From: Gemmatimonadota bacterium | GTDB lineage: Bacteria; Latescibacterota; UBA2968; UBA8231 | Direction of reading: 5' to 3' | DNA: 64,000 nt | Assembly: GCA_038153405.1 (NCBI GenBank) | Contig: JAYOYH010000004.1 | Span: 1 to 64,000 of the forward strand | In this document: positions 1 through 64,000 of the stretch, in pieces | Layout of the letters: each line of letters opens with the position of its first letter | Numbering within the stretch: the first letter of the stretch is position 1 | The notes under the pieces: generated by a model | Seen by the model: the letters and a program-made list of their open reading frames with translations, nothing else | What the model was told of the DNA's origin: nothing | Database searches by the model: none | Translations under genes and position numbers: made by a program

Positions 1-1479
1 GACGACATCCTGTTCTGGTATCGCGACGTGCTGCACAACGAGGAGCTGACGCCGGTTATTCCCGTCGAATACCGCAAGGGTGGTCAGACGGTCCAGTGCG
101 AAAAAATAGATGACTATACCGTGCGCTTTCGCTTTGCCGAGCCCTACGGCCTCTTCCTTAAACAGCTGGCCTCCAATCTGAGCTACCAGCTCGTCTACTA
201 TCCAGCACACTATCTGAAAAACTTCCATCCGGACTACCGCCCCGTGGAAGAATTAGAGCAGCTAGCGCGAACCGAGGGCAAGGATTTTTGGTATCAGCTC
301 TTCCGCGATCGCCACGACTATCGCAACGTCGACTGCCCGCGCATCTGGGCGTGGGTCGTCAGCAAACCACCGCCGGCGCGCCCCGCCGAATTCGTGCGCA
401 ACCCCTACTATTGGAAGGTCGATACCGAGGGCCGCCAGCTGCCCTACATAGACCGCATCACTTTCGATATATACGATCTCGAAACGATCAATATCAAGGC
501 GATCAACGGCGAGATCGGTATGCAGGGCCGCCACCTGACCTTTCAGAACTACCCCATCTTCATGGCCAACCAGGAGCGCGGTGGCTACAGCGTGCGCCAC
601 TGGCTCGACGGCGGCGACGGCACGACCGCAGTAGTCTTCAACCTGAACCACAAAGACGAGGCGCTGCGCACCCTCTTTCACCAGCGCGATTTCCGCATCG
701 CCATGTCGCACGCCATCGACCGCGACGCCATCCGCGAAGCGGCCTTTCTCGGCGTGGGTGAGTCGCGACAGATTTCGCCGCCGCCCATATCGGCCTACCA
801 CGTACCCGAACACGCCTACGGCTACCTGACCTACGACCCGGCGCTGGCCAACCAGTTGCTCGACGGCATCGGCCTGATCCAACGCGACGAGCGCGGTATG
901 CGCCTGCGTCCCGACGGCGAGCCGCTCGTGCTCAACATCGAGACCTCGTCGACCATGCTCGGGGCCGGCAAGATGTTTGAGATGATTGCCGCCAACTGGC
1001 AGGCCGTTGGCGTGGACGCCAAGGTTAAAACGCAGGCGCGCCAGCTTTACGCCCAGCGCCGCAACGCTCTGCTGTGCGACGTGCTGGTCTGGGGCGGCGC
1101 CGGTGAGATTATTCCCACCTTAGACCCGCGCTGGTTTTTTCCCTACAGCGGCTCGTCTTTCCACGCGCTGGACTACGCGCGCTGGTACCGCTCCGATGGC
1201 AAGACCGGAACTGAGCCGCCGCCGGATATGCTGCGCGCGCTCGAACTCTTCGGCCAGATCGAACGCACGGTGGACGAGGAAGAGCAGATCCGCCTTTTTA
1301 AAGAAATCATCGAAATCAATCGGCAGCACTTGTGGGTCATTGGCACGGTCGGGGCCATACCCCAGCTCTTTATCGTCAAAGACTCTTTTCGCAACGTGCC
1401 GGAAGTCGCCGTTGGCTGCTGGCCCCTGCGCACACCAGGTGCCACGGCGCCGGAATCCTATGCCATCGACGAGGGCTAA
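1..1479 (+). CDS. ABC transporter substrate-binding protein, family 5 (DppA/OppA-like); 5'-truncated by window edge
   Basis: Frame is open from base 1 (DDILFWYRDV...). Motifs RNPYYWKVD..G.QLPYID, FRIAMSHAIDR and YDPALANQLLD. Followed by DppB/C/D/F-like genes. Confidence 0.93.
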   Translation, partial: DDILFWYRDVLHNEELTPVIPVEYRKGGQTVQCEKIDDYTVRFRFAEPYGLFLKQLASNLSYQLVYYPAHYLKNFHPDYRPVEELEQLARTEGKDFWYQLFRDRHDYRNVDCPRIWAWVVSKPPPARPAEFVRNPYYWKVDTEGRQLPYIDRITFDIYDLETINIKAINGEIGMQGRHLTFQNYPIFMANQERGGYSVRHWLDGGDGTTAVVFNLNHKDEALRTLFHQRDFRIAMSHAIDRDAIREAAFLGVGESRQISPPPISAYHVPEHAYGYLTYDPALANQLLDGIGLIQRDERGMRLRPDGEPLVLNIETSSTMLGAGKMFEMIAANWQAVGVDAKVKTQARQLYAQRRNALLCDVLVWGGAGEIIPTLDPRWFFPYSGSSFHALDYARWYRSDGKTGTEPPPDMLRALELFGQIERTVDEEEQIRLFKEIIEINRQHLWVIGTVGAIPQLFIVKDSFRNVPEVAVGCWPLRTPGATAPESYAIDEG

Positions 1480-1482
1480 CGC

Positions 1483-2565
1483 GTGATTCACCTCATACTC
1501 AAACGCCTGCTGTGGATGATGCCCACCCTGCTGGCCATCTCGTTTATTTCCTTTGCCCTGATCCAGCTGCCTCCGGGCGACTACCTGACTTCCTATATCA
1601 CGGCGCTGGAGGAAACAGGTGAATCCGTCGCCGAAGAGCAGGTCGAGGCGCTGCGCCGTCGCTACAACCTCGACGAGCCGTTTTTCCTGCAGTACGGCAA
1701 GTGGCTCAACAACCTGCTGCCCTTTGGCTTTACGCGCCACGACAGCGGTTCCTATCTATGGATCTACGGCGAAAGCGGAGTGCGCTCGTTTAACTGGCCG
1801 GGCTTTAAGTGGCCCGATTTTGGCATGTCGTTTGAATGGAACCGGCAGGTAATGGAGCTGATTGGCGAGCGCATCTTTCTCACTATCGTCATTTCCATTG
1901 CGACGCTGCTCTTTACCTGGGCGCTGGCCATTCCCATCGGCATCTACTCGGCCGTGCGCCAGTATTCGATCGGCGACTACGTTTTTTCCGTCCTCGGTTT
2001 TATCGGCCTGGCCACGCCCAATTTTTTACTCGCCCTGATCTTCATGTACATCGGCTACTCCGTCTTTGGCGTCAGTGCCGGCGGCCTGTTTTCGCCCGAG
2101 TACGTCGAGGCCGAATGGTCGGTGGCCAAGTTTGCCGATCTGATCGCTCACCTATGGATTCCCGTTATCGTCATCGGCACCTCGGGCACGGCCGGGCTGA
2201 TCCGCGTCATGCGCGGCAACCTGCTCGACGAATTGCCCAAGCAATACGTGATGACGGCACGGGCCAAAGGCCTTTCTCCGTGGAAACTACTAATCAAATA
2301 TCCCGTGCGCGTAGCCCTCAACCCACTCATCAGCACCGTCGGCTGGGTGCTGCCGGGCATCGTTTCCGGCTCGGTCATTGTCGCCGTCGTCCTCGGCCTG
2401 CCCACGACCGGCCCACTGCTGCTGCGCGCGCTGCAAAACCAAGATATGTATTTAGCCGGCTCCATGGTCATGCTGCTCAGCTTTCTCACCGTCATCGGCA
2501 CGCTGCTATCGGATATGCTGCTGCTCTGGCTCGACCCACGCATTCGCTATGAGGGCAAGGGCTGA
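1483..2565 (+). CDS. Peptide/nickel-type ABC permease (DppB/OppB-like)
   Basis: LPPGD N-terminus, EAA-like loop YVMTARAKGLS, DPRIRY C-terminus. Confidence 0.93.
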   Translation: MIHLILKRLLWMMPTLLAISFISFALIQLPPGDYLTSYITALEETGESVAEEQVEALRRRYNLDEPFFLQYGKWLNNLLPFGFTRHDSGSYLWIYGESGVRSFNWPGFKWPDFGMSFEWNRQVMELIGERIFLTIVISIATLLFTWALAIPIGIYSAVRQYSIGDYVFSVLGFIGLATPNFLLALIFMYIGYSVFGVSAGGLFSPEYVEAEWSVAKFADLIAHLWIPVIVIGTSGTAGLIRVMRGNLLDELPKQYVMTARAKGLSPWKLLIKYPVRVALNPLISTVGWVLPGIVSGSVIVAVVLGLPTTGPLLLRALQNQDMYLAGSMVMLLSFLTVIGTLLSDMLLLWLDPRIRYEGKG

Positions 2566-2568
2566 TGC

Positions 2569-3426
2569 ATGAGCGACGAGGTCTGGATGTGGGTTATGAT
2601 TGCGGCTATCGGCCACGCGCTGTGGAACGCAGCCGCCCGCCGCGTCGCCGGCGACATCGCCGTCTTATGGCTGTCCTTTGCCCTTGGCTCACTGACCATG
2701 ATACCGCCATGCCTATATCTGTGGTGGCAAAACGGACCGCCCGCCATAAGCCAAACTGCCCTGCTCTACTTGCTGGCCACCGGCGTCTTACACGCGGTCT
2801 ATTTTGCTCTGCTGGCGCGCGCCTACGAATATGGCGAAGTCTCGCTGGTCTATCCCATTGCGCGCGGATCGGGCGTTGGCCTCACGGCGCTGGGAGGTGT
2901 TGTGCTGCTCGGGGAAAATGTAACCGCATGGGGGGGGGCAGGCATCGGCTTCATACTGCTGGGCATCGCGCTGATTGGCGCACCGGCGCTACACGGCGCT
3001 GCGACCAATCGGCGCAGCCTTTTTCTGGCACTGGCCGTAGGTCTATCGATCGTTGCCTATTCGCTGGTCGACAAGCTCGGCGTCGCCCATATGCACCCGC
3101 TCTATTACATAACCGGCATGTGGCTGATCGGCTCGCTCTTGCGCTGGCCTTCCGTTTGGCACCAGCGCCGCGGCACGCTGATGCAGACGGCACGGACACA
3201 CCTGCGCTACATCGCCTTTATCGGCTTGGGCTCCCTCGGCACCTACGTACTCATTCTCTACGCCTACACGCTGGGCCCCGTCAGCTATATCGTTGCCGCG
3301 CGCGAGTCCTCTGTCGTCATTGGCTCGCTCATTGGCTTTGTTTTTTTGCGCGAACAGTACACGCCGCTCAAGCTGGTAGGCGTGCTCTCTATCGCCGCCG
3401 GTCTGGCGCTTATCAAGGTGAGTTAA
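2569..3426 (+). CDS. EamA/DMT family transporter
   Basis: About 10 TM segments; HALWN, SLVYPIARG, YSLVDK and AARESSV motifs. Confidence 0.9.
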   Translation: MSDEVWMWVMIAAIGHALWNAAARRVAGDIAVLWLSFALGSLTMIPPCLYLWWQNGPPAISQTALLYLLATGVLHAVYFALLARAYEYGEVSLVYPIARGSGVGLTALGGVVLLGENVTAWGGAGIGFILLGIALIGAPALHGAATNRRSLFLALAVGLSIVAYSLVDKLGVAHMHPLYYITGMWLIGSLLRWPSVWHQRRGTLMQTARTHLRYIAFIGLGSLGTYVLILYAYTLGPVSYIVAARESSVVIGSLIGFVFLREQYTPLKLVGVLSIAAGLALIKVS

Positions 3427-3427
3427 T

Positions 3428-4276
3428 ATGACCGAACTGTCCCGAGAACAAATCGACTTCTTTAGCGAAAACGGCTATCTGATCATCGAAAATGTCTTTT
3501 CTCAAGAGGAAGTGGCCGCTCTGCAGGCCGAAGCCGACTACCTTCTCGAACTCATACTCAACTCCTCGCTCATGAACGATCGGCCCAGCGGCCGTCTCGA
3601 CTGGCGCCGCACGTCACAGGGCGTGCAGATGGTCCGCAAAATACAGCCCGTAAACGATCTGTCACTGGCCTTTAGCAGAGCCATTGCCGACGAGCGCGTC
3701 GTCGACCCGCTGCGCCAGATCATGGGCGAAGAGCCGGTGCTAATGGAGGAAAAACTCAACTACAAGCAGCCGCTGCCAAACGACGTAGAGGGCCTGCCGA
3801 TACGCGATATGGACGACTACTTCCCCGTGCATAATGACTGGGCGTATTACGCGGCGCAACACTATCCGCAGAGCGTGCTGTCTTCGGCGCTCCTGCTCGA
3901 CGCCTGCACGGCCGACAACGGCCCACTGCGCATTTGGCCGGGCTCGCACAGGGAGCACCTCGAACACCAGCGCATGGAAAATGGCCTCGAGGTCAAACCC
4001 GAACGGATTGACCACGCCGGCGGCATCGACATGATTGCTCCAGCTGGATCCTTTATGATCTTCCACGTGCTAGTCGTGCATAACTCGCGCCCCAATACGT
4101 CGGGCAAGCCGCGCCGCCTGATGATCTACAGCCACTACCCGCAGTCGTTCAATATGCCCTTTGACGTGCGCAACAGCCCGACGCGCCTGCGCGAGTCGCC
4201 CTACGAGCGCGAGTATATGCGCGCCAAAGAGCGCGGCGCATTTCGCGATGTCTTCATCGCCCCAACCTATACGTGA
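3428..4276 (+). CDS. PhyH-family Fe(II)/2-oxoglutarate dioxygenase
   Basis: F.ENGYLII N-terminus, HND metal motif, NGPL..WPGSH, distal VHNS..N...RR. Confidence 0.9.
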   Translation: MTELSREQIDFFSENGYLIIENVFSQEEVAALQAEADYLLELILNSSLMNDRPSGRLDWRRTSQGVQMVRKIQPVNDLSLAFSRAIADERVVDPLRQIMGEEPVLMEEKLNYKQPLPNDVEGLPIRDMDDYFPVHNDWAYYAAQHYPQSVLSSALLLDACTADNGPLRIWPGSHREHLEHQRMENGLEVKPERIDHAGGIDMIAPAGSFMIFHVLVVHNSRPNTSGKPRRLMIYSHYPQSFNMPFDVRNSPTRLRESPYEREYMRAKERGAFRDVFIAPTYT

Positions 4277-5394
4277 GCGCGATGGCATCTACGGACCCAA
4301 TGCGCGACGGCGAAGACCTGTACACGGCCTCGCAGTGGCAGCTCATGGCGCGCAAATTCACCAAGCACCGCCTTGCCGTTTGGTCGGGGCTGATCGTATT
4401 GGTCCTCTATCTGAGTGCGCTTTTTTGCGAATTTCTCTCGCCCTATGCACTGGAAGACCAGCACATCGACTATATCTACGCACCGCCGCAGCGCTTGCAC
4501 TGGGTTGGACCGGACGGCTTGCACCTTATCCCCTTTGTCTACGGCATCAAGGGCATGCGCCATCCCGAAACGCTGCGCAAGGTATACGCCGAAGACCGCC
4601 AGCAGGTCTATCCACTGCGCTTTTTTGCGCGCGGCAAGCCCTATCGCTTTATGGGCCTCGTCCAAACCGATCTCCACTTGATCGGCGTAGACAAGGGCGG
4701 CACGCTCTTTCTGCTCGGCACCGACTCGCTGGGACGCGATCTGCTGACGCGCATACTATACGGAGCGCGCATCTCGCTGACGGTTGGCCTGATCGGCGTT
4801 GCGATGAGCTTTGTATTCGGCCTGACTATCGGCGCGATTTCCGGTTACTACGGCGGCTGGATCGACAACCTCATACAGCGCCTAATCGAAATCCTGCGCT
4901 CCTTTCCCTCCATACCGCTGTGGATGGCGCTCTCCGCGTCGCTGCCGGCCACTTGGTCACCGCTGCAAATCTACTTTGGCATTACGGTCGTGCTGTCCTT
5001 TTTGGGCTGGACGGGACTGGCGCGCGTCGTGCGCGGCAAAATCCTCGCCCTGCGCGAAGAGGACTACGCTACCGCCGCCGTGCTGATGGGCGCCAGCAAG
5101 AGCCGCATTATGGGCCGTCATCTGTTGCCCGGCTTTACCAGTCACATCGTCGTCAGTCTGACCCTAGCGCTGCCCGGTATGATTCTCGGCGAAACCTCGC
5201 TGAGCTTTCTCGGCTTAGGGCTGCGCTCACCTATAACCAGCTGGGGCGTGCTGCTGCAGGAGGCGCAGAACGTGCAGGCGGTGGCCATGCAACCGTGGTT
5301 GTTGACGCCGGCCGTATTCGTCGTCGTCGCCGTACTGGCTTTTAACTTTGTCGGCGACGGCCTGCGCGACGCCGCCGATCCATACGGCAGATAA
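4273..5394 (+). CDS. Peptide/nickel-type ABC permease (DppC/OppC-like)
   Basis: LGTDSLGRDL, GARISLTVG, ETSLSFLGLG, FNFVGDGLRDAADP. Confidence 0.93.
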   Translation: MSAMASTDPMRDGEDLYTASQWQLMARKFTKHRLAVWSGLIVLVLYLSALFCEFLSPYALEDQHIDYIYAPPQRLHWVGPDGLHLIPFVYGIKGMRHPETLRKVYAEDRQQVYPLRFFARGKPYRFMGLVQTDLHLIGVDKGGTLFLLGTDSLGRDLLTRILYGARISLTVGLIGVAMSFVFGLTIGAISGYYGGWIDNLIQRLIEILRSFPSIPLWMALSASLPATWSPLQIYFGITVVLSFLGWTGLARVVRGKILALREEDYATAAVLMGASKSRIMGRHLLPGFTSHIVVSLTLALPGMILGETSLSFLGLGLRSPITSWGVLLQEAQNVQAVAMQPWLLTPAVFVVVAVLAFNFVGDGLRDAADPYGR

Positions 5395-5408
5395 CGGGCG
5401 ATTGCGCA

Positions 5409-6413
5409 ATGGATTCCATACTGACTATACACAATCTGCACACGCAATTTTTTCTCGATGAAGGCACCGTGCGCGCGGTCGATGGGGTTGACCTGCGCAT
5501 ACCGCGCGGCAAAACGCTCTGCGTAGTTGGCGAGAGCGGCTGCGGCAAAAGCATCACGGCGTTCTCCATCCTACAAATGATTGCACGGCCGGGGCGCATT
5601 ACGGAGGGTTCCGTCGTTCTGCACCGGACAGAGGGCGATATCGACCTGACGCAGCTACCACCCGACGGCGAGCAAATGCGCCGCATTCGCGGCGCCGAGG
5701 TAGCGATGATTTTTCAAGAACCGATGACCAGCCTCAGCCCAGTGCATACGGTGGGCAGCCAAATCGCCGAAGCCGTGCGCTTGCACATGGATGTCGATAA
5801 GCGCGAAGCCAAGGCCCGCGCCGTGCATATTATGGATCGCGTGGGCATTCCCGATGCCGGGCGCCGCTATGGGCAGTATCCGCACGAGATGAGCGGCGGC
5901 CTGCGCCAGCGCGCCGTCATTGCCATGGCGCTGTCCTGTCGGCCGCAGCTGCTCATCGCCGACGAGCCGACCACGGCGCTCGACGTGACGATCCAGGCGC
6001 AAATACTCGCCCTGATGCGCGAACTGCAGGCCGAGCTCGATATGGCTATCCTGCTGATTACCCACGACCTGGGCGTCGTCGCGCAAATGGCCGACGAAGT
6101 CGCCGTGATGTACTGGGGTCGCATCGTCGAATACGGCCGCGTCGAACGCATCTTCGCCGATCCCCAGCATCCCTATACGGAGGCGCTGATGCGCTCGCTG
6201 CCCGGTCTGCATATAGAGCGCAAAAGCCAGCTGCAGGCCATTCGCGGCAGCGTGCCGGATCCCTTCCAACGACTGGACGGCTGCGCCTTTCATCCGCGCT
6301 GCGACGAATGCCAGCCCGGCCTGTGCGACAGCGGACAGCGACCCGAATTGCACACTGTCGAAGCGGGCCATGTCAGCGCCTGTCTACTCCGGGGCGAAAG
6401 GCGGGATTCGTGA
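5409..6413 (+). CDS. ABC ATP-binding protein (DppD/OppD-like)
   Basis: Walker A GESGCGKS, signature MSGGLRQR, Walker [10 protein letters not shown]-terminal GCAFHPRC. Confidence 0.95.
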
Positions 6414-7417
6414 CCGATACGCTGCTCGAAGTGCGCGATCTAAAGAAGTACTTTCCCATAACCAGTGGCTTATTTGACAAGGTCGTGGGACAGGTAAAGG
6501 CCGTCGATGGCGTCAGCTTTTCTCTGCATTCGGGCCAATGTCTAGCATTGGTTGGGGAGAGCGGCTCGGGAAAGACGACCGTCGGTCGCACCCTATTGCG
6601 CGCCTACCAACCCACGGCTGGCAGCGTACAGTTTTATTTAGACGGGGAAGCCATTGACGTGATGGGTGCCGACGAACGGCGCATGAAAGCACTGCGTCGC
6701 CACATGCAGATGATCTTTCAAGATCCCTACGCCTCGCTCAATCCGCGCATGACCGTTTTCGATATCGTCGGCGAACCCCTACTCATTCACGGCGTGGCCG
6801 CACCCGGCGAACGCGAACGACGCGTGCGACAGCTCATGCACCAGGTCGGCCTCGATCCACAGCATATGCGGCGCTACCCGCACGCCTTTTCCGGCGGTCA
6901 GCGCCAGCGCATTGGCATCGCCCGCGCCCTCGCGCTCAATCCGCGCCTCATCGTCGCCGACGAACCGGTCTCGGCCCTTGACGTATCGGTACAGGCGCAG
7001 ATTCTAAACCTGCTGCAAGCGCTGCAAACCGAACTCGGCCTGACCTACCTATTTATCGCGCACGACCTCAGCGTAGTGCGCCATATCGCCGACCGCGTCG
7101 CCGTTATGTACGTGGGAAAAATTGTCGAAAATGCGCCAGTTGACGCGCTCTTCCAAAAGCCGCGCCACCCGTATAGCGAAGCCCTCATGGCTTCAGTACC
7201 CATCGCCGACCCGGCGCGGCGCCAAGCCCCGCTCCTCCTGCAGGGCGAGATTGCCGACCCAGCCAATCCCCCATCCGGCTGTCCGTTTCACCCGCGCTGC
7301 CGCTACGCCACGCCCCAGTGCGCAACAGAAGTGCCCGCCCTGCGCACCGTAGAGTCCGGACACGAGGTGAGCTGCCATCGCGCCGAGGAACTCGACCTAG
7401 CGGGCATGGCCGGCTGA
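6410..7417 (+). CDS. ABC ATP-binding protein (DppF/OppF-like)
   Basis: [26 protein letters not shown]. Start placed at GTG 6410, overlapping the upstream TGA. Confidence 0.95.
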
Positions 7418-7430
7418 ACGGACCCGGCAC

Positions 7431-8279
7431 TCAGTCGATCACGGCACTCTCGCACACGTAGTCGGGAATGATGCCGGTGGCGTGAATCTGCTCCAGCGCC
7501 GACTCGCGCAGCGTATTGCCCGACAGCACCAGCGCCGTATCAATCCCGAATTTATTGCCGCCTAGAATGTCGGTAGTCAGCGTATCGCCGACCATTAAAA
7601 TTTGCTCTTTGCCAACGTCCTGTGCACGCTGCGAATGCTCGTAGGCAAAAATAAACATCTGCGCATCGGGCTTGCCAAACTTGATAAACCGTCGCCCCAT
7701 AATCGCCTCCACCATATTGGCCATGCCGCCGATGGCGATGGCAACTTCGCGGCTGGAAACCGGATAGGACTGATCGGTGTTGGCTACGATGGCAGGAATG
7801 TTTCTCCGCCGCAGCAGATTGACCACTTTGTTGACGTCGCGGTTCCAATCAAAACCCTCGTCGTCGAGGAAGACGAGCGCGTTGACGTCCTCGCTTGCCT
7901 CCAGATCGAGATCGGCAATGGAGAGCGTGTGGAGACCCACTTCCTCCAGATAGTGGGCAGAGGCCTGCGTGCCGAGATAGGCGACGGTGCCGCTTTTGAC
8001 CTTGAGACGTAAATACTCGGTGGCCAGCATCCCCGAGGAAATAATTCTACCGGCTTCGATCATCGCTAACCCCTGGTCGATATAGGCCTGGGCCAGCGCC
8101 TCTGGACCGCGCGAGGCATCGTTGGTAACGATGTAAAAATCGATATTGCTCTCGGTGAGAAAATCAAAGGTTTTACCAATGCCCCCGAGCACGCCCCGCG
8201 AGTTTTTCAACACGCCGTAGGCATCAAAAAAAATGACCTGATACTTGCTAGCTACTTCTGCAAAATTTGCAATGTCCAT
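7431..8279 (-). CDS. HAD-IIA (NagD-like) hydrolase
   Basis: FFDAYGVL (DxY variant of motif I), VTND, GKPD, MVGDTLTTDILGG. Start at ATG 8279, just after the upstream stop. Confidence 0.88.
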   Translation of the reverse strand: MDIANFAEVASKYQVIFFDAYGVLKNSRGVLGGIGKTFDFLTESNIDFYIVTNDASRGPEALAQAYIDQGLAMIEAGRIISSGMLATEYLRLKVKSGTVAYLGTQASAHYLEEVGLHTLSIADLDLEASEDVNALVFLDDEGFDWNRDVNKVVNLLRRRNIPAIVANTDQSYPVSSREVAIAIGGMANMVEAIMGRRFIKFGKPDAQMFIFAYEHSQRAQDVGKEQILMVGDTLTTDILGGNKFGIDTALVLSGNTLRESALEQIHATGIIPDYVCESAVID

Positions 8280-8280
8280 T

Positions 8281-9321
8281 TTACAAATCCAATGCCTCGA
8301 AAATGAGTTTGGGGTTAAAGCGGTGCTCCAAGTTGGGAAAATAGATTTCGAACGCCTCTTTTTGCAGCTTGTTGGCGTAGAGTTCGTGGAAGAAGTAGTG
8401 CCCATACTTTATGACGTAGTTCAAAATAAAAAAGCGATAGGCTTCCTTCATAAAGAGGATTTCGTCGCGCGTCAAAGGATAGACGGCGTGGTAGGATTTG
8501 AGAAAAATTAAAAAGCGCTCTTCCATGACGGGATCGATTAGGTAGGAAAAGACCGTGCGATCGCCAATCGTCGAGCACACGCGGCTGAAAAAGTAAAAGT
8601 CGAGCACGCGCGAACTCATGCGAAACCAGTCGTAATCCCAGCGCGAAAACAACTTGGTCTCCTCCGTGACGGAAAAATTGCCAATATTCCAATCGACAAA
8701 GACCGGTATCGATTCCCATTTATAGGCATCGAGTTCCTCCATATTGGCGTCGAATACGTCGATTTGGCGGCGGATCTCATCGGCGGTGCCGCGATGGCGA
8801 AACTGGCCATCTTCCGTATCGAGGTGCCACAGCAGGCGCATGAGATCGCCCTTGAGCGTCTTGGACCAGTCGGGCAGTATATTGCGCAAGCGATAGCAGG
8901 TTTTGTGGAAATGAGCCAGTTCTCGACCGAGCATTGCAATCTGCTGCTCATTGAGAACGCGCGGCAGTTTGTGCGCTACGCGTATCGGGTTGTAAAACAC
9001 GACCCACGCATCGAGCAGTCCATCCCGATGTCGGTAGGTGAAGAGCTGGTTTTTGCGCAGCAGAGAGCGCGACAAAAAATTGTCGTAGGGCTCTGGCAAA
9101 TTATTGGCCAGCGCATTGATCAGTGAGTGATCTTCGACAAAGTCATCGTAGGTCCCAAAGTAGGAGAATTTGGCGATGATTTTGGTCTCGTCTTCTAGCC
9201 GCAGCCGAAAGACGTGATTAGTCGAAACCATGGCGCTAATATCGTTGATCGACAGCACGGTCCGCGATGGATCGTACTCCTGCCAGGCCGCCTCGACTAT
9301 GGCAATAAAGTCTATATGCAT
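8281..9321 (-). CDS. Aminoglycoside/choline-kinase-like phosphotransferase-fold protein
   Basis: STNHVF...IAK (ATP loop and Lys), LGRELAHFH, catalytic-loop-like VDWNIGN, DYD (DFG equivalent). GGGAGG RBS before ATG 9321. Confidence 0.65.
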   Translation of the reverse strand: MHIDFIAIVEAAWQEYDPSRTVLSINDISAMVSTNHVFRLRLEDETKIIAKFSYFGTYDDFVEDHSLINALANNLPEPYDNFLSRSLLRKNQLFTYRHRDGLLDAWVVFYNPIRVAHKLPRVLNEQQIAMLGRELAHFHKTCYRLRNILPDWSKTLKGDLMRLLWHLDTEDGQFRHRGTADEIRRQIDVFDANMEELDAYKWESIPVFVDWNIGNFSVTEETKLFSRWDYDWFRMSSRVLDFYFFSRVCSTIGDRTVFSYLIDPVMEERFLIFLKSYHAVYPLTRDEILFMKEAYRFFILNYVIKYGHYFFHELYANKLQKEAFEIYFPNLEHRFNPKLIFEALDL

Positions 9322-9479
9322 TTCGATTACACCCTCCCGTGCGCTACTATAAAGTATCCGATTCGCATCGATACAGCCATGCGCGGGCCACCTAATGCGA
9401 GGTGGCACTGGCCGCGCGCGCAAGATGACGCTACAATAGAGGCATATGTACAGTTGCCAATGCCGCACGGGAGCCGCCT

Positions 9480-10283
9480 ATGAACCCCATTCAGCGCTAT
9501 CTTTTCGACCTGCAGGGCTATCTGCACATTCCCGACGTCCTTAGCCAATGCCAATTGGCCGCCGGGCGCGAGGCCATCGACCGCTATATCGCAACGCCCG
9601 ACGACCAACTGCCCGAGGGCTTTGCGCGCTCGGCAGACGGCAAGAGCTACGAAAACGGTTTCGCCTTCGACAAGGCACTTGAGTCGATTGTCGTTCATCC
9701 CAAGCTGTGGCCGATTATCCGCGAGTTCACCCACGATAAGCCGGCTTTTTCGCGCGGCACGCTGCTGGTCGATACCCACCGCCATCCGCCGCTCCAACTG
9801 CACTGCGCCCGCGAGGACTACGGCTGGCAGAGCACGCGCTACGACACCCGCGAAGGGCGCATATACTGCGACGATTTCGTCATCTTCCCCTACTTTGATG
9901 ATGTCAATCCGGGCGATGGCGGCCTGCTGGTCGTACCCGGCTCGCACAAAGCGGCCTTTCCGCGTCCGGCTGAATTCTTCGACGGCACAAACGGCGCCGA
10001 TGCAGCGGCGCTGCCGCCGAGCGTCGTCAACGTCACGCCCAAAGCGGGAGACGCCGTCGTAATGACCGAGATGCTGGCGCACGGCACGCTGCAGTGGAGA
10101 CCAACAGATCGCGTGAGGCGCACGCTCGTCCTGCGCTATCGACCCCAGTTTAAAGGACGGCCACACGCGCTACCCGACGCGCTCCAACAGCGCCTTTCGC
10201 CTGAGATTCGCGAGCTGATGGCGCCGGCCCACTATACCGAAACAAAGTCGATCGCCCAGCTCGATGAAGTCCATATCAGCTAA
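9480..10283 (+). CDS. PhyH-family Fe(II)/2OG enzyme with HxA motif
   Basis: YLFDLQGYL, LHCA, DGGLLVVPGSHK, LAHGT..W....RR. Confidence 0.85.
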   Translation: MNPIQRYLFDLQGYLHIPDVLSQCQLAAGREAIDRYIATPDDQLPEGFARSADGKSYENGFAFDKALESIVVHPKLWPIIREFTHDKPAFSRGTLLVDTHRHPPLQLHCAREDYGWQSTRYDTREGRIYCDDFVIFPYFDDVNPGDGGLLVVPGSHKAAFPRPAEFFDGTNGADAAALPPSVVNVTPKAGDAVVMTEMLAHGTLQWRPTDRVRRTLVLRYRPQFKGRPHALPDALQQRLSPEIRELMAPAHYTETKSIAQLDEVHIS

Positions 10284-10322
10284 GCCATCCGCCCTGCCAA
10301 CGATGCCTCTGCACCAGATGCT

Positions 10323-10988
10323 ATGAAGCAGCTACACGCTATCCGCGCCGTGCTCTTTGACTTGGACGGCACGTTAATTGACTCGGAATCGCTGACCGAC
10401 CGCGCCGTGCTCGACCTGCTGCAAACGCACTCGATCGCAGGCGACGATCTCGACCTGAGCCAGTTTCACGGCGTCAGTTGGCAGGGCATTGACCTAATGC
10501 TGCGGGCGCTGTTTCCCAAACTCGGCCAGGCCGGCAATCTGGCCCAAGCACTAGCCGCGCACTGCGCACAGCTGGCACAGTGCCAACCACCACCCTTCAT
10601 ACCCGATGCTCAGCGCGCTTTTCTCGCCGCCAGCGCCCTCTTTCCCACCGCCATCGTCACGGGCAGCGACGCCGCTGCCGTAGAGAATTTTCTGCAGCGG
10701 TCCGGTCTGCAAACCGCCTGCTCATTCTACGTCAGCAACGAGCAATATGCCTACTCTAAACCCGACCCAGCGTGCTATCGGCTGGCGGCGGACAAACTCG
10801 GCATTGCACCGGCGGCATGCCTAGTATTTGAAGACTCCGTTCCCGGTCTGCAGGCCGCACGCGCCGCCGGCATGCAGGCCATTGCCGTAACGCACAGCAC
10901 TTCGTCGCCGCCGGCCGGCCTTGCGGCCGGATCCATAGTCGACTACACCGCCTTGGCTGGCGATTTTTTCGCACACATTAGCGCGTAG
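10323..10988 (+). CDS. HAD-IA family phosphatase
   Basis: FDLDGTLIDSE, KPDP, VFEDS..G..AA.AAGM. Confidence 0.9.
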   Translation: MKQLHAIRAVLFDLDGTLIDSESLTDRAVLDLLQTHSIAGDDLDLSQFHGVSWQGIDLMLRALFPKLGQAGNLAQALAAHCAQLAQCQPPPFIPDAQRAFLAASALFPTAIVTGSDAAAVENFLQRSGLQTACSFYVSNEQYAYSKPDPACYRLAADKLGIAPAACLVFEDSVPGLQAARAAGMQAIAVTHSTSSPPAGLAAGSIVDYTALAGDFFAHISA

Positions 10989-11043
10989 CAATCCGTTCTG
11001 TGTCTGGCCATCTTACGTACTTGTTGGAGGTAGGAGCGCTAAC

Positions 11044-11089
11044 AAAAGAAAAAGAGGACGGACCGCGTAGGTCGTCCTCTTTTTCTTTT
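11044..11089. terminator. Bidirectional intrinsic terminator
   Basis: AAAAGAAAAAGAGGACG-g-ACC-gcgta-GGT-CGTCCTCTTTTTCTTTT: long stem with T-tracts on both strands, between convergent genes. Confidence 0.85.
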
Positions 11090-11104
11090 TCTCTGTAGGC
11101 CGTG

Positions 11105-11233
11105 TTAGAGCACGACGCCGAACAACAGCAACAGAAACGTCTCACCGACGAAAAAACCCAAGAGAAAGGTCTTGGTCATTTTCCAGTTTTCATCGTTTCC
11201 CTTGCGGTACAGCACATCAAAAGCTAGAGGCAT
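11105..11233 (-). CDS. Small 42-aa membrane peptide (not in the ORF track)
   Basis: MPLAFDVLYRKGNDENWKMTKTFLLGFFVGETFLLLLFGVVL*. Hydrophobic C-terminal half; sits between a sigma70-like promoter and a terminator. No clear SD sequence. Confidence 0.65.
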   Translation of the reverse strand: MPLAFDVLYRKGNDENWKMTKTFLLGFFVGETFLLLLFGVVL

Positions 11234-11295
11234 GAAACTTTACCCGCGTATGTGACAACGGGGGAGCGCCTCTGTGGGGATATCAGAGCAATTCA

Positions 11296-11324
11296 AATAT
11301 GACAGACTCAACCTACTCTGTCAA
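11296..11324 (-). promoter_or_regulatory. Sigma70-like promoter for the 42-aa ORF
   Basis: TTGACA-17 bp-CATATT on the minus strand, overlapped by the palindrome TGACAGA-N10-TCTGTCA. Confidence 0.6.
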
Positions 11325-11339
11325 GCATAACAGCCCCCA

Positions 11340-11368
11340 TTGTCGGCATCGCACACGCGCAGTATACT
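11340..11368 (+). promoter_or_regulatory. Sigma70-like promoter for the msrA operon
   Basis: TTGTCG-17 bp-TATACT, about 55 nt before the msrA start. Confidence 0.5.
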
Positions 11369-11424
11369 ATGGCCCATTGCCGACCCAATGCTCGGTAACC
11401 GTCCTAATCGCAAGGAGCAATCGC

Positions 11425-11973
11425 ATGTCCGAACAGCTACAGCTGGCCACCTTTGGCGCCGGCTGCTTTTGGTGTGTAGAAGCCGTTTACCAGGACCTGC
11501 GCGGCGTGCACAGCGCCGTTTCTGGCTACAGCGGGGGCCAGGTAGACAATCCGACCTATGAGGCCGTGTGCGGCGGTGCAACGGGACACGCCGAAGTCGT
11601 GCAAATCCGCTTTGATCCAGCGCACATAGCCTACGCAGACCTGCTCTACATATTCTGGCGCACGCACGATCCGACCACGCTCAATCGCCAGGGTGCCGAC
11701 AGTGGGACGCAGTACCGCTCGGCCATCTTCTATCACGACGAAACGCAGCGAACCGCGGCGCAATCTTCGCTGCGCGAAACCGACGCCAGCGACCTGTGGT
11801 CCGATCCCATCGTCACCCGCATAGACCCCTTTACCACCTTTTACCCAGCAGAAGACTACCATCAAAATTTCTTTAAGAACAACCCGCGCCAGCCCTACTG
11901 CGCAGTAGTCATCGATCCCAAGCTTCGCAAGTTTCGCAGCACCTTTGGCGATCGCCTGAAGGTCACAGCGTAA
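11425..11973 (+). CDS. msrA: Peptide-methionine (S)-S-oxide reductase
   Basis: GAGCFWC, GYSGG, TGHAE, HDPTTLNRQG.D.GTQYRS, AEDYHQ. AAGGAG RBS. Confidence 0.97.
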   Translation: MSEQLQLATFGAGCFWCVEAVYQDLRGVHSAVSGYSGGQVDNPTYEAVCGGATGHAEVVQIRFDPAHIAYADLLYIFWRTHDPTTLNRQGADSGTQYRSAIFYHDETQRTAAQSSLRETDASDLWSDPIVTRIDPFTTFYPAEDYHQNFFKNNPRQPYCAVVIDPKLRKFRSTFGDRLKVTA

Positions 11974-12950
11974 TGGAAGCCGTCTATCTGGCCCAATCCA
12001 GACCAGGCATCGAGCAACATCTGCGCCATCTGGAAGGCTTAGAAGCCGGCTTGCGCCTGCGCTTTGTCGACTGCGAGCAAGCGATCCCTGACATTGCCGC
12101 ACAGTGCGGCAATACGCCCGTTATCGTCGTCGGCGGCAACTACTACCACCTAGCTGAGCTAGCCGAGCACCTACCCGCTCTACGCCTAATACAGACCTTT
12201 ACCGCCGGCACCGACTGGATCGACGTGGCGGCGCTGGCGTCTAAAGGAGTGCAAGTCTCCGACAACAATGGTGCCAATGCTACGGCCGTAGCAGAACACG
12301 CCATAGCGCTCATCCTCGAACTCTATCACCACTTTGCCGCACAGCTGGCCAGCGTGCGCCAGGGCACCTGGCAGCAGGGCATGGGCAATGCCACCGCGCA
12401 GATGCACACACTAGAAGGCAAGCGAGTCGGTCTGATCGGACTAGGCCGCATCGGCTCGCGCGTGGCCAAGCGCCTGGCCGGCTGGGAGTGCGAGGTCTTT
12501 TTTTTTGATACCGCGATGCTGGACGACAGCTATCTGCGCGCCTGTAGCGCCCGCCTCCTACCCTTTGACGAGTTGCTCAGCACCTGCGACATCATCTCGC
12601 TACACGTGCCGCTCAACCGCCTGACGCGCCATCTGATGGGCGCACGCGAATTCGCCCTCATGCGCCCGACAGCGCTCTTTATCAACACCTGCCGCGGAGG
12701 CGTCGTCGACGAAGAGGCCCTCATTGCAGCGCTGCAAAGCGGCCAGCTTGCCGGCGCCGGTTTAGATGTGACGGAGTCCGAGCCCATTGCTCCGGACAAT
12801 CCGCTCCTACAAATGGCCAACGTCGCCATCACGCCGCACTACGCCGCCCGAGCCATCGAATCGGGGATTCATGGCTCGGCCCATGTAGCAGCCAACGCCG
12901 CACGCGCCCTGCGCGGCGAAGCGCCGCTATCCATCGTCCAACCCGTATAG
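11973..12950 (+). CDS. D-isomer-specific 2-hydroxyacid dehydrogenase
   Basis: AVAEHA, GLIGLGRIG, SLHVPL, INTCRG, LDV...EP, TPH. Confidence 0.92.
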   Translation: MEAVYLAQSRPGIEQHLRHLEGLEAGLRLRFVDCEQAIPDIAAQCGNTPVIVVGGNYYHLAELAEHLPALRLIQTFTAGTDWIDVAALASKGVQVSDNNGANATAVAEHAIALILELYHHFAAQLASVRQGTWQQGMGNATAQMHTLEGKRVGLIGLGRIGSRVAKRLAGWECEVFFFDTAMLDDSYLRACSARLLPFDELLSTCDIISLHVPLNRLTRHLMGAREFALMRPTALFINTCRGGVVDEEALIAALQSGQLAGAGLDVTESEPIAPDNPLLQMANVAITPHYAARAIESGIHGSAHVAANAARALRGEAPLSIVQPV

Positions 12951-12960
12951 GAGTGACCTT

Positions 12961-13788
12961 ATGTCTACGCCCTTTCCTCCCTGGCCCGAAGGCGACGTAG
13001 CGCGCTATACCGCCTACCGAGCCGCCGGTCCCATCGCCGTTGACGGCCACCTCGACGAACCGAGTTGGCTGGCAGCTCCGCGCAGCCCGCGCTTTCGCGA
13101 TCTCGTACACGGCGCACCGGGCCTCCATGACACCCGCGCGGCCGTGCTGTGGGACGAACGCTATCTGTATGTTGGCTTTTGGATTGAAGAGCCGTTTGTT
13201 ACAGCTACGCTGACCGAGCGCGACGCTCCCATATACCAAAACAACGACGTCGAAGTATTTATAGCTGGCAAAGACGCCTATTACGAATTCGAGATCAACG
13301 CACTCGGCACGATTTACGAAGTGCTCTTCGTGTGGGAAGAGGCTTACCAGCGCGATGGCTACGACAAACTGACCGGTTTACAGCCCGATGCCGAGGGCGC
13401 ACAGCCCTTTAATGGCGTCGCTCTGAGCAACCATCCGCGCGGCATGCGCAGGGGCTTTTTCCGCTGGGACTTACCCGGCCTGCAGTGGGCAGTGCACGTC
13501 GATGGCACGCTCAACGACGACAGCGACCGCGACCGCGGCTGGACGGTAGAATTGGCGTTCCCCTGGGCGGGCATGGACGTATTGGCACGCGGCGATGGAC
13601 GCGCACTACCGCCAAACGAAGGAGACGTGTGGCGCATGGACTTTTCCCGCTTTAACCAGTATAAAGAGGCCCCTCCTTCGCGCGATCCGGGCGGCTGGGC
13701 GTGGAGTCCGCACGGCGTGTGGGACTCGCACGTGCCCGAGTGCTTTCCCTTTATCGAATTCTCGAATACTTCGGTGCTTGAACTATAG
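12961..13788 (+). CDS. CBM9-like carbohydrate-binding protein
   Basis: VDGHLDEPSW, WDERYLYV, DVEVFI, YYEFEINALG, WTVELAFPW, WRMDFSR. Confidence 0.8.
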   Translation: MSTPFPPWPEGDVARYTAYRAAGPIAVDGHLDEPSWLAAPRSPRFRDLVHGAPGLHDTRAAVLWDERYLYVGFWIEEPFVTATLTERDAPIYQNNDVEVFIAGKDAYYEFEINALGTIYEVLFVWEEAYQRDGYDKLTGLQPDAEGAQPFNGVALSNHPRGMRRGFFRWDLPGLQWAVHVDGTLNDDSDRDRGWTVELAFPWAGMDVLARGDGRALPPNEGDVWRMDFSRFNQYKEAPPSRDPGGWAWSPHGVWDSHVPECFPFIEFSNTSVLEL

Positions 13789-13936
13789 GAATGAACCTGC
13801 CAAACATTTCATATATAGGCTCCAATAGCGATTGACCCATGTCCACAATGGACCGACATGTAGCGCGTTTTGCGGTACAATAACTCGCTATGTGACCTCT
13901 TCAACATCCCAATACCAAGGCTGTAGAATAGAGTCT

Positions 13937-15742
13937 ATGCAACTTACAATGGTTATACAGCGTTTCATCGTCATCTTATTAATCGGGATTCCCATGGAAG
14001 TATTGGCAGTAAACAAAGCCACTGAATTGACCAACAATGCATGGATCAGAACACCGACAAGGATTGGCGTCGTCAATCCTGTCGCCTACTGTGTCAATCG
14101 AATAGAAGCCATCGATTTGGCACGACGAGAAAAATGGCAGGAAGCTAAACCCATCTTAGAGGAATTGACCTCGCAATACCCGGACGACGGCGATACCTGG
14201 TACCTATTGGGATTGGCCTACCTTCAGCATCAACAATGGAGAAAAGCAATCGATGCGCTTGAACAAACTATCGCGCTAGGGACTGCTCTGCACGACATTC
14301 CAACGGGCTCTGCACCATCGAACGACATCATGATCAAAATTGCTGAGGCACACGGTCGTTTGGGCAATGAGAAAGAGGCCATTACCTGGATCAACCAATC
14401 CCTTTCTGCTCGTTGGGATGATCGACCGACGCTAGCGGGCACCAGCATATTTACTCGGGGGAAAAATCCAAACTTTGCGCTTTTTGAAACATCGGAATCA
14501 TTCCAAAAAGCCGCGGGGAGCTACCTAGACACAACGCTGTCTCGTGACGAGGCCTGGCGGCAGGACCTACGCTTCCTGGTGGGCGAAATAAAGCGCTTAC
14601 ATGTACACATGTACCACACCCTTAGTCCAGAAGCGTTTCAACGCAAGGTGGACAGCATCGATCAACAAATACCATCACTGACCGACCAGCAAGTGGTTTT
14701 TGAGTTTATGCTGTTGTTGGGTTCGGTAGGCAATGGGCATAACCTCATCATTCCTGGCTTTGGTGCGAAAGGTTCATTTGCGCAACTGCCAATGCAATTC
14801 TACTGGTTCTCTGATGGGCTGTATATCGTGGGTGCCAGCGAAGAGTATCGGGAATGGATAGGCAGTGCGGTCGAAGCATTTGGCAACACGCCGACCGAGC
14901 AGGCACTGGCAAAGACAGCGTCGATTAACGCCAGAGACAATGAAATGCAGCAGCGCTGGTTAAGCCCATACTATCTCAGTTTAACAACCGTACTCGAAGG
15001 ACTAGGGATCGTTGAGAATAGCAACCACGTTTCCCTAACCCTGCGCAAACCCTCTGGCACAGCGCATAAAATTCAACCTAAGACCCACGCGATACATTTC
15101 CAAGGCTTCCCCAAGCTTCCGCCATTAACAGCGAATGCGTCTCCGCGCTATTTGGCCAATAATCATGACACCTATTGGTCTGAATTCGTCAGTGAACGCA
15201 ATGCACTCTATGTTCAAGTCAACGATATTGCCAATAAGGCATCTGTTTCTTTCAAGGAATTTAACCTTCAGCTCAGAAAAAAAATAATAGCAGAGCATGT
15301 CGACAATTTCATTTTAGATTTGCGCCATAACAGCGGCGGAGACGGCTCTATTAATCCCCCAATGATTGCAACCATGGTTTTCTTTGAGGGGCATAAACCC
15401 GATGGTAAGCTGTTTGTGCTCATCGGTAGAAATACGTTTTCAGCAGCACATAACCTATTGCTAGATATTTCCCGGTTAACCGATGTAATTGTCGTGGGCG
15501 AACCATCGGGATCACGCCCCAACGCACTGAGTGAATCGGGCTGGTTTAACTTACCCTACAGTAGATTAACGGGCATCGTTTCTTCACAATTTCACCAATC
15601 AGGTGAGCCAGAAGATCACCGCATTTGGGTTGCTCCGCATATGCCTATCGGCTTGTCCTCGGATGAATACTTCTCGGGCGAGGATCCATCAATGGATGCA
15701 ATTTTAAATTTTATTGGCGATGCAGGCGGTCGCAAAAAATAA
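13937..15742 (+). CDS. Secreted TPR plus S41-like peptidase-domain protein (AT-richer than neighbours)
   Basis: Signal-like N-terminus, TPR WYLLGLAY..WRKAIDALEQ, WRQDL, ILDLRHNSGGDG, GRNTFSAA, VGEPSG. Start is uncertain (13937-13994). Confidence 0.75.
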   Translation: MQLTMVIQRFIVILLIGIPMEVLAVNKATELTNNAWIRTPTRIGVVNPVAYCVNRIEAIDLARREKWQEAKPILEELTSQYPDDGDTWYLLGLAYLQHQQWRKAIDALEQTIALGTALHDIPTGSAPSNDIMIKIAEAHGRLGNEKEAITWINQSLSARWDDRPTLAGTSIFTRGKNPNFALFETSESFQKAAGSYLDTTLSRDEAWRQDLRFLVGEIKRLHVHMYHTLSPEAFQRKVDSIDQQIPSLTDQQVVFEFMLLLGSVGNGHNLIIPGFGAKGSFAQLPMQFYWFSDGLYIVGASEEYREWIGSAVEAFGNTPTEQALAKTASINARDNEMQQRWLSPYYLSLTTVLEGLGIVENSNHVSLTLRKPSGTAHKIQPKTHAIHFQGFPKLPPLTANASPRYLANNHDTYWSEFVSERNALYVQVNDIANKASVSFKEFNLQLRKKIIAEHVDNFILDLRHNSGGDGSINPPMIATMVFFEGHKPDGKLFVLIGRNTFSAAHNLLLDISRLTDVIVVGEPSGSRPNALSESGWFNLPYSRLTGIVSSQFHQSGEPEDHRIWVAPHMPIGLSSDEYFSGEDPSMDAILNFIGDAGGRKK

Positions 15743-15856
15743 CTTGAGATCCACGTCCCCCCTAAACCATCGTTTTGCGCAGCGGCGCATGCGCGCCTTG
15801 GCTCTTTGGACAACCTCTTCGAGGTTCGCAAACCGTGAGACTTATAGGACTGCTAT

Positions 15857-17014
15857 ATGGCCACCGAATTAGTGCAACTGAACGCCGCCGACTTTGAAGA
15901 TGCGATGGACTTCATGAATCTGGTCTTTAGTGCCCACGGTCCGATCGACTTCACGCAGCTGCTGCCGGCCCTCTACCAACCCGACGATGAAATGATGGGC
16001 TGGAACTGGGCCGTGCGCGAAGGTGGGCGCATCCGCGCCGTAGTCGGCTCATTTCCCATCCAATGGCAGCTGGGCGACGCGCGGCTTGACGTAGCGGGCA
16101 TCGGCGGCGTCTCCAGCCATCCGCGCCGCCGCGGCGCCGGCTATATGCGCCAGCTCATGGAGCACTGCGTTCAGCGCATGCGCGACGAAGGCAAACATCT
16201 GTCTTGGCTCGGCGGTCAACGCCAGCGCTACGCCTATTTTGGCTACGAAAAGTGCGGCACGGGATATACATTCACGCTGAGCAAAGCCAATTTACGCCAC
16301 GTCTACGGCGATGCGCCCAGTCGCCTATCGTTTCGCCCGCTCGAGCCCGGCGACGCGGTGCACCGCGCCGGCTGCATGGAGCTACACGATGCACAGCCCT
16401 TTCACTGTCTGCGCCCGGCCGAGCGCTTTGACGCGCTGCTGCGCAGTTGGAAGCATCAGCCCCACATCGCCCTAGCCCCCGACGGCCGCATGGTCGGTTA
16501 CCTAGTGGCCAACGGCAGCGGCGACTCGGTGTGTGAACTGTGCGCCGTATCGGAGGGACACCCCGAACTGGAAATCGCCCGCGCGTGGACCGCCCAGCAA
16601 CGCTCGGGCAGCATCCGCTTCGACCTATCCCCTTGGCATCCGCTCGTCCACAAATTAGGTCCCCTAGCGGAATCGTTCTCAACGAGTTCTACCGGCAATT
16701 GGCTGGTTTTTAACTGGCGGGCAACGCTCGAAGCCCTGCTCAACGTGCGCGCCAGCACGGGGCCGCTGATCGATGGAAGAGTCGCCGTGGACATTGCCGA
16801 CTGCGGCACGCTGGCACTTGAGGTACAAAACGGAGAAACGGCGTGCAGTCCGACCGACGAGGAGCCCGCCCTGCGCGTTGACGCGCCAACGGCACACCGC
16901 CTGCTCTTTGGCCCGCTGGCTCCATCGGCTACCATAGCCCTGCCACCGGCTGCCGCAGCGCTGGAGCAGTGGTGTCCGCTGCCGCTCTACTGGGCTCGGC
17001 AAGACGGCGTTTAG
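15857..17014 (+). CDS. Eis-like GNAT acetyltransferase
   Basis: GIGGVSSHPRRRGAGYM, RYAYFGYE; about 385 aa with an SCP2-like C-terminus. Confidence 0.8.
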   Translation: MATELVQLNAADFEDAMDFMNLVFSAHGPIDFTQLLPALYQPDDEMMGWNWAVREGGRIRAVVGSFPIQWQLGDARLDVAGIGGVSSHPRRRGAGYMRQLMEHCVQRMRDEGKHLSWLGGQRQRYAYFGYEKCGTGYTFTLSKANLRHVYGDAPSRLSFRPLEPGDAVHRAGCMELHDAQPFHCLRPAERFDALLRSWKHQPHIALAPDGRMVGYLVANGSGDSVCELCAVSEGHPELEIARAWTAQQRSGSIRFDLSPWHPLVHKLGPLAESFSTSSTGNWLVFNWRATLEALLNVRASTGPLIDGRVAVDIADCGTLALEVQNGETACSPTDEEPALRVDAPTAHRLLFGPLAPSATIALPPAAAALEQWCPLPLYWARQDGV

Positions 17015-17022
17015 CCGATCAT

Positions 17023-19182
17023 TTATCCGGCATTTGTAACGTAGATCGGGCTAGACCACGCCCGTTCGCCGTCGACCTGCAGTACGCGCACCCAATAGGC
17101 GCGCGTACCTTGGCCAAACGTTTCTTCGCGCCAGCGCAGCTGAGCGGAGCGCGGCCCATCGCCGCGCAGAGCCGCGCCGACGCGCACGTGCTTTGAGGCA
17201 CCGCCCAGCGCGGCGAATTGCTCCCGTTGTAGCGCTTTATTTACTTCTATTTCCACCGCTCCCTGTAGTGAATCTAAGCGCATGCGCTCAACGCCGTCGG
17301 GGCGAAAACTAAATCCCATTTCGTTGCCTCCCGTAGCCGAATGCCAGCGCACGCAGCGCTCGTCCATTTGCTCTACCGAATCGAGCGGCGACTGCAGTCC
17401 CACAGGCACGACGTCGTTCAACCGACCTTCTTCCGCGCAGAGCACGCCGTCCCACGGCACGCGCTGGGCGCCCGCCGTCCCTTCTTCTTCGGCTCCGCCC
17501 CAGAGCACGCGCAGGCGCGAGCGATCATATGCGGCGACCGTCCAGCGGTGCACTACATCGGTATCGCACAGCACCTCGACGCATTCTATGGCAGCCGTGC
17601 CCTCGACACACACGCATATTTCTGGCGCATCGCGCACCGCGCATTCTCCACCCATGCCGCACCCGTCGACTTCTACGTCCAGCAAAATACGCGCACCGCT
17701 CGTCCCATAGCAGCGCCGCGCCTGCAGCGCCGACCACAGCCCACGACGGCTCAGATCGCCGGCGCGCACCGCCGTCAATCCATTGCGCACATTGCGCGTT
17801 AGACGCCGTCCCGGCCAGCAGGCGCCCGGGCGTCCCATCACCCCATCGGTCCCTGCCGTGATGCCGACTTTATACCCGCGGCGCAACGCGTCGAAAACAA
17901 ACCACTCCGACGTCCCGTGCGTCGAGTGAATTTCAAAGAGCGGCTCTATGGAGGGCGCGTGAAAATCGAGATTGGTCGGCCGGCCGCCCACGTGCAGTCC
18001 GAGCAGCACCTGCTCTTTTTTCATGGCAGTGAGAAACTCCGGCGCGCGCGGCAGATCGGGCTGTGGATCGGGAACTTCTTCGGCAAAAAACCGGTCCGAA
18101 CGGCGCAGCCGCGCTGCGTCGGCCCGGTAGAACACGTTGCGATCGCCGCCGTCTTCGCTGAACGGGCTCCACTCACAGCCCAGATAGCAGACAAAGCGCC
18201 CCGGCTCGTCAGCCGCGTGCGAAACCTCGCGTATGTGCTGCCAGGTAGCCGAATCGATGTAGTGGTCGTTGGCCTGCTGGCTGGCAAACTGCAGTCCGGC
18301 CACATCGCGGGCGTAGGCAAAGTGATCCCCAAGTGAGCCAGCCCCACAGCCGATCTCCGTCTGCCCGGAGTGCAAGTCACCCCAGTAGAGGCGCTCGGCC
18401 ATCGAAGGGGAAACAGCGCGCAGCGGATTGCTCTCGCCCTGCAGCGAACCGCTGCGCGCGCGCAGGCGATAGACGCCCTCGGCCTGTAGGCAGACGCTAT
18501 AGGTATAGACCGGGAAGCGCTCGCCCTCGCCTTGGCAGACAACCTCATCAGCTACCTCAAGCGTCGGTTCGCCGTCCAGCGGTGCGGGATTGCCCCAGCG
18601 ATCTTCGCCGTATACGCGCACCGTCGTCGCCTCGCCCACTGCGACCTCACCCTCGCATACGACGACGAGGCGTTCGGCGCGACCAGCGACAATATCGTAC
18701 GGTGCGAGATCGGCCAAGCGGTTCCAACTGCGCGCGTCCTCGCCGCTGACCAGCGGCAAAAAGCGCGCGTCGCGCGTTATAAACGTCGGAGCGCCCCATT
18801 CATAGCAGCGCAGGGCGATCGCATCGCCTGCGCGCAGCGCGCCGGTTACGACCCGCAGTTCCATATGGTGATGCCAGGGATTGAGATCGCCCTGCGGCTC
18901 AAATGCGTACGCGATATCCGCTTTCTCACAGGTGATGTCCACGCGCTCCGGCCGCGCCCAATCAAAGGGCCAGCGCCAGGCAATGCGCAGGGCGGATCCT
19001 TCAGCGAGTCCCGCTTCGCCTGCGCAAAACGCAAATTCGGCGTCGACCGCTGCACCGGCGACTATCTGTGCCGGCATTCGACAGCGCAGCGTTCCCCAGC
19101 GGCGCGCGCGCTCATCGCGCGCCAATTGCGGCCAGTGCCAAACCTGCCCGCCGCCGGGCGCTCCGCTGCGCACTACGGCCAT
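17023..19182 (-). CDS. DUF3604 / PHP-like (CehA/McbA-type) metallohydrolase
   Basis: YWGDLH, NDH, GCEWS...GGDRNV, HVGGR, EIHSTHG, RRCYGTSG.RI, YWVRV.Q.DGERAWSSPI. Confidence 0.8.
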   Translation of the reverse strand: MAVVRSGAPGGGQVWHWPQLARDERARRWGTLRCRMPAQIVAGAAVDAEFAFCAGEAGLAEGSALRIAWRWPFDWARPERVDITCEKADIAYAFEPQGDLNPWHHHMELRVVTGALRAGDAIALRCYEWGAPTFITRDARFLPLVSGEDARSWNRLADLAPYDIVAGRAERLVVVCEGEVAVGEATTVRVYGEDRWGNPAPLDGEPTLEVADEVVCQGEGERFPVYTYSVCLQAEGVYRLRARSGSLQGESNPLRAVSPSMAERLYWGDLHSGQTEIGCGAGSLGDHFAYARDVAGLQFASQQANDHYIDSATWQHIREVSHAADEPGRFVCYLGCEWSPFSEDGGDRNVFYRADAARLRRSDRFFAEEVPDPQPDLPRAPEFLTAMKKEQVLLGLHVGGRPTNLDFHAPSIEPLFEIHSTHGTSEWFVFDALRRGYKVGITAGTDGVMGRPGACWPGRRLTRNVRNGLTAVRAGDLSRRGLWSALQARRCYGTSGARILLDVEVDGCGMGGECAVRDAPEICVCVEGTAAIECVEVLCDTDVVHRWTVAAYDRSRLRVLWGGAEEEGTAGAQRVPWDGVLCAEEGRLNDVVPVGLQSPLDSVEQMDERCVRWHSATGGNEMGFSFRPDGVERMRLDSLQGAVEIEVNKALQREQFAALGGASKHVRVGAALRGDGPRSAQLRWREETFGQGTRAYWVRVLQVDGERAWSSPIYVTNAG

Positions 19183-20043
19183 TTAGCGCGGCGCCTTCCA
19201 CTTGCGCAGCTGCTTTTTCCACACGCGCTCAATCTCCCCCTGAATCGCCAGCACATCCTTCCAGCGATCGCCAAAGACCGATACGAAATAGCCACCGGCA
19301 ATTTGCTCAGGGCATACAAAGAGCTCGCGGCCGGGCGCAGCCGCTTCCAGCCAGCAGGCCAACACGCGCTCGGCAAACGCTAACCAGTCCATAAATTCTG
19401 GCGTAAAGGCTCCTTTGGCATCGAGGGCGGGAATTTGCGCATGGTGGCCGTTGAACGGACGAAAGTGCAGCTGGTTGGCGTGTTGGATCAGGTCGGGACG
19501 CTCAGCCAAGCGATCCCAATAGGGAGGCGATAGGTGCTTCACGATAGCCGGGTGCGAAAAATCCCAGGTCATCTTCAGCTTCTTCCCTTCCGCTTTTTCA
19601 AACCCCTCGGCCAGCGCGTAGGCCTTTTCCGGCGTTTCCGTGCAGGTATCTCGGTGCACCTCGATCGATACGTCCATATCCATCGCGTCGGCGGCGGCCA
19701 TCAGGCGGCGCGCTACTTCCAGCGCGCGCTTGGTCGGCGTGTCATGATCGAGCATCTGCACGTTGACGACCCGCGCGCCCGTCGCCTTGATCGCGCGCAG
19801 CTTGGGCTTGATTTGACCGATGCCGCCCAGGTCCGTTGTACAGGCAAAGAGTAAACCCGACTGGGCTACCTGTTCGGGGCTGACAAAGGCCGTACGGCCA
19901 ACAAAGCCGGCAAAGCCGGCCTTGCGAACCTTGGCAATTTTCTGATCGATGCTCCACTCGCCCCTTTTGTCGCCGTATCCCATTAGCGAACCCAGCGTGG
20001 CGCACTGGTGCAATACGGGTTGCTCAATTTTTTCTTTGGCCAT
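19183..20043 (-). CDS. Xylose isomerase-like TIM-barrel protein
   Basis: IEVHRDT.TE, WDFSH, HFRPFNGH, VCPE. AAGGAG RBS before ATG 20043. Confidence 0.75.
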   Translation of the reverse strand: MAKEKIEQPVLHQCATLGSLMGYGDKRGEWSIDQKIAKVRKAGFAGFVGRTAFVSPEQVAQSGLLFACTTDLGGIGQIKPKLRAIKATGARVVNVQMLDHDTPTKRALEVARRLMAAADAMDMDVSIEVHRDTCTETPEKAYALAEGFEKAEGKKLKMTWDFSHPAIVKHLSPPYWDRLAERPDLIQHANQLHFRPFNGHHAQIPALDAKGAFTPEFMDWLAFAERVLACWLEAAAPGRELFVCPEQIAGGYFVSVFGDRWKDVLAIQGEIERVWKKQLRKWKAPR

Positions 20044-20118
20044 TGTTCGCTCCTTTTCGCGAATATAGTGCGCGCGTAAAGTACGCAGCGAATGCCGGAG
20101 TACCAAATAGGAGAGCGA

Positions 20119-20147
20119 TTTACAGCGAGAAGGGGGCTGGCTATATT
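20119..20147 (+). promoter_or_regulatory. Sigma70-like promoter
   Basis: TTTACA-17 bp-TATATT upstream of the AKR at 20183. Confidence 0.5.
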
Positions 20148-20182
20148 TGCCGACATAACGCGACCCCATAGGAATTGAGCCC

Positions 20183-21088
20183 ATGACGACTACAGCACCC
20201 ACCAGCAAAGACCTCGCAACTCCCCTGCCTCAGCGCCAACTCGGCAAGACCGGCGAGCGCGTGCCCATGCTCGGACTGGGTACGGCTCCGGGCGGCATGG
20301 GTCTGAAAGACGATGCGGCCATCGCCCTGTTCAACCGAGCCATCGATCTGGGCGTGACCTACGTGGATACCGCCCCAGGATACGAACGCGCCCACCGACA
20401 GCTATCCGAGATCGTGCCGGCGCGCCGCGACGAACTCTTTCTTATCAGCAAGGGCGTCACGGCGGATGGCGACGAGATGCAGCGCATCGTCGAGGACAAT
20501 TTGCGCGACTTAAAAACGGACTACTTGGATCTGATGTATGTGCACTCCTTGGGCAATCACGATGTCGACCAGGTGCTGGCAGCCAACGGATCGCTGGCCG
20601 CCCTGCACGAGGCCAAGCGCCAAGGACTTATTCGCCACCTAGGCGTCACGGCACACCACTGCCCGTGGAAGGTAGCCCGCGTTCTGCGCGAAGCTGAAAT
20701 CGATGTTATCATGATCGCCCTCAACTTCGCCGACCACTTCACCTACCGCTTCGACGGCGAAGTGCTGGCGCTGGCGCGCGAAAAGGGCGTCGGTGTGGCG
20801 GCCATGAAAGTGTACGGCGGTGCCATCGATATGAAATACGAAAGACCCGTTGCCGCGGCCCTGCAGCCGCAGGGATTTAGCCAGTACGAACAGGCCCTGC
20901 GCTACGCGCTCGGATTGCCCGGCGTCGGCACCGCCGTCGTCGGCCTATACAACGAAGACGAGTTGGAGCAAAATATCGAGTGGGTGCGGCGCTACCAACC
21001 GTTGACGGTGGACGAGGAAAACGCGCTGCTCGAGCAGGGCCAGCACATTGCAGAGCAGTGGGGAGCGCACTTTGGCTCCGTGCGCTAG
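20183..21088 (+). CDS. Aldo/keto reductase
   Basis: RQLGKTG, DTAPGY, SK, LKTDYLDL..VH, AMK. Confidence 0.92.
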   Translation: MTTTAPTSKDLATPLPQRQLGKTGERVPMLGLGTAPGGMGLKDDAAIALFNRAIDLGVTYVDTAPGYERAHRQLSEIVPARRDELFLISKGVTADGDEMQRIVEDNLRDLKTDYLDLMYVHSLGNHDVDQVLAANGSLAALHEAKRQGLIRHLGVTAHHCPWKVARVLREAEIDVIMIALNFADHFTYRFDGEVLALAREKGVGVAAMKVYGGAIDMKYERPVAAALQPQGFSQYEQALRYALGLPGVGTAVVGLYNEDELEQNIEWVRRYQPLTVDEENALLEQGQHIAEQWGAHFGSVR

Positions 21089-21100
21089 GCGGCAGCCGAT

Positions 21101-21994
21101 TTAAGGCGAGCGCCGTCTATGCTGCAGCAAGAGGCCGCCGACGACCAGAAATAATCCGACGAACGTCGAAGGTAGAATTTCTTCGCCGACAAAGAAGTGG
21201 ATCAACACGAGCGACAGGAACGGCGAAATAAAAATGAGGTTGCCCACCTGCGCCGCATGTTCGGCATAGCGCAGCGCCTGCTGCCAGAGTACAAAGGCCA
21301 CTCCCATCTCAAAAACCCCCACGTAGGCTGCACCCCATAGGCCCTCGACCGGCACCGGCCACGGATGCGACTGCCACAGGCAGTACAGCCACACAAAAGG
21401 CAGGGATAGCGCAAAATTTAAGAATAGCCGCACGGCCGGATCGCGATCGTCTCGCGTATTGAATATCCAGTAGAGAGCCCACAGCACCGTGCTGCCCAGC
21501 GCCAGCGCAACGCCGATGGGATCGGAAAAGCGCATGCCCAGCACATCGCCGCGCGTGCTGATAACGAGCACCCCGCTGTAGCAAACGAGACCGGCCAGCG
21601 CATCGCTCCAGTTCGGGCGCTGCTTTAGCAGGGGTATTGATAGCAGCGTCAGCGTCAACGCCCAGGTATAGTTGAGCGGCTGCGCCTCCTGCGCCGGCAA
21701 GCGCTCGTAGGCGGCAAACAGAACCAGATAATAGGCCAGCGGATTGCACAGCCCCAACAGCAGCGAACGGCTCCAAGCGCGTATGCCGCCGTTCCACAGC
21801 AGTTGACTTTTCCCCTGCAGCCACACGATGAGCCCTAACACCAGCGTCGAAACCGCGCTGGCGTAAAGCAGTAGCTGTGCGTAGTCGAGATAGCGCAGCG
21901 AAAGCTTAAAGGCCGATGCCACCGTCGACCACAGCAGTACGGTGACGAGGCCGTAGACATATGCCCGGCGACGATCGATCTCAGCCATGGTCAT
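21101..21994 (-). CDS. EamA/DMT family transporter
   Basis: LWSTVASAFK, LPAQEAQPLNYTW, FEMG, about 10 TM segments. Confidence 0.9.
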   Translation of the reverse strand: MTMAEIDRRRAYVYGLVTVLLWSTVASAFKLSLRYLDYAQLLLYASAVSTLVLGLIVWLQGKSQLLWNGGIRAWSRSLLLGLCNPLAYYLVLFAAYERLPAQEAQPLNYTWALTLTLLSIPLLKQRPNWSDALAGLVCYSGVLVISTRGDVLGMRFSDPIGVALALGSTVLWALYWIFNTRDDRDPAVRLFLNFALSLPFVWLYCLWQSHPWPVPVEGLWGAAYVGVFEMGVAFVLWQQALRYAEHAAQVGNLIFISPFLSLVLIHFFVGEEILPSTFVGLFLVVGGLLLQHRRRSP

Positions 21995-22030
21995 CAACGC
22001 AGCGGTCCCCCGAGGCCCACCGCCCCCCGT

Positions 22031-23128
22031 TTATGCCTCCACGCGCCATACTTCCAGCGGATGCCGGCGCTCGGCCAGCGGCAGGTCAACGCGTCGTCCG
22101 CCCTCGCGGTGCGACTGATACAGGCCCAGTATCATCTCAAAGGCCGTGCGCCCCTCGACCCCGCTGCTCGGCGGCTCCTGATTGCCCTCTATGGCCTCGG
22201 CCAGAGCGCGGTACATCTGCACGATGGGATCCTCGCCGGCCCTATCGCCCAGGTTTACCGGCTGCCAATCACCCAAGTCAGACGGCGTGCCCTCCATAGG
22301 ACGCGGCAGGTGCCACAGACACGGATCTTTTCTGCGCGATGCGCGCACGGCCAATTGACCCTCTGTGCCCAACACATCGATGCCGTAATTGTCGTTCATC
22401 AGCGTCTGGTAGCCGAGGAAGTGGATCTCGCCAAGCACGCCGTTGGCAAATCCATACTGTCCGATGGCGCGCTCGCCGAGCACGGGACCCGAATCGCGGT
22501 CTTTCGGCGACATTTCCTTGGCCTCCATAACGGCGTCAACGCCGGCCAGCGCCCCTTGCCAATACACCGTGCCCGAACACCAAGTGGGACTTCCACCAAA
22601 GCAGAGCATCATATCGGTCACATGCGTACCCATTTCGGTAAACTCGTTGCCGCTCTTGCGCCCGCACTTGTTGCGCCCGCGCACCAACACGATTTCGCCA
22701 ATAGCCCCTTCGCGCACCATTTGCTGGGCCTTGCGGATGCCCGGATTGACGTGGTTTTGCTGATTAATGGCCAGACGCGCGCCGCTGCGCTGCGCCGCAT
22801 CGACCATCGCATCGGCTTCCCTCAAATCGATGGCAATTGGCTTCTCACACAGCACGCTAATCCCGCGCTCCAGCGCCTCCACGCTCGGCGCGCAGTGTCC
22901 GCGCGTCTGCGTCGCCACGACGACAATGTCCGGTTTGGCTTCGTCGCACATCGCCGCGCAGTCGCGGTATGCCTTGGCGCTGACCATTTCCCCAGCGCGG
23001 GCCAGCGCCTCATCTGACACGTCGCAGAGGGCGACAAACTCGAATGCACGCACGTCTTTCAGCGCGCTGATATGCTGACGCCCCATGCCACCGCAGCCAA
23101 CTAAAGCTACTCTATAGCGACCGTCCAT
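22031..23128 (-). CDS. Gfo/Idh/MocA oxidoreductase
   Basis: VGCGGMG, LCEKP, EMGTH..D. Confidence 0.92.
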   Translation of the reverse strand: MDGRYRVALVGCGGMGRQHISALKDVRAFEFVALCDVSDEALARAGEMVSAKAYRDCAAMCDEAKPDIVVVATQTRGHCAPSVEALERGISVLCEKPIAIDLREADAMVDAAQRSGARLAINQQNHVNPGIRKAQQMVREGAIGEIVLVRGRNKCGRKSGNEFTEMGTHVTDMMLCFGGSPTWCSGTVYWQGALAGVDAVMEAKEMSPKDRDSGPVLGERAIGQYGFANGVLGEIHFLGYQTLMNDNYGIDVLGTEGQLAVRASRRKDPCLWHLPRPMEGTPSDLGDWQPVNLGDRAGEDPIVQMYRALAEAIEGNQEPPSSGVEGRTAFEMILGLYQSHREGGRRVDLPLAERRHPLEVWRVEA

Positions 23129-23158
23129 TATTCGTTTTCTCCCGTATAGATACGCTGA

Positions 23159-23824
23159 CTACAACGCATGCCAGCGCGCGCCGCGCCCGGCCCACTCAAT
23201 GCGGCGTTCTTGTACATCTAAGACGAGCGAGTAGCGCGTGTGCGCCGTATACAACGGCTCCTTGCGCAGTGCTCCCCGGCAGCGCTCGACGACGTCTTCG
23301 TTGTCGAGCGTCGGTAACCAGGCATAGAGCTCTTCGACAAATCCGCGCATGGAGTCACTGCGCAAGGCATCGTCCGGCTCCCCGTTCTCAACTCCATCGC
23401 ACGGTGCCGATGCTGCGCAAACCAATATGCCTTCTTCACGCGTTTCGCACTCCACCTCCCCGGCTCCATAGCGGACCAGCGCGATGCAATCGCCATCGCC
23501 CAACAGCACCTGACCACTGAGCTGGACCGGATCGCGCGCCGCTTCGCCCTCGATGCGCGCTAGAGCGCTACATACGTCGCAACAGTCGGCCAGAATCTGC
23601 GAGGAAAGCGGCACGCCCGCATCCGCGGGCAGGGACAGCAGCGCCAATCCAGTCCGATATAGGACACCGTTCACCGCGGCCGGCACCCCGCTTTGACCGA
23701 CCATGCAAACCAGTTCGTCGGCATCTCTATCTACGCTCAGCTCATCGTCAGGCCCCATCTCGGCATCGGCATTGAGCAGTAGGAACGTGCGGCCGTTTTG
23801 CGTCAGTGCAGCCATAGTCGACAT
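23159..23824 (-). CDS. Hypothetical protein, Ntn-hydrolase (C45-like) fold candidate
   Basis: GGAGGT RBS; N-terminus MST.A....G..FLL.N.D; C-terminal T.YS.VLD...R.I. Confidence 0.5.
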   Translation of the reverse strand: MSTMAALTQNGRTFLLLNADAEMGPDDELSVDRDADELVCMVGQSGVPAAVNGVLYRTGLALLSLPADAGVPLSSQILADCCDVCSALARIEGEAARDPVQLSGQVLLGDGDCIALVRYGAGEVECETREEGILVCAASAPCDGVENGEPDDALRSDSMRGFVEELYAWLPTLDNEDVVERCRGALRKEPLYTAHTRYSLVLDVQERRIEWAGRGARWHAL

Positions 23825-23993
23825 CGCGTTACCTCCCTTGGGGCGGGCTAGGCGCCTGTGGCAGATGAGCGCGGCGCAATGACTAATCGAGAACCGCACT
23901 GGTCCTCGCCGTGCGCGCGCTTATATTTTTCGCAGTAACTAGAGCCTAATCTACGCAAGCGTTTTGCCCATTACAACGCGACGCCGACGCCCT

Positions 23994-24992
23994 ATGCCAC
24001 GCATGGTCCAGCTTCTATTCATCGCGCTCTCTCTCCTTGCCCGAGCTACCTGGTCCGACGATGACAAGCACATCGTGCGCGGCATTACCATCTCCACGCA
24101 CGGCAGCGGCCGCGACTGGGGTTCGGACGCCATGCTGACCACCTTAGAGGACATCCGCGCGCTCGGCGCCAATTGGGTTGCCATCCATCCCTACGCGCGC
24201 ATTAATGGCGATGGCTCGCTGCAGTTTGGGCGCTTTGACCCAAGCGATCCCCCGGCCTATCTAGCGCGCCCCATCCGCGAAGCACACCAACTCGGCCTGA
24301 GCATTTGCATCAAGCCGCATATTGCCTACTGGGGTTCACCCTTTGCATGGCGCGGAGAAATCGAGTTTGCCCAAGCAGAGCAGTGGGCCAACTTCTGGCG
24401 CGATTACAGCGAGTGGATTCTGCTGCTGGCGGCCGCCTGCAGCGAAGCCGACGGCTTTGTCGTGGGCACCGAGCTCGACCGCACGCTGTCGTTTGAAGGG
24501 CAGTGGCGCGCACTGATCGCCGATGTGCGCGAGCAGACTGGCGCACCGCTGACCTACGCCGCCAATTGGACCGACTACGACCGCGTGCCGTTCTGGGATG
24601 CCCTCGACGTGATCGGCATTCAGGCCTATTTCCCCTTGGCCGACAGCACCGACTTCAGCGAGGAGGCCATTCGCCGCGGCTGGCAGCAGCGCGCGGACGA
24701 GCTGCGCACCTATGCCGACGCACACAACCGCCGTATCCTCTTTACCGAATTGGGCTACAACCAGTCGCATCGCGCGCCGCTACAGCCGTGGGACTACGCC
24801 ACGGACGGCGACGATGCCCGCCCGGTGCAACTAGCGTGTATGCGCGCCGCTCTACAGACCATCGCAGGGGAAGAGCGCATCGTCGGCGCCCTGCTGTGGA
24901 AGTGGTTTCCCCATCCCCGATCGGTCGGTCGCAACTTTCAGCTGGCCGCTCCACACCTCCGCGCCGTCATTGCCGAATCGTGGCAAAACTAG
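23994..24992 (+). CDS. Secreted glycoside hydrolase, GH113-like TIM barrel
   Basis: Signal peptide, GANWV, IKPH, WRG, VGTEL, TYAANW, FWDALD.IG..AYFPL, FTELGY. Confidence 0.85.
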   Translation: MPRMVQLLFIALSLLARATWSDDDKHIVRGITISTHGSGRDWGSDAMLTTLEDIRALGANWVAIHPYARINGDGSLQFGRFDPSDPPAYLARPIREAHQLGLSICIKPHIAYWGSPFAWRGEIEFAQAEQWANFWRDYSEWILLLAAACSEADGFVVGTELDRTLSFEGQWRALIADVREQTGAPLTYAANWTDYDRVPFWDALDVIGIQAYFPLADSTDFSEEAIRRGWQQRADELRTYADAHNRRILFTELGYNQSHRAPLQPWDYATDGDDARPVQLACMRAALQTIAGEERIVGALLWKWFPHPRSVGRNFQLAAPHLRAVIAESWQN

Positions 24993-25126
24993 CGACAGTA
25001 ATACCACACTGAGACGTTTGAAGCACGGTGGAAGCGGTGTTCGGATAGGCTCCCTTACGGCGATTTAACCGCTAAAAAACACAATCTTATAGAGCGAAAT
25101 AGAGCGAACGAGCGCACCCCTATCAA

Positions 25127-25142
25127 CGGCACGCGTTTTGCG
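25127..25142 (+). promoter_or_regulatory. Sigma54 (-24/-12) promoter candidate
   Basis: CGGCACGCGTTTTGCG is GG-N10-GC with GGCAC/TTGC cores, about 43 nt upstream of ATG 25185. Confidence 0.55.
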
Positions 25143-25184
25143 TAGTTGTGGGTAAGCACGCCCTTTACGCAAGGAGGTGATCGC

Positions 25185-25637
25185 ATGAAAACACTTGTCT
25201 TCCTCATTCTCTCCACCTTTGCTATCGGCTGTGCCAACCAATTTGATTCCGGCAACAAGGCCTTTGCGCGCGGCCAGTGGAAAAAGTCCATTTTTCACTA
25301 CGGCCACGTAGCCACAACCAACGCCGATCGCCCAGCCGCCCGCGAGATGACCGCCAAAGCGTATTTCAACTGGGGTAAAGAGTTCTACGCAGCCAGCCAG
25401 TGGAAAAAGGCGACCGACAAATTGCTGCAAGTAGATGCGGAGTTTGCCGACTACCAAGAGGCGCGCGAAATGGTCAGCGCCTGTAACTTCTTCGTTGGCA
25501 AAGAGGCCTTTGAGCGCAGCGACTGGCAGGAGGCCATCAAGTATCTCAACATCGTGCGCTCGACCAGCCCGCGCTACGACGAGTCGCGCACGCTGGCCAA
25601 GAGGGCCCACGCCGAACTCGATCGCGGCAAGGGTTAG
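25185..25637 (+). CDS. TPR-like lipoprotein
   Basis: AAGGAGGT RBS; lipobox FAIGC; three G...F/Y....W..AI repeats. Confidence 0.8.
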   Translation: MKTLVFLILSTFAIGCANQFDSGNKAFARGQWKKSIFHYGHVATTNADRPAAREMTAKAYFNWGKEFYAASQWKKATDKLLQVDAEFADYQEAREMVSACNFFVGKEAFERSDWQEAIKYLNIVRSTSPRYDESRTLAKRAHAELDRGKG

Positions 25638-26638
25638 CCTTCGGCGATATGGCCGACGGCGCGCAGCAGCGTCTCCTGCACGAGCAGTTCGTGCTCGAGC
25701 GTCCGATCGGGCGGGCGCTGCTGCGAAAGCACGCCGACAAAGGCCTCCAACTCGCGCTCGTACGTCGTTTGGCGCGAAGGCCCTTCAATGGACACGAGTT
25801 GTTCGCCTTTGACGTAGTCGCCAAACGGCTCCTCCAGGCACAGCCTGATGGCGCGGCCAGGCTCGAATGGCTCGACGAGGATAGCGCTGCCCGCGCTGCC
25901 GTAGACCTCAAAGCGACGCGCCATGGGACGTGCTTCCATCGCCGCAATATCCACCCAAGCCATGGCGCGCTCGTATTCGAATACGCCCAGCGTATTGTCG
26001 CTAAAACCGGGGACCTGGCCGCTGTCGTTGCGCAGGAAGGACGTCACCTTGTGCGGGCGACCGAGAATCCATACGACCTGGTCGAGCATGTGGCCAGCCA
26101 GGTCGTAAAAAATACCGCCCACGTGCGAACGGCCAATCACGGCGCGCGCCTCGGGTGAGATATTCGTCGACATATGCGCACGCACCGAGTAGATATCGCC
26201 GAGCACACCTCTCCTAGCCCATTCGGCGACCTGCTGAAAACCGTCGTGATAGCGCAACATATAGCCCATCTGAATGTGCACACCGCGCGCCTTGGCATCG
26301 GCGACGACCTGCTGCCAGCGCGCCCAATCGTCGCCGGCCGGCTTGTCGTACCAAACGTGCTTATTGGCCGCAACAATGCGCGCCGTCTGCTCCAAGCTTT
26401 CGGCATTGAGTCCTTCCGAAGCGATGGCGGCAATGGAGTCGTCGCCAAGCATATCTTCTTCGGCGTCGAAGAAGGGCACATTGGCATAGGCACCATCGCC
26501 CCCTTCGCACTCGGCTCGCCGCGCTGCGTCTGGCTCGTATACACCCACCAATTCAACATCCGTATTTTGCTGCATAGCGCGCAATTTGCCGCTGGCGTGT
26601 CCGTGCGTTGTCCCATACTGTGCCATTCGAATGGCCAT
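25634..26638 (-). CDS. Gfo/Idh/MocA oxidoreductase
   Basis: YGTTHGHA, WYDKP, DLAGHMLD. Confidence 0.88.
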   Translation of the reverse strand: MAIRMAQYGTTHGHASGKLRAMQQNTDVELVGVYEPDAARRAECEGGDGAYANVPFFDAEEDMLGDDSIAAIASEGLNAESLEQTARIVAANKHVWYDKPAGDDWARWQQVVADAKARGVHIQMGYMLRYHDGFQQVAEWARRGVLGDIYSVRAHMSTNISPEARAVIGRSHVGGIFYDLAGHMLDQVVWILGRPHKVTSFLRNDSGQVPGFSDNTLGVFEYERAMAWVDIAAMEARPMARRFEVYGSAGSAILVEPFEPGRAIRLCLEEPFGDYVKGEQLVSIEGPSRQTTYERELEAFVGVLSQQRPPDRTLEHELLVQETLLRAVGHIAEG

Positions 26639-26667
26639 GTTATATGCTCCTTATTGCATCCAATGTT

Positions 26668-27435
26668 TTAGCGGCCTAACCAACCGCCGTCAACTACGAC
26701 GACCGATCCATGCACGTAGTCTGAAGCGGCCGAAGACAGCCAAACGACTGCGCCCTTCAAATCATCGGGCGCGCCCCAGCGTCCGGCCGGTATGCGCGCC
26801 AGCAGCTGCTCGTTGCGCTGTGGATCGTCGCGCAGAGCCTGATTGTTGTCGGTGGCGATATAACCCGGGGCGATGGCATTGACGTTAACCCCCCGACCCG
26901 CCCACTCGTTGGACAGGGCCATGGTCAGCTGGCCAATACCGCCCTTAGCCGCCGCATAGCCCGGCACCGTAATGCCGCCCTGAAACGTCAAGACGGAAGC
27001 CGTAAAGACAATTTTTCCGCTGCCGCGCGCCACCATCGAGCGGCCGAACTCGCGTGCCAGCACAAACTGCGCACTGAGATTGACTTCGATGACCTTGTCC
27101 CAGTATTCGTCCGGATGCTCTTCGGCCGGAGCCCGCATAATCGTGCCGGCATTGTTAATTAAGATGTCGATCTGCCCCACCTCGCGCTCTACCTGCTCGG
27201 CAAAGGCGCGCAGCGCAGCGCGGTCGGAAAAGTCGCACGCATAACCCCTGAAGCGCTTGCCCAGCGCGCGCACGTCGGCCTCGACTTCGCTGTCGGCTTC
27301 AAGCGATGCACTCACCCCGACGATATCAGCGCCGGCTTCGGCCAGAGCCTGGGTAAAGCCGCGCCCTATGCCGCGCCTGCAGCCCGTGACCAAGGCCGTT
27401 TTGCCATCCAGCTTAAACAGGTCTAAAATACCCAT
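26668..27435 (-). CDS. KduD-like SDR (sugar-acid 5-dehydrogenase/reductase)
   Basis: TGCRRGIG, NNAG, S...FQGG..VPGYAAAK, VNAIAPGYIATDN, VDGGWL. Confidence 0.88.
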   Translation of the reverse strand: MGILDLFKLDGKTALVTGCRRGIGRGFTQALAEAGADIVGVSASLEADSEVEADVRALGKRFRGYACDFSDRAALRAFAEQVEREVGQIDILINNAGTIMRAPAEEHPDEYWDKVIEVNLSAQFVLAREFGRSMVARGSGKIVFTASVLTFQGGITVPGYAAAKGGIGQLTMALSNEWAGRGVNVNAIAPGYIATDNNQALRDDPQRNEQLLARIPAGRWGAPDDLKGAVVWLSSAASDYVHGSVVVVDGGWLGR

Positions 27436-27438
27436 CCC

Positions 27439-28467
27439 CTACGCTCCTCGGATATCGATCAACACTTTGACTTCTTCGGCTCCGGCCGCCATTTCGGCCA
27501 ATACGCCCGGCAGCTGATCCAGCGGGCGGCGCGCCGTCACCAGCGCGTCCAGCACATCGCCCAGCGGCTCAACCAGCTCAATGGCGCGTTCGTAATCTTC
27601 CTTTTCATAGACCCGCACGCCGCACAGCTGCAGTTCGCGCCAAAAAAATTGGAATAAGTCTACAGGCGGGGCCTGGGCAAAGATCGCCACGATGACGATG
27701 CGACCGCGCACCTTGGCTATGCGCGTCATAGCCGCCGCGCCGGCAGCCGAACCCGACACTTCAAATACGACGTCGGCCCCAGCTCCCTGCGTCCACTCTT
27801 GGACGCGGCCCTCCAAGTCTTCGCGCAGCGGATTGACCGTCGCCAACCCCAGTTGCTGGGCCTTGGCTAGGCGAAACGCGCTCACCTCGCTCAGCAACAC
27901 CTCGGCGCCGGCGTGGCGCGCTACCAGCGCGTTGAGCAGGCCAATGGGGCCGCCACCGATTACCACCACTTTCTCACCGGTAGCTACCTGCCCCAAGCGC
28001 ACGTCGTGACAGGCTACGGCCAACGGCTCGATGAGGGCGGCGCGGTCCATCGCCACGTCGGGCGGCAGTTTGTGCAGTAGATGCGCCGGCACGGTCCACG
28101 AGGTCTGGAACGCGCCCGGACTGTCAATGCCAATGAAGTTAAGGCGCTGGCAAATATGGCCGTGTCCTGCCCGACAGGCCGGACACGTTCCGCACGCGTC
28201 GAGCGGGCGCACGACGACGGGATCGCCCACCTCGTAGCCGGCGACGCCGGGCCCCAATTCGGCAATGCGCCCCGACATTTCATGGCCAATGACGCGCCTT
28301 CCGTCAAAGCGCCCATCCATATGCCCCTGATAGATGTGCAAATCGGTGCCGCAAACGCCACACCAATCTACCTCAATCCGCACCTGCTCGGACCGCGGTG
28401 CGACCGCGGCGCTGGCAGCGACTTCCACCTCGCCCGCACGCACGTAGTAGGCGCCTATGGCGCTCAT
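27439..28467 (-). CDS. Zn-dependent MDR dehydrogenase (sugar acid/polyol type)
   Basis: CGVCGTD, GHE, CxxCxxC..G..H.C, GGGPIG. Confidence 0.92.
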   Translation of the reverse strand: MSAIGAYYVRAGEVEVAASAAVAPRSEQVRIEVDWCGVCGTDLHIYQGHMDGRFDGRRVIGHEMSGRIAELGPGVAGYEVGDPVVVRPLDACGTCPACRAGHGHICQRLNFIGIDSPGAFQTSWTVPAHLLHKLPPDVAMDRAALIEPLAVACHDVRLGQVATGEKVVVIGGGPIGLLNALVARHAGAEVLLSEVSAFRLAKAQQLGLATVNPLREDLEGRVQEWTQGAGADVVFEVSGSAAGAAAMTRIAKVRGRIVIVAIFAQAPPVDLFQFFWRELQLCGVRVYEKEDYERAIELVEPLGDVLDALVTARRPLDQLPGVLAEMAAGAEEVKVLIDIRGA

Positions 28468-28479
28468 AGCCCTCTCCCC

Positions 28480-29961
28480 TTAAAGTCCCAGCCGCGCATA
28501 CTGCTCCTCTGGCGCGTCGCAGGCACGCATCAGCTGGATCATGTGATCGACCATGCGTTGTTCCATGGTCTCGTCGACTAGCGGCGTCTGCTGCTGCGGA
28601 TCGGACTGCAGATCAAACAGCAGATTGCCATAGGCACACTGGCTGGGCCAGCGCCCTCCCGCGGCTGTGCGCAGCAGGCGACAGCCGCGCGTAAAGGAAA
28701 AGTCCGACGCGTATTCGGCCGCGCGCAGTTCGTCGAGCGAGAACGCACCGCGCATATGCGTGGGCATCAGCGTGTAATTGTAGAGCGGCCCGTTGTCGTC
28801 GGATGCCGGGCCGCGCATATAGACGTAGCGCCCGTCGGTGACGTTGACCTGACCGCCGTGGTGGCCAAAAAGTGCCGCCTCACGCACCGCACTATCCCCG
28901 GCAATCACCTCGCCTAGCGCCTGGCCAAGCATATGCTCATCGCGCTCCATGCCAAAGAAGTCCAGCAGTGTGGGACCTAGATCGATCGAGGGCTGCACCA
29001 AGCTGTGCCGGCGCTGACCGGCAACGCGCGAACGGGGATCCCATACGAAAAAGGGGGTGTGCGCCATTTCCCCATACCACGGCACGTGCACCTTGGCCCA
29101 CATATCGTGCTCGCCCAACAAGAAGCCGTGATCGGTCCACACGACGAGCATCGTATCGTCCCACATCTGCAGGCGATCCATTTCGTCGAGTACGTTGCCC
29201 AGCGAAGCGTCGCACATGCTCAGCAGCGCAGCGTAGTGGCCGCGGCACTGGTCGACGAGTTCGGCGCTCTCCGTCACGGAGCCATAGCTAGGCCAGTCAA
29301 AGAGCGGACCGCTGCGATCGCCGATGCGATCGCGATAGAGGTCCTGATACTCGCGCTGGGTAAAAAAAGGTTCGTGTGGATCAAAGGTCTCAATCTGCAA
29401 AAACCAATCGTCGTCGCCGCTGTTGCGCCGCATAAAATCGAGGCCGGCGGCAAAGGTCTTGCGCTGCGGCTGGTCTTCGGCACGGCGCATAAACTGGCGG
29501 TTGACTAGGTCCTGGCGATGCGGCCAGCGCTCGTTATCGGCATTGCGACCGTGCGCATGCGGTCTGGGCGGATCGGCAACTTGGCCCATCCACGCGTCGC
29601 CCTCCTGACCGCGAAAAAACTGCCAAGTGCTATACTGCGTGTGATAGGTCGCACCGCCGTCCTCCCAATAGTGCTGGTGGTCGCTGACCAGATGGGACGA
29701 GATGCCCCCCTCGGCCAGCATGCGCGGCACGGAGGCATCAAAGGGTTCGAGCGGTCCCCAGGCCCGGTGGAGAAAGTTAGGGCGACCGGTGTGCAGATCG
29801 CGCCGCGCCGGCATACACGGCATCGAGCACACATAGCTATTGTCAAAGGTCGCACTGCGCTCGGCCAAGCGCTGAAAATTGGGCGCGTGCACCCAATCGC
29901 AGCCGTAAGGAGGCAGCATGTGGCGATTGAGCGAGTCGAACATGACCATGATGGCCTTCAT
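28480..29961 (-). CDS. Formylglycine-dependent sulfatase
   Basis: FDSL, CMPAR (CxPxR) plus LHTGR, FDPHEP, TDHG, WAK. No signal peptide. Confidence 0.92.
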   Translation of the reverse strand: MKAIMVMFDSLNRHMLPPYGCDWVHAPNFQRLAERSATFDNSYVCSMPCMPARRDLHTGRPNFLHRAWGPLEPFDASVPRMLAEGGISSHLVSDHQHYWEDGGATYHTQYSTWQFFRGQEGDAWMGQVADPPRPHAHGRNADNERWPHRQDLVNRQFMRRAEDQPQRKTFAAGLDFMRRNSGDDDWFLQIETFDPHEPFFTQREYQDLYRDRIGDRSGPLFDWPSYGSVTESAELVDQCRGHYAALLSMCDASLGNVLDEMDRLQMWDDTMLVVWTDHGFLLGEHDMWAKVHVPWYGEMAHTPFFVWDPRSRVAGQRRHSLVQPSIDLGPTLLDFFGMERDEHMLGQALGEVIAGDSAVREAALFGHHGGQVNVTDGRYVYMRGPASDDNGPLYNYTLMPTHMRGAFSLDELRAAEYASDFSFTRGCRLLRTAAGGRWPSQCAYGNLLFDLQSDPQQQTPLVDETMEQRMVDHMIQLMRACDAPEEQYARLGL

Positions 29962-29998
29962 CGCCGCCTCGTTCCCCCACCGCAGGGTTGACCCCGCA

Positions 29999-31009
29999 TC
30001 AGCGCGATACCTCTTCTTCGGCGCGCTTTTTTAGGGCCTTCATATAGGCCAGCGTGTAGGCCGTTCCCAAGCGGTGGTCGTCGCCCATCAGCGGTATGTG
30101 ATCGGGAATGAGCGCGCCGTCAAAGCCCACCTGCTGCAGCGCGCGCATTGCCTTATACATATCGAAGTACCCATCGTCAACAAAGGTCTCGACAAAGTGC
30201 GGCAGCGGCTGATCGACGTTGCGGTAGTGGACCTTAAAAATTTTTTCCTGTCCGCCAAAATAGCGAATGGTGTCTTCGACGCCTTCACCCATGGCATCGC
30301 CCCCCTCTAGCCAGCAACCGATGCATAGGCACATGCCGACGTTGGGACTATCGGCCATCTCCAACGCGCGCTTGTAGCCAGCAAACGAGCTGAAAATCGG
30401 ACGCGGTACGCCGCCCAGTACGAGGCCCGGTGGATCGTCCGGATGAATACCGATGCGCACGCCGGCCTCCTCAGCCACCGGTGCAACCTCGCCGATAAAC
30501 GAGGCAAAATTATCCCACAGCTCTTCCTCTTCGTATGTCCGCTCGTGGGTCAGAGCACCGCGAAACGAACCGCCGCTGGCCTCGTCGAGGCGATTGACGT
30601 CAAAAGCCCGGGCCGGGGCACCGCCGCGGGTTGTTTCGCGCGGCGTGCTCCACACGCTATTGGCCATATGCGCATACGTGGTATAGGGAATATTGGCCGC
30701 ACCGAGGTTGCGTATGTGATTCTTGTATTCCTCGACTTTTTCGTTTCGATTAGCCAGGTTGAGCGTTATGGCATCGACGTTGTGCACGCTGCCATTGCCC
30801 AACCCATACAGGTGGATGCCGTGCTCGGCAAACGCTTCGCGCCGGCTCCGATAGTATTCGGCACTGGCCTTTTGCGGGTCCACCCACGTCACGGCGCAGT
30901 CAATGCCCATCTGCTGGGCCAATTGAAATTCTTCGGCACTTGGCTCGGCGGACATTTGCGCCGCCACCTTCATACCGGGCTCGATTTTCATATGCGATAT
31001 AGCAGCCAT
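29999..31009 (-). CDS. Mannonate dehydratase (UxuA-family)
   Basis: APVAEEAGV..GIHPDDPP, C.GC..E, HYRNV, FVETF.D.G..DM, PDHIP. Confidence 0.85.
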   Translation of the reverse strand: MAAISHMKIEPGMKVAAQMSAEPSAEEFQLAQQMGIDCAVTWVDPQKASAEYYRSRREAFAEHGIHLYGLGNGSVHNVDAITLNLANRNEKVEEYKNHIRNLGAANIPYTTYAHMANSVWSTPRETTRGGAPARAFDVNRLDEASGGSFRGALTHERTYEEEELWDNFASFIGEVAPVAEEAGVRIGIHPDDPPGLVLGGVPRPIFSSFAGYKRALEMADSPNVGMCLCIGCWLEGGDAMGEGVEDTIRYFGGQEKIFKVHYRNVDQPLPHFVETFVDDGYFDMYKAMRALQQVGFDGALIPDHIPLMGDDHRLGTAYTLAYMKALKKRAEEEVSR

Positions 31010-31045
31010 TGCGTCCTCTCCATGTGCGCTGAATCAGGTGGGCTC

Positions 31046-31074
31046 ATCTTAGCACCTTGTAGGCGGCGTGTCAA
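31046..31074 (-). promoter_or_regulatory. Near-consensus sigma70 promoter for the uxuA-sulfatase operon
   Basis: TTGACA-17 bp-TAAGAT with an extended TG. Confidence 0.65.
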
Positions 31075-31182
31075 CCCGCTGAACAACGCGGCGATCAGCG
31101 GCCGATTGCCTTACCCGTACTCGTCTTTTTTGCGTTTGAATTAGCCTTGGCCTCCGCGCGCAGATACAGTCCAGTCGGCGAC

Positions 31183-33339
31183 CTAACCTAAGTTAAAAAT
31201 GGCGTTGCCTACCTTGCCGGTGAAGTAGTCGATCACGATCCACAATCCATTGCACAGCGCTTCACCGAGGATTAAGCCGAGAAAGAAATGCTGGCTGCTC
31301 TGATAGCGAGCAGCACCGCCGTAGCGCAGAATGGTCTTTTTTAATAGCCAGGCAATGGCGACGCTCAACCACGCTTTGTTCATCATGAAATTAGCGCCGA
31401 TTGGAAAGCCTATTGGGTGCAGCGGCCACCACAGCAAATACTGGCGTGCCCAGGTCAGCAACAGCATGACGACTGCTCCACCGGCCAAAAAACTCATGCC
31501 CGTCCAGTCGACGCCCAGCGGCTGCAGATTGCGCACGGCGTTGTTGTAAATCGTTTCGGGACCACCGCGAAAGCGCCAACCATCGAGGTTGATGCCGCCG
31601 TACGTATAGGCCATATGCATAACCATCCAACACGACCCTACCGCACCAATAAAAATGGCCAGCACTACGCCGTGGAAGACCAGACGACGGCTGCGGCGGT
31701 CCATGTCTTCGATGAGCTTCAGGCCGTTGGCCAACATCGCCATCAAAAAAATGCGAATGTCGGCGGCCCATATATAGGCCATCGACAGATTAAATACGCT
31801 GCCTGCACCAATCCACTGCGTGCCAATGCCCTGTATGATTAAATCGGGCGCAATCATCGGCGAGCGCACCGCCGCTAGGCCGGCCTCAGCTACCACGCGG
31901 CTAATGCCGATAAAGATGAGCATGGCCAAGACGACAAAGAGCGCCGCCACCCACAGCACCGTGCCCATGACCCACAGCCAGCCTACCATGATCAGCAGAC
32001 CGCCGACTAAGCAGATAACGGCGGCGCGATAAGACATGATCTCATCGCCATCTTCCACTTGTGGCGCTCGTCCCAGCGCTTTGGCAAAGACGTCTCTCAG
32101 GTGGTCGCGTCCCACCCACAAACCCAGCAGCACCATCGCCAACAGCGCGCCCCCACCCTGATAGGCTAGCAGCGGTTGGTCCGCTACGCCGTAGACGAAT
32201 TTGCTCGTCGACTTTAAACCGGCCACGGCGATAAACTCGGCTTCTATCTTGGACAGCAGGTGAAAGATCCAAATGCCAGCCGCCACCTGCGTGCTGATGA
32301 GATAGGAAAAGCCCAGCAGAGCAAAGCTGATGCGGTACTGCAGTTGCTGCGAACCAAAGAATTCGCCTGTCCAAATGAGGTTGACTACCGGCACGGACGG
32401 ATCGTAGCGATGCAAGGCCGTCAGCGAACCAAAGAAGAGGGGAATGGCAACGCCACACCAGAGGGCCGGTCGGCGCAAAAAGCCATTCAACAGGTTCTTT
32501 TCGTCTTCCCCGGCGACCATGGCCAAGCCAACTTGAGTCAGCGGATAGGCCAGGCGCTCGCGCTCCATCCACTGGCGGCGCAGGATGACCGCCGTGGCCA
32601 CCATCGCCGCGTAGAGGGCGAGCAGAAAGATCGCCCACCACAGCAACGGCCCAATCCACGCGACGTAGGGCACTTCGGCAAGGCCGCCTTCGTAAAACCC
32701 CACGCTCTGCTGTCCATCGTCAAAGAGCACGCGCTCCGAGCGCAGCGGCACCAGCTTTTCAATCCACTTGTTCTCGGGCGTGGCGTAGTAGAAAAACGCC
32801 GTAATGGTCGGCAATAGCTGCTGCGTCATGCCCATTGTGCACAGTGACGAAACGACCATCAACATAACGTAGACGAGCACGAGTTCAGCACGGTTGAGCG
32901 CCAGGCTGCCACCGCGCTGCACGATGGGCACGCTCATCCACAGCGAGGCAACGACAAAAGACGCCAGCCAAAAACCGGGTTTGTAGATATCAATGGCACC
33001 GACGTGTAGATAGTGGGCGATGTAGGCCAACGCCGTTGTTGCAGCTACCCCCGTGCACAGCGCGGGGCTGCGCGCCACCCATTTGAAAAGCGCATTGATC
33101 AGTCCAATCAGAACGAGGAATAGAAATATGGCACCCGGCGTATTGAAGTCGAAGGACATATTGCTGGCGCGCATGGCCATATTGGCGTAGGGCGAGCCGA
33201 TAGCCAGCAAAAAACTGAGAAAGGAGCCCACCCAAAATCCGCGCGCCGACAGGCCGGCGCGCGCGCTGGTGCCGCCCAACGAAGCCTCCTGACGGCTGGC
33301 TAAATACTCGTCGTAAATGAGTGGGATATGTCTGTTCAA
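31183..33339 (-). CDS. DUF6785/DUF6784-type polytopic membrane protein (putative transporter)
   Basis: YYATPEN.W, ILRRQW.ERERL.YP, RVVAEAG, WWPLHPIGF, RYGG...FFLGLILGE. AAGGAG RBS with TTG start. Confidence 0.8.
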   Translation of the reverse strand: MNRHIPLIYDEYLASRQEASLGGTSARAGLSARGFWVGSFLSFLLAIGSPYANMAMRASNMSFDFNTPGAIFLFLVLIGLINALFKWVARSPALCTGVAATTALAYIAHYLHVGAIDIYKPGFWLASFVVASLWMSVPIVQRGGSLALNRAELVLVYVMLMVVSSLCTMGMTQQLLPTITAFFYYATPENKWIEKLVPLRSERVLFDDGQQSVGFYEGGLAEVPYVAWIGPLLWWAIFLLALYAAMVATAVILRRQWMERERLAYPLTQVGLAMVAGEDEKNLLNGFLRRPALWCGVAIPLFFGSLTALHRYDPSVPVVNLIWTGEFFGSQQLQYRISFALLGFSYLISTQVAAGIWIFHLLSKIEAEFIAVAGLKSTSKFVYGVADQPLLAYQGGGALLAMVLLGLWVGRDHLRDVFAKALGRAPQVEDGDEIMSYRAAVICLVGGLLIMVGWLWVMGTVLWVAALFVVLAMLIFIGISRVVAEAGLAAVRSPMIAPDLIIQGIGTQWIGAGSVFNLSMAYIWAADIRIFLMAMLANGLKLIEDMDRRSRRLVFHGVVLAIFIGAVGSCWMVMHMAYTYGGINLDGWRFRGGPETIYNNAVRNLQPLGVDWTGMSFLAGGAVVMLLLTWARQYLLWWPLHPIGFPIGANFMMNKAWLSVAIAWLLKKTILRYGGAARYQSSQHFFLGLILGEALCNGLWIVIDYFTGKVGNAIFNLG

Positions 33340-33572
33340 AATACTCCTTACGGCATTAAAACGGGCTCCCTAAAAAGCGCGTTGACCGCGCCAACAGCAA
33401 GGGATCAAGAGAAATTCTACGGCGCATACGGCGCGGTAAGGCCGTGCGAAAAACACTTGTCTTCAGGAGGAAAATAACGAGGAGCTCATGCAGGTGGGGC
33501 GAGCACATCCAATCCGACAGCGGCGTTTGATCGGAGCCGACGTGAACACACCGCGAGTGCTTGGCGCATCCC

Positions 33573-33989
33573 CTACCAGTGCTTCTGTTCGACAATCGTT
33601 CCATCTGCCCCCACGCGCAGCGTTAACTGGCCGGGGCCACCGCTGCCGGGAAAGGCGTCATACCAGATCGTATACCAGCGCGTCTGGCGCAGCCGATGTC
33701 CCTCTGGAGCGAGCGAATAGCCGCGGCGAAACTGGCGCAGCGATGCCGGCGGCACGCCAAATGCCCGACCGATGGCGCTAACGTCGACGACGGGCAGTTC
33801 ACCTACCGACACTGTGCGCATGGGCTCGATGCAAGCATCCATCTGCGCCATTTCGTGCACGAGCAGACGCTGACCGGCGCGACTTCGATCTACGCCACGG
33901 CCCCAGACGGCCGCGTGGACAGCCCACGCACAGCTCAGCGCACACAGCACAAGCAGAATAATCCGACCCAGCAAGATGCCCTCGTCCAT
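33573..33989 (-). CDS. Hypothetical protein with N-terminal TM/signal segment
   Basis: 138-aa ORF co-oriented with neighbours; hydrophobic N-terminus; no family recognised. Confidence 0.55.
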   Translation of the reverse strand: MDEGILLGRIILLVLCALSCAWAVHAAVWGRGVDRSRAGQRLLVHEMAQMDACIEPMRTVSVGELPVVDVSAIGRAFGVPPASLRQFRRGYSLAPEGHRLRQTRWYTIWYDAFPGSGGPGQLTLRVGADGTIVEQKHW

Positions 33990-34065
33990 TTCGATTGCAC
34001 AAACGCGCAGCTCTCTTACACCTATCGGCGACAGATCGAGCGAATTAAATCGGAGTGCAAATAAA

Positions 34066-34896
34066 TCACCGCTCGGCGTATACTCTGGCGCGCAGTTCCC
34101 GCAAATAGGCCAGCGTTTTGGCCGTTTCTCTGCCAAAGTCTAAATTGCCGCCTTCTGTGCTAACCCATGCGCAGGCACACGAGACGCCTCCCTCATACCC
34201 CGCATCGCGCAAAATGCGAAAGAGGCGCTCGTAGATGGGCTCGCGCTCGCCCGAACCCGGCTGCCCTCCACCTTCGGCAATATGCACGTGAGCGCACCAC
34301 TCCGGCTCCTTTGCAATATCTTCGAGCGGCTGGTCTAACTTCAAAAAATAGTTGAGATCGGCCATCACCTTGATCGACGGCCGATCTACTCTCTTGGCAA
34401 ACGAGATGCTGTCGAGATAGCGCGGAAAGAGCGTCGTCAAATCCGAAAACGCCTCTAGTGCCACAACAATTCCGTGCGCTTCGGCATGGTCGGCTAGCAG
34501 GTGGCAAAAACGCACGGCCTGCTCTTCGGCCTCGCTACGAGCAAACCCCTCGGGCACCGCAAAGAATCCGCCGTAGATTCCAGCGACTTCTACGCCGATA
34601 TCGGCTAGCCGGCGGAAGGCGCGCCGCGTCCAAAACTCCAACTGTTCCCAATCGACATCGGGACCAACCGCCTTCAAACCCCAAAACTGCAGGAAATGGC
34701 TGGCAACGCGCACGGGAGGCAAACCCCAAGTCTGTATCTCTGCCTTTTTCGCCGACCAAATGGCCTCGCTCTCAAAGGGCTTAACCTGCAGCGCCACGGG
34801 AATTTCACATAGGTCCCACGCATCGCCGATCTGCTCGGGCGGTCTGATTTCCGGCTTGTCGCCAAATAAGATGCACAGCTTGAACGGCTCTTCCAC
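34066..34896 (-). CDS. Sugar phosphate isomerase/epimerase (AP endonuclease 2 TIM barrel)
   Basis: VALE, MADLNY, HVHIAE...PG.G, GYEG.VS. GGAGG RBS. Confidence 0.8.
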   Translation of the reverse strand: MEEPFKLCILFGDKPEIRPPEQIGDAWDLCEIPVALQVKPFESEAIWSAKKAEIQTWGLPPVRVASHFLQFWGLKAVGPDVDWEQLEFWTRRAFRRLADIGVEVAGIYGGFFAVPEGFARSEAEEQAVRFCHLLADHAEAHGIVVALEAFSDLTTLFPRYLDSISFAKRVDRPSIKVMADLNYFLKLDQPLEDIAKEPEWCAHVHIAEGGGQPGSGEREPIYERLFRILRDAGYEGGVSCACAWVSTEGGNLDFGRETAKTLAYLRELRARVYAER

Positions 34897-35148
34897 TGAG
34901 TCCTCCGCATTTTTTTATGATTTGTCGTCCACGTGTAGGGGACTCGATTTACCCATCGAGCCGCGTCCCCAACTGCACGCGGTGAACAGTAAAAATAGCG
35001 CAACGCCAGCCGCGTCTCAACTCAACTTGGCCACACCCCAGCCTTGATGCGCGCAGCCGGCCGCCGTAGTGTATGCTGCGTCTTGGCCGTTCATTTCGAG
35101 CCGGCACACGCGCGGCTGCCGGCTCTCTCCCTGCGGGATAAAGCCCTT

Positions 35149-36036
35149 ATGACACTCCGATCAGCACAGATTGAAGCATTCCACCGCGATGGGTATCTCG
35201 TCGTCGAAGACGCCCTCGCCGACGATACACTAAACGCCCTGACGGCCGATTTTGAAGCGCTGATTGAAGAGATCGCCCAGCGCCTCTACGCCGAAAAACG
35301 CATTGACGATTTGTGCGCCGATGCGCCGTTCGACCAGCGCATTGCCCTGCTGACGCAGCAGGCAGGCCAGTCGCTGCAAGCCGATCTGTCGTTTCCCAAC
35401 AATCTCCGCCGCGCTCTCTACGACTTTCTCTGCGCACCGGAGTTGCTCGATATCGTAGGCGATATCGTCGGACCGGAAATTTTTTGCAATCCCACGCAAC
35501 ACGTGCGTCCCAAGCTACCCGAAGCGCTCTTACCGGCTGGATTTGACCACTGGATACAGCAATCGCCCTTTCATCAAGACGCCGCCGTGCTCCTGCCCGA
35601 AGCCGACGACACGCTAGTCGTGACGACCTGGATCCCCCTGGTCGACGCCGACGTCGACAACGGCACGCTCCACCTCTTTCCGCGCTGTCACCAGGGCGAT
35701 ATTTTGCGCCATGTGCGCTGTCCCTACGGCTGGACTATCGACCCCCAACTCGTGCCAACAGGCAATCCCCTCGCCCTCCCCGTGCGGCGCGGCGGACTTG
35801 TATTGCTGCACGGCCGCACGCCGCACGGCTCGCTGCCCAACCGCAGCAACGCCGTGCGCTGGAGCCTCGACCTGCGCTGGAACGACGCGCGCAAGCCCTG
35901 CGGTCGTCCGCTTCCCGGCATACTGGCGCGCAGCCAAATGGGCGCGCCGACGACGTATGCGCAGTGGCTCGAGGCCTGGAGAGCAGCCAACGCCGATACT
36001 TGCCCGCGCGCGTTCTACCGCTGGCCCACAAATTAG
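35149..36036 (+). CDS. PhyH-family Fe(II)/2OG dioxygenase
   Basis: FHRDGYLVV, FHQD, WIPLVD...DNG, PHGS.PN.S..VRWS.D.R. Confidence 0.9.
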   Translation: MTLRSAQIEAFHRDGYLVVEDALADDTLNALTADFEALIEEIAQRLYAEKRIDDLCADAPFDQRIALLTQQAGQSLQADLSFPNNLRRALYDFLCAPELLDIVGDIVGPEIFCNPTQHVRPKLPEALLPAGFDHWIQQSPFHQDAAVLLPEADDTLVVTTWIPLVDADVDNGTLHLFPRCHQGDILRHVRCPYGWTIDPQLVPTGNPLALPVRRGGLVLLHGRTPHGSLPNRSNAVRWSLDLRWNDARKPCGRPLPGILARSQMGAPTTYAQWLEAWRAANADTCPRAFYRWPTN

Positions 36037-36088
36037 CCGACGGTGCACCGCGCCGCGAAGAAAATTAATGTTCATTGCGAACGTTTTA

Positions 36089-36097
36089 TGGTATAAT
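36089..36097 (+). promoter_or_regulatory. Extended -10 promoter element upstream of cheV
   Basis: TGgTATAAT in an AT-rich intergenic segment. Confidence 0.5.
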
Positions 36098-36135
36098 TAT
36101 TTGATACTTGTATATAGCGATTAGCGAGGATAACC

Positions 36136-37059
36136 ATGAACGAACACTCCGGCATTCTTTTAGAGTCGGGCACCAACGAACTAGAAGTACTCGAACTGCT
36201 TATCAGCGGCCAGTTATTCGGCGTCAACGTGCTCAAAATCAAGCAGATTATTTCCTACGACCCGCAAAAGGTGGCCACGCTCCACGCACCCGATATCCAC
36301 CCGGCTATTAAGGGTACCTTCCTATTCCACGAAGTGCCGATTTTGCTGACCGATCTCAACCGCTATCTGTTCCCGGAAAGAAAACCCGTTCAATCTTCGT
36401 CGCCCCAGGTCGTCGTCGTCTGCGAATTCAACAACTCGCACCAAGGTTTTCTCATCGATGCGGTCGATCGCATTTTTCGCTGCAGTTGGGATCAAATACA
36501 GGCGCCGACGTCGATCATAACAGAAGGTGATTCCATGGTTACTGGCATCGTTAGCGCCGAGGGCAACGACGTCCTGCTCATCGATTTCGAAGCCATCATC
36601 GACGATATAAGCGGCGGCAGCGAGCTGGAAGAGGCGGAAAACATTGTGCGCAATTTATCGAGGGAAGAGCGGGCAATTCGACAGCGCACGAAGATTTTAA
36701 TAACTGATGACTCACAAATGGTCCGCGAGCAGACCGAGGCCCTGCTCGCCCAGCAGGGCTTTTTCAACGTGACTATTTGCGACGACGGTGCCACGGCCTT
36801 TTCAGCTATTGAGGCCAACCGCGCCACGCCCTATGATATCGTCATCTCCGACATAGAAATGCCACAGCTCGATGGTCTGACGCTCTGCCGCAAGCTCAAA
36901 GAGAGCAAATCGCCGAGCAAAGTCATCATTCTTTCGTCGATGATTTCCGAACAAATAGCCGTTAAGTGCAAACAGGTCGGCGCCGACGCGTATCTATCCA
37001 AAGAGCAGATACGCGAGCTACCCGATATCATCATACAGCAGTTGGGTATGGGCCGGTAA
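36136..37059 (+). CDS. cheV: Chemotaxis protein CheV (CheW + REC)
   Basis: ILLESGTNELE, FGVNV.K..QII, CEFN, LIDFE.I; receiver ITDDS, SDIEMPQLDG, LSS, SK. Confidence 0.9.
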   Translation: MNEHSGILLESGTNELEVLELLISGQLFGVNVLKIKQIISYDPQKVATLHAPDIHPAIKGTFLFHEVPILLTDLNRYLFPERKPVQSSSPQVVVVCEFNNSHQGFLIDAVDRIFRCSWDQIQAPTSIITEGDSMVTGIVSAEGNDVLLIDFEAIIDDISGGSELEEAENIVRNLSREERAIRQRTKILITDDSQMVREQTEALLAQQGFFNVTICDDGATAFSAIEANRATPYDIVISDIEMPQLDGLTLCRKLKESKSPSKVIILSSMISEQIAVKCKQVGADAYLSKEQIRELPDIIIQQLGMGR

Positions 37060-37150
37060 TCGTCCGCACCCGGCGCATTTTCTACTACGCTGCAAAAGCG
37101 GGGCACCCCATAGAGCGGGCGCCCCGCTTCCATGTACAGAAGATATCGGC

Positions 37151-39805
37151 CTAATTCCTCGGGCGGATATTCGGTTTGACCTCGCACGCCGGACAGGCGC
37201 GGCGCAGCTGTTCGCGTCGCACCCGCCACAGGTCGCGTGCCAGCACCAATTCGGCCGAGGCCTGGCCAACCCGACCCCGTTGCTGTATGTTGCGCCGGTC
37301 GAGCGCCGCCTCGAGCGCGTCGATGGAGACGGGACATTCTCCGCTGCGAAAGGCCAATCCGGGCACTGTACGCACGCGGCCATTAGCGTCGACAATGCGA
37401 TCCTCGTTGGCAAAGGAGTCGATGCAGCCACAGGGCACAGACAGTTCGGCTACGTGGTAGGCCGTCGACGTCCAATGCGTCGTACCCAGCGCCAGAATAT
37501 AGCCACCGCCGTGCACCAATTTGCCAATTGGGCTGCGCGCATCCCAAATGCCCACTTCCAGATGCTCGCCGCAGTAGTCGGCCGCGCGCGCGCCAACGGC
37601 CGCAACCGCATGCGTTGGATGCACGCTGCGCTCGGCCTGCGGCAAGCGCCATAGCGCGTCGGGTATGGCGCCGTTGGTCGTTGGCGTCGTCATCGGGTTG
37701 TACACAGCTGCCGCGCGATGATTAAACGAAGGCATGAGCAGCGTTCCGCTGCGCCCGACCGCGTCCAGTAGCGCGCTGACGACCGCATCCGCGCCACCCT
37801 GCACGCGTCCTATGGCGCCCAGCGAAGAATGCACCATCAGATCCATACCCTTTTTCACGCCCAATGCCCGCAGGTCTTTTACCAGACGCGCCTTGCTCAA
37901 CAAATCGCGCGGATCGAGCAATTCGACATAGCCCAGTTCGGCATGTGCGGCAAAATAGTCGATGGCTTTTGCCACATCGACCGCGCGACCGCGCGTGCGA
38001 CCGCCGCCCACGCTGGCCGTCTCTTCGCACTCGACGCGCTCGACAATTTCGGCAATACTGCGCTTGCCATCGGCCCAGAATAGCGCCCACGAAGGCAAGC
38101 CCGCTCGGCCAATGCGCTGGCCAATCTCGCGCGGCGCATTTTCAGGGGTGGGCGAAAGGAGCGCCGTGCGCCGCGGTATATGGCCCGCCCCTGTCGGCAG
38201 CGCTCCCTTTCTTTTGACGGCGCGCACTGTGCCGCACAGTTCCGCCACCTCGCGCTCGGCATCGTCCAACTCAGACAGTATGGCGCGGCGATCGCCGCCC
38301 CATAGAAACCGCCGCAGGCGCGCATTGCCCTCGCGATGCACGTCGCGCAGGTAGTCAGCCTCTTTGCGCGAGGGCGCTCGTCCAACTAGCTGCACGGCGT
38401 GTGCCCGCTCCATGCGGCCTACTTCGAGCACTTCGCGGCTGCCCATATTGGCTAGGTAATAGAGGTACGCCGCCATAGACGCCGCACACGTTTCCAAGCC
38501 CTTAGCACTGAGCAACGCGAGCTGGTCGGCCGACGAATGATAGGCATCAAAACCGCTGCCAGAGCGCTTGTGATGCGTCGTAATCCAGGGACAGGGAAAG
38601 CCGTACTGGGGATCGCCGATCAGCGTATCGGAGGTCGAGACAAACGGCTCCAAGTGCAGTGCATAACCGGGCTTATGACGGCGCAGGGCAGCGCGCAGCA
38701 CGGAGGCGCCGATGCGGTCGACGAACGAGGCCGACATGGGGATGGTCGAGTGCCACTCCAAGCGCCCACCGCAGTGCGTCGGCTTGAGACCCAACGTATC
38801 AATACAAACGCCAGCCAGCGGCGTTTGCAGGCGGCGCGTTCGCTCCAGATAGCCAAAAAAGCCGTAGCACTCGTAGGCATTTAGCAGGCGTATGCTGCGC
38901 CGCGGTCTGGCCAACTGACCGCTGGCAATCAGCTGTTCTAGCACGTGGGCAATCTCCAACGTGAGCGCAACGCCCGAAGCGTTATCGGTCGCACCGGGTT
39001 CGGCGCTATGGGCAATTGCCCACACTTCATCCTGCGGATCATCGGCGCCGCGCACGATGCCACTTACGACGTCGTGGTGACCGACATACTTGCGGATATC
39101 CGCTTTGAGCAGGAGCTGCAGCGAACCAAATTTCTGCAGCTTCTTTCGCAGCGCTTCGCCCTGGTGCTGCGAAAGGACAAAACCGACGAGGCGGGCGGTA
39201 GCATGCCCCATTGGAATCGCGCCCCAACCAAATTTGGTCCACGCCAACGCGCGCGGATAGTTCGGCACTGGTCGATCGCCAATGACGCCGATGGCACCCC
39301 GATCGGCCAGCAGTTCCATAAGCGCGCGCGGATCGCCGTTGGTCAGGACGATTTTGTTGCGCAGCCGACCCGCCGGCATGCGCTCTATAGCCTCGCGCGT
39401 GTCCAGTACAACGAGCTCTGCGCGCAGGCCACCGGCTGGCGTAGCCGCACTCCACTGCACGACGTGCCAAGGATTCTCAGCGTAATCTAGAACGCGCTCT
39501 TTGAAGGGATGCACTACGTCGACCGTCGCGCTGCGCACATCAGCGGCTTCTTGAATAATCCACCGTCCGCTGCCGATCTGTCCTCCCGTCTGCAGGGCTT
39601 CCACTTCGGCGATGGCGCCCGCCTCCCTGTAGTAGCGCACGAGCTTTTCCGTAGTGCGGTGAAAGTGATCAAAAGAGTTCCAGCGATCGCTTTCCACAAT
39701 GTCGGCAACGCGCGCCAGCATGCGCTTGCCGCTGCTTTGGCGCAGCATTAGGGGCAGGCTCGTTCGGCATAGCGCGCTCAGCGATAGAGGCGTGGGGATA
39801 GCCAT
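37151..39805 (-). CDS. Fusion of an M28/DUF4910-like aminopeptidase fold with a C-terminal AAC(3)-family N-acetyltransferase domain
   Basis: AH..EPGATDNASG, E.YG, CID..G, SD, YHSSAD; then MVHSSL, TLLMPSF, RS.HPTH.VAA.G, SP.GKL, T.YHVAE. AGGAG RBS. Confidence 0.8.
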   Translation of the reverse strand: MAIPTPLSLSALCRTSLPLMLRQSSGKRMLARVADIVESDRWNSFDHFHRTTEKLVRYYREAGAIAEVEALQTGGQIGSGRWIIQEAADVRSATVDVVHPFKERVLDYAENPWHVVQWSAATPAGGLRAELVVLDTREAIERMPAGRLRNKIVLTNGDPRALMELLADRGAIGVIGDRPVPNYPRALAWTKFGWGAIPMGHATARLVGFVLSQHQGEALRKKLQKFGSLQLLLKADIRKYVGHHDVVSGIVRGADDPQDEVWAIAHSAEPGATDNASGVALTLEIAHVLEQLIASGQLARPRRSIRLLNAYECYGFFGYLERTRRLQTPLAGVCIDTLGLKPTHCGGRLEWHSTIPMSASFVDRIGASVLRAALRRHKPGYALHLEPFVSTSDTLIGDPQYGFPCPWITTHHKRSGSGFDAYHSSADQLALLSAKGLETCAASMAAYLYYLANMGSREVLEVGRMERAHAVQLVGRAPSRKEADYLRDVHREGNARLRRFLWGGDRRAILSELDDAEREVAELCGTVRAVKRKGALPTGAGHIPRRTALLSPTPENAPREIGQRIGRAGLPSWALFWADGKRSIAEIVERVECEETASVGGGRTRGRAVDVAKAIDYFAAHAELGYVELLDPRDLLSKARLVKDLRALGVKKGMDLMVHSSLGAIGRVQGGADAVVSALLDAVGRSGTLLMPSFNHRAAAVYNPMTTPTTNGAIPDALWRLPQAERSVHPTHAVAAVGARAADYCGEHLEVGIWDARSPIGKLVHGGGYILALGTTHWTSTAYHVAELSVPCGCIDSFANEDRIVDANGRVRTVPGLAFRSGECPVSIDALEAALDRRNIQQRGRVGQASAELVLARDLWRVRREQLRRACPACEVKPNIRPRN

Positions 39806-39908
39806 ATACACTCTCCTATTTAGCCAATCTATATGTGATTAATACGGTCCGCGTACTGTTCTCCATCTAAGCTAGGCCATCGGTTCAGCGGCAACATACA
39901 CACCTCTT

Positions 39909-41810
39909 TCAAGCCGTCAGGGTCTCTTCTTCCAGCGCGTTGGCCAAGGCCTCCCACTCCTGCCACAGGGCCTGCGAAGCGGCCTCCAATTCGGCGTACT
40001 GGTCTCCAAGCGTCCGCACCATATCCAAGTCTTGTTCCTCACCGGCCTTGCCGATGCGCACGCTCAGGGTCTCCATGCGCTCCTCAAGACTGGCGATCTC
40101 CTCCTCTACCGCGCGCTGGCGTTCTTCCATCTTCTCGCGCTGTTTGCGTTCGCGCCGCGCCTCGCGCTGCGCTTCGCGATGGTCCTGGCGCGTAGTCCCT
40201 GCAGCGATGGCAGCGGCTTCCTGGCGCGCGCTGCGCCAGGCCATATACTCGTGCCAACCCCCTTCCAATACGTGCAGCATGCCCTCTTCAATAGCCCATA
40301 CGTGGGTGGCCAGCGCCTGCACCAGATAGCGGTCGTGGCTGACTAGGAGAAAGGTGCCATCAAAGTGGTGCAGCACATCTTCCAAGACCTCCTGCGAAGC
40401 GATATCGAGGTGATTGGTCGGCTCGTCGAGGATCAGTACGTTGACTTCCAGCATGGCCAAGCGCGCCAGCGCAACGCGACTGCGCTGTCCACCGCTCAGT
40501 TCGCCGATGCACTTGAAAACGTCGTCTCCTTTAAATAGGAAACTGCCCAGCAGCGAGCGCACCTGTTCGGAGGGCACCTGCGGCTTAACTTGGCGCACGG
40601 CACCGAGCACATCCTGCAGGGGATCTAAGTAGTCATGCGCCTGCGACAGGTAGCCGAGTTCGACATTGGCGCCGTTTTTGATTTCGCCTTCCAGCACGGC
40701 GAGTTCGCCGAGAATACTGCGCACCAGCGTCGTCTTACCAGCACCGTTGGGACCGACGATGGCCACGCGCATGCCGCGCCGCAGTTCCATATCGGAAACC
40801 CGCACCAACGGCTGGTCATATCCCACGCCGACGCCGGAAAAGCTCAGCACAATATCACCGCTGCGCTTGGGCGGATTTAGCCGCACGCGGATTTGCTGGG
40901 CGCGCTGCGGCTTTTCAATGGCCTCGTCGCGCAAAAAGCGCTGCAGTCGCGTCCGACGCCCCTGCGCTTCCTTGGTGCGCTGACCGGCGATATGGCGGCG
41001 AATAAAATCTTCCGTCTTCTCGATGTGTTCGCGCTGCTCACTCCACTGCTTGAGTCGAAAGACATAGCGCTCTTCGCGCTGACGAACGTAGTGGCTGTAG
41101 TGGCCGCGGTATGTCTCGAGGACACCAAAGGCCATCTCCCACGTGCGCTCGGTAGTCGCATCGAGGAAATAGCGATCGTGTGAGACGACGACCAGAGCTC
41201 CCTTGAACATCTGTAAAAAACTTTCCAACCATTCGACGGCATATACGTCGAGGTGGTTGGTCGGCTCGTCGAGTAGTAACAGGTCCGGCGCATCGAGCAG
41301 CAGGCGCGCCAGCAGCGAGCGCGTCTTCTGCCCACCGCTTAGCTGATCCAAAGGCTGGGCATACTCGTCCTCTGCAAAACCCAATCCGCTAAGCACCGTG
41401 CGAATACGCGTTTCATAGGTGTAGCCCTCGCGTCGCTCGAACTCCACCTGCAGCGCGCTGTACTGCTCGAGCACTGCCCCATCGCCTAGGTCGGCAGAGA
41501 GGGCATTGAGTTCGGCCTCCATCTGGCGCACATCGGCAAAGACATCGAGCATGGAGTCCCACAGCGTCTTGTCGGTTGACGCCGGCGGATCCTGAGGCAA
41601 ATAGCCCACGCGCAAGCCGCTCTTGTAGTGTATCGCACCCACTGTTGGCTCGTCGACGCCGGCCAGCAGGCGCAGCAGCGTCGTTTTGCCCTCGCCGTTG
41701 GGACCGACTAGGCCAATTCGGTCGCCGTGCTCTATGCTGAACCGCACATTCTTAAACACGTCGAAGTCGCCGTAGGATCGCCCGACGTTTGTACCCGTTA
41801 CAATGGACAT
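39909..41810 (-). CDS. ABC-F family ATPase (YheS/Uup-like)
   Basis: Two NBDs (GPNGEGKT, LSGGQ, LDEPTNHLD; GPNGAGKT, LSGGQ, LDEPTNHLD), no TM segments, coiled-coil tail. Confidence 0.93.
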   Translation of the reverse strand: MSIVTGTNVGRSYGDFDVFKNVRFSIEHGDRIGLVGPNGEGKTTLLRLLAGVDEPTVGAIHYKSGLRVGYLPQDPPASTDKTLWDSMLDVFADVRQMEAELNALSADLGDGAVLEQYSALQVEFERREGYTYETRIRTVLSGLGFAEDEYAQPLDQLSGGQKTRSLLARLLLDAPDLLLLDEPTNHLDVYAVEWLESFLQMFKGALVVVSHDRYFLDATTERTWEMAFGVLETYRGHYSHYVRQREERYVFRLKQWSEQREHIEKTEDFIRRHIAGQRTKEAQGRRTRLQRFLRDEAIEKPQRAQQIRVRLNPPKRSGDIVLSFSGVGVGYDQPLVRVSDMELRRGMRVAIVGPNGAGKTTLVRSILGELAVLEGEIKNGANVELGYLSQAHDYLDPLQDVLGAVRQVKPQVPSEQVRSLLGSFLFKGDDVFKCIGELSGGQRSRVALARLAMLEVNVLILDEPTNHLDIASQEVLEDVLHHFDGTFLLVSHDRYLVQALATHVWAIEEGMLHVLEGGWHEYMAWRSARQEAAAIAAGTTRQDHREAQREARRERKQREKMEERQRAVEEEIASLEERMETLSVRIGKAGEEQDLDMVRTLGDQYAELEAASQALWQEWEALANALEEETLTA

Positions 41811-41980
41811 CTCGCTCGCATCCGTTTTGCCCACTAAAAAAGGGGGCGAAAGGCAAAATGACAACTGCAGCGCGCGGACCACGCCGAACCGACGCGCTAT
41901 CGACGCCGAGCGCAGCTTGCCGAAGGCCCTTGCAGCGACGTTACTTTTACAGCGCACTGCCGTACCGCTATCCCTCATAG

Positions 41981-43336
41981 ATGCAAAGCATAGGCATGCC
42001 CTACGTCGATCTCGACATCGCCGCACTTGTGCGGCCACATAGTGCATCCATCCACACGCGCCACTTCTGCGTTGCTCAGGGTGCCCTGGCACGCGCCAGT
42101 GACGTTCTTCGCGCCGCGCTACCGGCCGGGCGCTGGCACCTAGTAGCCGACGCAACGACCTGGGCGCTGGCCGGACCGGCGCTCTCAGCCCAGTTGCGCA
42201 ACGCCGGCATCTCTCATGTCCTGCACGTAATGGACGACGCGCGGCCCGCGCCGACGATGGAAGCCGTCGAAGCCCTGCACGCCGCTCTCGATGGATCGAC
42301 CGCCGCCCTCGCGCTGGGCGCCGGCACGATCAACGACCTAGTCAAAATGGCTGCCCACCGCGCCGGCATCCCCTATGCCGCCGTGGCGACGGCTCCGTCG
42401 ATGAACGGCTATACCTCGGCCATAGCCGCACTGCTCGAAGACGGGGTCAAAACCACTCGGCCCTGCACGCCGCCCATCGCCGTAGTAGCCGATATCGACC
42501 TGCTGGCCGCCGCGCCCTACCGCATGATCGCCGCAGGCTTTGGCGACCTGATTTCCAAACCCGTTAGCCAGGCCGACTGGCTGCTAGCCCACCACCTGAC
42601 TGACGCGCCCTACTCCGCGCAAGCCGCTCAGCTCATCGATGCCAGCGCAGCACTACTCGACGGCATGGCAACCCAACTGCCCCAACGCGCGCCCGAAGCC
42701 GTCGGCCGGCTCGTCGGCAGCCTGCTGCTCTCCGGTCTGTCCATGGCCGTGGCCGGCTCGTCGGCCCCATCCAGCGGCGGCGAGCACCTCATCAGCCACT
42801 ACTTCGACATGACCCACTACGCCTTTGGCCAGCCCAACGACCTGCACGGCTGTCAGGTCGGCGTGGCCACTGCGACAACGGCGGCGCTCTACGAAAAGCT
42901 GCTCGCGCTCGACCCGGCGCACATCGACCGGACGGCGCGCACCGCGGCACTCCTGCCTTGGGCGATCTATCGGCGCACAGTAGAAACGCACTTCGCACAG
43001 TTGGCACCCGCTGTCTTGCCCCATGCCGAGCAGGGCTACCCCAGTCGCTCAGAGCTAAATGAGCGGCTACAGCGCCTGCAGGCGCACTGGTCGGAGATCG
43101 TCGCTGCGCTCGCTGCGACCCTGCGCCCTGCCGCCGACATCATTGCCGACCTCACTGCCGCTGGCGCCCCTACCACGTTTGCCGAACTGGGCGTACTCCC
43201 CCAGCGCGTGCGCTGTGCCCTGCTGCACGGCAAGGACATTCGCGCCCGCTACACTATCCTGCATTTGCTGAGCGAGTTGGGCGTGCTGGAAGACTGGTCG
43301 GATAGCGCGCTGGAGGAACGCGCGCTGTTATACTGA
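41981..43336 (+). CDS. sn-Glycerol-1-phosphate dehydrogenase (AraM/EgsA-like)
   Basis: GAGTINDL.K, TAPSMNGYTS, AGFGDL.SK, PSSGGEHLISH..D, LHG.QVG. Confidence 0.85.
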   Translation: MQSIGMPYVDLDIAALVRPHSASIHTRHFCVAQGALARASDVLRAALPAGRWHLVADATTWALAGPALSAQLRNAGISHVLHVMDDARPAPTMEAVEALHAALDGSTAALALGAGTINDLVKMAAHRAGIPYAAVATAPSMNGYTSAIAALLEDGVKTTRPCTPPIAVVADIDLLAAAPYRMIAAGFGDLISKPVSQADWLLAHHLTDAPYSAQAAQLIDASAALLDGMATQLPQRAPEAVGRLVGSLLLSGLSMAVAGSSAPSSGGEHLISHYFDMTHYAFGQPNDLHGCQVGVATATTAALYEKLLALDPAHIDRTARTAALLPWAIYRRTVETHFAQLAPAVLPHAEQGYPSRSELNERLQRLQAHWSEIVAALAATLRPAADIIADLTAAGAPTTFAELGVLPQRVRCALLHGKDIRARYTILHLLSELGVLEDWSDSALEERALLY

Positions 43337-43374
43337 CTTTCACGCGCACAGCATATTCATATAAACAAGGGACC

Positions 43375-44598
43375 CTATTTGCGCGGCGGCGTCGCCCACA
43401 GCGCCAGTAGCGCCAGGGGCACGCACAGGCCGGCGCAGCACCACAGCACCTGAGCAAAAGAGCCGAATAGATCGTATCCAACTCCCATCAAGAAGGGGCC
43501 CAAACCCGAGGCCGCCACGCCAATCGTCGATACCAGCCCGCGGATTCTTCCCAAATGAGCCCGGCCGTAATAGCGCACCCAAATCGTCTCGCTAACCGCC
43601 ATGAGTAAACCGCTGCCAAGGGCAAAGACCACGGCATATACATAGGGCAGCAGCGGCGCAGGCGCAGCAACGAGGAAGGCCAACCCCACGCCTTGAAAGA
43701 CCATCGACAAAGCGGTCAATCCGTTCAGCGGCACCTTGTCGGCCAGCGCGCCTCCAACTAGGCGCGCGCAGGCAATCACCGCGGCGTAGAGCGAAAACAT
43801 CACCGCGACCGGGCCGGCGCCCAGCCCGCGTTCGGCAAAGATCGATACGACGTGGAACTGCGCCCCCGTGCCGCTCATCGACCAGGACGCCATACAAACC
43901 ACGGCAATCCAGTAGCTGCGCGAACGCAGCACTTGATCCATCGTAAACGAACGCTCAACTACCGTTGCTACAACGGATTCTCTGTTCTCTTTTCCTCCGT
44001 CGAGCTCTTGCCCCATATCTTGCGGGTGATCGCGGAATACAAAAAATAACAGGGGCAATATGAGCGCCCATATGCCCACCCCAAATGCCGTGTAGGCACC
44101 GCGCCATCCGTAGGCATCGATCAGAGCAAAACCCAGCGCCGGTACCACACCGACGGCAGCGGCCATGCCAATATTTGATAGGCCGCTGACAAAACCCAGT
44201 CGGCGTTCAAACCACATGGCCAGCGCGTTACGCGCCAGCATGCTCATGGCCCCTTGGCCGAGAAATCGCAAAAAGAAAAAGGCGACGAAAAGCGATGCCA
44301 ACCCCGACACGTAGCGCATGCCGATGCAGGTCGCCCCAAAGAGCAACACAACGCCGATCAACACCCTGCGCGGACCGTGGCGATCCATCAGCGCGCCAAC
44401 CCAGAACAGCGGCAGCGAAGCGAGCATGGTGCCCACCATATAAGCCCCGCTAAGCTCTGAACTAGACAGACCCAGCGCCTCTTGTATATAGGGATTAAAA
44501 ACGGAAATGCCGAACGTCTGACCCGGTGACGTGCAGATCGATACGAGCATGACGGCCGGCACCATGATCCAGCCATAGAAGAAGGGCAGGCGGCTCAT
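43375..44598 (-). CDS. MFS transporter
   Basis: FFYGW, G.LMDRHGPR, WFERRLG, G.LADK, RYYGR.HLG.I.G. Confidence 0.9.
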   Translation of the reverse strand: MSRLPFFYGWIMVPAVMLVSICTSPGQTFGISVFNPYIQEALGLSSSELSGAYMVGTMLASLPLFWVGALMDRHGPRRVLIGVVLLFGATCIGMRYVSGLASLFVAFFFLRFLGQGAMSMLARNALAMWFERRLGFVSGLSNIGMAAAVGVVPALGFALIDAYGWRGAYTAFGVGIWALILPLLFFVFRDHPQDMGQELDGGKENRESVVATVVERSFTMDQVLRSRSYWIAVVCMASWSMSGTGAQFHVVSIFAERGLGAGPVAVMFSLYAAVIACARLVGGALADKVPLNGLTALSMVFQGVGLAFLVAAPAPLLPYVYAVVFALGSGLLMAVSETIWVRYYGRAHLGRIRGLVSTIGVAASGLGPFLMGVGYDLFGSFAQVLWCCAGLCVPLALLALWATPPRK

Positions 44599-44639
44599 GC
44601 AAGCACCTGCCCTCGTCCGATATGCGCGTCCCCCCCCAC

Positions 44640-45455
44640 TTAACCCTTGATCGCTCCCGATGTCAGACCGCTGATAAACTCCTTTTGCAGGAAGAAAAAT
44701 AGCAGCACGACGGGCAGTACGGCAAGGAGCGTGCCAGCCATCATCGCCCCGTATTCCTGTGCATAGAGACCAACCATCTGGTTGAGTCCAATCGGAAGGG
44801 TGAAGCGCTCTTGGCTGTGTAGAACAATCTGCGGCCACAGGAAATTATTCCACGATCCCATAAAGGCGATCAGACAAAAGGCGCCGATCATCGGGCGCTG
44901 CACCGGCAGTACGACGTCCCAATAGAGACGCAGTTCGGTGCAGCCGTCCATGCGGCCGGCCTGTAGCAAGTCGTCGGGCAGATCGAGCATGGACTGGCGA
45001 AAGAGGAACATGCCGAAGACGCTCACCGCCCCGGGAACGATCAGCCCAACGTACGAATCGACCAGCCCCATGGCGTAAATGAGCTCGTACATCGGCGCCA
45101 GCATCACCTGTGCCGGTATCATCATCGTCGTCAGCATAAGCACCATGATAACGCGCTTGCCCACGAACTCGTACTTGGCCAGTGCAAAGCCGCCCAGCGA
45201 CGAAAAAAACAGCTGCACCAGCACCGTCGCGCCGGAGACAAAGAGGCTATTTATCATAAAGCGCACATAGGGGATTTGCTCGAATAGCTGGCGAAAATTG
45301 TAGAGCGAAAAGCGCGAAAGCGGAGCAAAGAATAAGTAGTGGAAGAGGTCGTCTGGCCCCTTGACGGCGGCGGCGACCAGCCACGCCATGGGCGTCAGCA
45401 TAACGACCGCGCACAGCATCAGCATCGCGTAGAGGGAGGTGCGCTGCCAACCCAT
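44640..45455 (-). CDS. Carbohydrate ABC permease (MalG-like)
   Basis: NSL, LP.DL..AGRMDG, WNNFLWP, FISGLTSGAIKG. Confidence 0.93.
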   Translation of the reverse strand: MGWQRTSLYAMLMLCAVVMLTPMAWLVAAAVKGPDDLFHYLFFAPLSRFSLYNFRQLFEQIPYVRFMINSLFVSGATVLVQLFFSSLGGFALAKYEFVGKRVIMVLMLTTMMIPAQVMLAPMYELIYAMGLVDSYVGLIVPGAVSVFGMFLFRQSMLDLPDDLLQAGRMDGCTELRLYWDVVLPVQRPMIGAFCLIAFMGSWNNFLWPQIVLHSQERFTLPIGLNQMVGLYAQEYGAMMAGTLLAVLPVVLLFFFLQKEFISGLTSGAIKG

Positions 45456-45456
45456 A

Positions 45457-46356
45457 TTACGACTCCTTCTTCCAGGTGCCGGTTAGGCGCATCTGCGCCA
45501 GCGAAATGACCAGCACGCCCATCGTCAGCGTCCAGCCAATAGCCGAGGCATAGCCCAGATCGCCGGCGATAAACCCATTTTGGAATAGATACATCACCAC
45601 CGTCAGCCCGGCGTTATCGGGACCGGCCGTATTGCCCAGCATCACGTAGGGCAGCTCAAATAGCTGGAACGATCCGATGGTGCTGAGCACCGTGACGAAT
45701 ACGGCCACCGAGCGAATGCCGGGCAACGTGACGTGCACGAACTGCTTAAAGGCCCCCGCCCCATCGACCTGAGCCGCCTCGTAGAGCTCCTTATCAACCG
45801 CCTGTAGCGCCGCGAGAAAGTAGATCATGTTGAAGCCGACGTACATCCACAGCGAGGTAAGCACGAGCGCTGGCATAACGAGTTCGGGACTGCCCAACCA
45901 CTTGGTGTCGATAGCCGTTCCCACCAGCGCATGCAGCACGCGATTGAGCAGGCCGAACTTAGGAATAAACACGACCGAAAAGAGCACGGCGACAAAGACC
46001 TGGCCGACCAAATGGGGCGAAAAAAAACTAAAGCGAAAAAAGTCGCGGCCCTTCACCAGGCGGCTGTTGAGCAACAGGGCCAATCCCAAGCTGAGCGGCA
46101 GTTGCAAAAAGACCGAGCACAGCGCATACACGCAGGTATTTTTTACCGCTTTGTGAAAAGCCGGATCGCCCCAGAGAAAGCGGAAGTTGTCCCAGCCGAC
46201 AAATACCTGCGACTTGGGCCCGTTGGTAATGTAAAACGACAGCAGTATGCTCTTGACAATGGGGTAGAGCGTAAAGGTCAGGAAGAGCACGACGAAGGGC
46301 GCCACGAAGAGGTAGGGCGCATAGCGGTGCTGCAGGCGAAAAAAGAGGGTATTCAA
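45457..46356 (-). CDS. Carbohydrate ABC permease (MalF-like)
   Basis: YLFVAP, FVG.DNF, LYEAAQVDGA, GYASA. Confidence 0.93.
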   Translation of the reverse strand: MNTLFFRLQHRYAPYLFVAPFVVLFLTFTLYPIVKSILLSFYITNGPKSQVFVGWDNFRFLWGDPAFHKAVKNTCVYALCSVFLQLPLSLGLALLLNSRLVKGRDFFRFSFFSPHLVGQVFVAVLFSVVFIPKFGLLNRVLHALVGTAIDTKWLGSPELVMPALVLTSLWMYVGFNMIYFLAALQAVDKELYEAAQVDGAGAFKQFVHVTLPGIRSVAVFVTVLSTIGSFQLFELPYVMLGNTAGPDNAGLTVVMYLFQNGFIAGDLGYASAIGWTLTMGVLVISLAQMRLTGTWKKES

Positions 46357-47696
46357 TAGGGATTTCTCCCGATGTAGCGGCGCACTTCTTCGGCGGCACT
46401 GCGCAGGCGCTGGCGCGCAAAGTCCTCAAAGCCGACCTCGCCGTGCTGGCGGTAGTAGGCGGCACAGGAGGAAATGACGCCAGCCATTTTGCTCTTGGCC
46501 GTCTCGATAAACGGACTGGCGTACTGCGGCGGCACATCATCGGCCAAATCGGCGTAGATTCGACCCAGCTTCTGCCCAGACCAGTAGGGCCGCGGCTCGT
46601 CAAAAGCCGGATGCTCCCAGGCATCTTTGAGCGGCGGCAATATATTGGTTTCGCGAAAGCGCTCGGCCAGTTCGGCCTTGTCAAAGTACATGTGCTCGGC
46701 CACCTGCCAGGCCAGTTCGGGGTCGGGACACGCCTTGGTAATGCCCAACATAGTGCCGCCCCACGTGCTGGTCCGTCGCCCACCTACCTCTACCGCGGGC
46801 AGCGCCATCAGCGCCATCTTGCCCCCCATCCGCGGGATGTCGGTCTCGGTGCCTTTGCTGCGCCAGTCCGGACAGATAAAGGAGAGAAAATAGCCGCTCT
46901 CTACGGCCTGCGTAAACAGGCGGCTCGAGCCCAAATCAGAGCCGATGCGCTCGGGCCCGGCGACGAGCGGGATAAAGAACAGCAGGGTTTCCAACGCCAC
47001 TTCGTCGTCCATGATCAGTTGGCCATCTGCATTGAAATAGCCCCCGTCGCGCTGGAAGAGAAACATCTCGAAATGTCCGGCGTTATTATCCGATAGCTCG
47101 ATCATATAGCGCTCACCCGGCACGCTAACCTGGCGGCCAATGCGCACGAAATCCTCCCACGTTTCTATCTGATCTACGTCGATGCCCAACGCCTCGAACA
47201 AGTCGCGGCGATAGGCCAGCACCACCGGGTGCACGTCGTGCGGCAGCCCGTAGATTCGCCCGCGGCTGCGATAGGGAGCAAAGCGCGTTTGCACAATGCG
47301 CTCGTAATAGCCCGTGCGCTGCAAGATGGGCATCAGATCGATAAAGCCAACGTCGTCGATTGGACCGCGAAAAAAGGATCCGGCGCGGCTGATCTCCACT
47401 TCGACCAAATCGGGCACGTCGAGATCGGCCCAGAACGCGGCGCGCAGACGGCTGTTTACCGCATCGCCGTGCACCAGCTGCACCTCCAACTCGACGCCTG
47501 GATGCTTGGCTTCAAACGAGGGTATGGCCTTCTGATAGGGCGTGGCGTGATTGCTGGCAAAGGTCCACAGACGCAGCGTCGCCGTCGACTTTTCAACGGG
47601 ATGGACCAGCAGATACAGTCCGGCGAGCACCGTGACAACTAGGATGAGCGTCGGCGCCTTGCCGAAGGGCAACCCGTGCGCAAATAGGCGGGGCAT
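46353..47696 (-). CDS. Carbohydrate ABC substrate-binding protein with N-terminal TM anchor
   Basis: FEAKHPGV, VPDL, IYGLP.D, YRRDLF, TWEDF, WGGT. AAGGAG RBS. Confidence 0.88.
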   Translation of the reverse strand: MPRLFAHGLPFGKAPTLILVVTVLAGLYLLVHPVEKSTATLRLWTFASNHATPYQKAIPSFEAKHPGVELEVQLVHGDAVNSRLRAAFWADLDVPDLVEVEISRAGSFFRGPIDDVGFIDLMPILQRTGYYERIVQTRFAPYRSRGRIYGLPHDVHPVVLAYRRDLFEALGIDVDQIETWEDFVRIGRQVSVPGERYMIELSDNNAGHFEMFLFQRDGGYFNADGQLIMDDEVALETLLFFIPLVAGPERIGSDLGSSRLFTQAVESGYFLSFICPDWRSKGTETDIPRMGGKMALMALPAVEVGGRRTSTWGGTMLGITKACPDPELAWQVAEHMYFDKAELAERFRETNILPPLKDAWEHPAFDEPRPYWSGQKLGRIYADLADDVPPQYASPFIETAKSKMAGVISSCAAYYRQHGEVGFEDFARQRLRSAAEEVRRYIGRNPY

Positions 47697-47918
47697 GCTC
47701 GCTCCTTGAGCAAAGGAATAAAACGTGTGCTATAGTATGCAATTTGAGTGGAAAAACCAATAGAGCGCGCCGCTTATCCACTCAGTTGCATGCGCATTCT
47801 GCCTGCATGCGGCAAAATTTGCAGAAAAACACAGTAAAGAGACAAAAATTGCTTTCACCCCGTCAAATTTAGCTTATTTTAATGGCCGTTCACCCATTTA
47901 CATATGTGCGATGCAATC

Positions 47919-49877
47919 ATGGCTCAAGCCACAATGCCCATAGTGCTGCACGTCGGCACGGGGCGCAATGCCTTCCCCACGTTAGAAGGGGCGCGCGACT
48001 ACCTGCGCTCGATGCGCGACCGAGTGCCAGCACGCGTCGTCGTAGACAGCGATCTCGTCGCAATGGACCAGAGCTTTGCACTCGGTCCAGCCGATTCGGG
48101 CACGGCTGAGGCGCCCATTACCTACTGCGCCGCCAAACTCGGCGGCACGCGCCTTCTCGGGGGGAAAATCCTATCCGCCTTCACCGCGATTGAGGACGAG
48201 CGCACGCGAGCCCGTCTGCCCGCTGCAGCGCGCGACCACGCCGTGCAATTCGACCTGCGCGCGCACGGCATCAAAGACTTCGGACAGCTCCGCTCGCGCG
48301 GCTTCAGCCGCCCCATCACGCCCGCCCATATGGAGCTATTCTTCAACGGCAAGCGCATGCAGCTTGCGCGCTGGCCCAACTCGGGATGGGCACAGATCGA
48401 CCGACCGGCCGACCCCGGTGACGACGAGCACGGCGGCCAACTGGGCGACCTGCAGGCAGGCTTCTATTTCGACGAGCCGCGGCTCGATCGCTGGCAGGAC
48501 CTCGACGACGTTTGGATGCACGGGTATTGGGGCTGGGACTGGGCCAATTCCTACGAGGCTGTCGCATCGCGCGATCCGCACAGCGGGCTGATTCGCACTC
48601 GGCCTCCGCATGGGCTATACGGCTTTCGCGCCGGCGCCCGCTTCTACTTTCTCAACGTGCTGGAAGAGCTGGCCCAGCCCGGCGACTACTACGTCGACCG
48701 GCGCCGTGGCCTGCTCTACTTCTGGCCCCCGGCAGCGCTCGATGCAGCCGAAGTGGCCGTCTCCGTCCTGGAAGATCCCATCCTGTGCATTGACGGTGCT
48801 CGGCACGTGCGCATCGAGGGTTTCACCCTTGAGTACGGGCGCGGCAGCGGTGCGTCAATTGCCGGCGGCGAATGCATTGTCATGGCCAAGTGCACCGTGC
48901 GCAACGTCGGCAACCACGGCATCGAAGTGGAGGGAGGCCAGCGCTGCGAAATCGTCGACTGCGACGTGCACCACTGCGGCGATTCGGGCATCGTCCTAGC
49001 CGGCGGCGACCGGCAGACGCTGCAGCCGGGACGCCATCGCGCCGCCGACAACCACATTCACCACATGGGCGAATGGTCGCGCTGCTACCAGCCGGGCATT
49101 CGCGTCAGCGGAGTAGGGCAGCGCCTCGAGCACAATCTGATACACGACGGACCGCACAACGGCATCCTGCTCAGCGGCAACGAGCACATCATCGAGTACA
49201 ACCACATCCACCACGTCTGCCAAGAGAGCGGCGACGTCGGCGCATTCTACATGGGACGCGACTGGAGCGAATGCGGCAACGTGCTGCGCCATAACTTTTT
49301 CCACCACACGCAGGGCGTCGGCATGGGGTCGATGGCCGTCTATCTGGACGACTGCGCCTCGTCGACCACGGTGTTCGGCAATATATTCTACCAGTGCACG
49401 CGCGCCGTCATGGTCGGCGGCGGGCGCAACAATCGGGTGGAAAACAATATCTTTGTCGACTGCGATCCGGCCGTGCACATAGACGGTCGCGGACTCGACC
49501 CCAGTCCCGTTTGGCGCACCATGGTCGATCGCACGATGAGAGAGCGCCTCGATGCCGTCGATCACCGCAATCCGCCCTATAGCACCCGCTATCCGGACTT
49601 GCGCCAGCTCGATCCATACTATGCAGAGGGCGTGGGCATTCCGCCGGAGGGCAACCTCATCGTGCGCAATATTTGTCGCGGGGCCTGGCTGGATATTCGC
49701 TGGAACGCCAATCCCAAAATGATCGCGGTGCAGAACAACATGGTTGACGAAGATCCGCTATTCGTTGACGCAGACGGCATGGACTTTCAACTGCGCATCG
49801 ATTCGCCAGCCTATGAACTAGGCTTTAAACGCATTCCCGTCGACGCCATCGGTCCGCGGCGCACCATCACTCTCTAA
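47919..49877 (+). CDS. Right-handed parallel beta-helix glycan-active protein (GH141-like)
   Basis: ELFFNG.RM.LARWPN, HGYW..DWA, N.LEEL..PG, NLIHD.PH, D.GAFY.GRDW, VYLDD. Start is 47904 or 47919. Confidence 0.8.
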   Translation: MAQATMPIVLHVGTGRNAFPTLEGARDYLRSMRDRVPARVVVDSDLVAMDQSFALGPADSGTAEAPITYCAAKLGGTRLLGGKILSAFTAIEDERTRARLPAAARDHAVQFDLRAHGIKDFGQLRSRGFSRPITPAHMELFFNGKRMQLARWPNSGWAQIDRPADPGDDEHGGQLGDLQAGFYFDEPRLDRWQDLDDVWMHGYWGWDWANSYEAVASRDPHSGLIRTRPPHGLYGFRAGARFYFLNVLEELAQPGDYYVDRRRGLLYFWPPAALDAAEVAVSVLEDPILCIDGARHVRIEGFTLEYGRGSGASIAGGECIVMAKCTVRNVGNHGIEVEGGQRCEIVDCDVHHCGDSGIVLAGGDRQTLQPGRHRAADNHIHHMGEWSRCYQPGIRVSGVGQRLEHNLIHDGPHNGILLSGNEHIIEYNHIHHVCQESGDVGAFYMGRDWSECGNVLRHNFFHHTQGVGMGSMAVYLDDCASSTTVFGNIFYQCTRAVMVGGGRNNRVENNIFVDCDPAVHIDGRGLDPSPVWRTMVDRTMRERLDAVDHRNPPYSTRYPDLRQLDPYYAEGVGIPPEGNLIVRNICRGAWLDIRWNANPKMIAVQNNMVDEDPLFVDADGMDFQLRIDSPAYELGFKRIPVDAIGPRRTITL

Positions 49878-49887
49878 CTGAGCCCCA

Positions 49888-51867
49888 ATGGAAAACGACA
49901 ACGAAACATCCGACCAATCTCCAGATGGCGCCACACCCGATTTGTCGGCCGACGACGATGGGCAGCTGCGCTTTTCCGAGGCCAAGTATAGGGCCCTCAT
50001 AGAAGGGGCCTCCGACTTTATCTACGTGCTCGACAAGGAAGGGCGCTTTATTTTTGCCAACCGCGAAGTAGAGCATCTGCTCGGCTATAGCCCGGAGGAA
50101 ATGCTGGGCAAGCATTTTTCCGAGGTCATGCACCCCGACGACGTCGAATCGCTCGGTCCCTCGTTTGCCGAGCGCCGCACCGGCCAGCGGGCCACCAATC
50201 GATTGGAAGTGCGACTGGCGTCGCGCAGCGGCAAGGTGCGCAACGTCGAAATGGATATTCGCCACCTTGCCCTCAGTTCCAGCGGGCTGTACCAAGACGA
50301 CCATTTTATCGGCACGCACGGCGTCGTGCGCGACGTAACGGCGCGCAAGTACAGCGAGACCAAGCGCCATGCGCTCAATCAATTGGATCGCGCCATCTGG
50401 AGCATGGCGCGGGCCGACGACATCCATATCGTTCTCGAAGGCATACGCAGCGCGCTGCAAACGGTAGACCTACCCTATGCCGAACTCGGCGTCTCCGTAA
50501 TCGATATGAACGAACCGCCGACGGTGCAGTTTTACAGCACCTATAAGAGCGAGTGCATTGAGCGCAAAGCGCAGTGGATGGTCGGCGATACCCAGAGCCT
50601 CGCCGAGACGATCATCGATACATGGCAGCGCGGCAGCGCGGTCCATACCTCCTCGCTTAGCGAGGCCAGCTCCGAGCAAAACCCGCTGGCACTAGGCGAG
50701 CTGTACGGGCCAATAGAGTCGATTATCGACGTCCCCTTTTCACACGGGGTGCTCACCATTACCACCAGCGATACGCCCTTCTCAACGCGCGATCTCGACT
50801 TTATCGACGAGCTGTCGAACGTGCTATCCGACGGCTTTCGCCGCGTCGAAGACCTAATCGACCTGACGCTTTCCGAGCAGCGCTATCGCCGCATCGTCGA
50901 AACGCCTAATCTGCTGATCCTCCTATCGGACACGGCGGGCAACTTCCTCTATGTCAGTCCGCAAATCAACCCCTGGCTCGGCTACGCTCCGCAGGATTTT
51001 TACGACGATCCCACCCATTTTTTAAATATCGTCCACGCCGACGACAGAGAGGCGGCAACGCATCTGCTGACGTCGCACGTACCCAGCGACAGCGTAGAGT
51101 ATCGCTGGCTCAATCGCGACGGAGACTACCGATGGGCGAGCGCTTCGTCCTTTCCCATCTTCGAAACGGACGGCGATGCGCAAATCAACCGACCGAGCTT
51201 GATACAGATCGTGGTGCAGGACGTCGACGATCGCAAGCGAGCCGAGGATACCATCAGAGCGTCCCTGGCCGAAAAGGAAGTACTGCTCAAAGAAATTCAC
51301 CACCGAGTCAAAAACAACCTACAGATCATTTCTAGCCTGCTCGACCTGCAGAGCCGTCGTCTGCCGAGCGAATTGCGCAACGTCTTCGAAGACAGTCAGC
51401 ACCGCATTAATTCGATGGCCCTGATACACGAAGAGCTCTATAACTCGGGCGATCTGGCGCGCATCGACTTCTTAACCTATGCCCACAGCCTGACCAACAA
51501 TCTGATGAGGACCTATAGCCCCGTCGGTGTCTCGTTAGAAATACGCGTTAATGCCCAGCCGCTGACGCTAGAGAGGGCCATCCCCATGGGACTGATCATG
51601 AATGAATTGGTCTCCAACGCCCTCAAATACGCCTTTCCGGAGAATCGCCCGGGGCGCATAAACATCGAGCTGACGAGCCATAGCATTGACGATTTCGTTT
51701 TCACGGTGAGAGACGATGGGGTGGGTATGAAAGAAGATGTCGACCAAAAGACCACGAACAGCCTGGGCCTGAAATTGGTCCATACGTTGGCCATGCAGCT
51801 GCAGGGGCGGGTCGAAGTGGACCGCGAGGGCGGCACCGCGTTTTCCATTATCCGCGGCCCCTCCTAA
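49888..51867 (+). CDS. PAS-(GAF)-PAS HisKA_2-type sensor histidine kinase (soluble)
   Basis: LLGYSPEEM.G PAS, HADD..YRW PAS, H-box KEIHHRVKNNLQ, NELVSNA.KYAF, DDGVG, LGL.LV. Confidence 0.92.
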   Translation: MENDNETSDQSPDGATPDLSADDDGQLRFSEAKYRALIEGASDFIYVLDKEGRFIFANREVEHLLGYSPEEMLGKHFSEVMHPDDVESLGPSFAERRTGQRATNRLEVRLASRSGKVRNVEMDIRHLALSSSGLYQDDHFIGTHGVVRDVTARKYSETKRHALNQLDRAIWSMARADDIHIVLEGIRSALQTVDLPYAELGVSVIDMNEPPTVQFYSTYKSECIERKAQWMVGDTQSLAETIIDTWQRGSAVHTSSLSEASSEQNPLALGELYGPIESIIDVPFSHGVLTITTSDTPFSTRDLDFIDELSNVLSDGFRRVEDLIDLTLSEQRYRRIVETPNLLILLSDTAGNFLYVSPQINPWLGYAPQDFYDDPTHFLNIVHADDREAATHLLTSHVPSDSVEYRWLNRDGDYRWASASSFPIFETDGDAQINRPSLIQIVVQDVDDRKRAEDTIRASLAEKEVLLKEIHHRVKNNLQIISSLLDLQSRRLPSELRNVFEDSQHRINSMALIHEELYNSGDLARIDFLTYAHSLTNNLMRTYSPVGVSLEIRVNAQPLTLERAIPMGLIMNELVSNALKYAFPENRPGRINIELTSHSIDDFVFTVRDDGVGMKEDVDQKTTNSLGLKLVHTLAMQLQGRVEVDREGGTAFSIIRGPS

Positions 51868-51910
51868 CGCATACTAGGACGGAGCCCCGTGCAGAAAGCA
51901 GGCCTTCGCC

Positions 51911-52195
51911 CTATGCGGCGTGCCGGTCTCCTTTCGATTTGCGCAGCAGTTCCAACTCAATCATCCAGCGGGTTTCGTACTGGCGCAGCGCGCGATGCCA
52001 GGCGCGTAGATCGGCCTCGCCGCGCAGCAGTTGGCGAGCGACTTGGTCGATAGTCCGTTCGGCCTGACGAATCGAAGGCCGGGCAGCAAAGGCTCGCATC
52101 GAGTGGGATCCAAAGGCAAGCCGCACCCGATTGATCACGGCGCAGATATCCGAGCTAAGGCGCGCTATCGACGGGCGGTTGGTGCGAATGTTCAT
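51911..52195 (-). CDS. Hypothetical 94-aa basic protein
   Basis: AGGAGA RBS 7 nt before ATG, own promoter, amphipathic helical composition, ends in -HAA. Confidence 0.7.
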   Translation of the reverse strand: MNIRTNRPSIARLSSDICAVINRVRLAFGSHSMRAFAARPSIRQAERTIDQVARQLLRGEADLRAWHRALRQYETRWMIELELLRKSKGDRHAA

Positions 52196-52256
52196 GCGAC
52201 AATCTCCTGGGGAAACGCCGGTTGGGGGCAACCGGAGTGGACGCTGCAGGAAAAAG

Positions 52257-52307
52257 CTATACTTATGTGCACTATAAAAATAAACTGCACTTATGTGCAG
52301 CTGTCAA
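52257..52307 (-). promoter_or_regulatory. Promoter with two repressor (LexA-like) boxes
   Basis: TTGACA at 52307-52302. CTGCAC-TTAT-GTGCAG (52285-52300) fills the spacer; a second copy CTATAC-TTAT-GTGCAC lies at 52257-52272. Confidence 0.7.
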
Positions 52308-52389
52308 GCACTTTTTCTCCCTTGACGCACCGCGCCGATTTCCTATCCTACAGGGTCTTTTACCTGAACGTAATTTCACACGAGGCACC

Positions 52390-53289
52390 ATGAGCGCGAT
52401 AGAAGAGCGAGCCATCGGCAAGACCGGTATGACACCCAAGGCGCTGGGCATTGGCTGCGCGTGGTTCGGCAGCGACAAGAGCTCGGACGCCGACACTATC
52501 GCCGGCGTGCGCCGGGCCATTGACCTGGGCCTGAACTACATCGATACCTCGGCCGGCTACGGCGAGAGCGAACGCCGCGTCGGGCTGGCGCTGGCCGGCG
52601 GCTATCGCGACAAAATTTACCTACAGACCAAAGCCGGCACGCACCCCGAGCACCGCGGCGACTACCGCGCTAAAACCATTCGCTGGAGCGTGGAAAACAG
52701 CCTGCGCCTGCTGGGCACAGACTATTTGGACTCGGTCCTCATACACGACCCGTCCGACATAGAGGTACCCTTGGCACCGGGCCATGCGCTCGACGAGTTG
52801 CTCGAGATGAAAGAGGAAGGCCTTATCGGCCACGTTGGACTCGGCGTGCGCCAGCACGAATTTCACCGCCGCGCTATTGAGACCGGGCTGATTGAAATCG
52901 TCCTGTCTTTTTTAGACTACACGCTGCTCGACCAGTCGGTCGCCCGCACTACGCTGCCGCTGGCGCGAGAGCGCGGCGTGGGTATCATTTTGGCTAGCGT
53001 CTTTGCCATGGGCACGCTGACCGGCGTCGAGCCCGATGCGGAGACGGAGCGTCGCCGCAACCCAAACGGCGAACCGCGGGCCCACCAGATGTGGTCCTGG
53101 TGTCGACAGCGCGGAGTTAATATACGCCATCTAGCTATGCAGTTTTGCCTGGCTGCACCCATCGACGGCATCGTCATGGCCGGTCCCTGCAATGCGGCCG
53201 AAGTCGACGATGCCTTTGACGCGGCAACGGCCGACGTCCCCGAAGAGATCTGGACTGAGTTCAAAAGGGAATTTGGCGTGGGGGTCTGA
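52390..53289 (+). CDS. Aldo/keto reductase
   Basis: RAIGKTG, DTSAGYGESE, TK, SLRLLGTDYLD..LIHD. Confidence 0.92.
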   Translation: MSAIEERAIGKTGMTPKALGIGCAWFGSDKSSDADTIAGVRRAIDLGLNYIDTSAGYGESERRVGLALAGGYRDKIYLQTKAGTHPEHRGDYRAKTIRWSVENSLRLLGTDYLDSVLIHDPSDIEVPLAPGHALDELLEMKEEGLIGHVGLGVRQHEFHRRAIETGLIEIVLSFLDYTLLDQSVARTTLPLARERGVGIILASVFAMGTLTGVEPDAETERRRNPNGEPRAHQMWSWCRQRGVNIRHLAMQFCLAAPIDGIVMAGPCNAAEVDDAFDAATADVPEEIWTEFKREFGVGV

Positions 53290-53879
53290 TGGAGTGGAGC
53301 GGCCTACTGCTCGACCTTGCGCCGCTGGCCGTCTTCGCCATCCTCGACAGTGCGGGCAACGTGCGCTATGCCTTGATCGGCGCCGCCCTAGCCGCAGTGC
53401 TCGAGCTGGCCTACAGCCACTTCTTTCTCGGCGGCATCGACGCCTTCTCGCTCTTGTTTTTTGCCCTGATTATCGCCTTTGCCGCGCTGGCCTACTACTT
53501 CAAAAACCCACTATTCTTCAAGCTCAAACCCGCCGCCATCGGCTGCTGCACCGCGCTTATTATGCTCCTGACGTCTGCCATTGGCCGCCCCGCCATGCTG
53601 GAAATGACCGAACACTACGCCGCCGCAATGCCCGCATCGCTGCAAGCGCAGTTGGCACAGGACGGCGTGCGCGCCATGCTCGCGCGCGCCAATTTACACC
53701 TAGGCATCGGGCTTTTAGTCTACGCCGCCGCCTGTGCATGGGCGGCGCTGCGCCTGAGCCGCTGGTGGTGGTTGGCCATCAGCGGGCCCGGACTCTACTT
53801 AGTCGCCTTGATCAGTGCTGTGCTGGCCATGCCCGCGCTCTACAGCGGGTTCATCAGAACATTGTTCCAGCGGTTTTAA
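53289..53879 (+). CDS. IspZ/YciB-like inner-membrane protein
   Basis: DLAPL.VF, F.NPLFFKLKP, about 5-6 TM segments. Confidence 0.7.
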   Translation: MEWSGLLLDLAPLAVFAILDSAGNVRYALIGAALAAVLELAYSHFFLGGIDAFSLLFFALIIAFAALAYYFKNPLFFKLKPAAIGCCTALIMLLTSAIGRPAMLEMTEHYAAAMPASLQAQLAQDGVRAMLARANLHLGIGLLVYAAACAWAALRLSRWWWLAISGPGLYLVALISAVLAMPALYSGFIRTLFQRF

Positions 53880-54986
53880 CCGTATATTTCCGTTGAGCGT
53901 GTGCAACCGAATAACGCCATTGGCCTCGGTGCCCAACTGACCGATTAACTGCGTGCGCTTGGCGAGCTCGACCCGGTGCATGGGCAGCATAGAGTCGACC
54001 GATCCATTGGTCGTACGCGCGTCGATTCGGGCCGGATACGCATCGGGCAAGTGCACCTCGAGCTGTCCATTGGTCGAACTGACCGTTAGGGCCGCATCGC
54101 CGGCGGCAATATGCGCATGTATATTGCCGTTTTGCGTGCTGAATAACCCCTCCTCATGCAGCGCGTCTATGCGCGCTATAATATTGCCGTTTTGCGTGCG
54201 CAAATGCGCCGCACCGCGCACCCCGTCCACCCTAAGATTGCCGTTGGTGGTCTGTGCGCGCACCGCGGCTTGGCTACCGCGCGCCTCGACCTGACCATTT
54301 ACCGCACACAACTCCAGATCGATACCAGCCGGTCCTTCTATGGTGTAGCTCACTTCTACGCTGTGCCCTTTGGGCAGCGGCATATGCTGCTTGTCGATGC
54401 GCACCACATCGCCGTCGCGCAGCACGTCGACCTGCACCTGGCCGATCAGGGCGACGGCTTCGGCGCGACTGTGCGCCTTCACCTTTTTATGCACCGTTAC
54501 CGTTATCCCATCTTGCGGCCCTGCGGTAAAGCGCACGTCGCCGCTGTCGGTGGCTGCGTGGATGGCCAACAGCGCCTTACTGTCCAACGTCCACTCGCAG
54601 TCCTCTACCGCCTCTTCGCGGCCAATAGATGCGTGTTCGACGACTTCATCGATGACGTCGCGCACCTGATCAACTACCTTGTCGACCATCCGCCCCATGT
54701 CCATTCGCTGCACGCGATGCACGGCCTCGTCTATTTCGCGCCGCACGACATGGCCCATTTCGCCCCCTTGCACCGCCGCCACTGCCCGGCGCACCTCTTG
54801 ACCAATCTCACCTAGTATTTCGCCGAAATCCCCAGCGCGGACCGATCGACCGCGCCGCGTCGCATGCCCGCTCTCGCCCTGCGGCGCCTCGTCGTCGCCC
54901 AGTGCTTTGAGCAGCGTCTCGGCCTCTTCTACGCTGATCTTTCCCTCGGCCAGCATCCGCAGAATGGTGACTTTCTCTTCGCTCAT
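53799..54986 (-). CDS. SHOCT-like plus DUF4097 beta-repeat protein (YvlB/LiaX-like)
   Basis: EEK..IL.MLAEGKISVEEA..LL.AL N-terminus; repeated T.NG.I motifs. Confidence 0.82.
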   Translation of the reverse strand: MSEEKVTILRMLAEGKISVEEAETLLKALGDDEAPQGESGHATRRGRSVRAGDFGEILGEIGQEVRRAVAAVQGGEMGHVVRREIDEAVHRVQRMDMGRMVDKVVDQVRDVIDEVVEHASIGREEAVEDCEWTLDSKALLAIHAATDSGDVRFTAGPQDGITVTVHKKVKAHSRAEAVALIGQVQVDVLRDGDVVRIDKQHMPLPKGHSVEVSYTIEGPAGIDLELCAVNGQVEARGSQAAVRAQTTNGNLRVDGVRGAAHLRTQNGNIIARIDALHEEGLFSTQNGNIHAHIAAGDAALTVSSTNGQLEVHLPDAYPARIDARTTNGSVDSMLPMHRVELAKRTQLIGQLGTEANGVIRLHTLNGNIRLKPLEQCSDEPAVERGHGQHSTDQGD

Positions 54987-54998
54987 TGCTGCACCTCG

Positions 54999-55385
54999 CT
55001 ATTTAATTTTGGTCAACTCGCGCGCGGCGCTAGCCGCATCCAATTCGCCGCGGTTCAACTGTTCCAATACCGCCCGGCGCCGACGCACCAAATCGCTTCC
55101 AGCCTCTTCCTCGTCACTGCCAACATCAAAACCCATTTCGCCAATAATGCGGTTCAATCGCTTGCGCAAATCTTGATAGGGCTCACCCAGTTCGCGCTCC
55201 ATTTCCTTTAGATTGCCACGCTTGCGCACAAAAACCTCCAAAAAGCGCAGGCTCTCGGCCGAGAGGCGGTCAAAAGCGCTCAGAGCAAAGCGACCCTGGA
55301 TTACCGTATCGCACTGGCAGCAGCTGAGCTGACTGGCGCAAAGCCCCCCGCCGCAGGCCGGACACGTCGCCAATATACTGTGCAC
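54999..55385 (-). CDS. DUF2089 family protein (Zn ribbon + HTH + SHOCT-like)
   Basis: CPACGG...C..C.T.IQG.F, F...RGNLKEMERELG..Y, VLEQL.RGEL. AAGGAG RBS. Confidence 0.85.
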   Translation of the reverse strand: MHSILATCPACGGGLCASQLSCCQCDTVIQGRFALSAFDRLSAESLRFLEVFVRKRGNLKEMERELGEPYQDLRKRLNRIIGEMGFDVGSDEEEAGSDLVRRRRAVLEQLNRGELDAASAARELTKIK

Positions 55386-55476
55386 AGTTCATCTCCTTTC
55401 GCCATACGCATTGAACTTGACTATTGCAATTATTTATAAGTATACCAAAATATTTAGCGCGTTGGGGGAATTTATT

Positions 55477-55519
55477 TCAAATATTTTTGATTTTCTCAAA
55501 ATATTTTTATTTTCTCAAA
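55477..55519. repeat. AT-rich ~19-bp tandem repeat
   Basis: TCAAATATTTTTGATTTTC / TCAAAATATTTTTATTTTC / TCAAA, plus a partial CCAAAATATTTA at 55445. Confidence 0.6.
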
Positions 55520-55551
55520 AAAAGCGCTCGCACTGCCACGGTGCGAGCGCT
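55517..55551 (-). terminator. Intrinsic terminator after zapA
   Basis: 11-bp stem AGCGCTCGCAC/GTGCGAGCGCT with a 7-nt loop and a T-tract on the minus strand. Confidence 0.8.
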
Positions 55552-55575
55552 GCAAAAGACGGCGTAGACGCGCAC

Positions 55576-55920
55576 TCAGTAACGCGCCGACTCCGCCTTC
55601 CACTCTATCCATTCGCTCGTCATGGGCAGCAGCGCTGAGCGCTGTTCGACCAACGCATTGAGTCGCTTTATTTGTCCGTGCGCCTGCTCTAAGAGCATCT
55701 CGCGCTCTTCGCGTAGCGCTAGCAATTCGGCGGCCAGTTCCATAGCAGCCAGCACAGCGACCTTGCCGCGGCTCACATCTCCGACGCGCGCTTGCACTGC
55801 CCGCATCTGCGCATCGACGCACGCTGCAACGCGTCGCGTGACCTCTGCCTCCAGCGGGCTGGCAATGCAGTATTCCTCATCGCCGATAAGCACGCGCGCC
55901 GTGTTCTGCACCTGTTCCAT
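55576..55920 (-). CDS. zapA: Cell division protein ZapA
   Basis: V.I...EY.I, VA..VD..M, KVAVLAAM.LA.EL, coiled-coil tail. Confidence 0.85.
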   Translation of the reverse strand: MEQVQNTARVLIGDEEYCIASPLEAEVTRRVAACVDAQMRAVQARVGDVSRGKVAVLAAMELAAELLALREEREMLLEQAHGQIKRLNALVEQRSALLPMTSEWIEWKAESARY

Positions 55921-56097
55921 AGTGACCATCCTCTCGCGGTCGCTTCTACCCTCAATCCCTGCCCGTCTACCCTCACCACCCAGTCTACGAAGAAAACGCC
56001 GCACGGTCCGACTCAGTTCCTACCCAGTTCGGCGAGCGCGGGGAATTATCTTATATTGAGTACTCCGCCCGATGTATACCCCTTCCGGAGCGATCCT

Positions 56098-56529
56098 ATG
56101 CGATCCGTTTTCATCCTGCTGTTGAGCACCGTGCTCGCATCCTGCGGCACCGATAAATCCACCGATATGGTATTCGATCCCAACAGCGAGGGAGAACAGG
56201 ATGCCAACCAGAGCGTCGAAGCCACGTTCGCGTTTATTCAGGAAACCATTTTCGACCGCTCCTGCGCTACCAGCGGCTGCCATGTGACGACCTATCCCAA
56301 CCTCTCGGCCGGACAGTCCCATGCCGCCATCGTCAACGGCGCCAGCAGCGCGGGCCCCAACCAGCCGCTGATCAAACCGGGCGACCCGGAAAACAGCTAT
56401 CTATTCCTCAAGATAACCGGCGCATCCAGCATCCTGGGCAACCGCATGCCGCTGGGACGACCGGCCCTGAGCGATGCGTACATCGCGGCCGTGCGCACGT
56501 GGATCGAACGAGGCGCTCCCAATGATTAG
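56098..56529 (+). CDS. Lipoprotein with atypical heme-c motif (CX4CH)
   Basis: Lipobox LASC; IF..SCATSGCH; PGDP.NSYL..KI.G; RMP; WI..GA. Confidence 0.75.
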   Translation: MRSVFILLLSTVLASCGTDKSTDMVFDPNSEGEQDANQSVEATFAFIQETIFDRSCATSGCHVTTYPNLSAGQSHAAIVNGASSAGPNQPLIKPGDPENSYLFLKITGASSILGNRMPLGRPALSDAYIAAVRTWIERGAPND

Positions 56530-57112
56530 GTTCGCTCTCTCCATCGCGCTAGTGCTGCTAACCGCAACGGCGCAGGCCGGCGAGTGGCACGTCGATGCCG
56601 AGCACGCTGACAACCGGGTCCTCTTCACTTCCGAAGTAGTGGCCCTCAGCTTTGATGGGGTCACGCGCAAGATAGACGGCTATACCTACTGGGAGGGCGA
56701 GGCCCTCTTTGAGCAAAAGAGCCAGTTTTTCTTTGAAGTCGACATGGCCTCTTTCGACACGGGGATTGGCAAGCGCGATCGCGATATGCGCGAAGTCCTC
56801 GGCACCCGAAAGTGGCCTAAGGCCCATTTCGAAGGCGCCATCGCAACGGTCGCCCCCGACACCAGTGCTCCTCATAGCTACACGGCCTTAGCCAAGGGCA
56901 TTTTTTCGCTGCACGGCGTCAAGCGCCCCGTCGAAATGCCCGTGGCCATCACCGTCGGCGATACCCATTCCACAATAGCCGCCGACTTTGCCATTCGCCT
57001 GCAGGACTACGGCATCGAAGCACCCAGCCTGGCCGCCTTTATCAAAGTGAGCGAAATGGTCGACGTTTCCGTGCACTTCCGCATGCGGCACATCGCACAG
57101 AAGAAAGAGTGA
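56522..57112 (+). CDS. YceI family lipid/polyisoprenoid-binding protein
   Basis: Signal peptide; DTG...RD..M, P.A.F, G..SLHGV, DYGI. Confidence 0.9.
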   Translation: MIRFALSIALVLLTATAQAGEWHVDAEHADNRVLFTSEVVALSFDGVTRKIDGYTYWEGEALFEQKSQFFFEVDMASFDTGIGKRDRDMREVLGTRKWPKAHFEGAIATVAPDTSAPHSYTALAKGIFSLHGVKRPVEMPVAITVGDTHSTIAADFAIRLQDYGIEAPSLAAFIKVSEMVDVSVHFRMRHIAQKKE

Positions 57113-57116
57113 GAAC

Positions 57117-57995
57117 ATGTTCCGCAACGCCCTGATCACCGTCCTCCTATGCCCCCTTACCGCGTTGGCACAGCCCACGTGGAAGCGCGATACTGCACCG
57201 GTACCAGCCCCCCCCGTCGAAGTATTTCGCGCCGTTATGACGGCCAATTTACCGACGGCCACCACGCTCTACAGAGGCGACTGGCACTACGAAATTTCGC
57301 ATCGCTTTCATCCGACCATCGGCGACGGCTATGACGCCCATTTCGGCCTCGACGGACCGGCCAGCATGCGCATGGCTTTTGGCTATGGACTGAGCGATAA
57401 GTCGATGGTTACGCTGGGCCGCAGCAACGTGCTGGACAACCTAGACCTGCAGCTCAAACGCCGGCTGTGGGCCGCCGAGCACGCGTCGATGGCCAGCGCG
57501 CTAGCGCTGCAAATCGGCCTGGCGTGGAATACCGATATGAGCGCCATTCGCCCGTTTTCCGCGCGCAGTCGCAGCGACGGGGCCAACGTTCAGTACTGGG
57601 CACAGTTGGCCTACAATGCCCGATTACTCGACGGCAAATTGGCCGTGGGCATCGTGCCATCTTACCTCTATAACAGCGCCATCTTTAGCGTCGAGCCGCA
57701 GCACACCATCACGCTAGGCACGTACTATCAGATCTACTTTAACGATATGTGGGGCCTCTGGCTCGAATACAGCCCCGCGCTATCGGGCTACCAGGGCGTT
57801 CTGCTGCCCGGAGAAACCGACCGTTCGCACAACCCGCTGGCGTGGGGAATTTCCATCGAGACGGGCGGCCACGTATTTTACTTTTTCGCCACCAACAATA
57901 CGCGCCTCAATACGGCGCAGTATCTGGTCGGTGCACCCCATTCGTCGGGCCCGTCCAATTGGCGCCTCGGCTTTGCGATTACGCGCTATCTGTAG
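57117..57995 (+). CDS. DUF5777-type outer-membrane beta-barrel
   Basis: Signal peptide; ISHRF, FGLD, YGLSD..TLGRS, IETGGHVF...TN, RLGF.ITR. Confidence 0.82.
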   Translation: MFRNALITVLLCPLTALAQPTWKRDTAPVPAPPVEVFRAVMTANLPTATTLYRGDWHYEISHRFHPTIGDGYDAHFGLDGPASMRMAFGYGLSDKSMVTLGRSNVLDNLDLQLKRRLWAAEHASMASALALQIGLAWNTDMSAIRPFSARSRSDGANVQYWAQLAYNARLLDGKLAVGIVPSYLYNSAIFSVEPQHTITLGTYYQIYFNDMWGLWLEYSPALSGYQGVLLPGETDRSHNPLAWGISIETGGHVFYFFATNNTRLNTAQYLVGAPHSSGPSNWRLGFAITRYL

Positions 57996-58034
57996 GGCCG
58001 TCCCGCATAGAAGAGAGAGAAGAGAGAGCGGCAT

Positions 58035-58787
58035 ATGTTCAGGGAAGAAATGAAGGCGTTCTATGAAGCCAACGGCTATCTCGTAGTCAACGACGTCTTT
58101 AGCGCAGGCGAATTGGAGGCCATCCGCGCGCAGATTGACGCCCTGCTGGCCGATGCCGACCATCCGCCGGACGGCGTCACGATCGGCCGCGAGGGCAATA
58201 CGACCGCCGACCGCACCAGCGCGGACGCGCGCAACGACGCCATCCGCGGTGCCGCCTTCCTCGTGCGCTTTATCCCCTTTTTTCAGGGCGTGGCGCGCCA
58301 GCAAAACCTGCTGTCCTGCGCGCGGGGCCTGCTGGGCCCGCGCGTCAAAGTGTTCCGCGACCAGGCCTTGTTTAAACCGCCGGGCGGCCAGGCCAAACCG
58401 CTACACCAAGACCAGAGCTATTTCCGCGTCGAGCCCATCGACGATCTGGCCACCGCGTGGATCGCCCTTGACGACGCCACGCTCGACAACGGCTGCATGC
58501 ACTACGTGCCCGGTTCGCACCGGCACGGTATCTTTGCCGTCGATGCCGATCCAGAACGTCCAGTCCACCACGTGCCGCGCACCGGCGACCTCGACTTGCC
58601 GTCACCCGTAGCCTGCCCGGTGCCTGCCGGATCGGTGATCTTCCACCACGGCTGTGCGCTGCACGCCAGCGCCGCCAACCACAGCGACACCTGGCGCCGA
58701 GCCATTATATTCCACTACGCCACGACCGACGCGCGCTCGCAGAACGAGTCGCTCAACGAGCAGATCTCACTGGAGATTGACGTCTAA
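58035..58787 (+). CDS. PhyH-family Fe(II)/2OG dioxygenase
   Basis: FY.ANGYL, KPP, LHQD, WIALDDAT.DNGCM.YVPGSH, LHASAAN.S..WRR. Confidence 0.92.
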   Translation: MFREEMKAFYEANGYLVVNDVFSAGELEAIRAQIDALLADADHPPDGVTIGREGNTTADRTSADARNDAIRGAAFLVRFIPFFQGVARQQNLLSCARGLLGPRVKVFRDQALFKPPGGQAKPLHQDQSYFRVEPIDDLATAWIALDDATLDNGCMHYVPGSHRHGIFAVDADPERPVHHVPRTGDLDLPSPVACPVPAGSVIFHHGCALHASAANHSDTWRRAIIFHYATTDARSQNESLNEQISLEIDV

Positions 58788-59732
58788 AGGCCAGCGCCTT
58801 GCGCGCCCCGCCTGCATCGCCTCGGCCACTTCCACCGCCCGCAGACCATCGCGCAGCGTCGGCCACCAGCCGCCCTCGCGCAGGTAGCGCAGAAAGGCGC
58901 GCGTCTCATCGAGCGCACCGTTTCTTTCCCACTCCGGCACCGCCTCATCGGCCGACCAAGCCTCCACCGTCTCGCCCCGATCGGCAATGGTCAGCGCACA
59001 GCGCCCCACGTCGACGTCTATGCTATAGTCCTCGCCGACAATTTCCATTCGCTCGCTGACCGTACCGCTGGTCGGCGCCACGACAAAGGTGGCCGCCCCG
59101 CCTGCAAAGCGCACGCGCGCGTCGAAGAAGGGCGTGCCGCGCGCGCCCACGGCAACGGTTTCGACGACCATCTCGAGCGGCGGTCCCATCACGGCCAGCA
59201 CGTTGTCGATCGCGTGAATAGCCGTGCCAGGGGCAAAGCGCTCGTCGTAGCGGGCGTGCCGCAGCATGCGCGATGCAACGAGCAGCGGGGGCCGTTCGGC
59301 GTTTTGCGCCATCCAAGCGCGTGCCCGGGCAAAGGCCGGACCAAAGCGCCGATTAAACGAAACCATATGCGGCGCGTTCAGCGCATCGGCCAGATCGGCC
59401 AGACGGCGCGCCTGCACCTGGTCGGATCCGGGCGGTTTTTCCACTACCAGCGGTATTGCGCGACGCATGATCTTTTCGGCGACGGCCTCGGTGTGCTCAA
59501 TGGGCGTAACGGCGACGATGCCGTCGGGCCGTTCACATTCGATCATTTCGTCGAGGTCTTTATAAGCGCGCGCAAAACCAAAGTCGGCCGCATAGCGCTC
59601 GGCCCGATCGCGCTGCAGATCGCATACGGCCACCAGCGCCAGAGAAGCGCCCATTTCCTCTTTGCAGCGCCTGAGAGCGGGCCCGTGATTGGTGCGCGAG
59701 TGGGCGCCGGCGCCGACGACGGCAACCTTCAT
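58767..59732 (-). CDS. Gfo/Idh/MocA oxidoreductase
   Basis: VVGAG, VEKP, FNRRF, IHAID. GAGGAG RBS. Confidence 0.88.
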   Translation of the reverse strand: MKVAVVGAGAHSRTNHGPALRRCKEEMGASLALVAVCDLQRDRAERYAADFGFARAYKDLDEMIECERPDGIVAVTPIEHTEAVAEKIMRRAIPLVVEKPPGSDQVQARRLADLADALNAPHMVSFNRRFGPAFARARAWMAQNAERPPLLVASRMLRHARYDERFAPGTAIHAIDNVLAVMGPPLEMVVETVAVGARGTPFFDARVRFAGGAATFVVAPTSGTVSERMEIVGEDYSIDVDVGRCALTIADRGETVEAWSADEAVPEWERNGALDETRAFLRYLREGGWWPTLRDGLRAVEVAEAMQAGRARRWPLDVNLQ

Positions 59733-59742
59733 CTGCTCCTCC

Positions 59743-60720
59743 TCACGCGGCAAAATCGGCATCGATGACTGCCTGCAGGCGCGCCAGCGCGGCCTCGGGC
59801 AACGGTCCGCGCTCCACCGCCGCAAGCGCCTGTTCGAGATGCTCTAACTCGGCCATGCCGACGACCACGCCCGACACGCCGGGATTGCTCAGCGCAAAGC
59901 GCACGGCCACCTGCGCGCGCGGCCCCTCTCCAGTCCCCACCGCCGCCAAGAGTTGGGCCGCTTTGCGTTCGTTTGACTCGACGTCGGCGTTGGGAATAAT
60001 CTCGCCCTCGCGCCCGTGCCGCACGTCGGTTGCCAATACGCCAGCGGCCAGCGCGCGGATCACCAGCACGCCAACGCGCTCGGCGCGACAGGTCTCAATC
60101 AGATTGCCAAAGTCGTGTGCCGACCACTGCGTCGGAACCGCACAGCCAGCGCTCGGGTTAATCATATTGTAATACACCTGTGCCGACTCGTAGAAACCGC
60201 TCTTGACGACCGCGTGCAAGGCCGCCCTCTCGCCGTTAGCAGTAAAGCCGATGTGGCGGGTAAGGCCGGCACCGCGCACGCGCTCCAACCCCTCGCGCAC
60301 CGGCCCCAGCATATCGTCCACGCTCAGACCATTGCCCTGTCCGCGCCGCTCAAAGACCAAGTTGTGCACCTGCAGCAGGTCTACCGAGTCCATCTGCAAA
60401 CGGGACAAGCTCTCGCGCACGCTCCGCTCTACCTGACCGGCCAAGTCATCCACCGTCGGGTCGAGCAGCGCTTTGGTCGCAACGTAGGGGCGTTCGGCAG
60501 CCGGTATTTCGCCCAACAGCCAGCCAATGGACTCTTCCGAGGCACCCTGCCCGTACATCGGCGCCGTGTCGATCCAGTTGATGCCCGCTTCCAGCGCACG
60601 CGCCACGGCGCGCCGGCGGGTGTCGTCGTCGCCGCGTATCAGCAAACCGCCTACGGCGCCGCCGCCAAAGACGATCTCCGAAACGCGCAGTCCCGTCTTA
60701 CCCAACGTGCGATAGTTCAT
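59743..60720 (-). CDS. Aldo/keto reductase
   Basis: YRTLGKTGLRVS, DTAPMYG.G.SEE, ATK, SL.RL..D.VDLLQVH. Confidence 0.92.
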   Translation of the reverse strand: MNYRTLGKTGLRVSEIVFGGGAVGGLLIRGDDDTRRRAVARALEAGINWIDTAPMYGQGASEESIGWLLGEIPAAERPYVATKALLDPTVDDLAGQVERSVRESLSRLQMDSVDLLQVHNLVFERRGQGNGLSVDDMLGPVREGLERVRGAGLTRHIGFTANGERAALHAVVKSGFYESAQVYYNMINPSAGCAVPTQWSAHDFGNLIETCRAERVGVLVIRALAAGVLATDVRHGREGEIIPNADVESNERKAAQLLAAVGTGEGPRAQVAVRFALSNPGVSGVVVGMAELEHLEQALAAVERGPLPEAALARLQAVIDADFAA

Positions 60721-60731
60721 ATGCGCTCCTC

Positions 60732-62672
60732 TCAGCCCATAAACGAGCCCAGTGCATTGCCGTTCATACCCGTGAAATAGTCGATGATTAACCAAAAACC
60801 CGCCGGCACAATTTCGCCGAGAATCATGCCGAGAAAAAACGGCACCGTGTTGCGATAGAGCTGCGGTCCGCCGTATTTGAGCACGTATCCCTTGAGCAAA
60901 TAGGCGATCAATACGCTGAACCACATGCCGCCAAAGGCCGCGCTGATGGGAAAGCCCAGCGGGTGGAAGGGCCACCAAAAAAAGCGATAGTGCATCAGCT
61001 CCAGCGCCGCCATAATGGCCGCGCCCACACCCACCTGAATCCAGCCGTCCCAGTGCGGTCCCTGCGGATAGGAGACGACGATATCCATAAAGCGATAGGG
61101 ATATTGCGCCGCATTGTCGGCATAGAATGGATTGAGATTAATCGCCCCGTGCTGGTAGGCCACTTCGAGCCGTATCCACAGCGCCGAGCAAATGGATAGG
61201 GCGATGGTCGCCATAATCGCCCAGAATAGCCGCCGCTTAGCGTGCAGAAACTCGTCGGCCAATTTCAGGCCGTTGCTGCAGGAGGTCATCAGCAGCACCA
61301 ACACATCCGTGCCCCAAACATAGGTGGTCGTCAGCGCCGCAGCACCCTTGGCCCCCAGCGCCGTAGTGCCTAGCGCGGCGCTGGTAAAGTCGGGGCCGGT
61401 AATCGGCGGGAACATCACCGCTACGCCGCCTTCGACGACCACGCGCGTAATCGTGAGAAAGAGCGCAAAGCAGATAAAGAGTAAAAAGGGCACGACCCAC
61501 GGCGGCAACCCCGCTATCCACAGCCAGGTGCCCATGGCGACCGTGCCCAGCAGCAGCGAAAACACGGCAGCGCGGTAGGACATCATCTCGTCGCTGTCGT
61601 CGACGCGCTCGTCGCCGATAAATGCCTTGCGCAGCACGTCGGCCAAATGGGCGCGCGCGTTCCACAGGCCCGCCAGCACCAATACCAACATGCCTCCCAT
61701 CGCCTGGTAGATGATAATCGGCTGGGCATAGTGGCCAAAAGCGCCGACCGGACCGGCGTCGATTTTAATCCCCACCATGCGAAAATAGCCCTGCTCGCAC
61801 ACATTGAGCAGATAGAAAAACACCAGTCCGGCAGCGATGTTGCGGTTGATCAAATAGGAGAAGCCCAGCATGGTAAAGCTCAGGCCAAAGCCGATGGTCA
61901 CCGAGTTGCGAAAGAGCGCTACGGAGCCAAAGCTGGTCGAAATGCTGGGAAAGAATTCGTAATAGCTATGCAGCGCGTTGGCGTTGACGATCATGCAGGG
62001 CAGCAAAAAACCAAGCCACATCGCCCACGAGCGGAAAAAGGGCTTGCGGCCTGCCGCATCTTCGCGCAGCATGTGCTGCGGCAGCTGCATCATGGGGTAT
62101 ACCAAGCGCTCGCGCTCGACCCACTGGCGCCGCAGGATAACGGAGATGGCAATCATCACCAAATACATCGCCAAACCGAAAAGCAGCCAGGAGGCCAGCG
62201 GCGCAAACCATATGTCCCATGGCACGCCCATGCCACCCTCTGCTCCCTCGTAGTAGTGACGCACGGCGGCTTCGTCCTGCACCGTTGCCCAATCCGGCAA
62301 GTACGGCCACACCTGCTCTTTCCAATTGTTCTCTGGCGTCGCGTAGTAAAAAGCCCCGGTGGCCACAGCCGGTACGTAGGCGGCAAATCCGCGCGCTGGC
62401 AGCGTATTGGCGATCAGCAGCATGATGTAGATTACCGCCAGTTCACCCGGATCGAGCGCCCACGGCCGATGCACGGCACCGACCAGCCCATTGGCGATAG
62501 CCACGACGACAAAGAACAGAAAAATGGAACCCGGATTGGTATTCCACACCCCCATCTGCGAGCCCTTGATGATCATATCACCCCAGGGAATCGCGATGCT
62601 CATAAAAGCCACCAGCGCCAAACCAATGGAGATCGCGCGCAGCGAACAGCCTCTATATACTTTATTGCCCAT
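60732..62672 (-). CDS. DUF6785/DUF6784-type polytopic membrane protein (paralog of 31183-33339)
   Basis: YYATPENNW, ILRRQWVERERLVYP, RVVVEGG, WWPFHPLGF, KYGG...FFLGMILGE. Confidence 0.8.
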   Translation of the reverse strand: MGNKVYRGCSLRAISIGLALVAFMSIAIPWGDMIIKGSQMGVWNTNPGSIFLFFVVVAIANGLVGAVHRPWALDPGELAVIYIMLLIANTLPARGFAAYVPAVATGAFYYATPENNWKEQVWPYLPDWATVQDEAAVRHYYEGAEGGMGVPWDIWFAPLASWLLFGLAMYLVMIAISVILRRQWVERERLVYPMMQLPQHMLREDAAGRKPFFRSWAMWLGFLLPCMIVNANALHSYYEFFPSISTSFGSVALFRNSVTIGFGLSFTMLGFSYLINRNIAAGLVFFYLLNVCEQGYFRMVGIKIDAGPVGAFGHYAQPIIIYQAMGGMLVLVLAGLWNARAHLADVLRKAFIGDERVDDSDEMMSYRAAVFSLLLGTVAMGTWLWIAGLPPWVVPFLLFICFALFLTITRVVVEGGVAVMFPPITGPDFTSAALGTTALGAKGAAALTTTYVWGTDVLVLLMTSCSNGLKLADEFLHAKRRLFWAIMATIALSICSALWIRLEVAYQHGAINLNPFYADNAAQYPYRFMDIVVSYPQGPHWDGWIQVGVGAAIMAALELMHYRFFWWPFHPLGFPISAAFGGMWFSVLIAYLLKGYVLKYGGPQLYRNTVPFFLGMILGEIVPAGFWLIIDYFTGMNGNALGSFMG

Positions 62673-62883
62673 TAGACCTTTCCAATTAACAGATGGGGTA
62701 ATCTAAGCCAAATGGCGCGCCTTTCCCACCGCAGGCTTGGCGCAGCAAGCCGGTCGTTGCTGAGCGAGCGCAAACAGGCTACCTTGTACTGCCTGAAACA
62801 GCAGACGCTCTGGCCTCCACAATCGCGTAACTCCGTGCTCATACTGGCGGCCTGAGCGCACACTCTACCAAACGCAGAGCGCT

Positions 62884-64000
62884 ATGAAACACGAAGGAAA
62901 AAAGATACTCGCCGTAGACGATCAGCCAGAAAACCTCGGCTTGCTCAACCGCATACTCGAAATGGCCCTGTTCAGCGTGCGCACGGCCACCAGCGGCCAA
63001 GCGGCCCTGCAGGCGGCGCGCGCCGATATACCCGATCTGGTCCTGATGGACATTTCCATGCCCAGCATGGACGGCTTTGAGGTGTGCAAAAAACTCAAAG
63101 CCGACCCCAAAACCCAGGGCGTCCCGGTTATTTTCCTCACCGGTCGCAGCGATACGGAATACTTGGTAAAGGGGTTTGAACTCGGTGCCGTCGACTATAT
63201 CACCAAGCCGTTTAACAACACCGAATTGCTGCATCGCATCAACACCCACCTCGAGCTGTCTCAGCTGCGCAAGGGCTTGGAAAGCCAGGTCGCCGAGCAG
63301 AGCGACGAAATCAGCGCGGCCAACTCTAGAATGGAAGAGGCCAACCGCATCTTTAGCGCCTTCGTGCCGCAGACGTTCATCAACCTGCTGGAACGCGAGG
63401 ATATTCTCGATATAAAGCTCGGCGATCACGCGGAGATGGAAATGGCCATTCTCTTTGCCGACATCGTTCAGTTTACCGATCTAGCGGCTAAGATGGGACC
63501 GGAAGCCAGCTTTCGCTTTATCAATGCCTATCTCAGTTGGATCAGCCCGATCATACGCATGAACAAGGGACTGATCGACAAATACGCCGGCGACACCATC
63601 ATGGCCATCTTTCCCGATTCCGTCGGCGATGCCCTGCAGTCGGCCGTGGAAATGCAGCAGGCGATGCAGCGCTTTAACGAACAATTTATTGCCGCCGGCA
63701 TCCCGCCCATCCGCATCGGCATTGGCGTGCATTGGGGCAAGCTGATGCTGGGGATCGTCGGCGAGGCAGAGCGCATGGCGACCAATGTCATCTCCGATGC
63801 CGTCAACGTCGCCGCACGGCTCGAACGCCTGACGCGGCGCTATGACGTGGGTATCGTCACCAGCGGCGTCGCGCTCGAACACCTGGACGACGACCATCCT
63901 TATAGCGCACGCCTCATCGACCGAATCAAGGTAAAAGGACGGAGAGAAACGACGAACGTATACGAGATATACGACGGCGACAGCGCCGAACGAAAAGCGC
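62884..64000 (+). CDS. Receiver domain plus class III adenylate cyclase; 3'-truncated, absent from the ORF track
   Basis: Read by hand from ATG 62884: ILAVDDQPEN, MDISMP, FLT, TKPF; then LFADIVQFT, DKYAGD, IGIGVH.G, T.VISDAVNVAARLE, VKGR. Confidence 0.9.
   Translation, partial: MKHEGKKILAVDDQPENLGLLNRILEMALFSVRTATSGQAALQAARADIPDLVLMDISMPSMDGFEVCKKLKADPKTQGVPVIFLTGRSDTEYLVKGFELGAVDYITKPFNNTELLHRINTHLELSQLRKGLESQVAEQSDEISAANSRMEEANRIFSAFVPQTFINLLEREDILDIKLGDHAEMEMAILFADIVQFTDLAAKMGPEASFRFINAYLSWISPIIRMNKGLIDKYAGDTIMAIFPDSVGDALQSAVEMQQAMQRFNEQFIAAGIPPIRIGIGVHWGKLMLGIVGEAERMATNVISDAVNVAARLERLTRRYDVGIVTSGVALEHLDDDHPYSARLIDRIKVKGRRETTNVYEIYDGDSAERKA

Follow-up and report, generated by a model that had tools for sequence, protein, structure and literature searches.

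The locus and its promoter

We analysed a 64,000-nucleotide stretch of DNA (the window) from a member of the phylum Latescibacterota. On its minus strand lies a small gene encoding a protein of 94 residues, preceded by a promoter with two boxes, each a predicted LexA operator. The features, in order of coordinate, were as follows.

51911..52195, minus strand: the 94-aa gene, an ATG open reading frame ending in DRHAA; member of clade A of a new family
51914..51919, minus strand: codons for the terminal Ala-Ala, a predicted ClpX degron (from 28 of 31 clade-A rows and codon usage)
52204..52208, minus strand: ribosome-binding site AGGAG, 8 nt 5' of the ATG (read from sequence)
52218..52242, minus strand: 5' leader with a GTCC.CT motif and then a GC-rich hairpin, a feature conserved solely in family f1
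52258..52271, no strand assigned: box 2, TATAC-TTAT-GTGCA, predicted LexA operator just 3' of the inferred transcription start
52279..52284, minus strand: inferred −10 element TTTATT, weak, with 17-bp spacing as at lexA and in orthologs
52286..52299, no strand assigned: box 1, TGCAC-TTAT-GTGCA, predicted LexA operator, a perfect palindrome filling the −35/−10 spacer
52302..52307, minus strand: −35 element TTGACA (read from sequence)
52390..53289, plus strand: divergent aldo/keto reductase gene (AKR, PF00248), a neighbour outside the element

Along the minus strand the order is thus TTGACA, two bases, box 1, one base, TTTATT, box 2, the leader, AGGAG and the ATG at 52195. Re-reading of the sequence agreed with an initial annotation of this DNA on the positions of both boxes, 28 bp apart from start to start, and on the TTGACA (52307-52302, minus strand) and the ATG reading frame (52195-51911) ending in DRHAA. 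The −10 element is mostly TATATT in orthologs, as against TTTATT in the window, and a consensus promoter scanner made no call for the promoter of the 94-aa gene.

The GTCC.CT motif, with a GC hairpin of changing sequence, was present in all 18 aligned leaders from family f1 of the phylum, and a GGAG-type ribosome-binding site was kept across the leaders of that family. Their consensus fold comprised four pairs with no two-sided change. Occlusion of the ribosome site by the leader was considered and rejected, as a single leader out of 14 approached the tail of the shuffled distribution (6/100). Elsewhere in the window, a PAS/HisKA_2 kinase gene is convergent with the 94-aa gene (coordinates noted: 49888-51867, plus strand; 53799-56004, minus strand), and DUF4097, DUF2089 and zapA genes lie nearby, with no link to the 94-aa gene seen.

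The predicted LexA operator of the lineage and its regulon

The initial annotation had assigned both boxes to the motif TGCNC-N4-GTGCA, which LexA of Fibrobacter succinogenes reportedly binds. This Fibrobacter-type label did not hold: only box 1 fits the pattern exactly and shares its TG..CA ends, whereas the lexA box deviates at one position and box 2 at two. The pattern occurs 63 times in the 4.86-Mb genome, and with one mismatch allowed it was found 20 times in the window versus 32.6 expected, which is below chance. The pattern itself is not discriminating; what carries the signal is the exact sequence. Of the four genomic copies of the 11-mer common to boxes 1 and 2, two are here, one is at lexA and one at C2:132131. 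The box with this 11-mer on contig C2 (C2:132128) precedes a gene for an XRE-type HTH protein and is not coupled to a −35 element in the usual way.

The promoter of lexA (C10:98440) has the same layout as that of the 94-aa gene: TTGACA and TGAAC-TTAT-GTGCA are two bases apart, TAATGT follows after one more base, and a second box lies further downstream. Three degenerate boxes precede recA1, the first at the same offset in the spacer as at lexA, and the offset of box 1 is identical at lexA, recA1 and the parE-like promoter; no box was found upstream of recA2. A matrix of lexA and recA1 sites from this genome ranked the window boxes second (box 2) and sixth genome-wide. When we instead used 13 distinct lexA boxes, all from other genomes, and scored 4,855,077 positions, lexA ranked first, box 1 second and box 2 94th, and the recA1 boxes ranked only 485th, 6411th and 13153rd. 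Among 30 lexA loci of relatives, the spacer box was clean in 28, variant in one and not seen in one. The LexA-type repressor geometry claimed for the promoter was thus borne out, with the same box at the same spacer position at lexA and recA1 and kept in orthologs.

The genes that we take, from short motifs, to be uvrA, uvrB, uvrC, uvrD, recN, ruvAB, umuDC and radA were unboxed here, with upstream scores of at most 7.9 in the matrix of outside lexA boxes; the best upstream score of uvrA was 7.9 and that of recN 1.0, versus 19.8. Of the suggestion that TGCNC-N4-GTGCA precedes lexA, recA, uvrA and recN, the part concerning lexA and recA therefore stood, in the form of a related lineage box at lexA and recA1, and the part concerning uvrA and recN fell. 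The lineage box tolerates GTTCA and TATAC halves, with A fixed at position 4. Judging from these sites, its consensus is TG[A/C]AC-N4-GT[G/T]CA, nearer to the Gram-positive box than to the Fibrobacter motif.

PMC3091678 gives CGAAC-N4-GTTCG for Bacillus subtilis and RGTAC-NNN-DGTWCB for Nostoc. Like Gram-positive and cyanobacterial LexA operators, the lineage box is a 14-bp dyad with an AC-N4-GT core that stands at lexA and recA and overlaps the promoter. Unlike them, it has outer bases TG...CA and A, C or T at position 3, lies almost always 2 nt after TTGACA in the spacer, and serves a very small regulon. LexA motifs vary widely, according to the part of PMC8565304 that concerns them. A cleavable LexA and RecA are both encoded in this genome. 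The LexA, its single LexA-domain match, is canonical, with the Ala-Gly site, Ser129 and Lys166 invariant in six aligned rows.

When coupling to a promoter was required, 12 sites were left and five scored well above the others, using a matrix built from ortholog promoters that were chosen by a pattern written after those promoters had been viewed. These five promoters belong to a parE/parC-like pair (contig C11), lexA, the 94-aa gene, an operon ending in ssb (contig C1) and recA1. The motif does define a regulon in this lineage, as had been proposed, and a small one.

The top-scoring promoter-coupled box precedes the parE/parC-like (type II topoisomerase) pair at C11:109217-111559, an unusual LexA target. 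The boxed operon at C1:72779-73753 encodes a 45-aa peptide with a hydrophobic C-terminal half, a 59-aa HTH-like reading frame and a second ssb; the peptide has no Pfam match, and a similar one is boxed in genome G036 (L176). The two recA genes lie at C72:11496 and C88:8931, the boxed one following radA and the unboxed one sitting with recX. Two recA genes occur in 68 of the 75 f1 genomes and in no other family searched. An association of the second recA with the 94-aa family was rejected, since those 68 genomes have two regardless of the gene, and is also contradicted by families f2 and f4, which carry the gene with one recA. A umuDC-like pair without a box lies at C12:15599-17436, and its UmuC-like protein ends in AA.

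Other boxed genes were seen in relatives: sigma-70 paralogues and an ECF-like gene (L172 in G044, L161 and L171 in G098, the ECF-like gene being in G098), an ankyrin gene ahead of a clade-A gene (L166 in G098), a Rieske-domain protein gene, and a nucleotidyltransferase gene that lies ahead of uvrA (L163 and L178 in G036). In G036, unlike in this genome, uvrA is thus preceded by a boxed operon that runs into it.

The protein family, its linkage to the box and its Ala-Ala tail

The gene had been described as an orphan with no recognisable family. It is not an orphan but a member of a class-wide family with two clades, for which searches of PDB sequences, Pfam, NCBIfam, PHROGs and the atlas by sequence returned nothing consistent, in line with the second half of that description. 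A search with the single protein found relatives in 31 of 61 related genomes, and a profile search found the family in 89 of 168 Latescibacterota genomes (f1, 36/75; f2, 31/31; f3, 1/3; f4, 18/22; f9, 2/2) and not in nine other families of the phylum. Protein database searches returned 4, 23 and 52 proteins, all short and none annotated by Pfam. Many close genera are without the gene, and 39 of the 75 f1 genomes lack it, so it is dispensable.

Compared with the ortholog in G001, dN was 0.088 and dS 0.643, and dN was below dS in all ten pairs (about 0.14 to 0.2 in most). The gene is under purifying selection at the protein level. Two clade-A copies appear to be broken, one by an in-frame stop (L016 in G019) and one as a 60-aa remnant (L127 in G115). 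Longer fused forms were sought among 7997 candidates and none was found, which is weak evidence. Scans that need near-exact peptides detected no family member in metagenomes, and none in viral contigs save one 13-residue chance match. Among RNA contigs from small shares of three estuary runs of one study, one contig of 239 nt matches 52147-52384 exactly; it spans both promoters and is therefore no sign of transcription.

In 82 of 90 family rows (locus L039 counted twice) a strict promoter-plus-box pattern is found no more than 330 nt upstream of the gene, and this pattern has seven matches in the whole genome. The expected conservation of the box in orthologs was thus confirmed. The eight rows that miss the pattern comprise five with variant boxes, two second genes (behind the boxed ankyrin gene of G098) and one without a box. 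Only 5 of 21 family loci have the AKR as divergent neighbour; the other 16 are boxed or nearly so. Conversely, AKR orthologs without the 94-aa gene were unboxed in 5 of 5 genomes (best upstream scores, 1.1 to 7.9), which argues against ownership of the box by the AKR, the outcome that would have overturned the initial annotation. In G004 the kinase gene abuts the AKR directly, and the 94-aa gene and the boxes are both gone. Together, the unboxed AKR orthologs and the double loss in G004 indicate that the box moves together with the 94-aa gene.

The protein is predicted to be soluble and to fold as a three-helix bundle. The structure model (22 rows) has a mean pLDDT of 88.5, with helices at residues 10-28, 40-57 and 63-92 and loose ends. 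The protein has a pI of 11.6, a net charge of +10 and an Arg-rich flexible N-terminus, and no membrane segment was detected by hydropathy (best 19-residue value, 0.95; GRAVY, −0.53). All 45 rows share W66, L70, Y73, E74 and W77, which fall mostly on one helix stripe; we infer that they form the core and not an active site. Foldseek at E 0.001 gave no match in the PDB or among viral models. The widest fold search reached a best Z of 7.5 against generic helical bundles, a result that shows neither a new fold nor an absence of kin. A joint prediction with FtsZ, RecA1 and LexA gave a score of 0.00 and a mark of 0.32, with four chains being outside the calibration of the tool, and this outcome counts on neither side of the question of binding.

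The family tree separates a mostly basic clade A (31 rows, including the 94-aa protein) from an acidic group B (14 rows), with support of 93/91 when three long rows are left out. The two clades co-occur, each boxed, in several genera; only clade A was found in this genome. N22, R23, R25 and M33 are invariant in 31/31 clade-A rows, and all but R23 are replaced in clade B. This pattern suggests that these residues may form a clade-specific binding face. Acidic members of clade A exist as well (G017 and G040).

Free terminal AA is recognised by ClpX. The AA ending occurs in 28 of 31 clade-A rows and 2 of 14 clade-B rows, versus 40 of the 3052 long reading frames in the genome (1.3%); the rows are kin and not independent, so these counts overstate the evidence. 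In the clade-A tails the residues before AA are variable, and each of the four Ala codons and three stops occurs, indicating that selection acts on the peptide end. A single origin of the tail was not rejected (p-AU 0.285). The claim that the C-terminal AA is a degron-type tail thus gained from its conservation in clade A. The model has low confidence at residues 1-3 and in the last block, which makes an exposed tail likely. The GYVG and RKH loops are retained in both copies of ClpX. The tmRNA tags end in AA in all three relatives that were read, tmRNA was not found in the assembly of this genome, and cleavage of the local LexA would leave an N-terminal fragment ending in VAA.

In Escherichia coli, ClpXP removes RecN, an SOS protein, through C-terminal signals, as stated in the portion of PMC10714372 on this protein, and SOS products including the LexA N-terminal fragment are cleared by ClpXP in the corresponding parts of PMC10714372 and PMC10055390. 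The 94-aa gene resembles these cases in being LexA-boxed with a C-terminal signal, in an unrelated fold. The RecN of this genome, unlike the E. coli case, is unboxed and does not end in AA.

Possible functions of the 94-aa protein

From these features we propose that LexA would hold the 94-aa gene off through the two operators and that DNA damage would switch it on, a control that is very probable given the operator match. ClpXP would then clear the protein via its Ala-Ala tail, which is likely, limiting it to a pulse, and its effect would end once LexA re-accumulates. The protein would bind the DNA repair or recombination machinery, without catalysis, through a basic patch on the first helix. 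A non-enzymatic binding role has a good likelihood, and, given the rest, a partner in that machinery (RecA-ssDNA, SSB or end processing) has somewhat less than an even chance of being the right one. The reading as a whole, a LexA-controlled, ClpXP-cleared, non-enzymatic modulator of repair or recombination, is the one we rank first, tentatively.

Repair is favoured as the target by the position of clade B before an annealing-like gene, by an AlkZ-like neighbour and by the boxed recA1, ssb operon and topoisomerase. A conserved gene for a protein of 228-270 aa is present in 30 of 168 genomes, and a clade-B gene is directly upstream of it in 28 of the 30 (L128:2202-2885 in G098, and L140-L151). 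In G070, where it stands apart from clade B, it carries its own box. In the atlas it falls closest to clusters of phage proteins (0.95) and Sak annealing proteins (0.90), a lead only; it has no Pfam match, its model is of low confidence (pLDDT 54) with an uninformative fold search, and it was found in none of the 75 f1 genomes. The annealing-protein link is clade B's, a clade that is of opposite charge, mostly without AA and not found in this genome. In clade A, the gene in G005 is directly followed by an AlkZ-like glycosylase gene (PF06224), and apparently the same gene directly follows it in G030 and G159. In the genome studied here the clade-A gene is alone at its locus, and its neighbours are therefore uninformative on its target.

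The initial annotation had favoured an analogue of SulA, a LexA-controlled, rapidly degraded blocker of division or replication. The pair of strong operators, the isolated position of the gene and the conserved tail for degradation would suit a protein that is harmful if it lingers, and no other soluble checkpoint candidate stands among the five boxed promoters. However, no result supported this function, and it is kept as a rival, ranked second and rather unlikely. None of the 45 members matches SulA or another inhibitor in Pfam or NCBIfam at E 0.1, no clamp-binding motif was seen by eye, and the gene is absent from many close genera. The protein also has no membrane helix, unlike the many checkpoint inhibitors that belong to the small membrane proteins (PMC6051672). 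The boxed 45-aa peptide before ssb, with its hydrophobic end, is a candidate membrane-type division inhibitor and a better fit for that slot than the 94-aa protein. With SulA, SidA, YneA and SosA the 94-aa protein shares small size, a LexA-controlled gene and predicted proteolysis; it differs in having no homology to them, no membrane helix and an all-helical model, and the fold lists cannot exclude a family.

Direct coating or compaction of DNA or RNA after damage, with no protein partner, would agree with the strong positive charge of the protein, the invariant N-R-V-R face and the Arg-rich N-terminus, but the acidic members within clade A, the strongly acidic clade B on the same core and the lack of an HTH or other DNA-binding family match make it improbable. 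Small helical LexA partners and anti-sigma domains exist, and boxed sigma-70 paralogues in G044 and G098, with a boxed ECF-like gene in G098, would fit a feedback regulator that tunes SOS output as a LexA co-factor, anti-sigma factor or RNA polymerase modulator. Yet the gene is kept here although the stand-out promoters include no boxed sigma gene, and no family match was found; we consider this role quite improbable. Finally, the box might be read by another regulator or belong to the AKR, or the reading frame might not be a gene. Box 1 does sit 23 bp upstream of the putative −35 of the AKR, and some relatives have extra LexA-domain proteins, whereas the single LexA-domain match in this genome, the distribution of boxes at loci with and without the AKR, and the excess of dS over dN in every pair leave this highly improbable.

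A modulator of repair or recombination would have parallels among known proteins. Lambda Gam lies beside the Bet annealing protein, and clade B offers a similar arrangement, in that its proteins are acidic, helical and ~98 aa long and their genes immediately precede a predicted annealing gene; unlike Gam, it is chromosomal and LexA-boxed with no Pfam, PHROG or fold match, and clade A is basic without such a neighbour. DinI and RecX are RecA-filament modulators (PMC6590174, in the part dealing with them). They are small, non-enzymatic and SOS-linked, and the 94-aa protein may work in a similar way by analogy, not as a family member; it has no sequence match to them, and this genome encodes a separate recX, next to the unboxed recA2.

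Lineage-specific SOS effectors, such as checkpoint proteins and RecA modulators, have arisen many times without homology. To our knowledge, few descriptions exist of SOS regulons beyond the model phyla. Small, proteolysed products under a LexA operator are a kind of system already known; the protein family is new. Our literature search found no paper pairing Latescibacterota with LexA and none joining LexA, Fibrobacter and 'SOS box', in a scope that left out most subscription journals, so that prior print is possible. In an uncultured phylum with a tiny regulon, this 10-kDa family is among the most consistent members and has an on switch and a likely off switch. Its target would add a new class of SOS effector or reveal a repair accessory of phage origin that the host controls. 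The operator motif can serve to map the regulon throughout the phylum, and the protein, being small, soluble and predicted to fold well, is suited to direct testing.

A broader scenario, which we regard as unlikely, is that a piece of a phage recombination module was domesticated as a core SOS gene of the phylum and split into paralogues of opposite charge. The acidic, stable form would be co-expressed with the Sak-like annealing protein, and the basic form timed by ClpXP, the 94-aa gene here, would be a new, unrelated class of damage-pulsed recombination or cell-cycle regulator. In G044, the clade-A and clade-B forms make up two of the four strictest LexA promoters.
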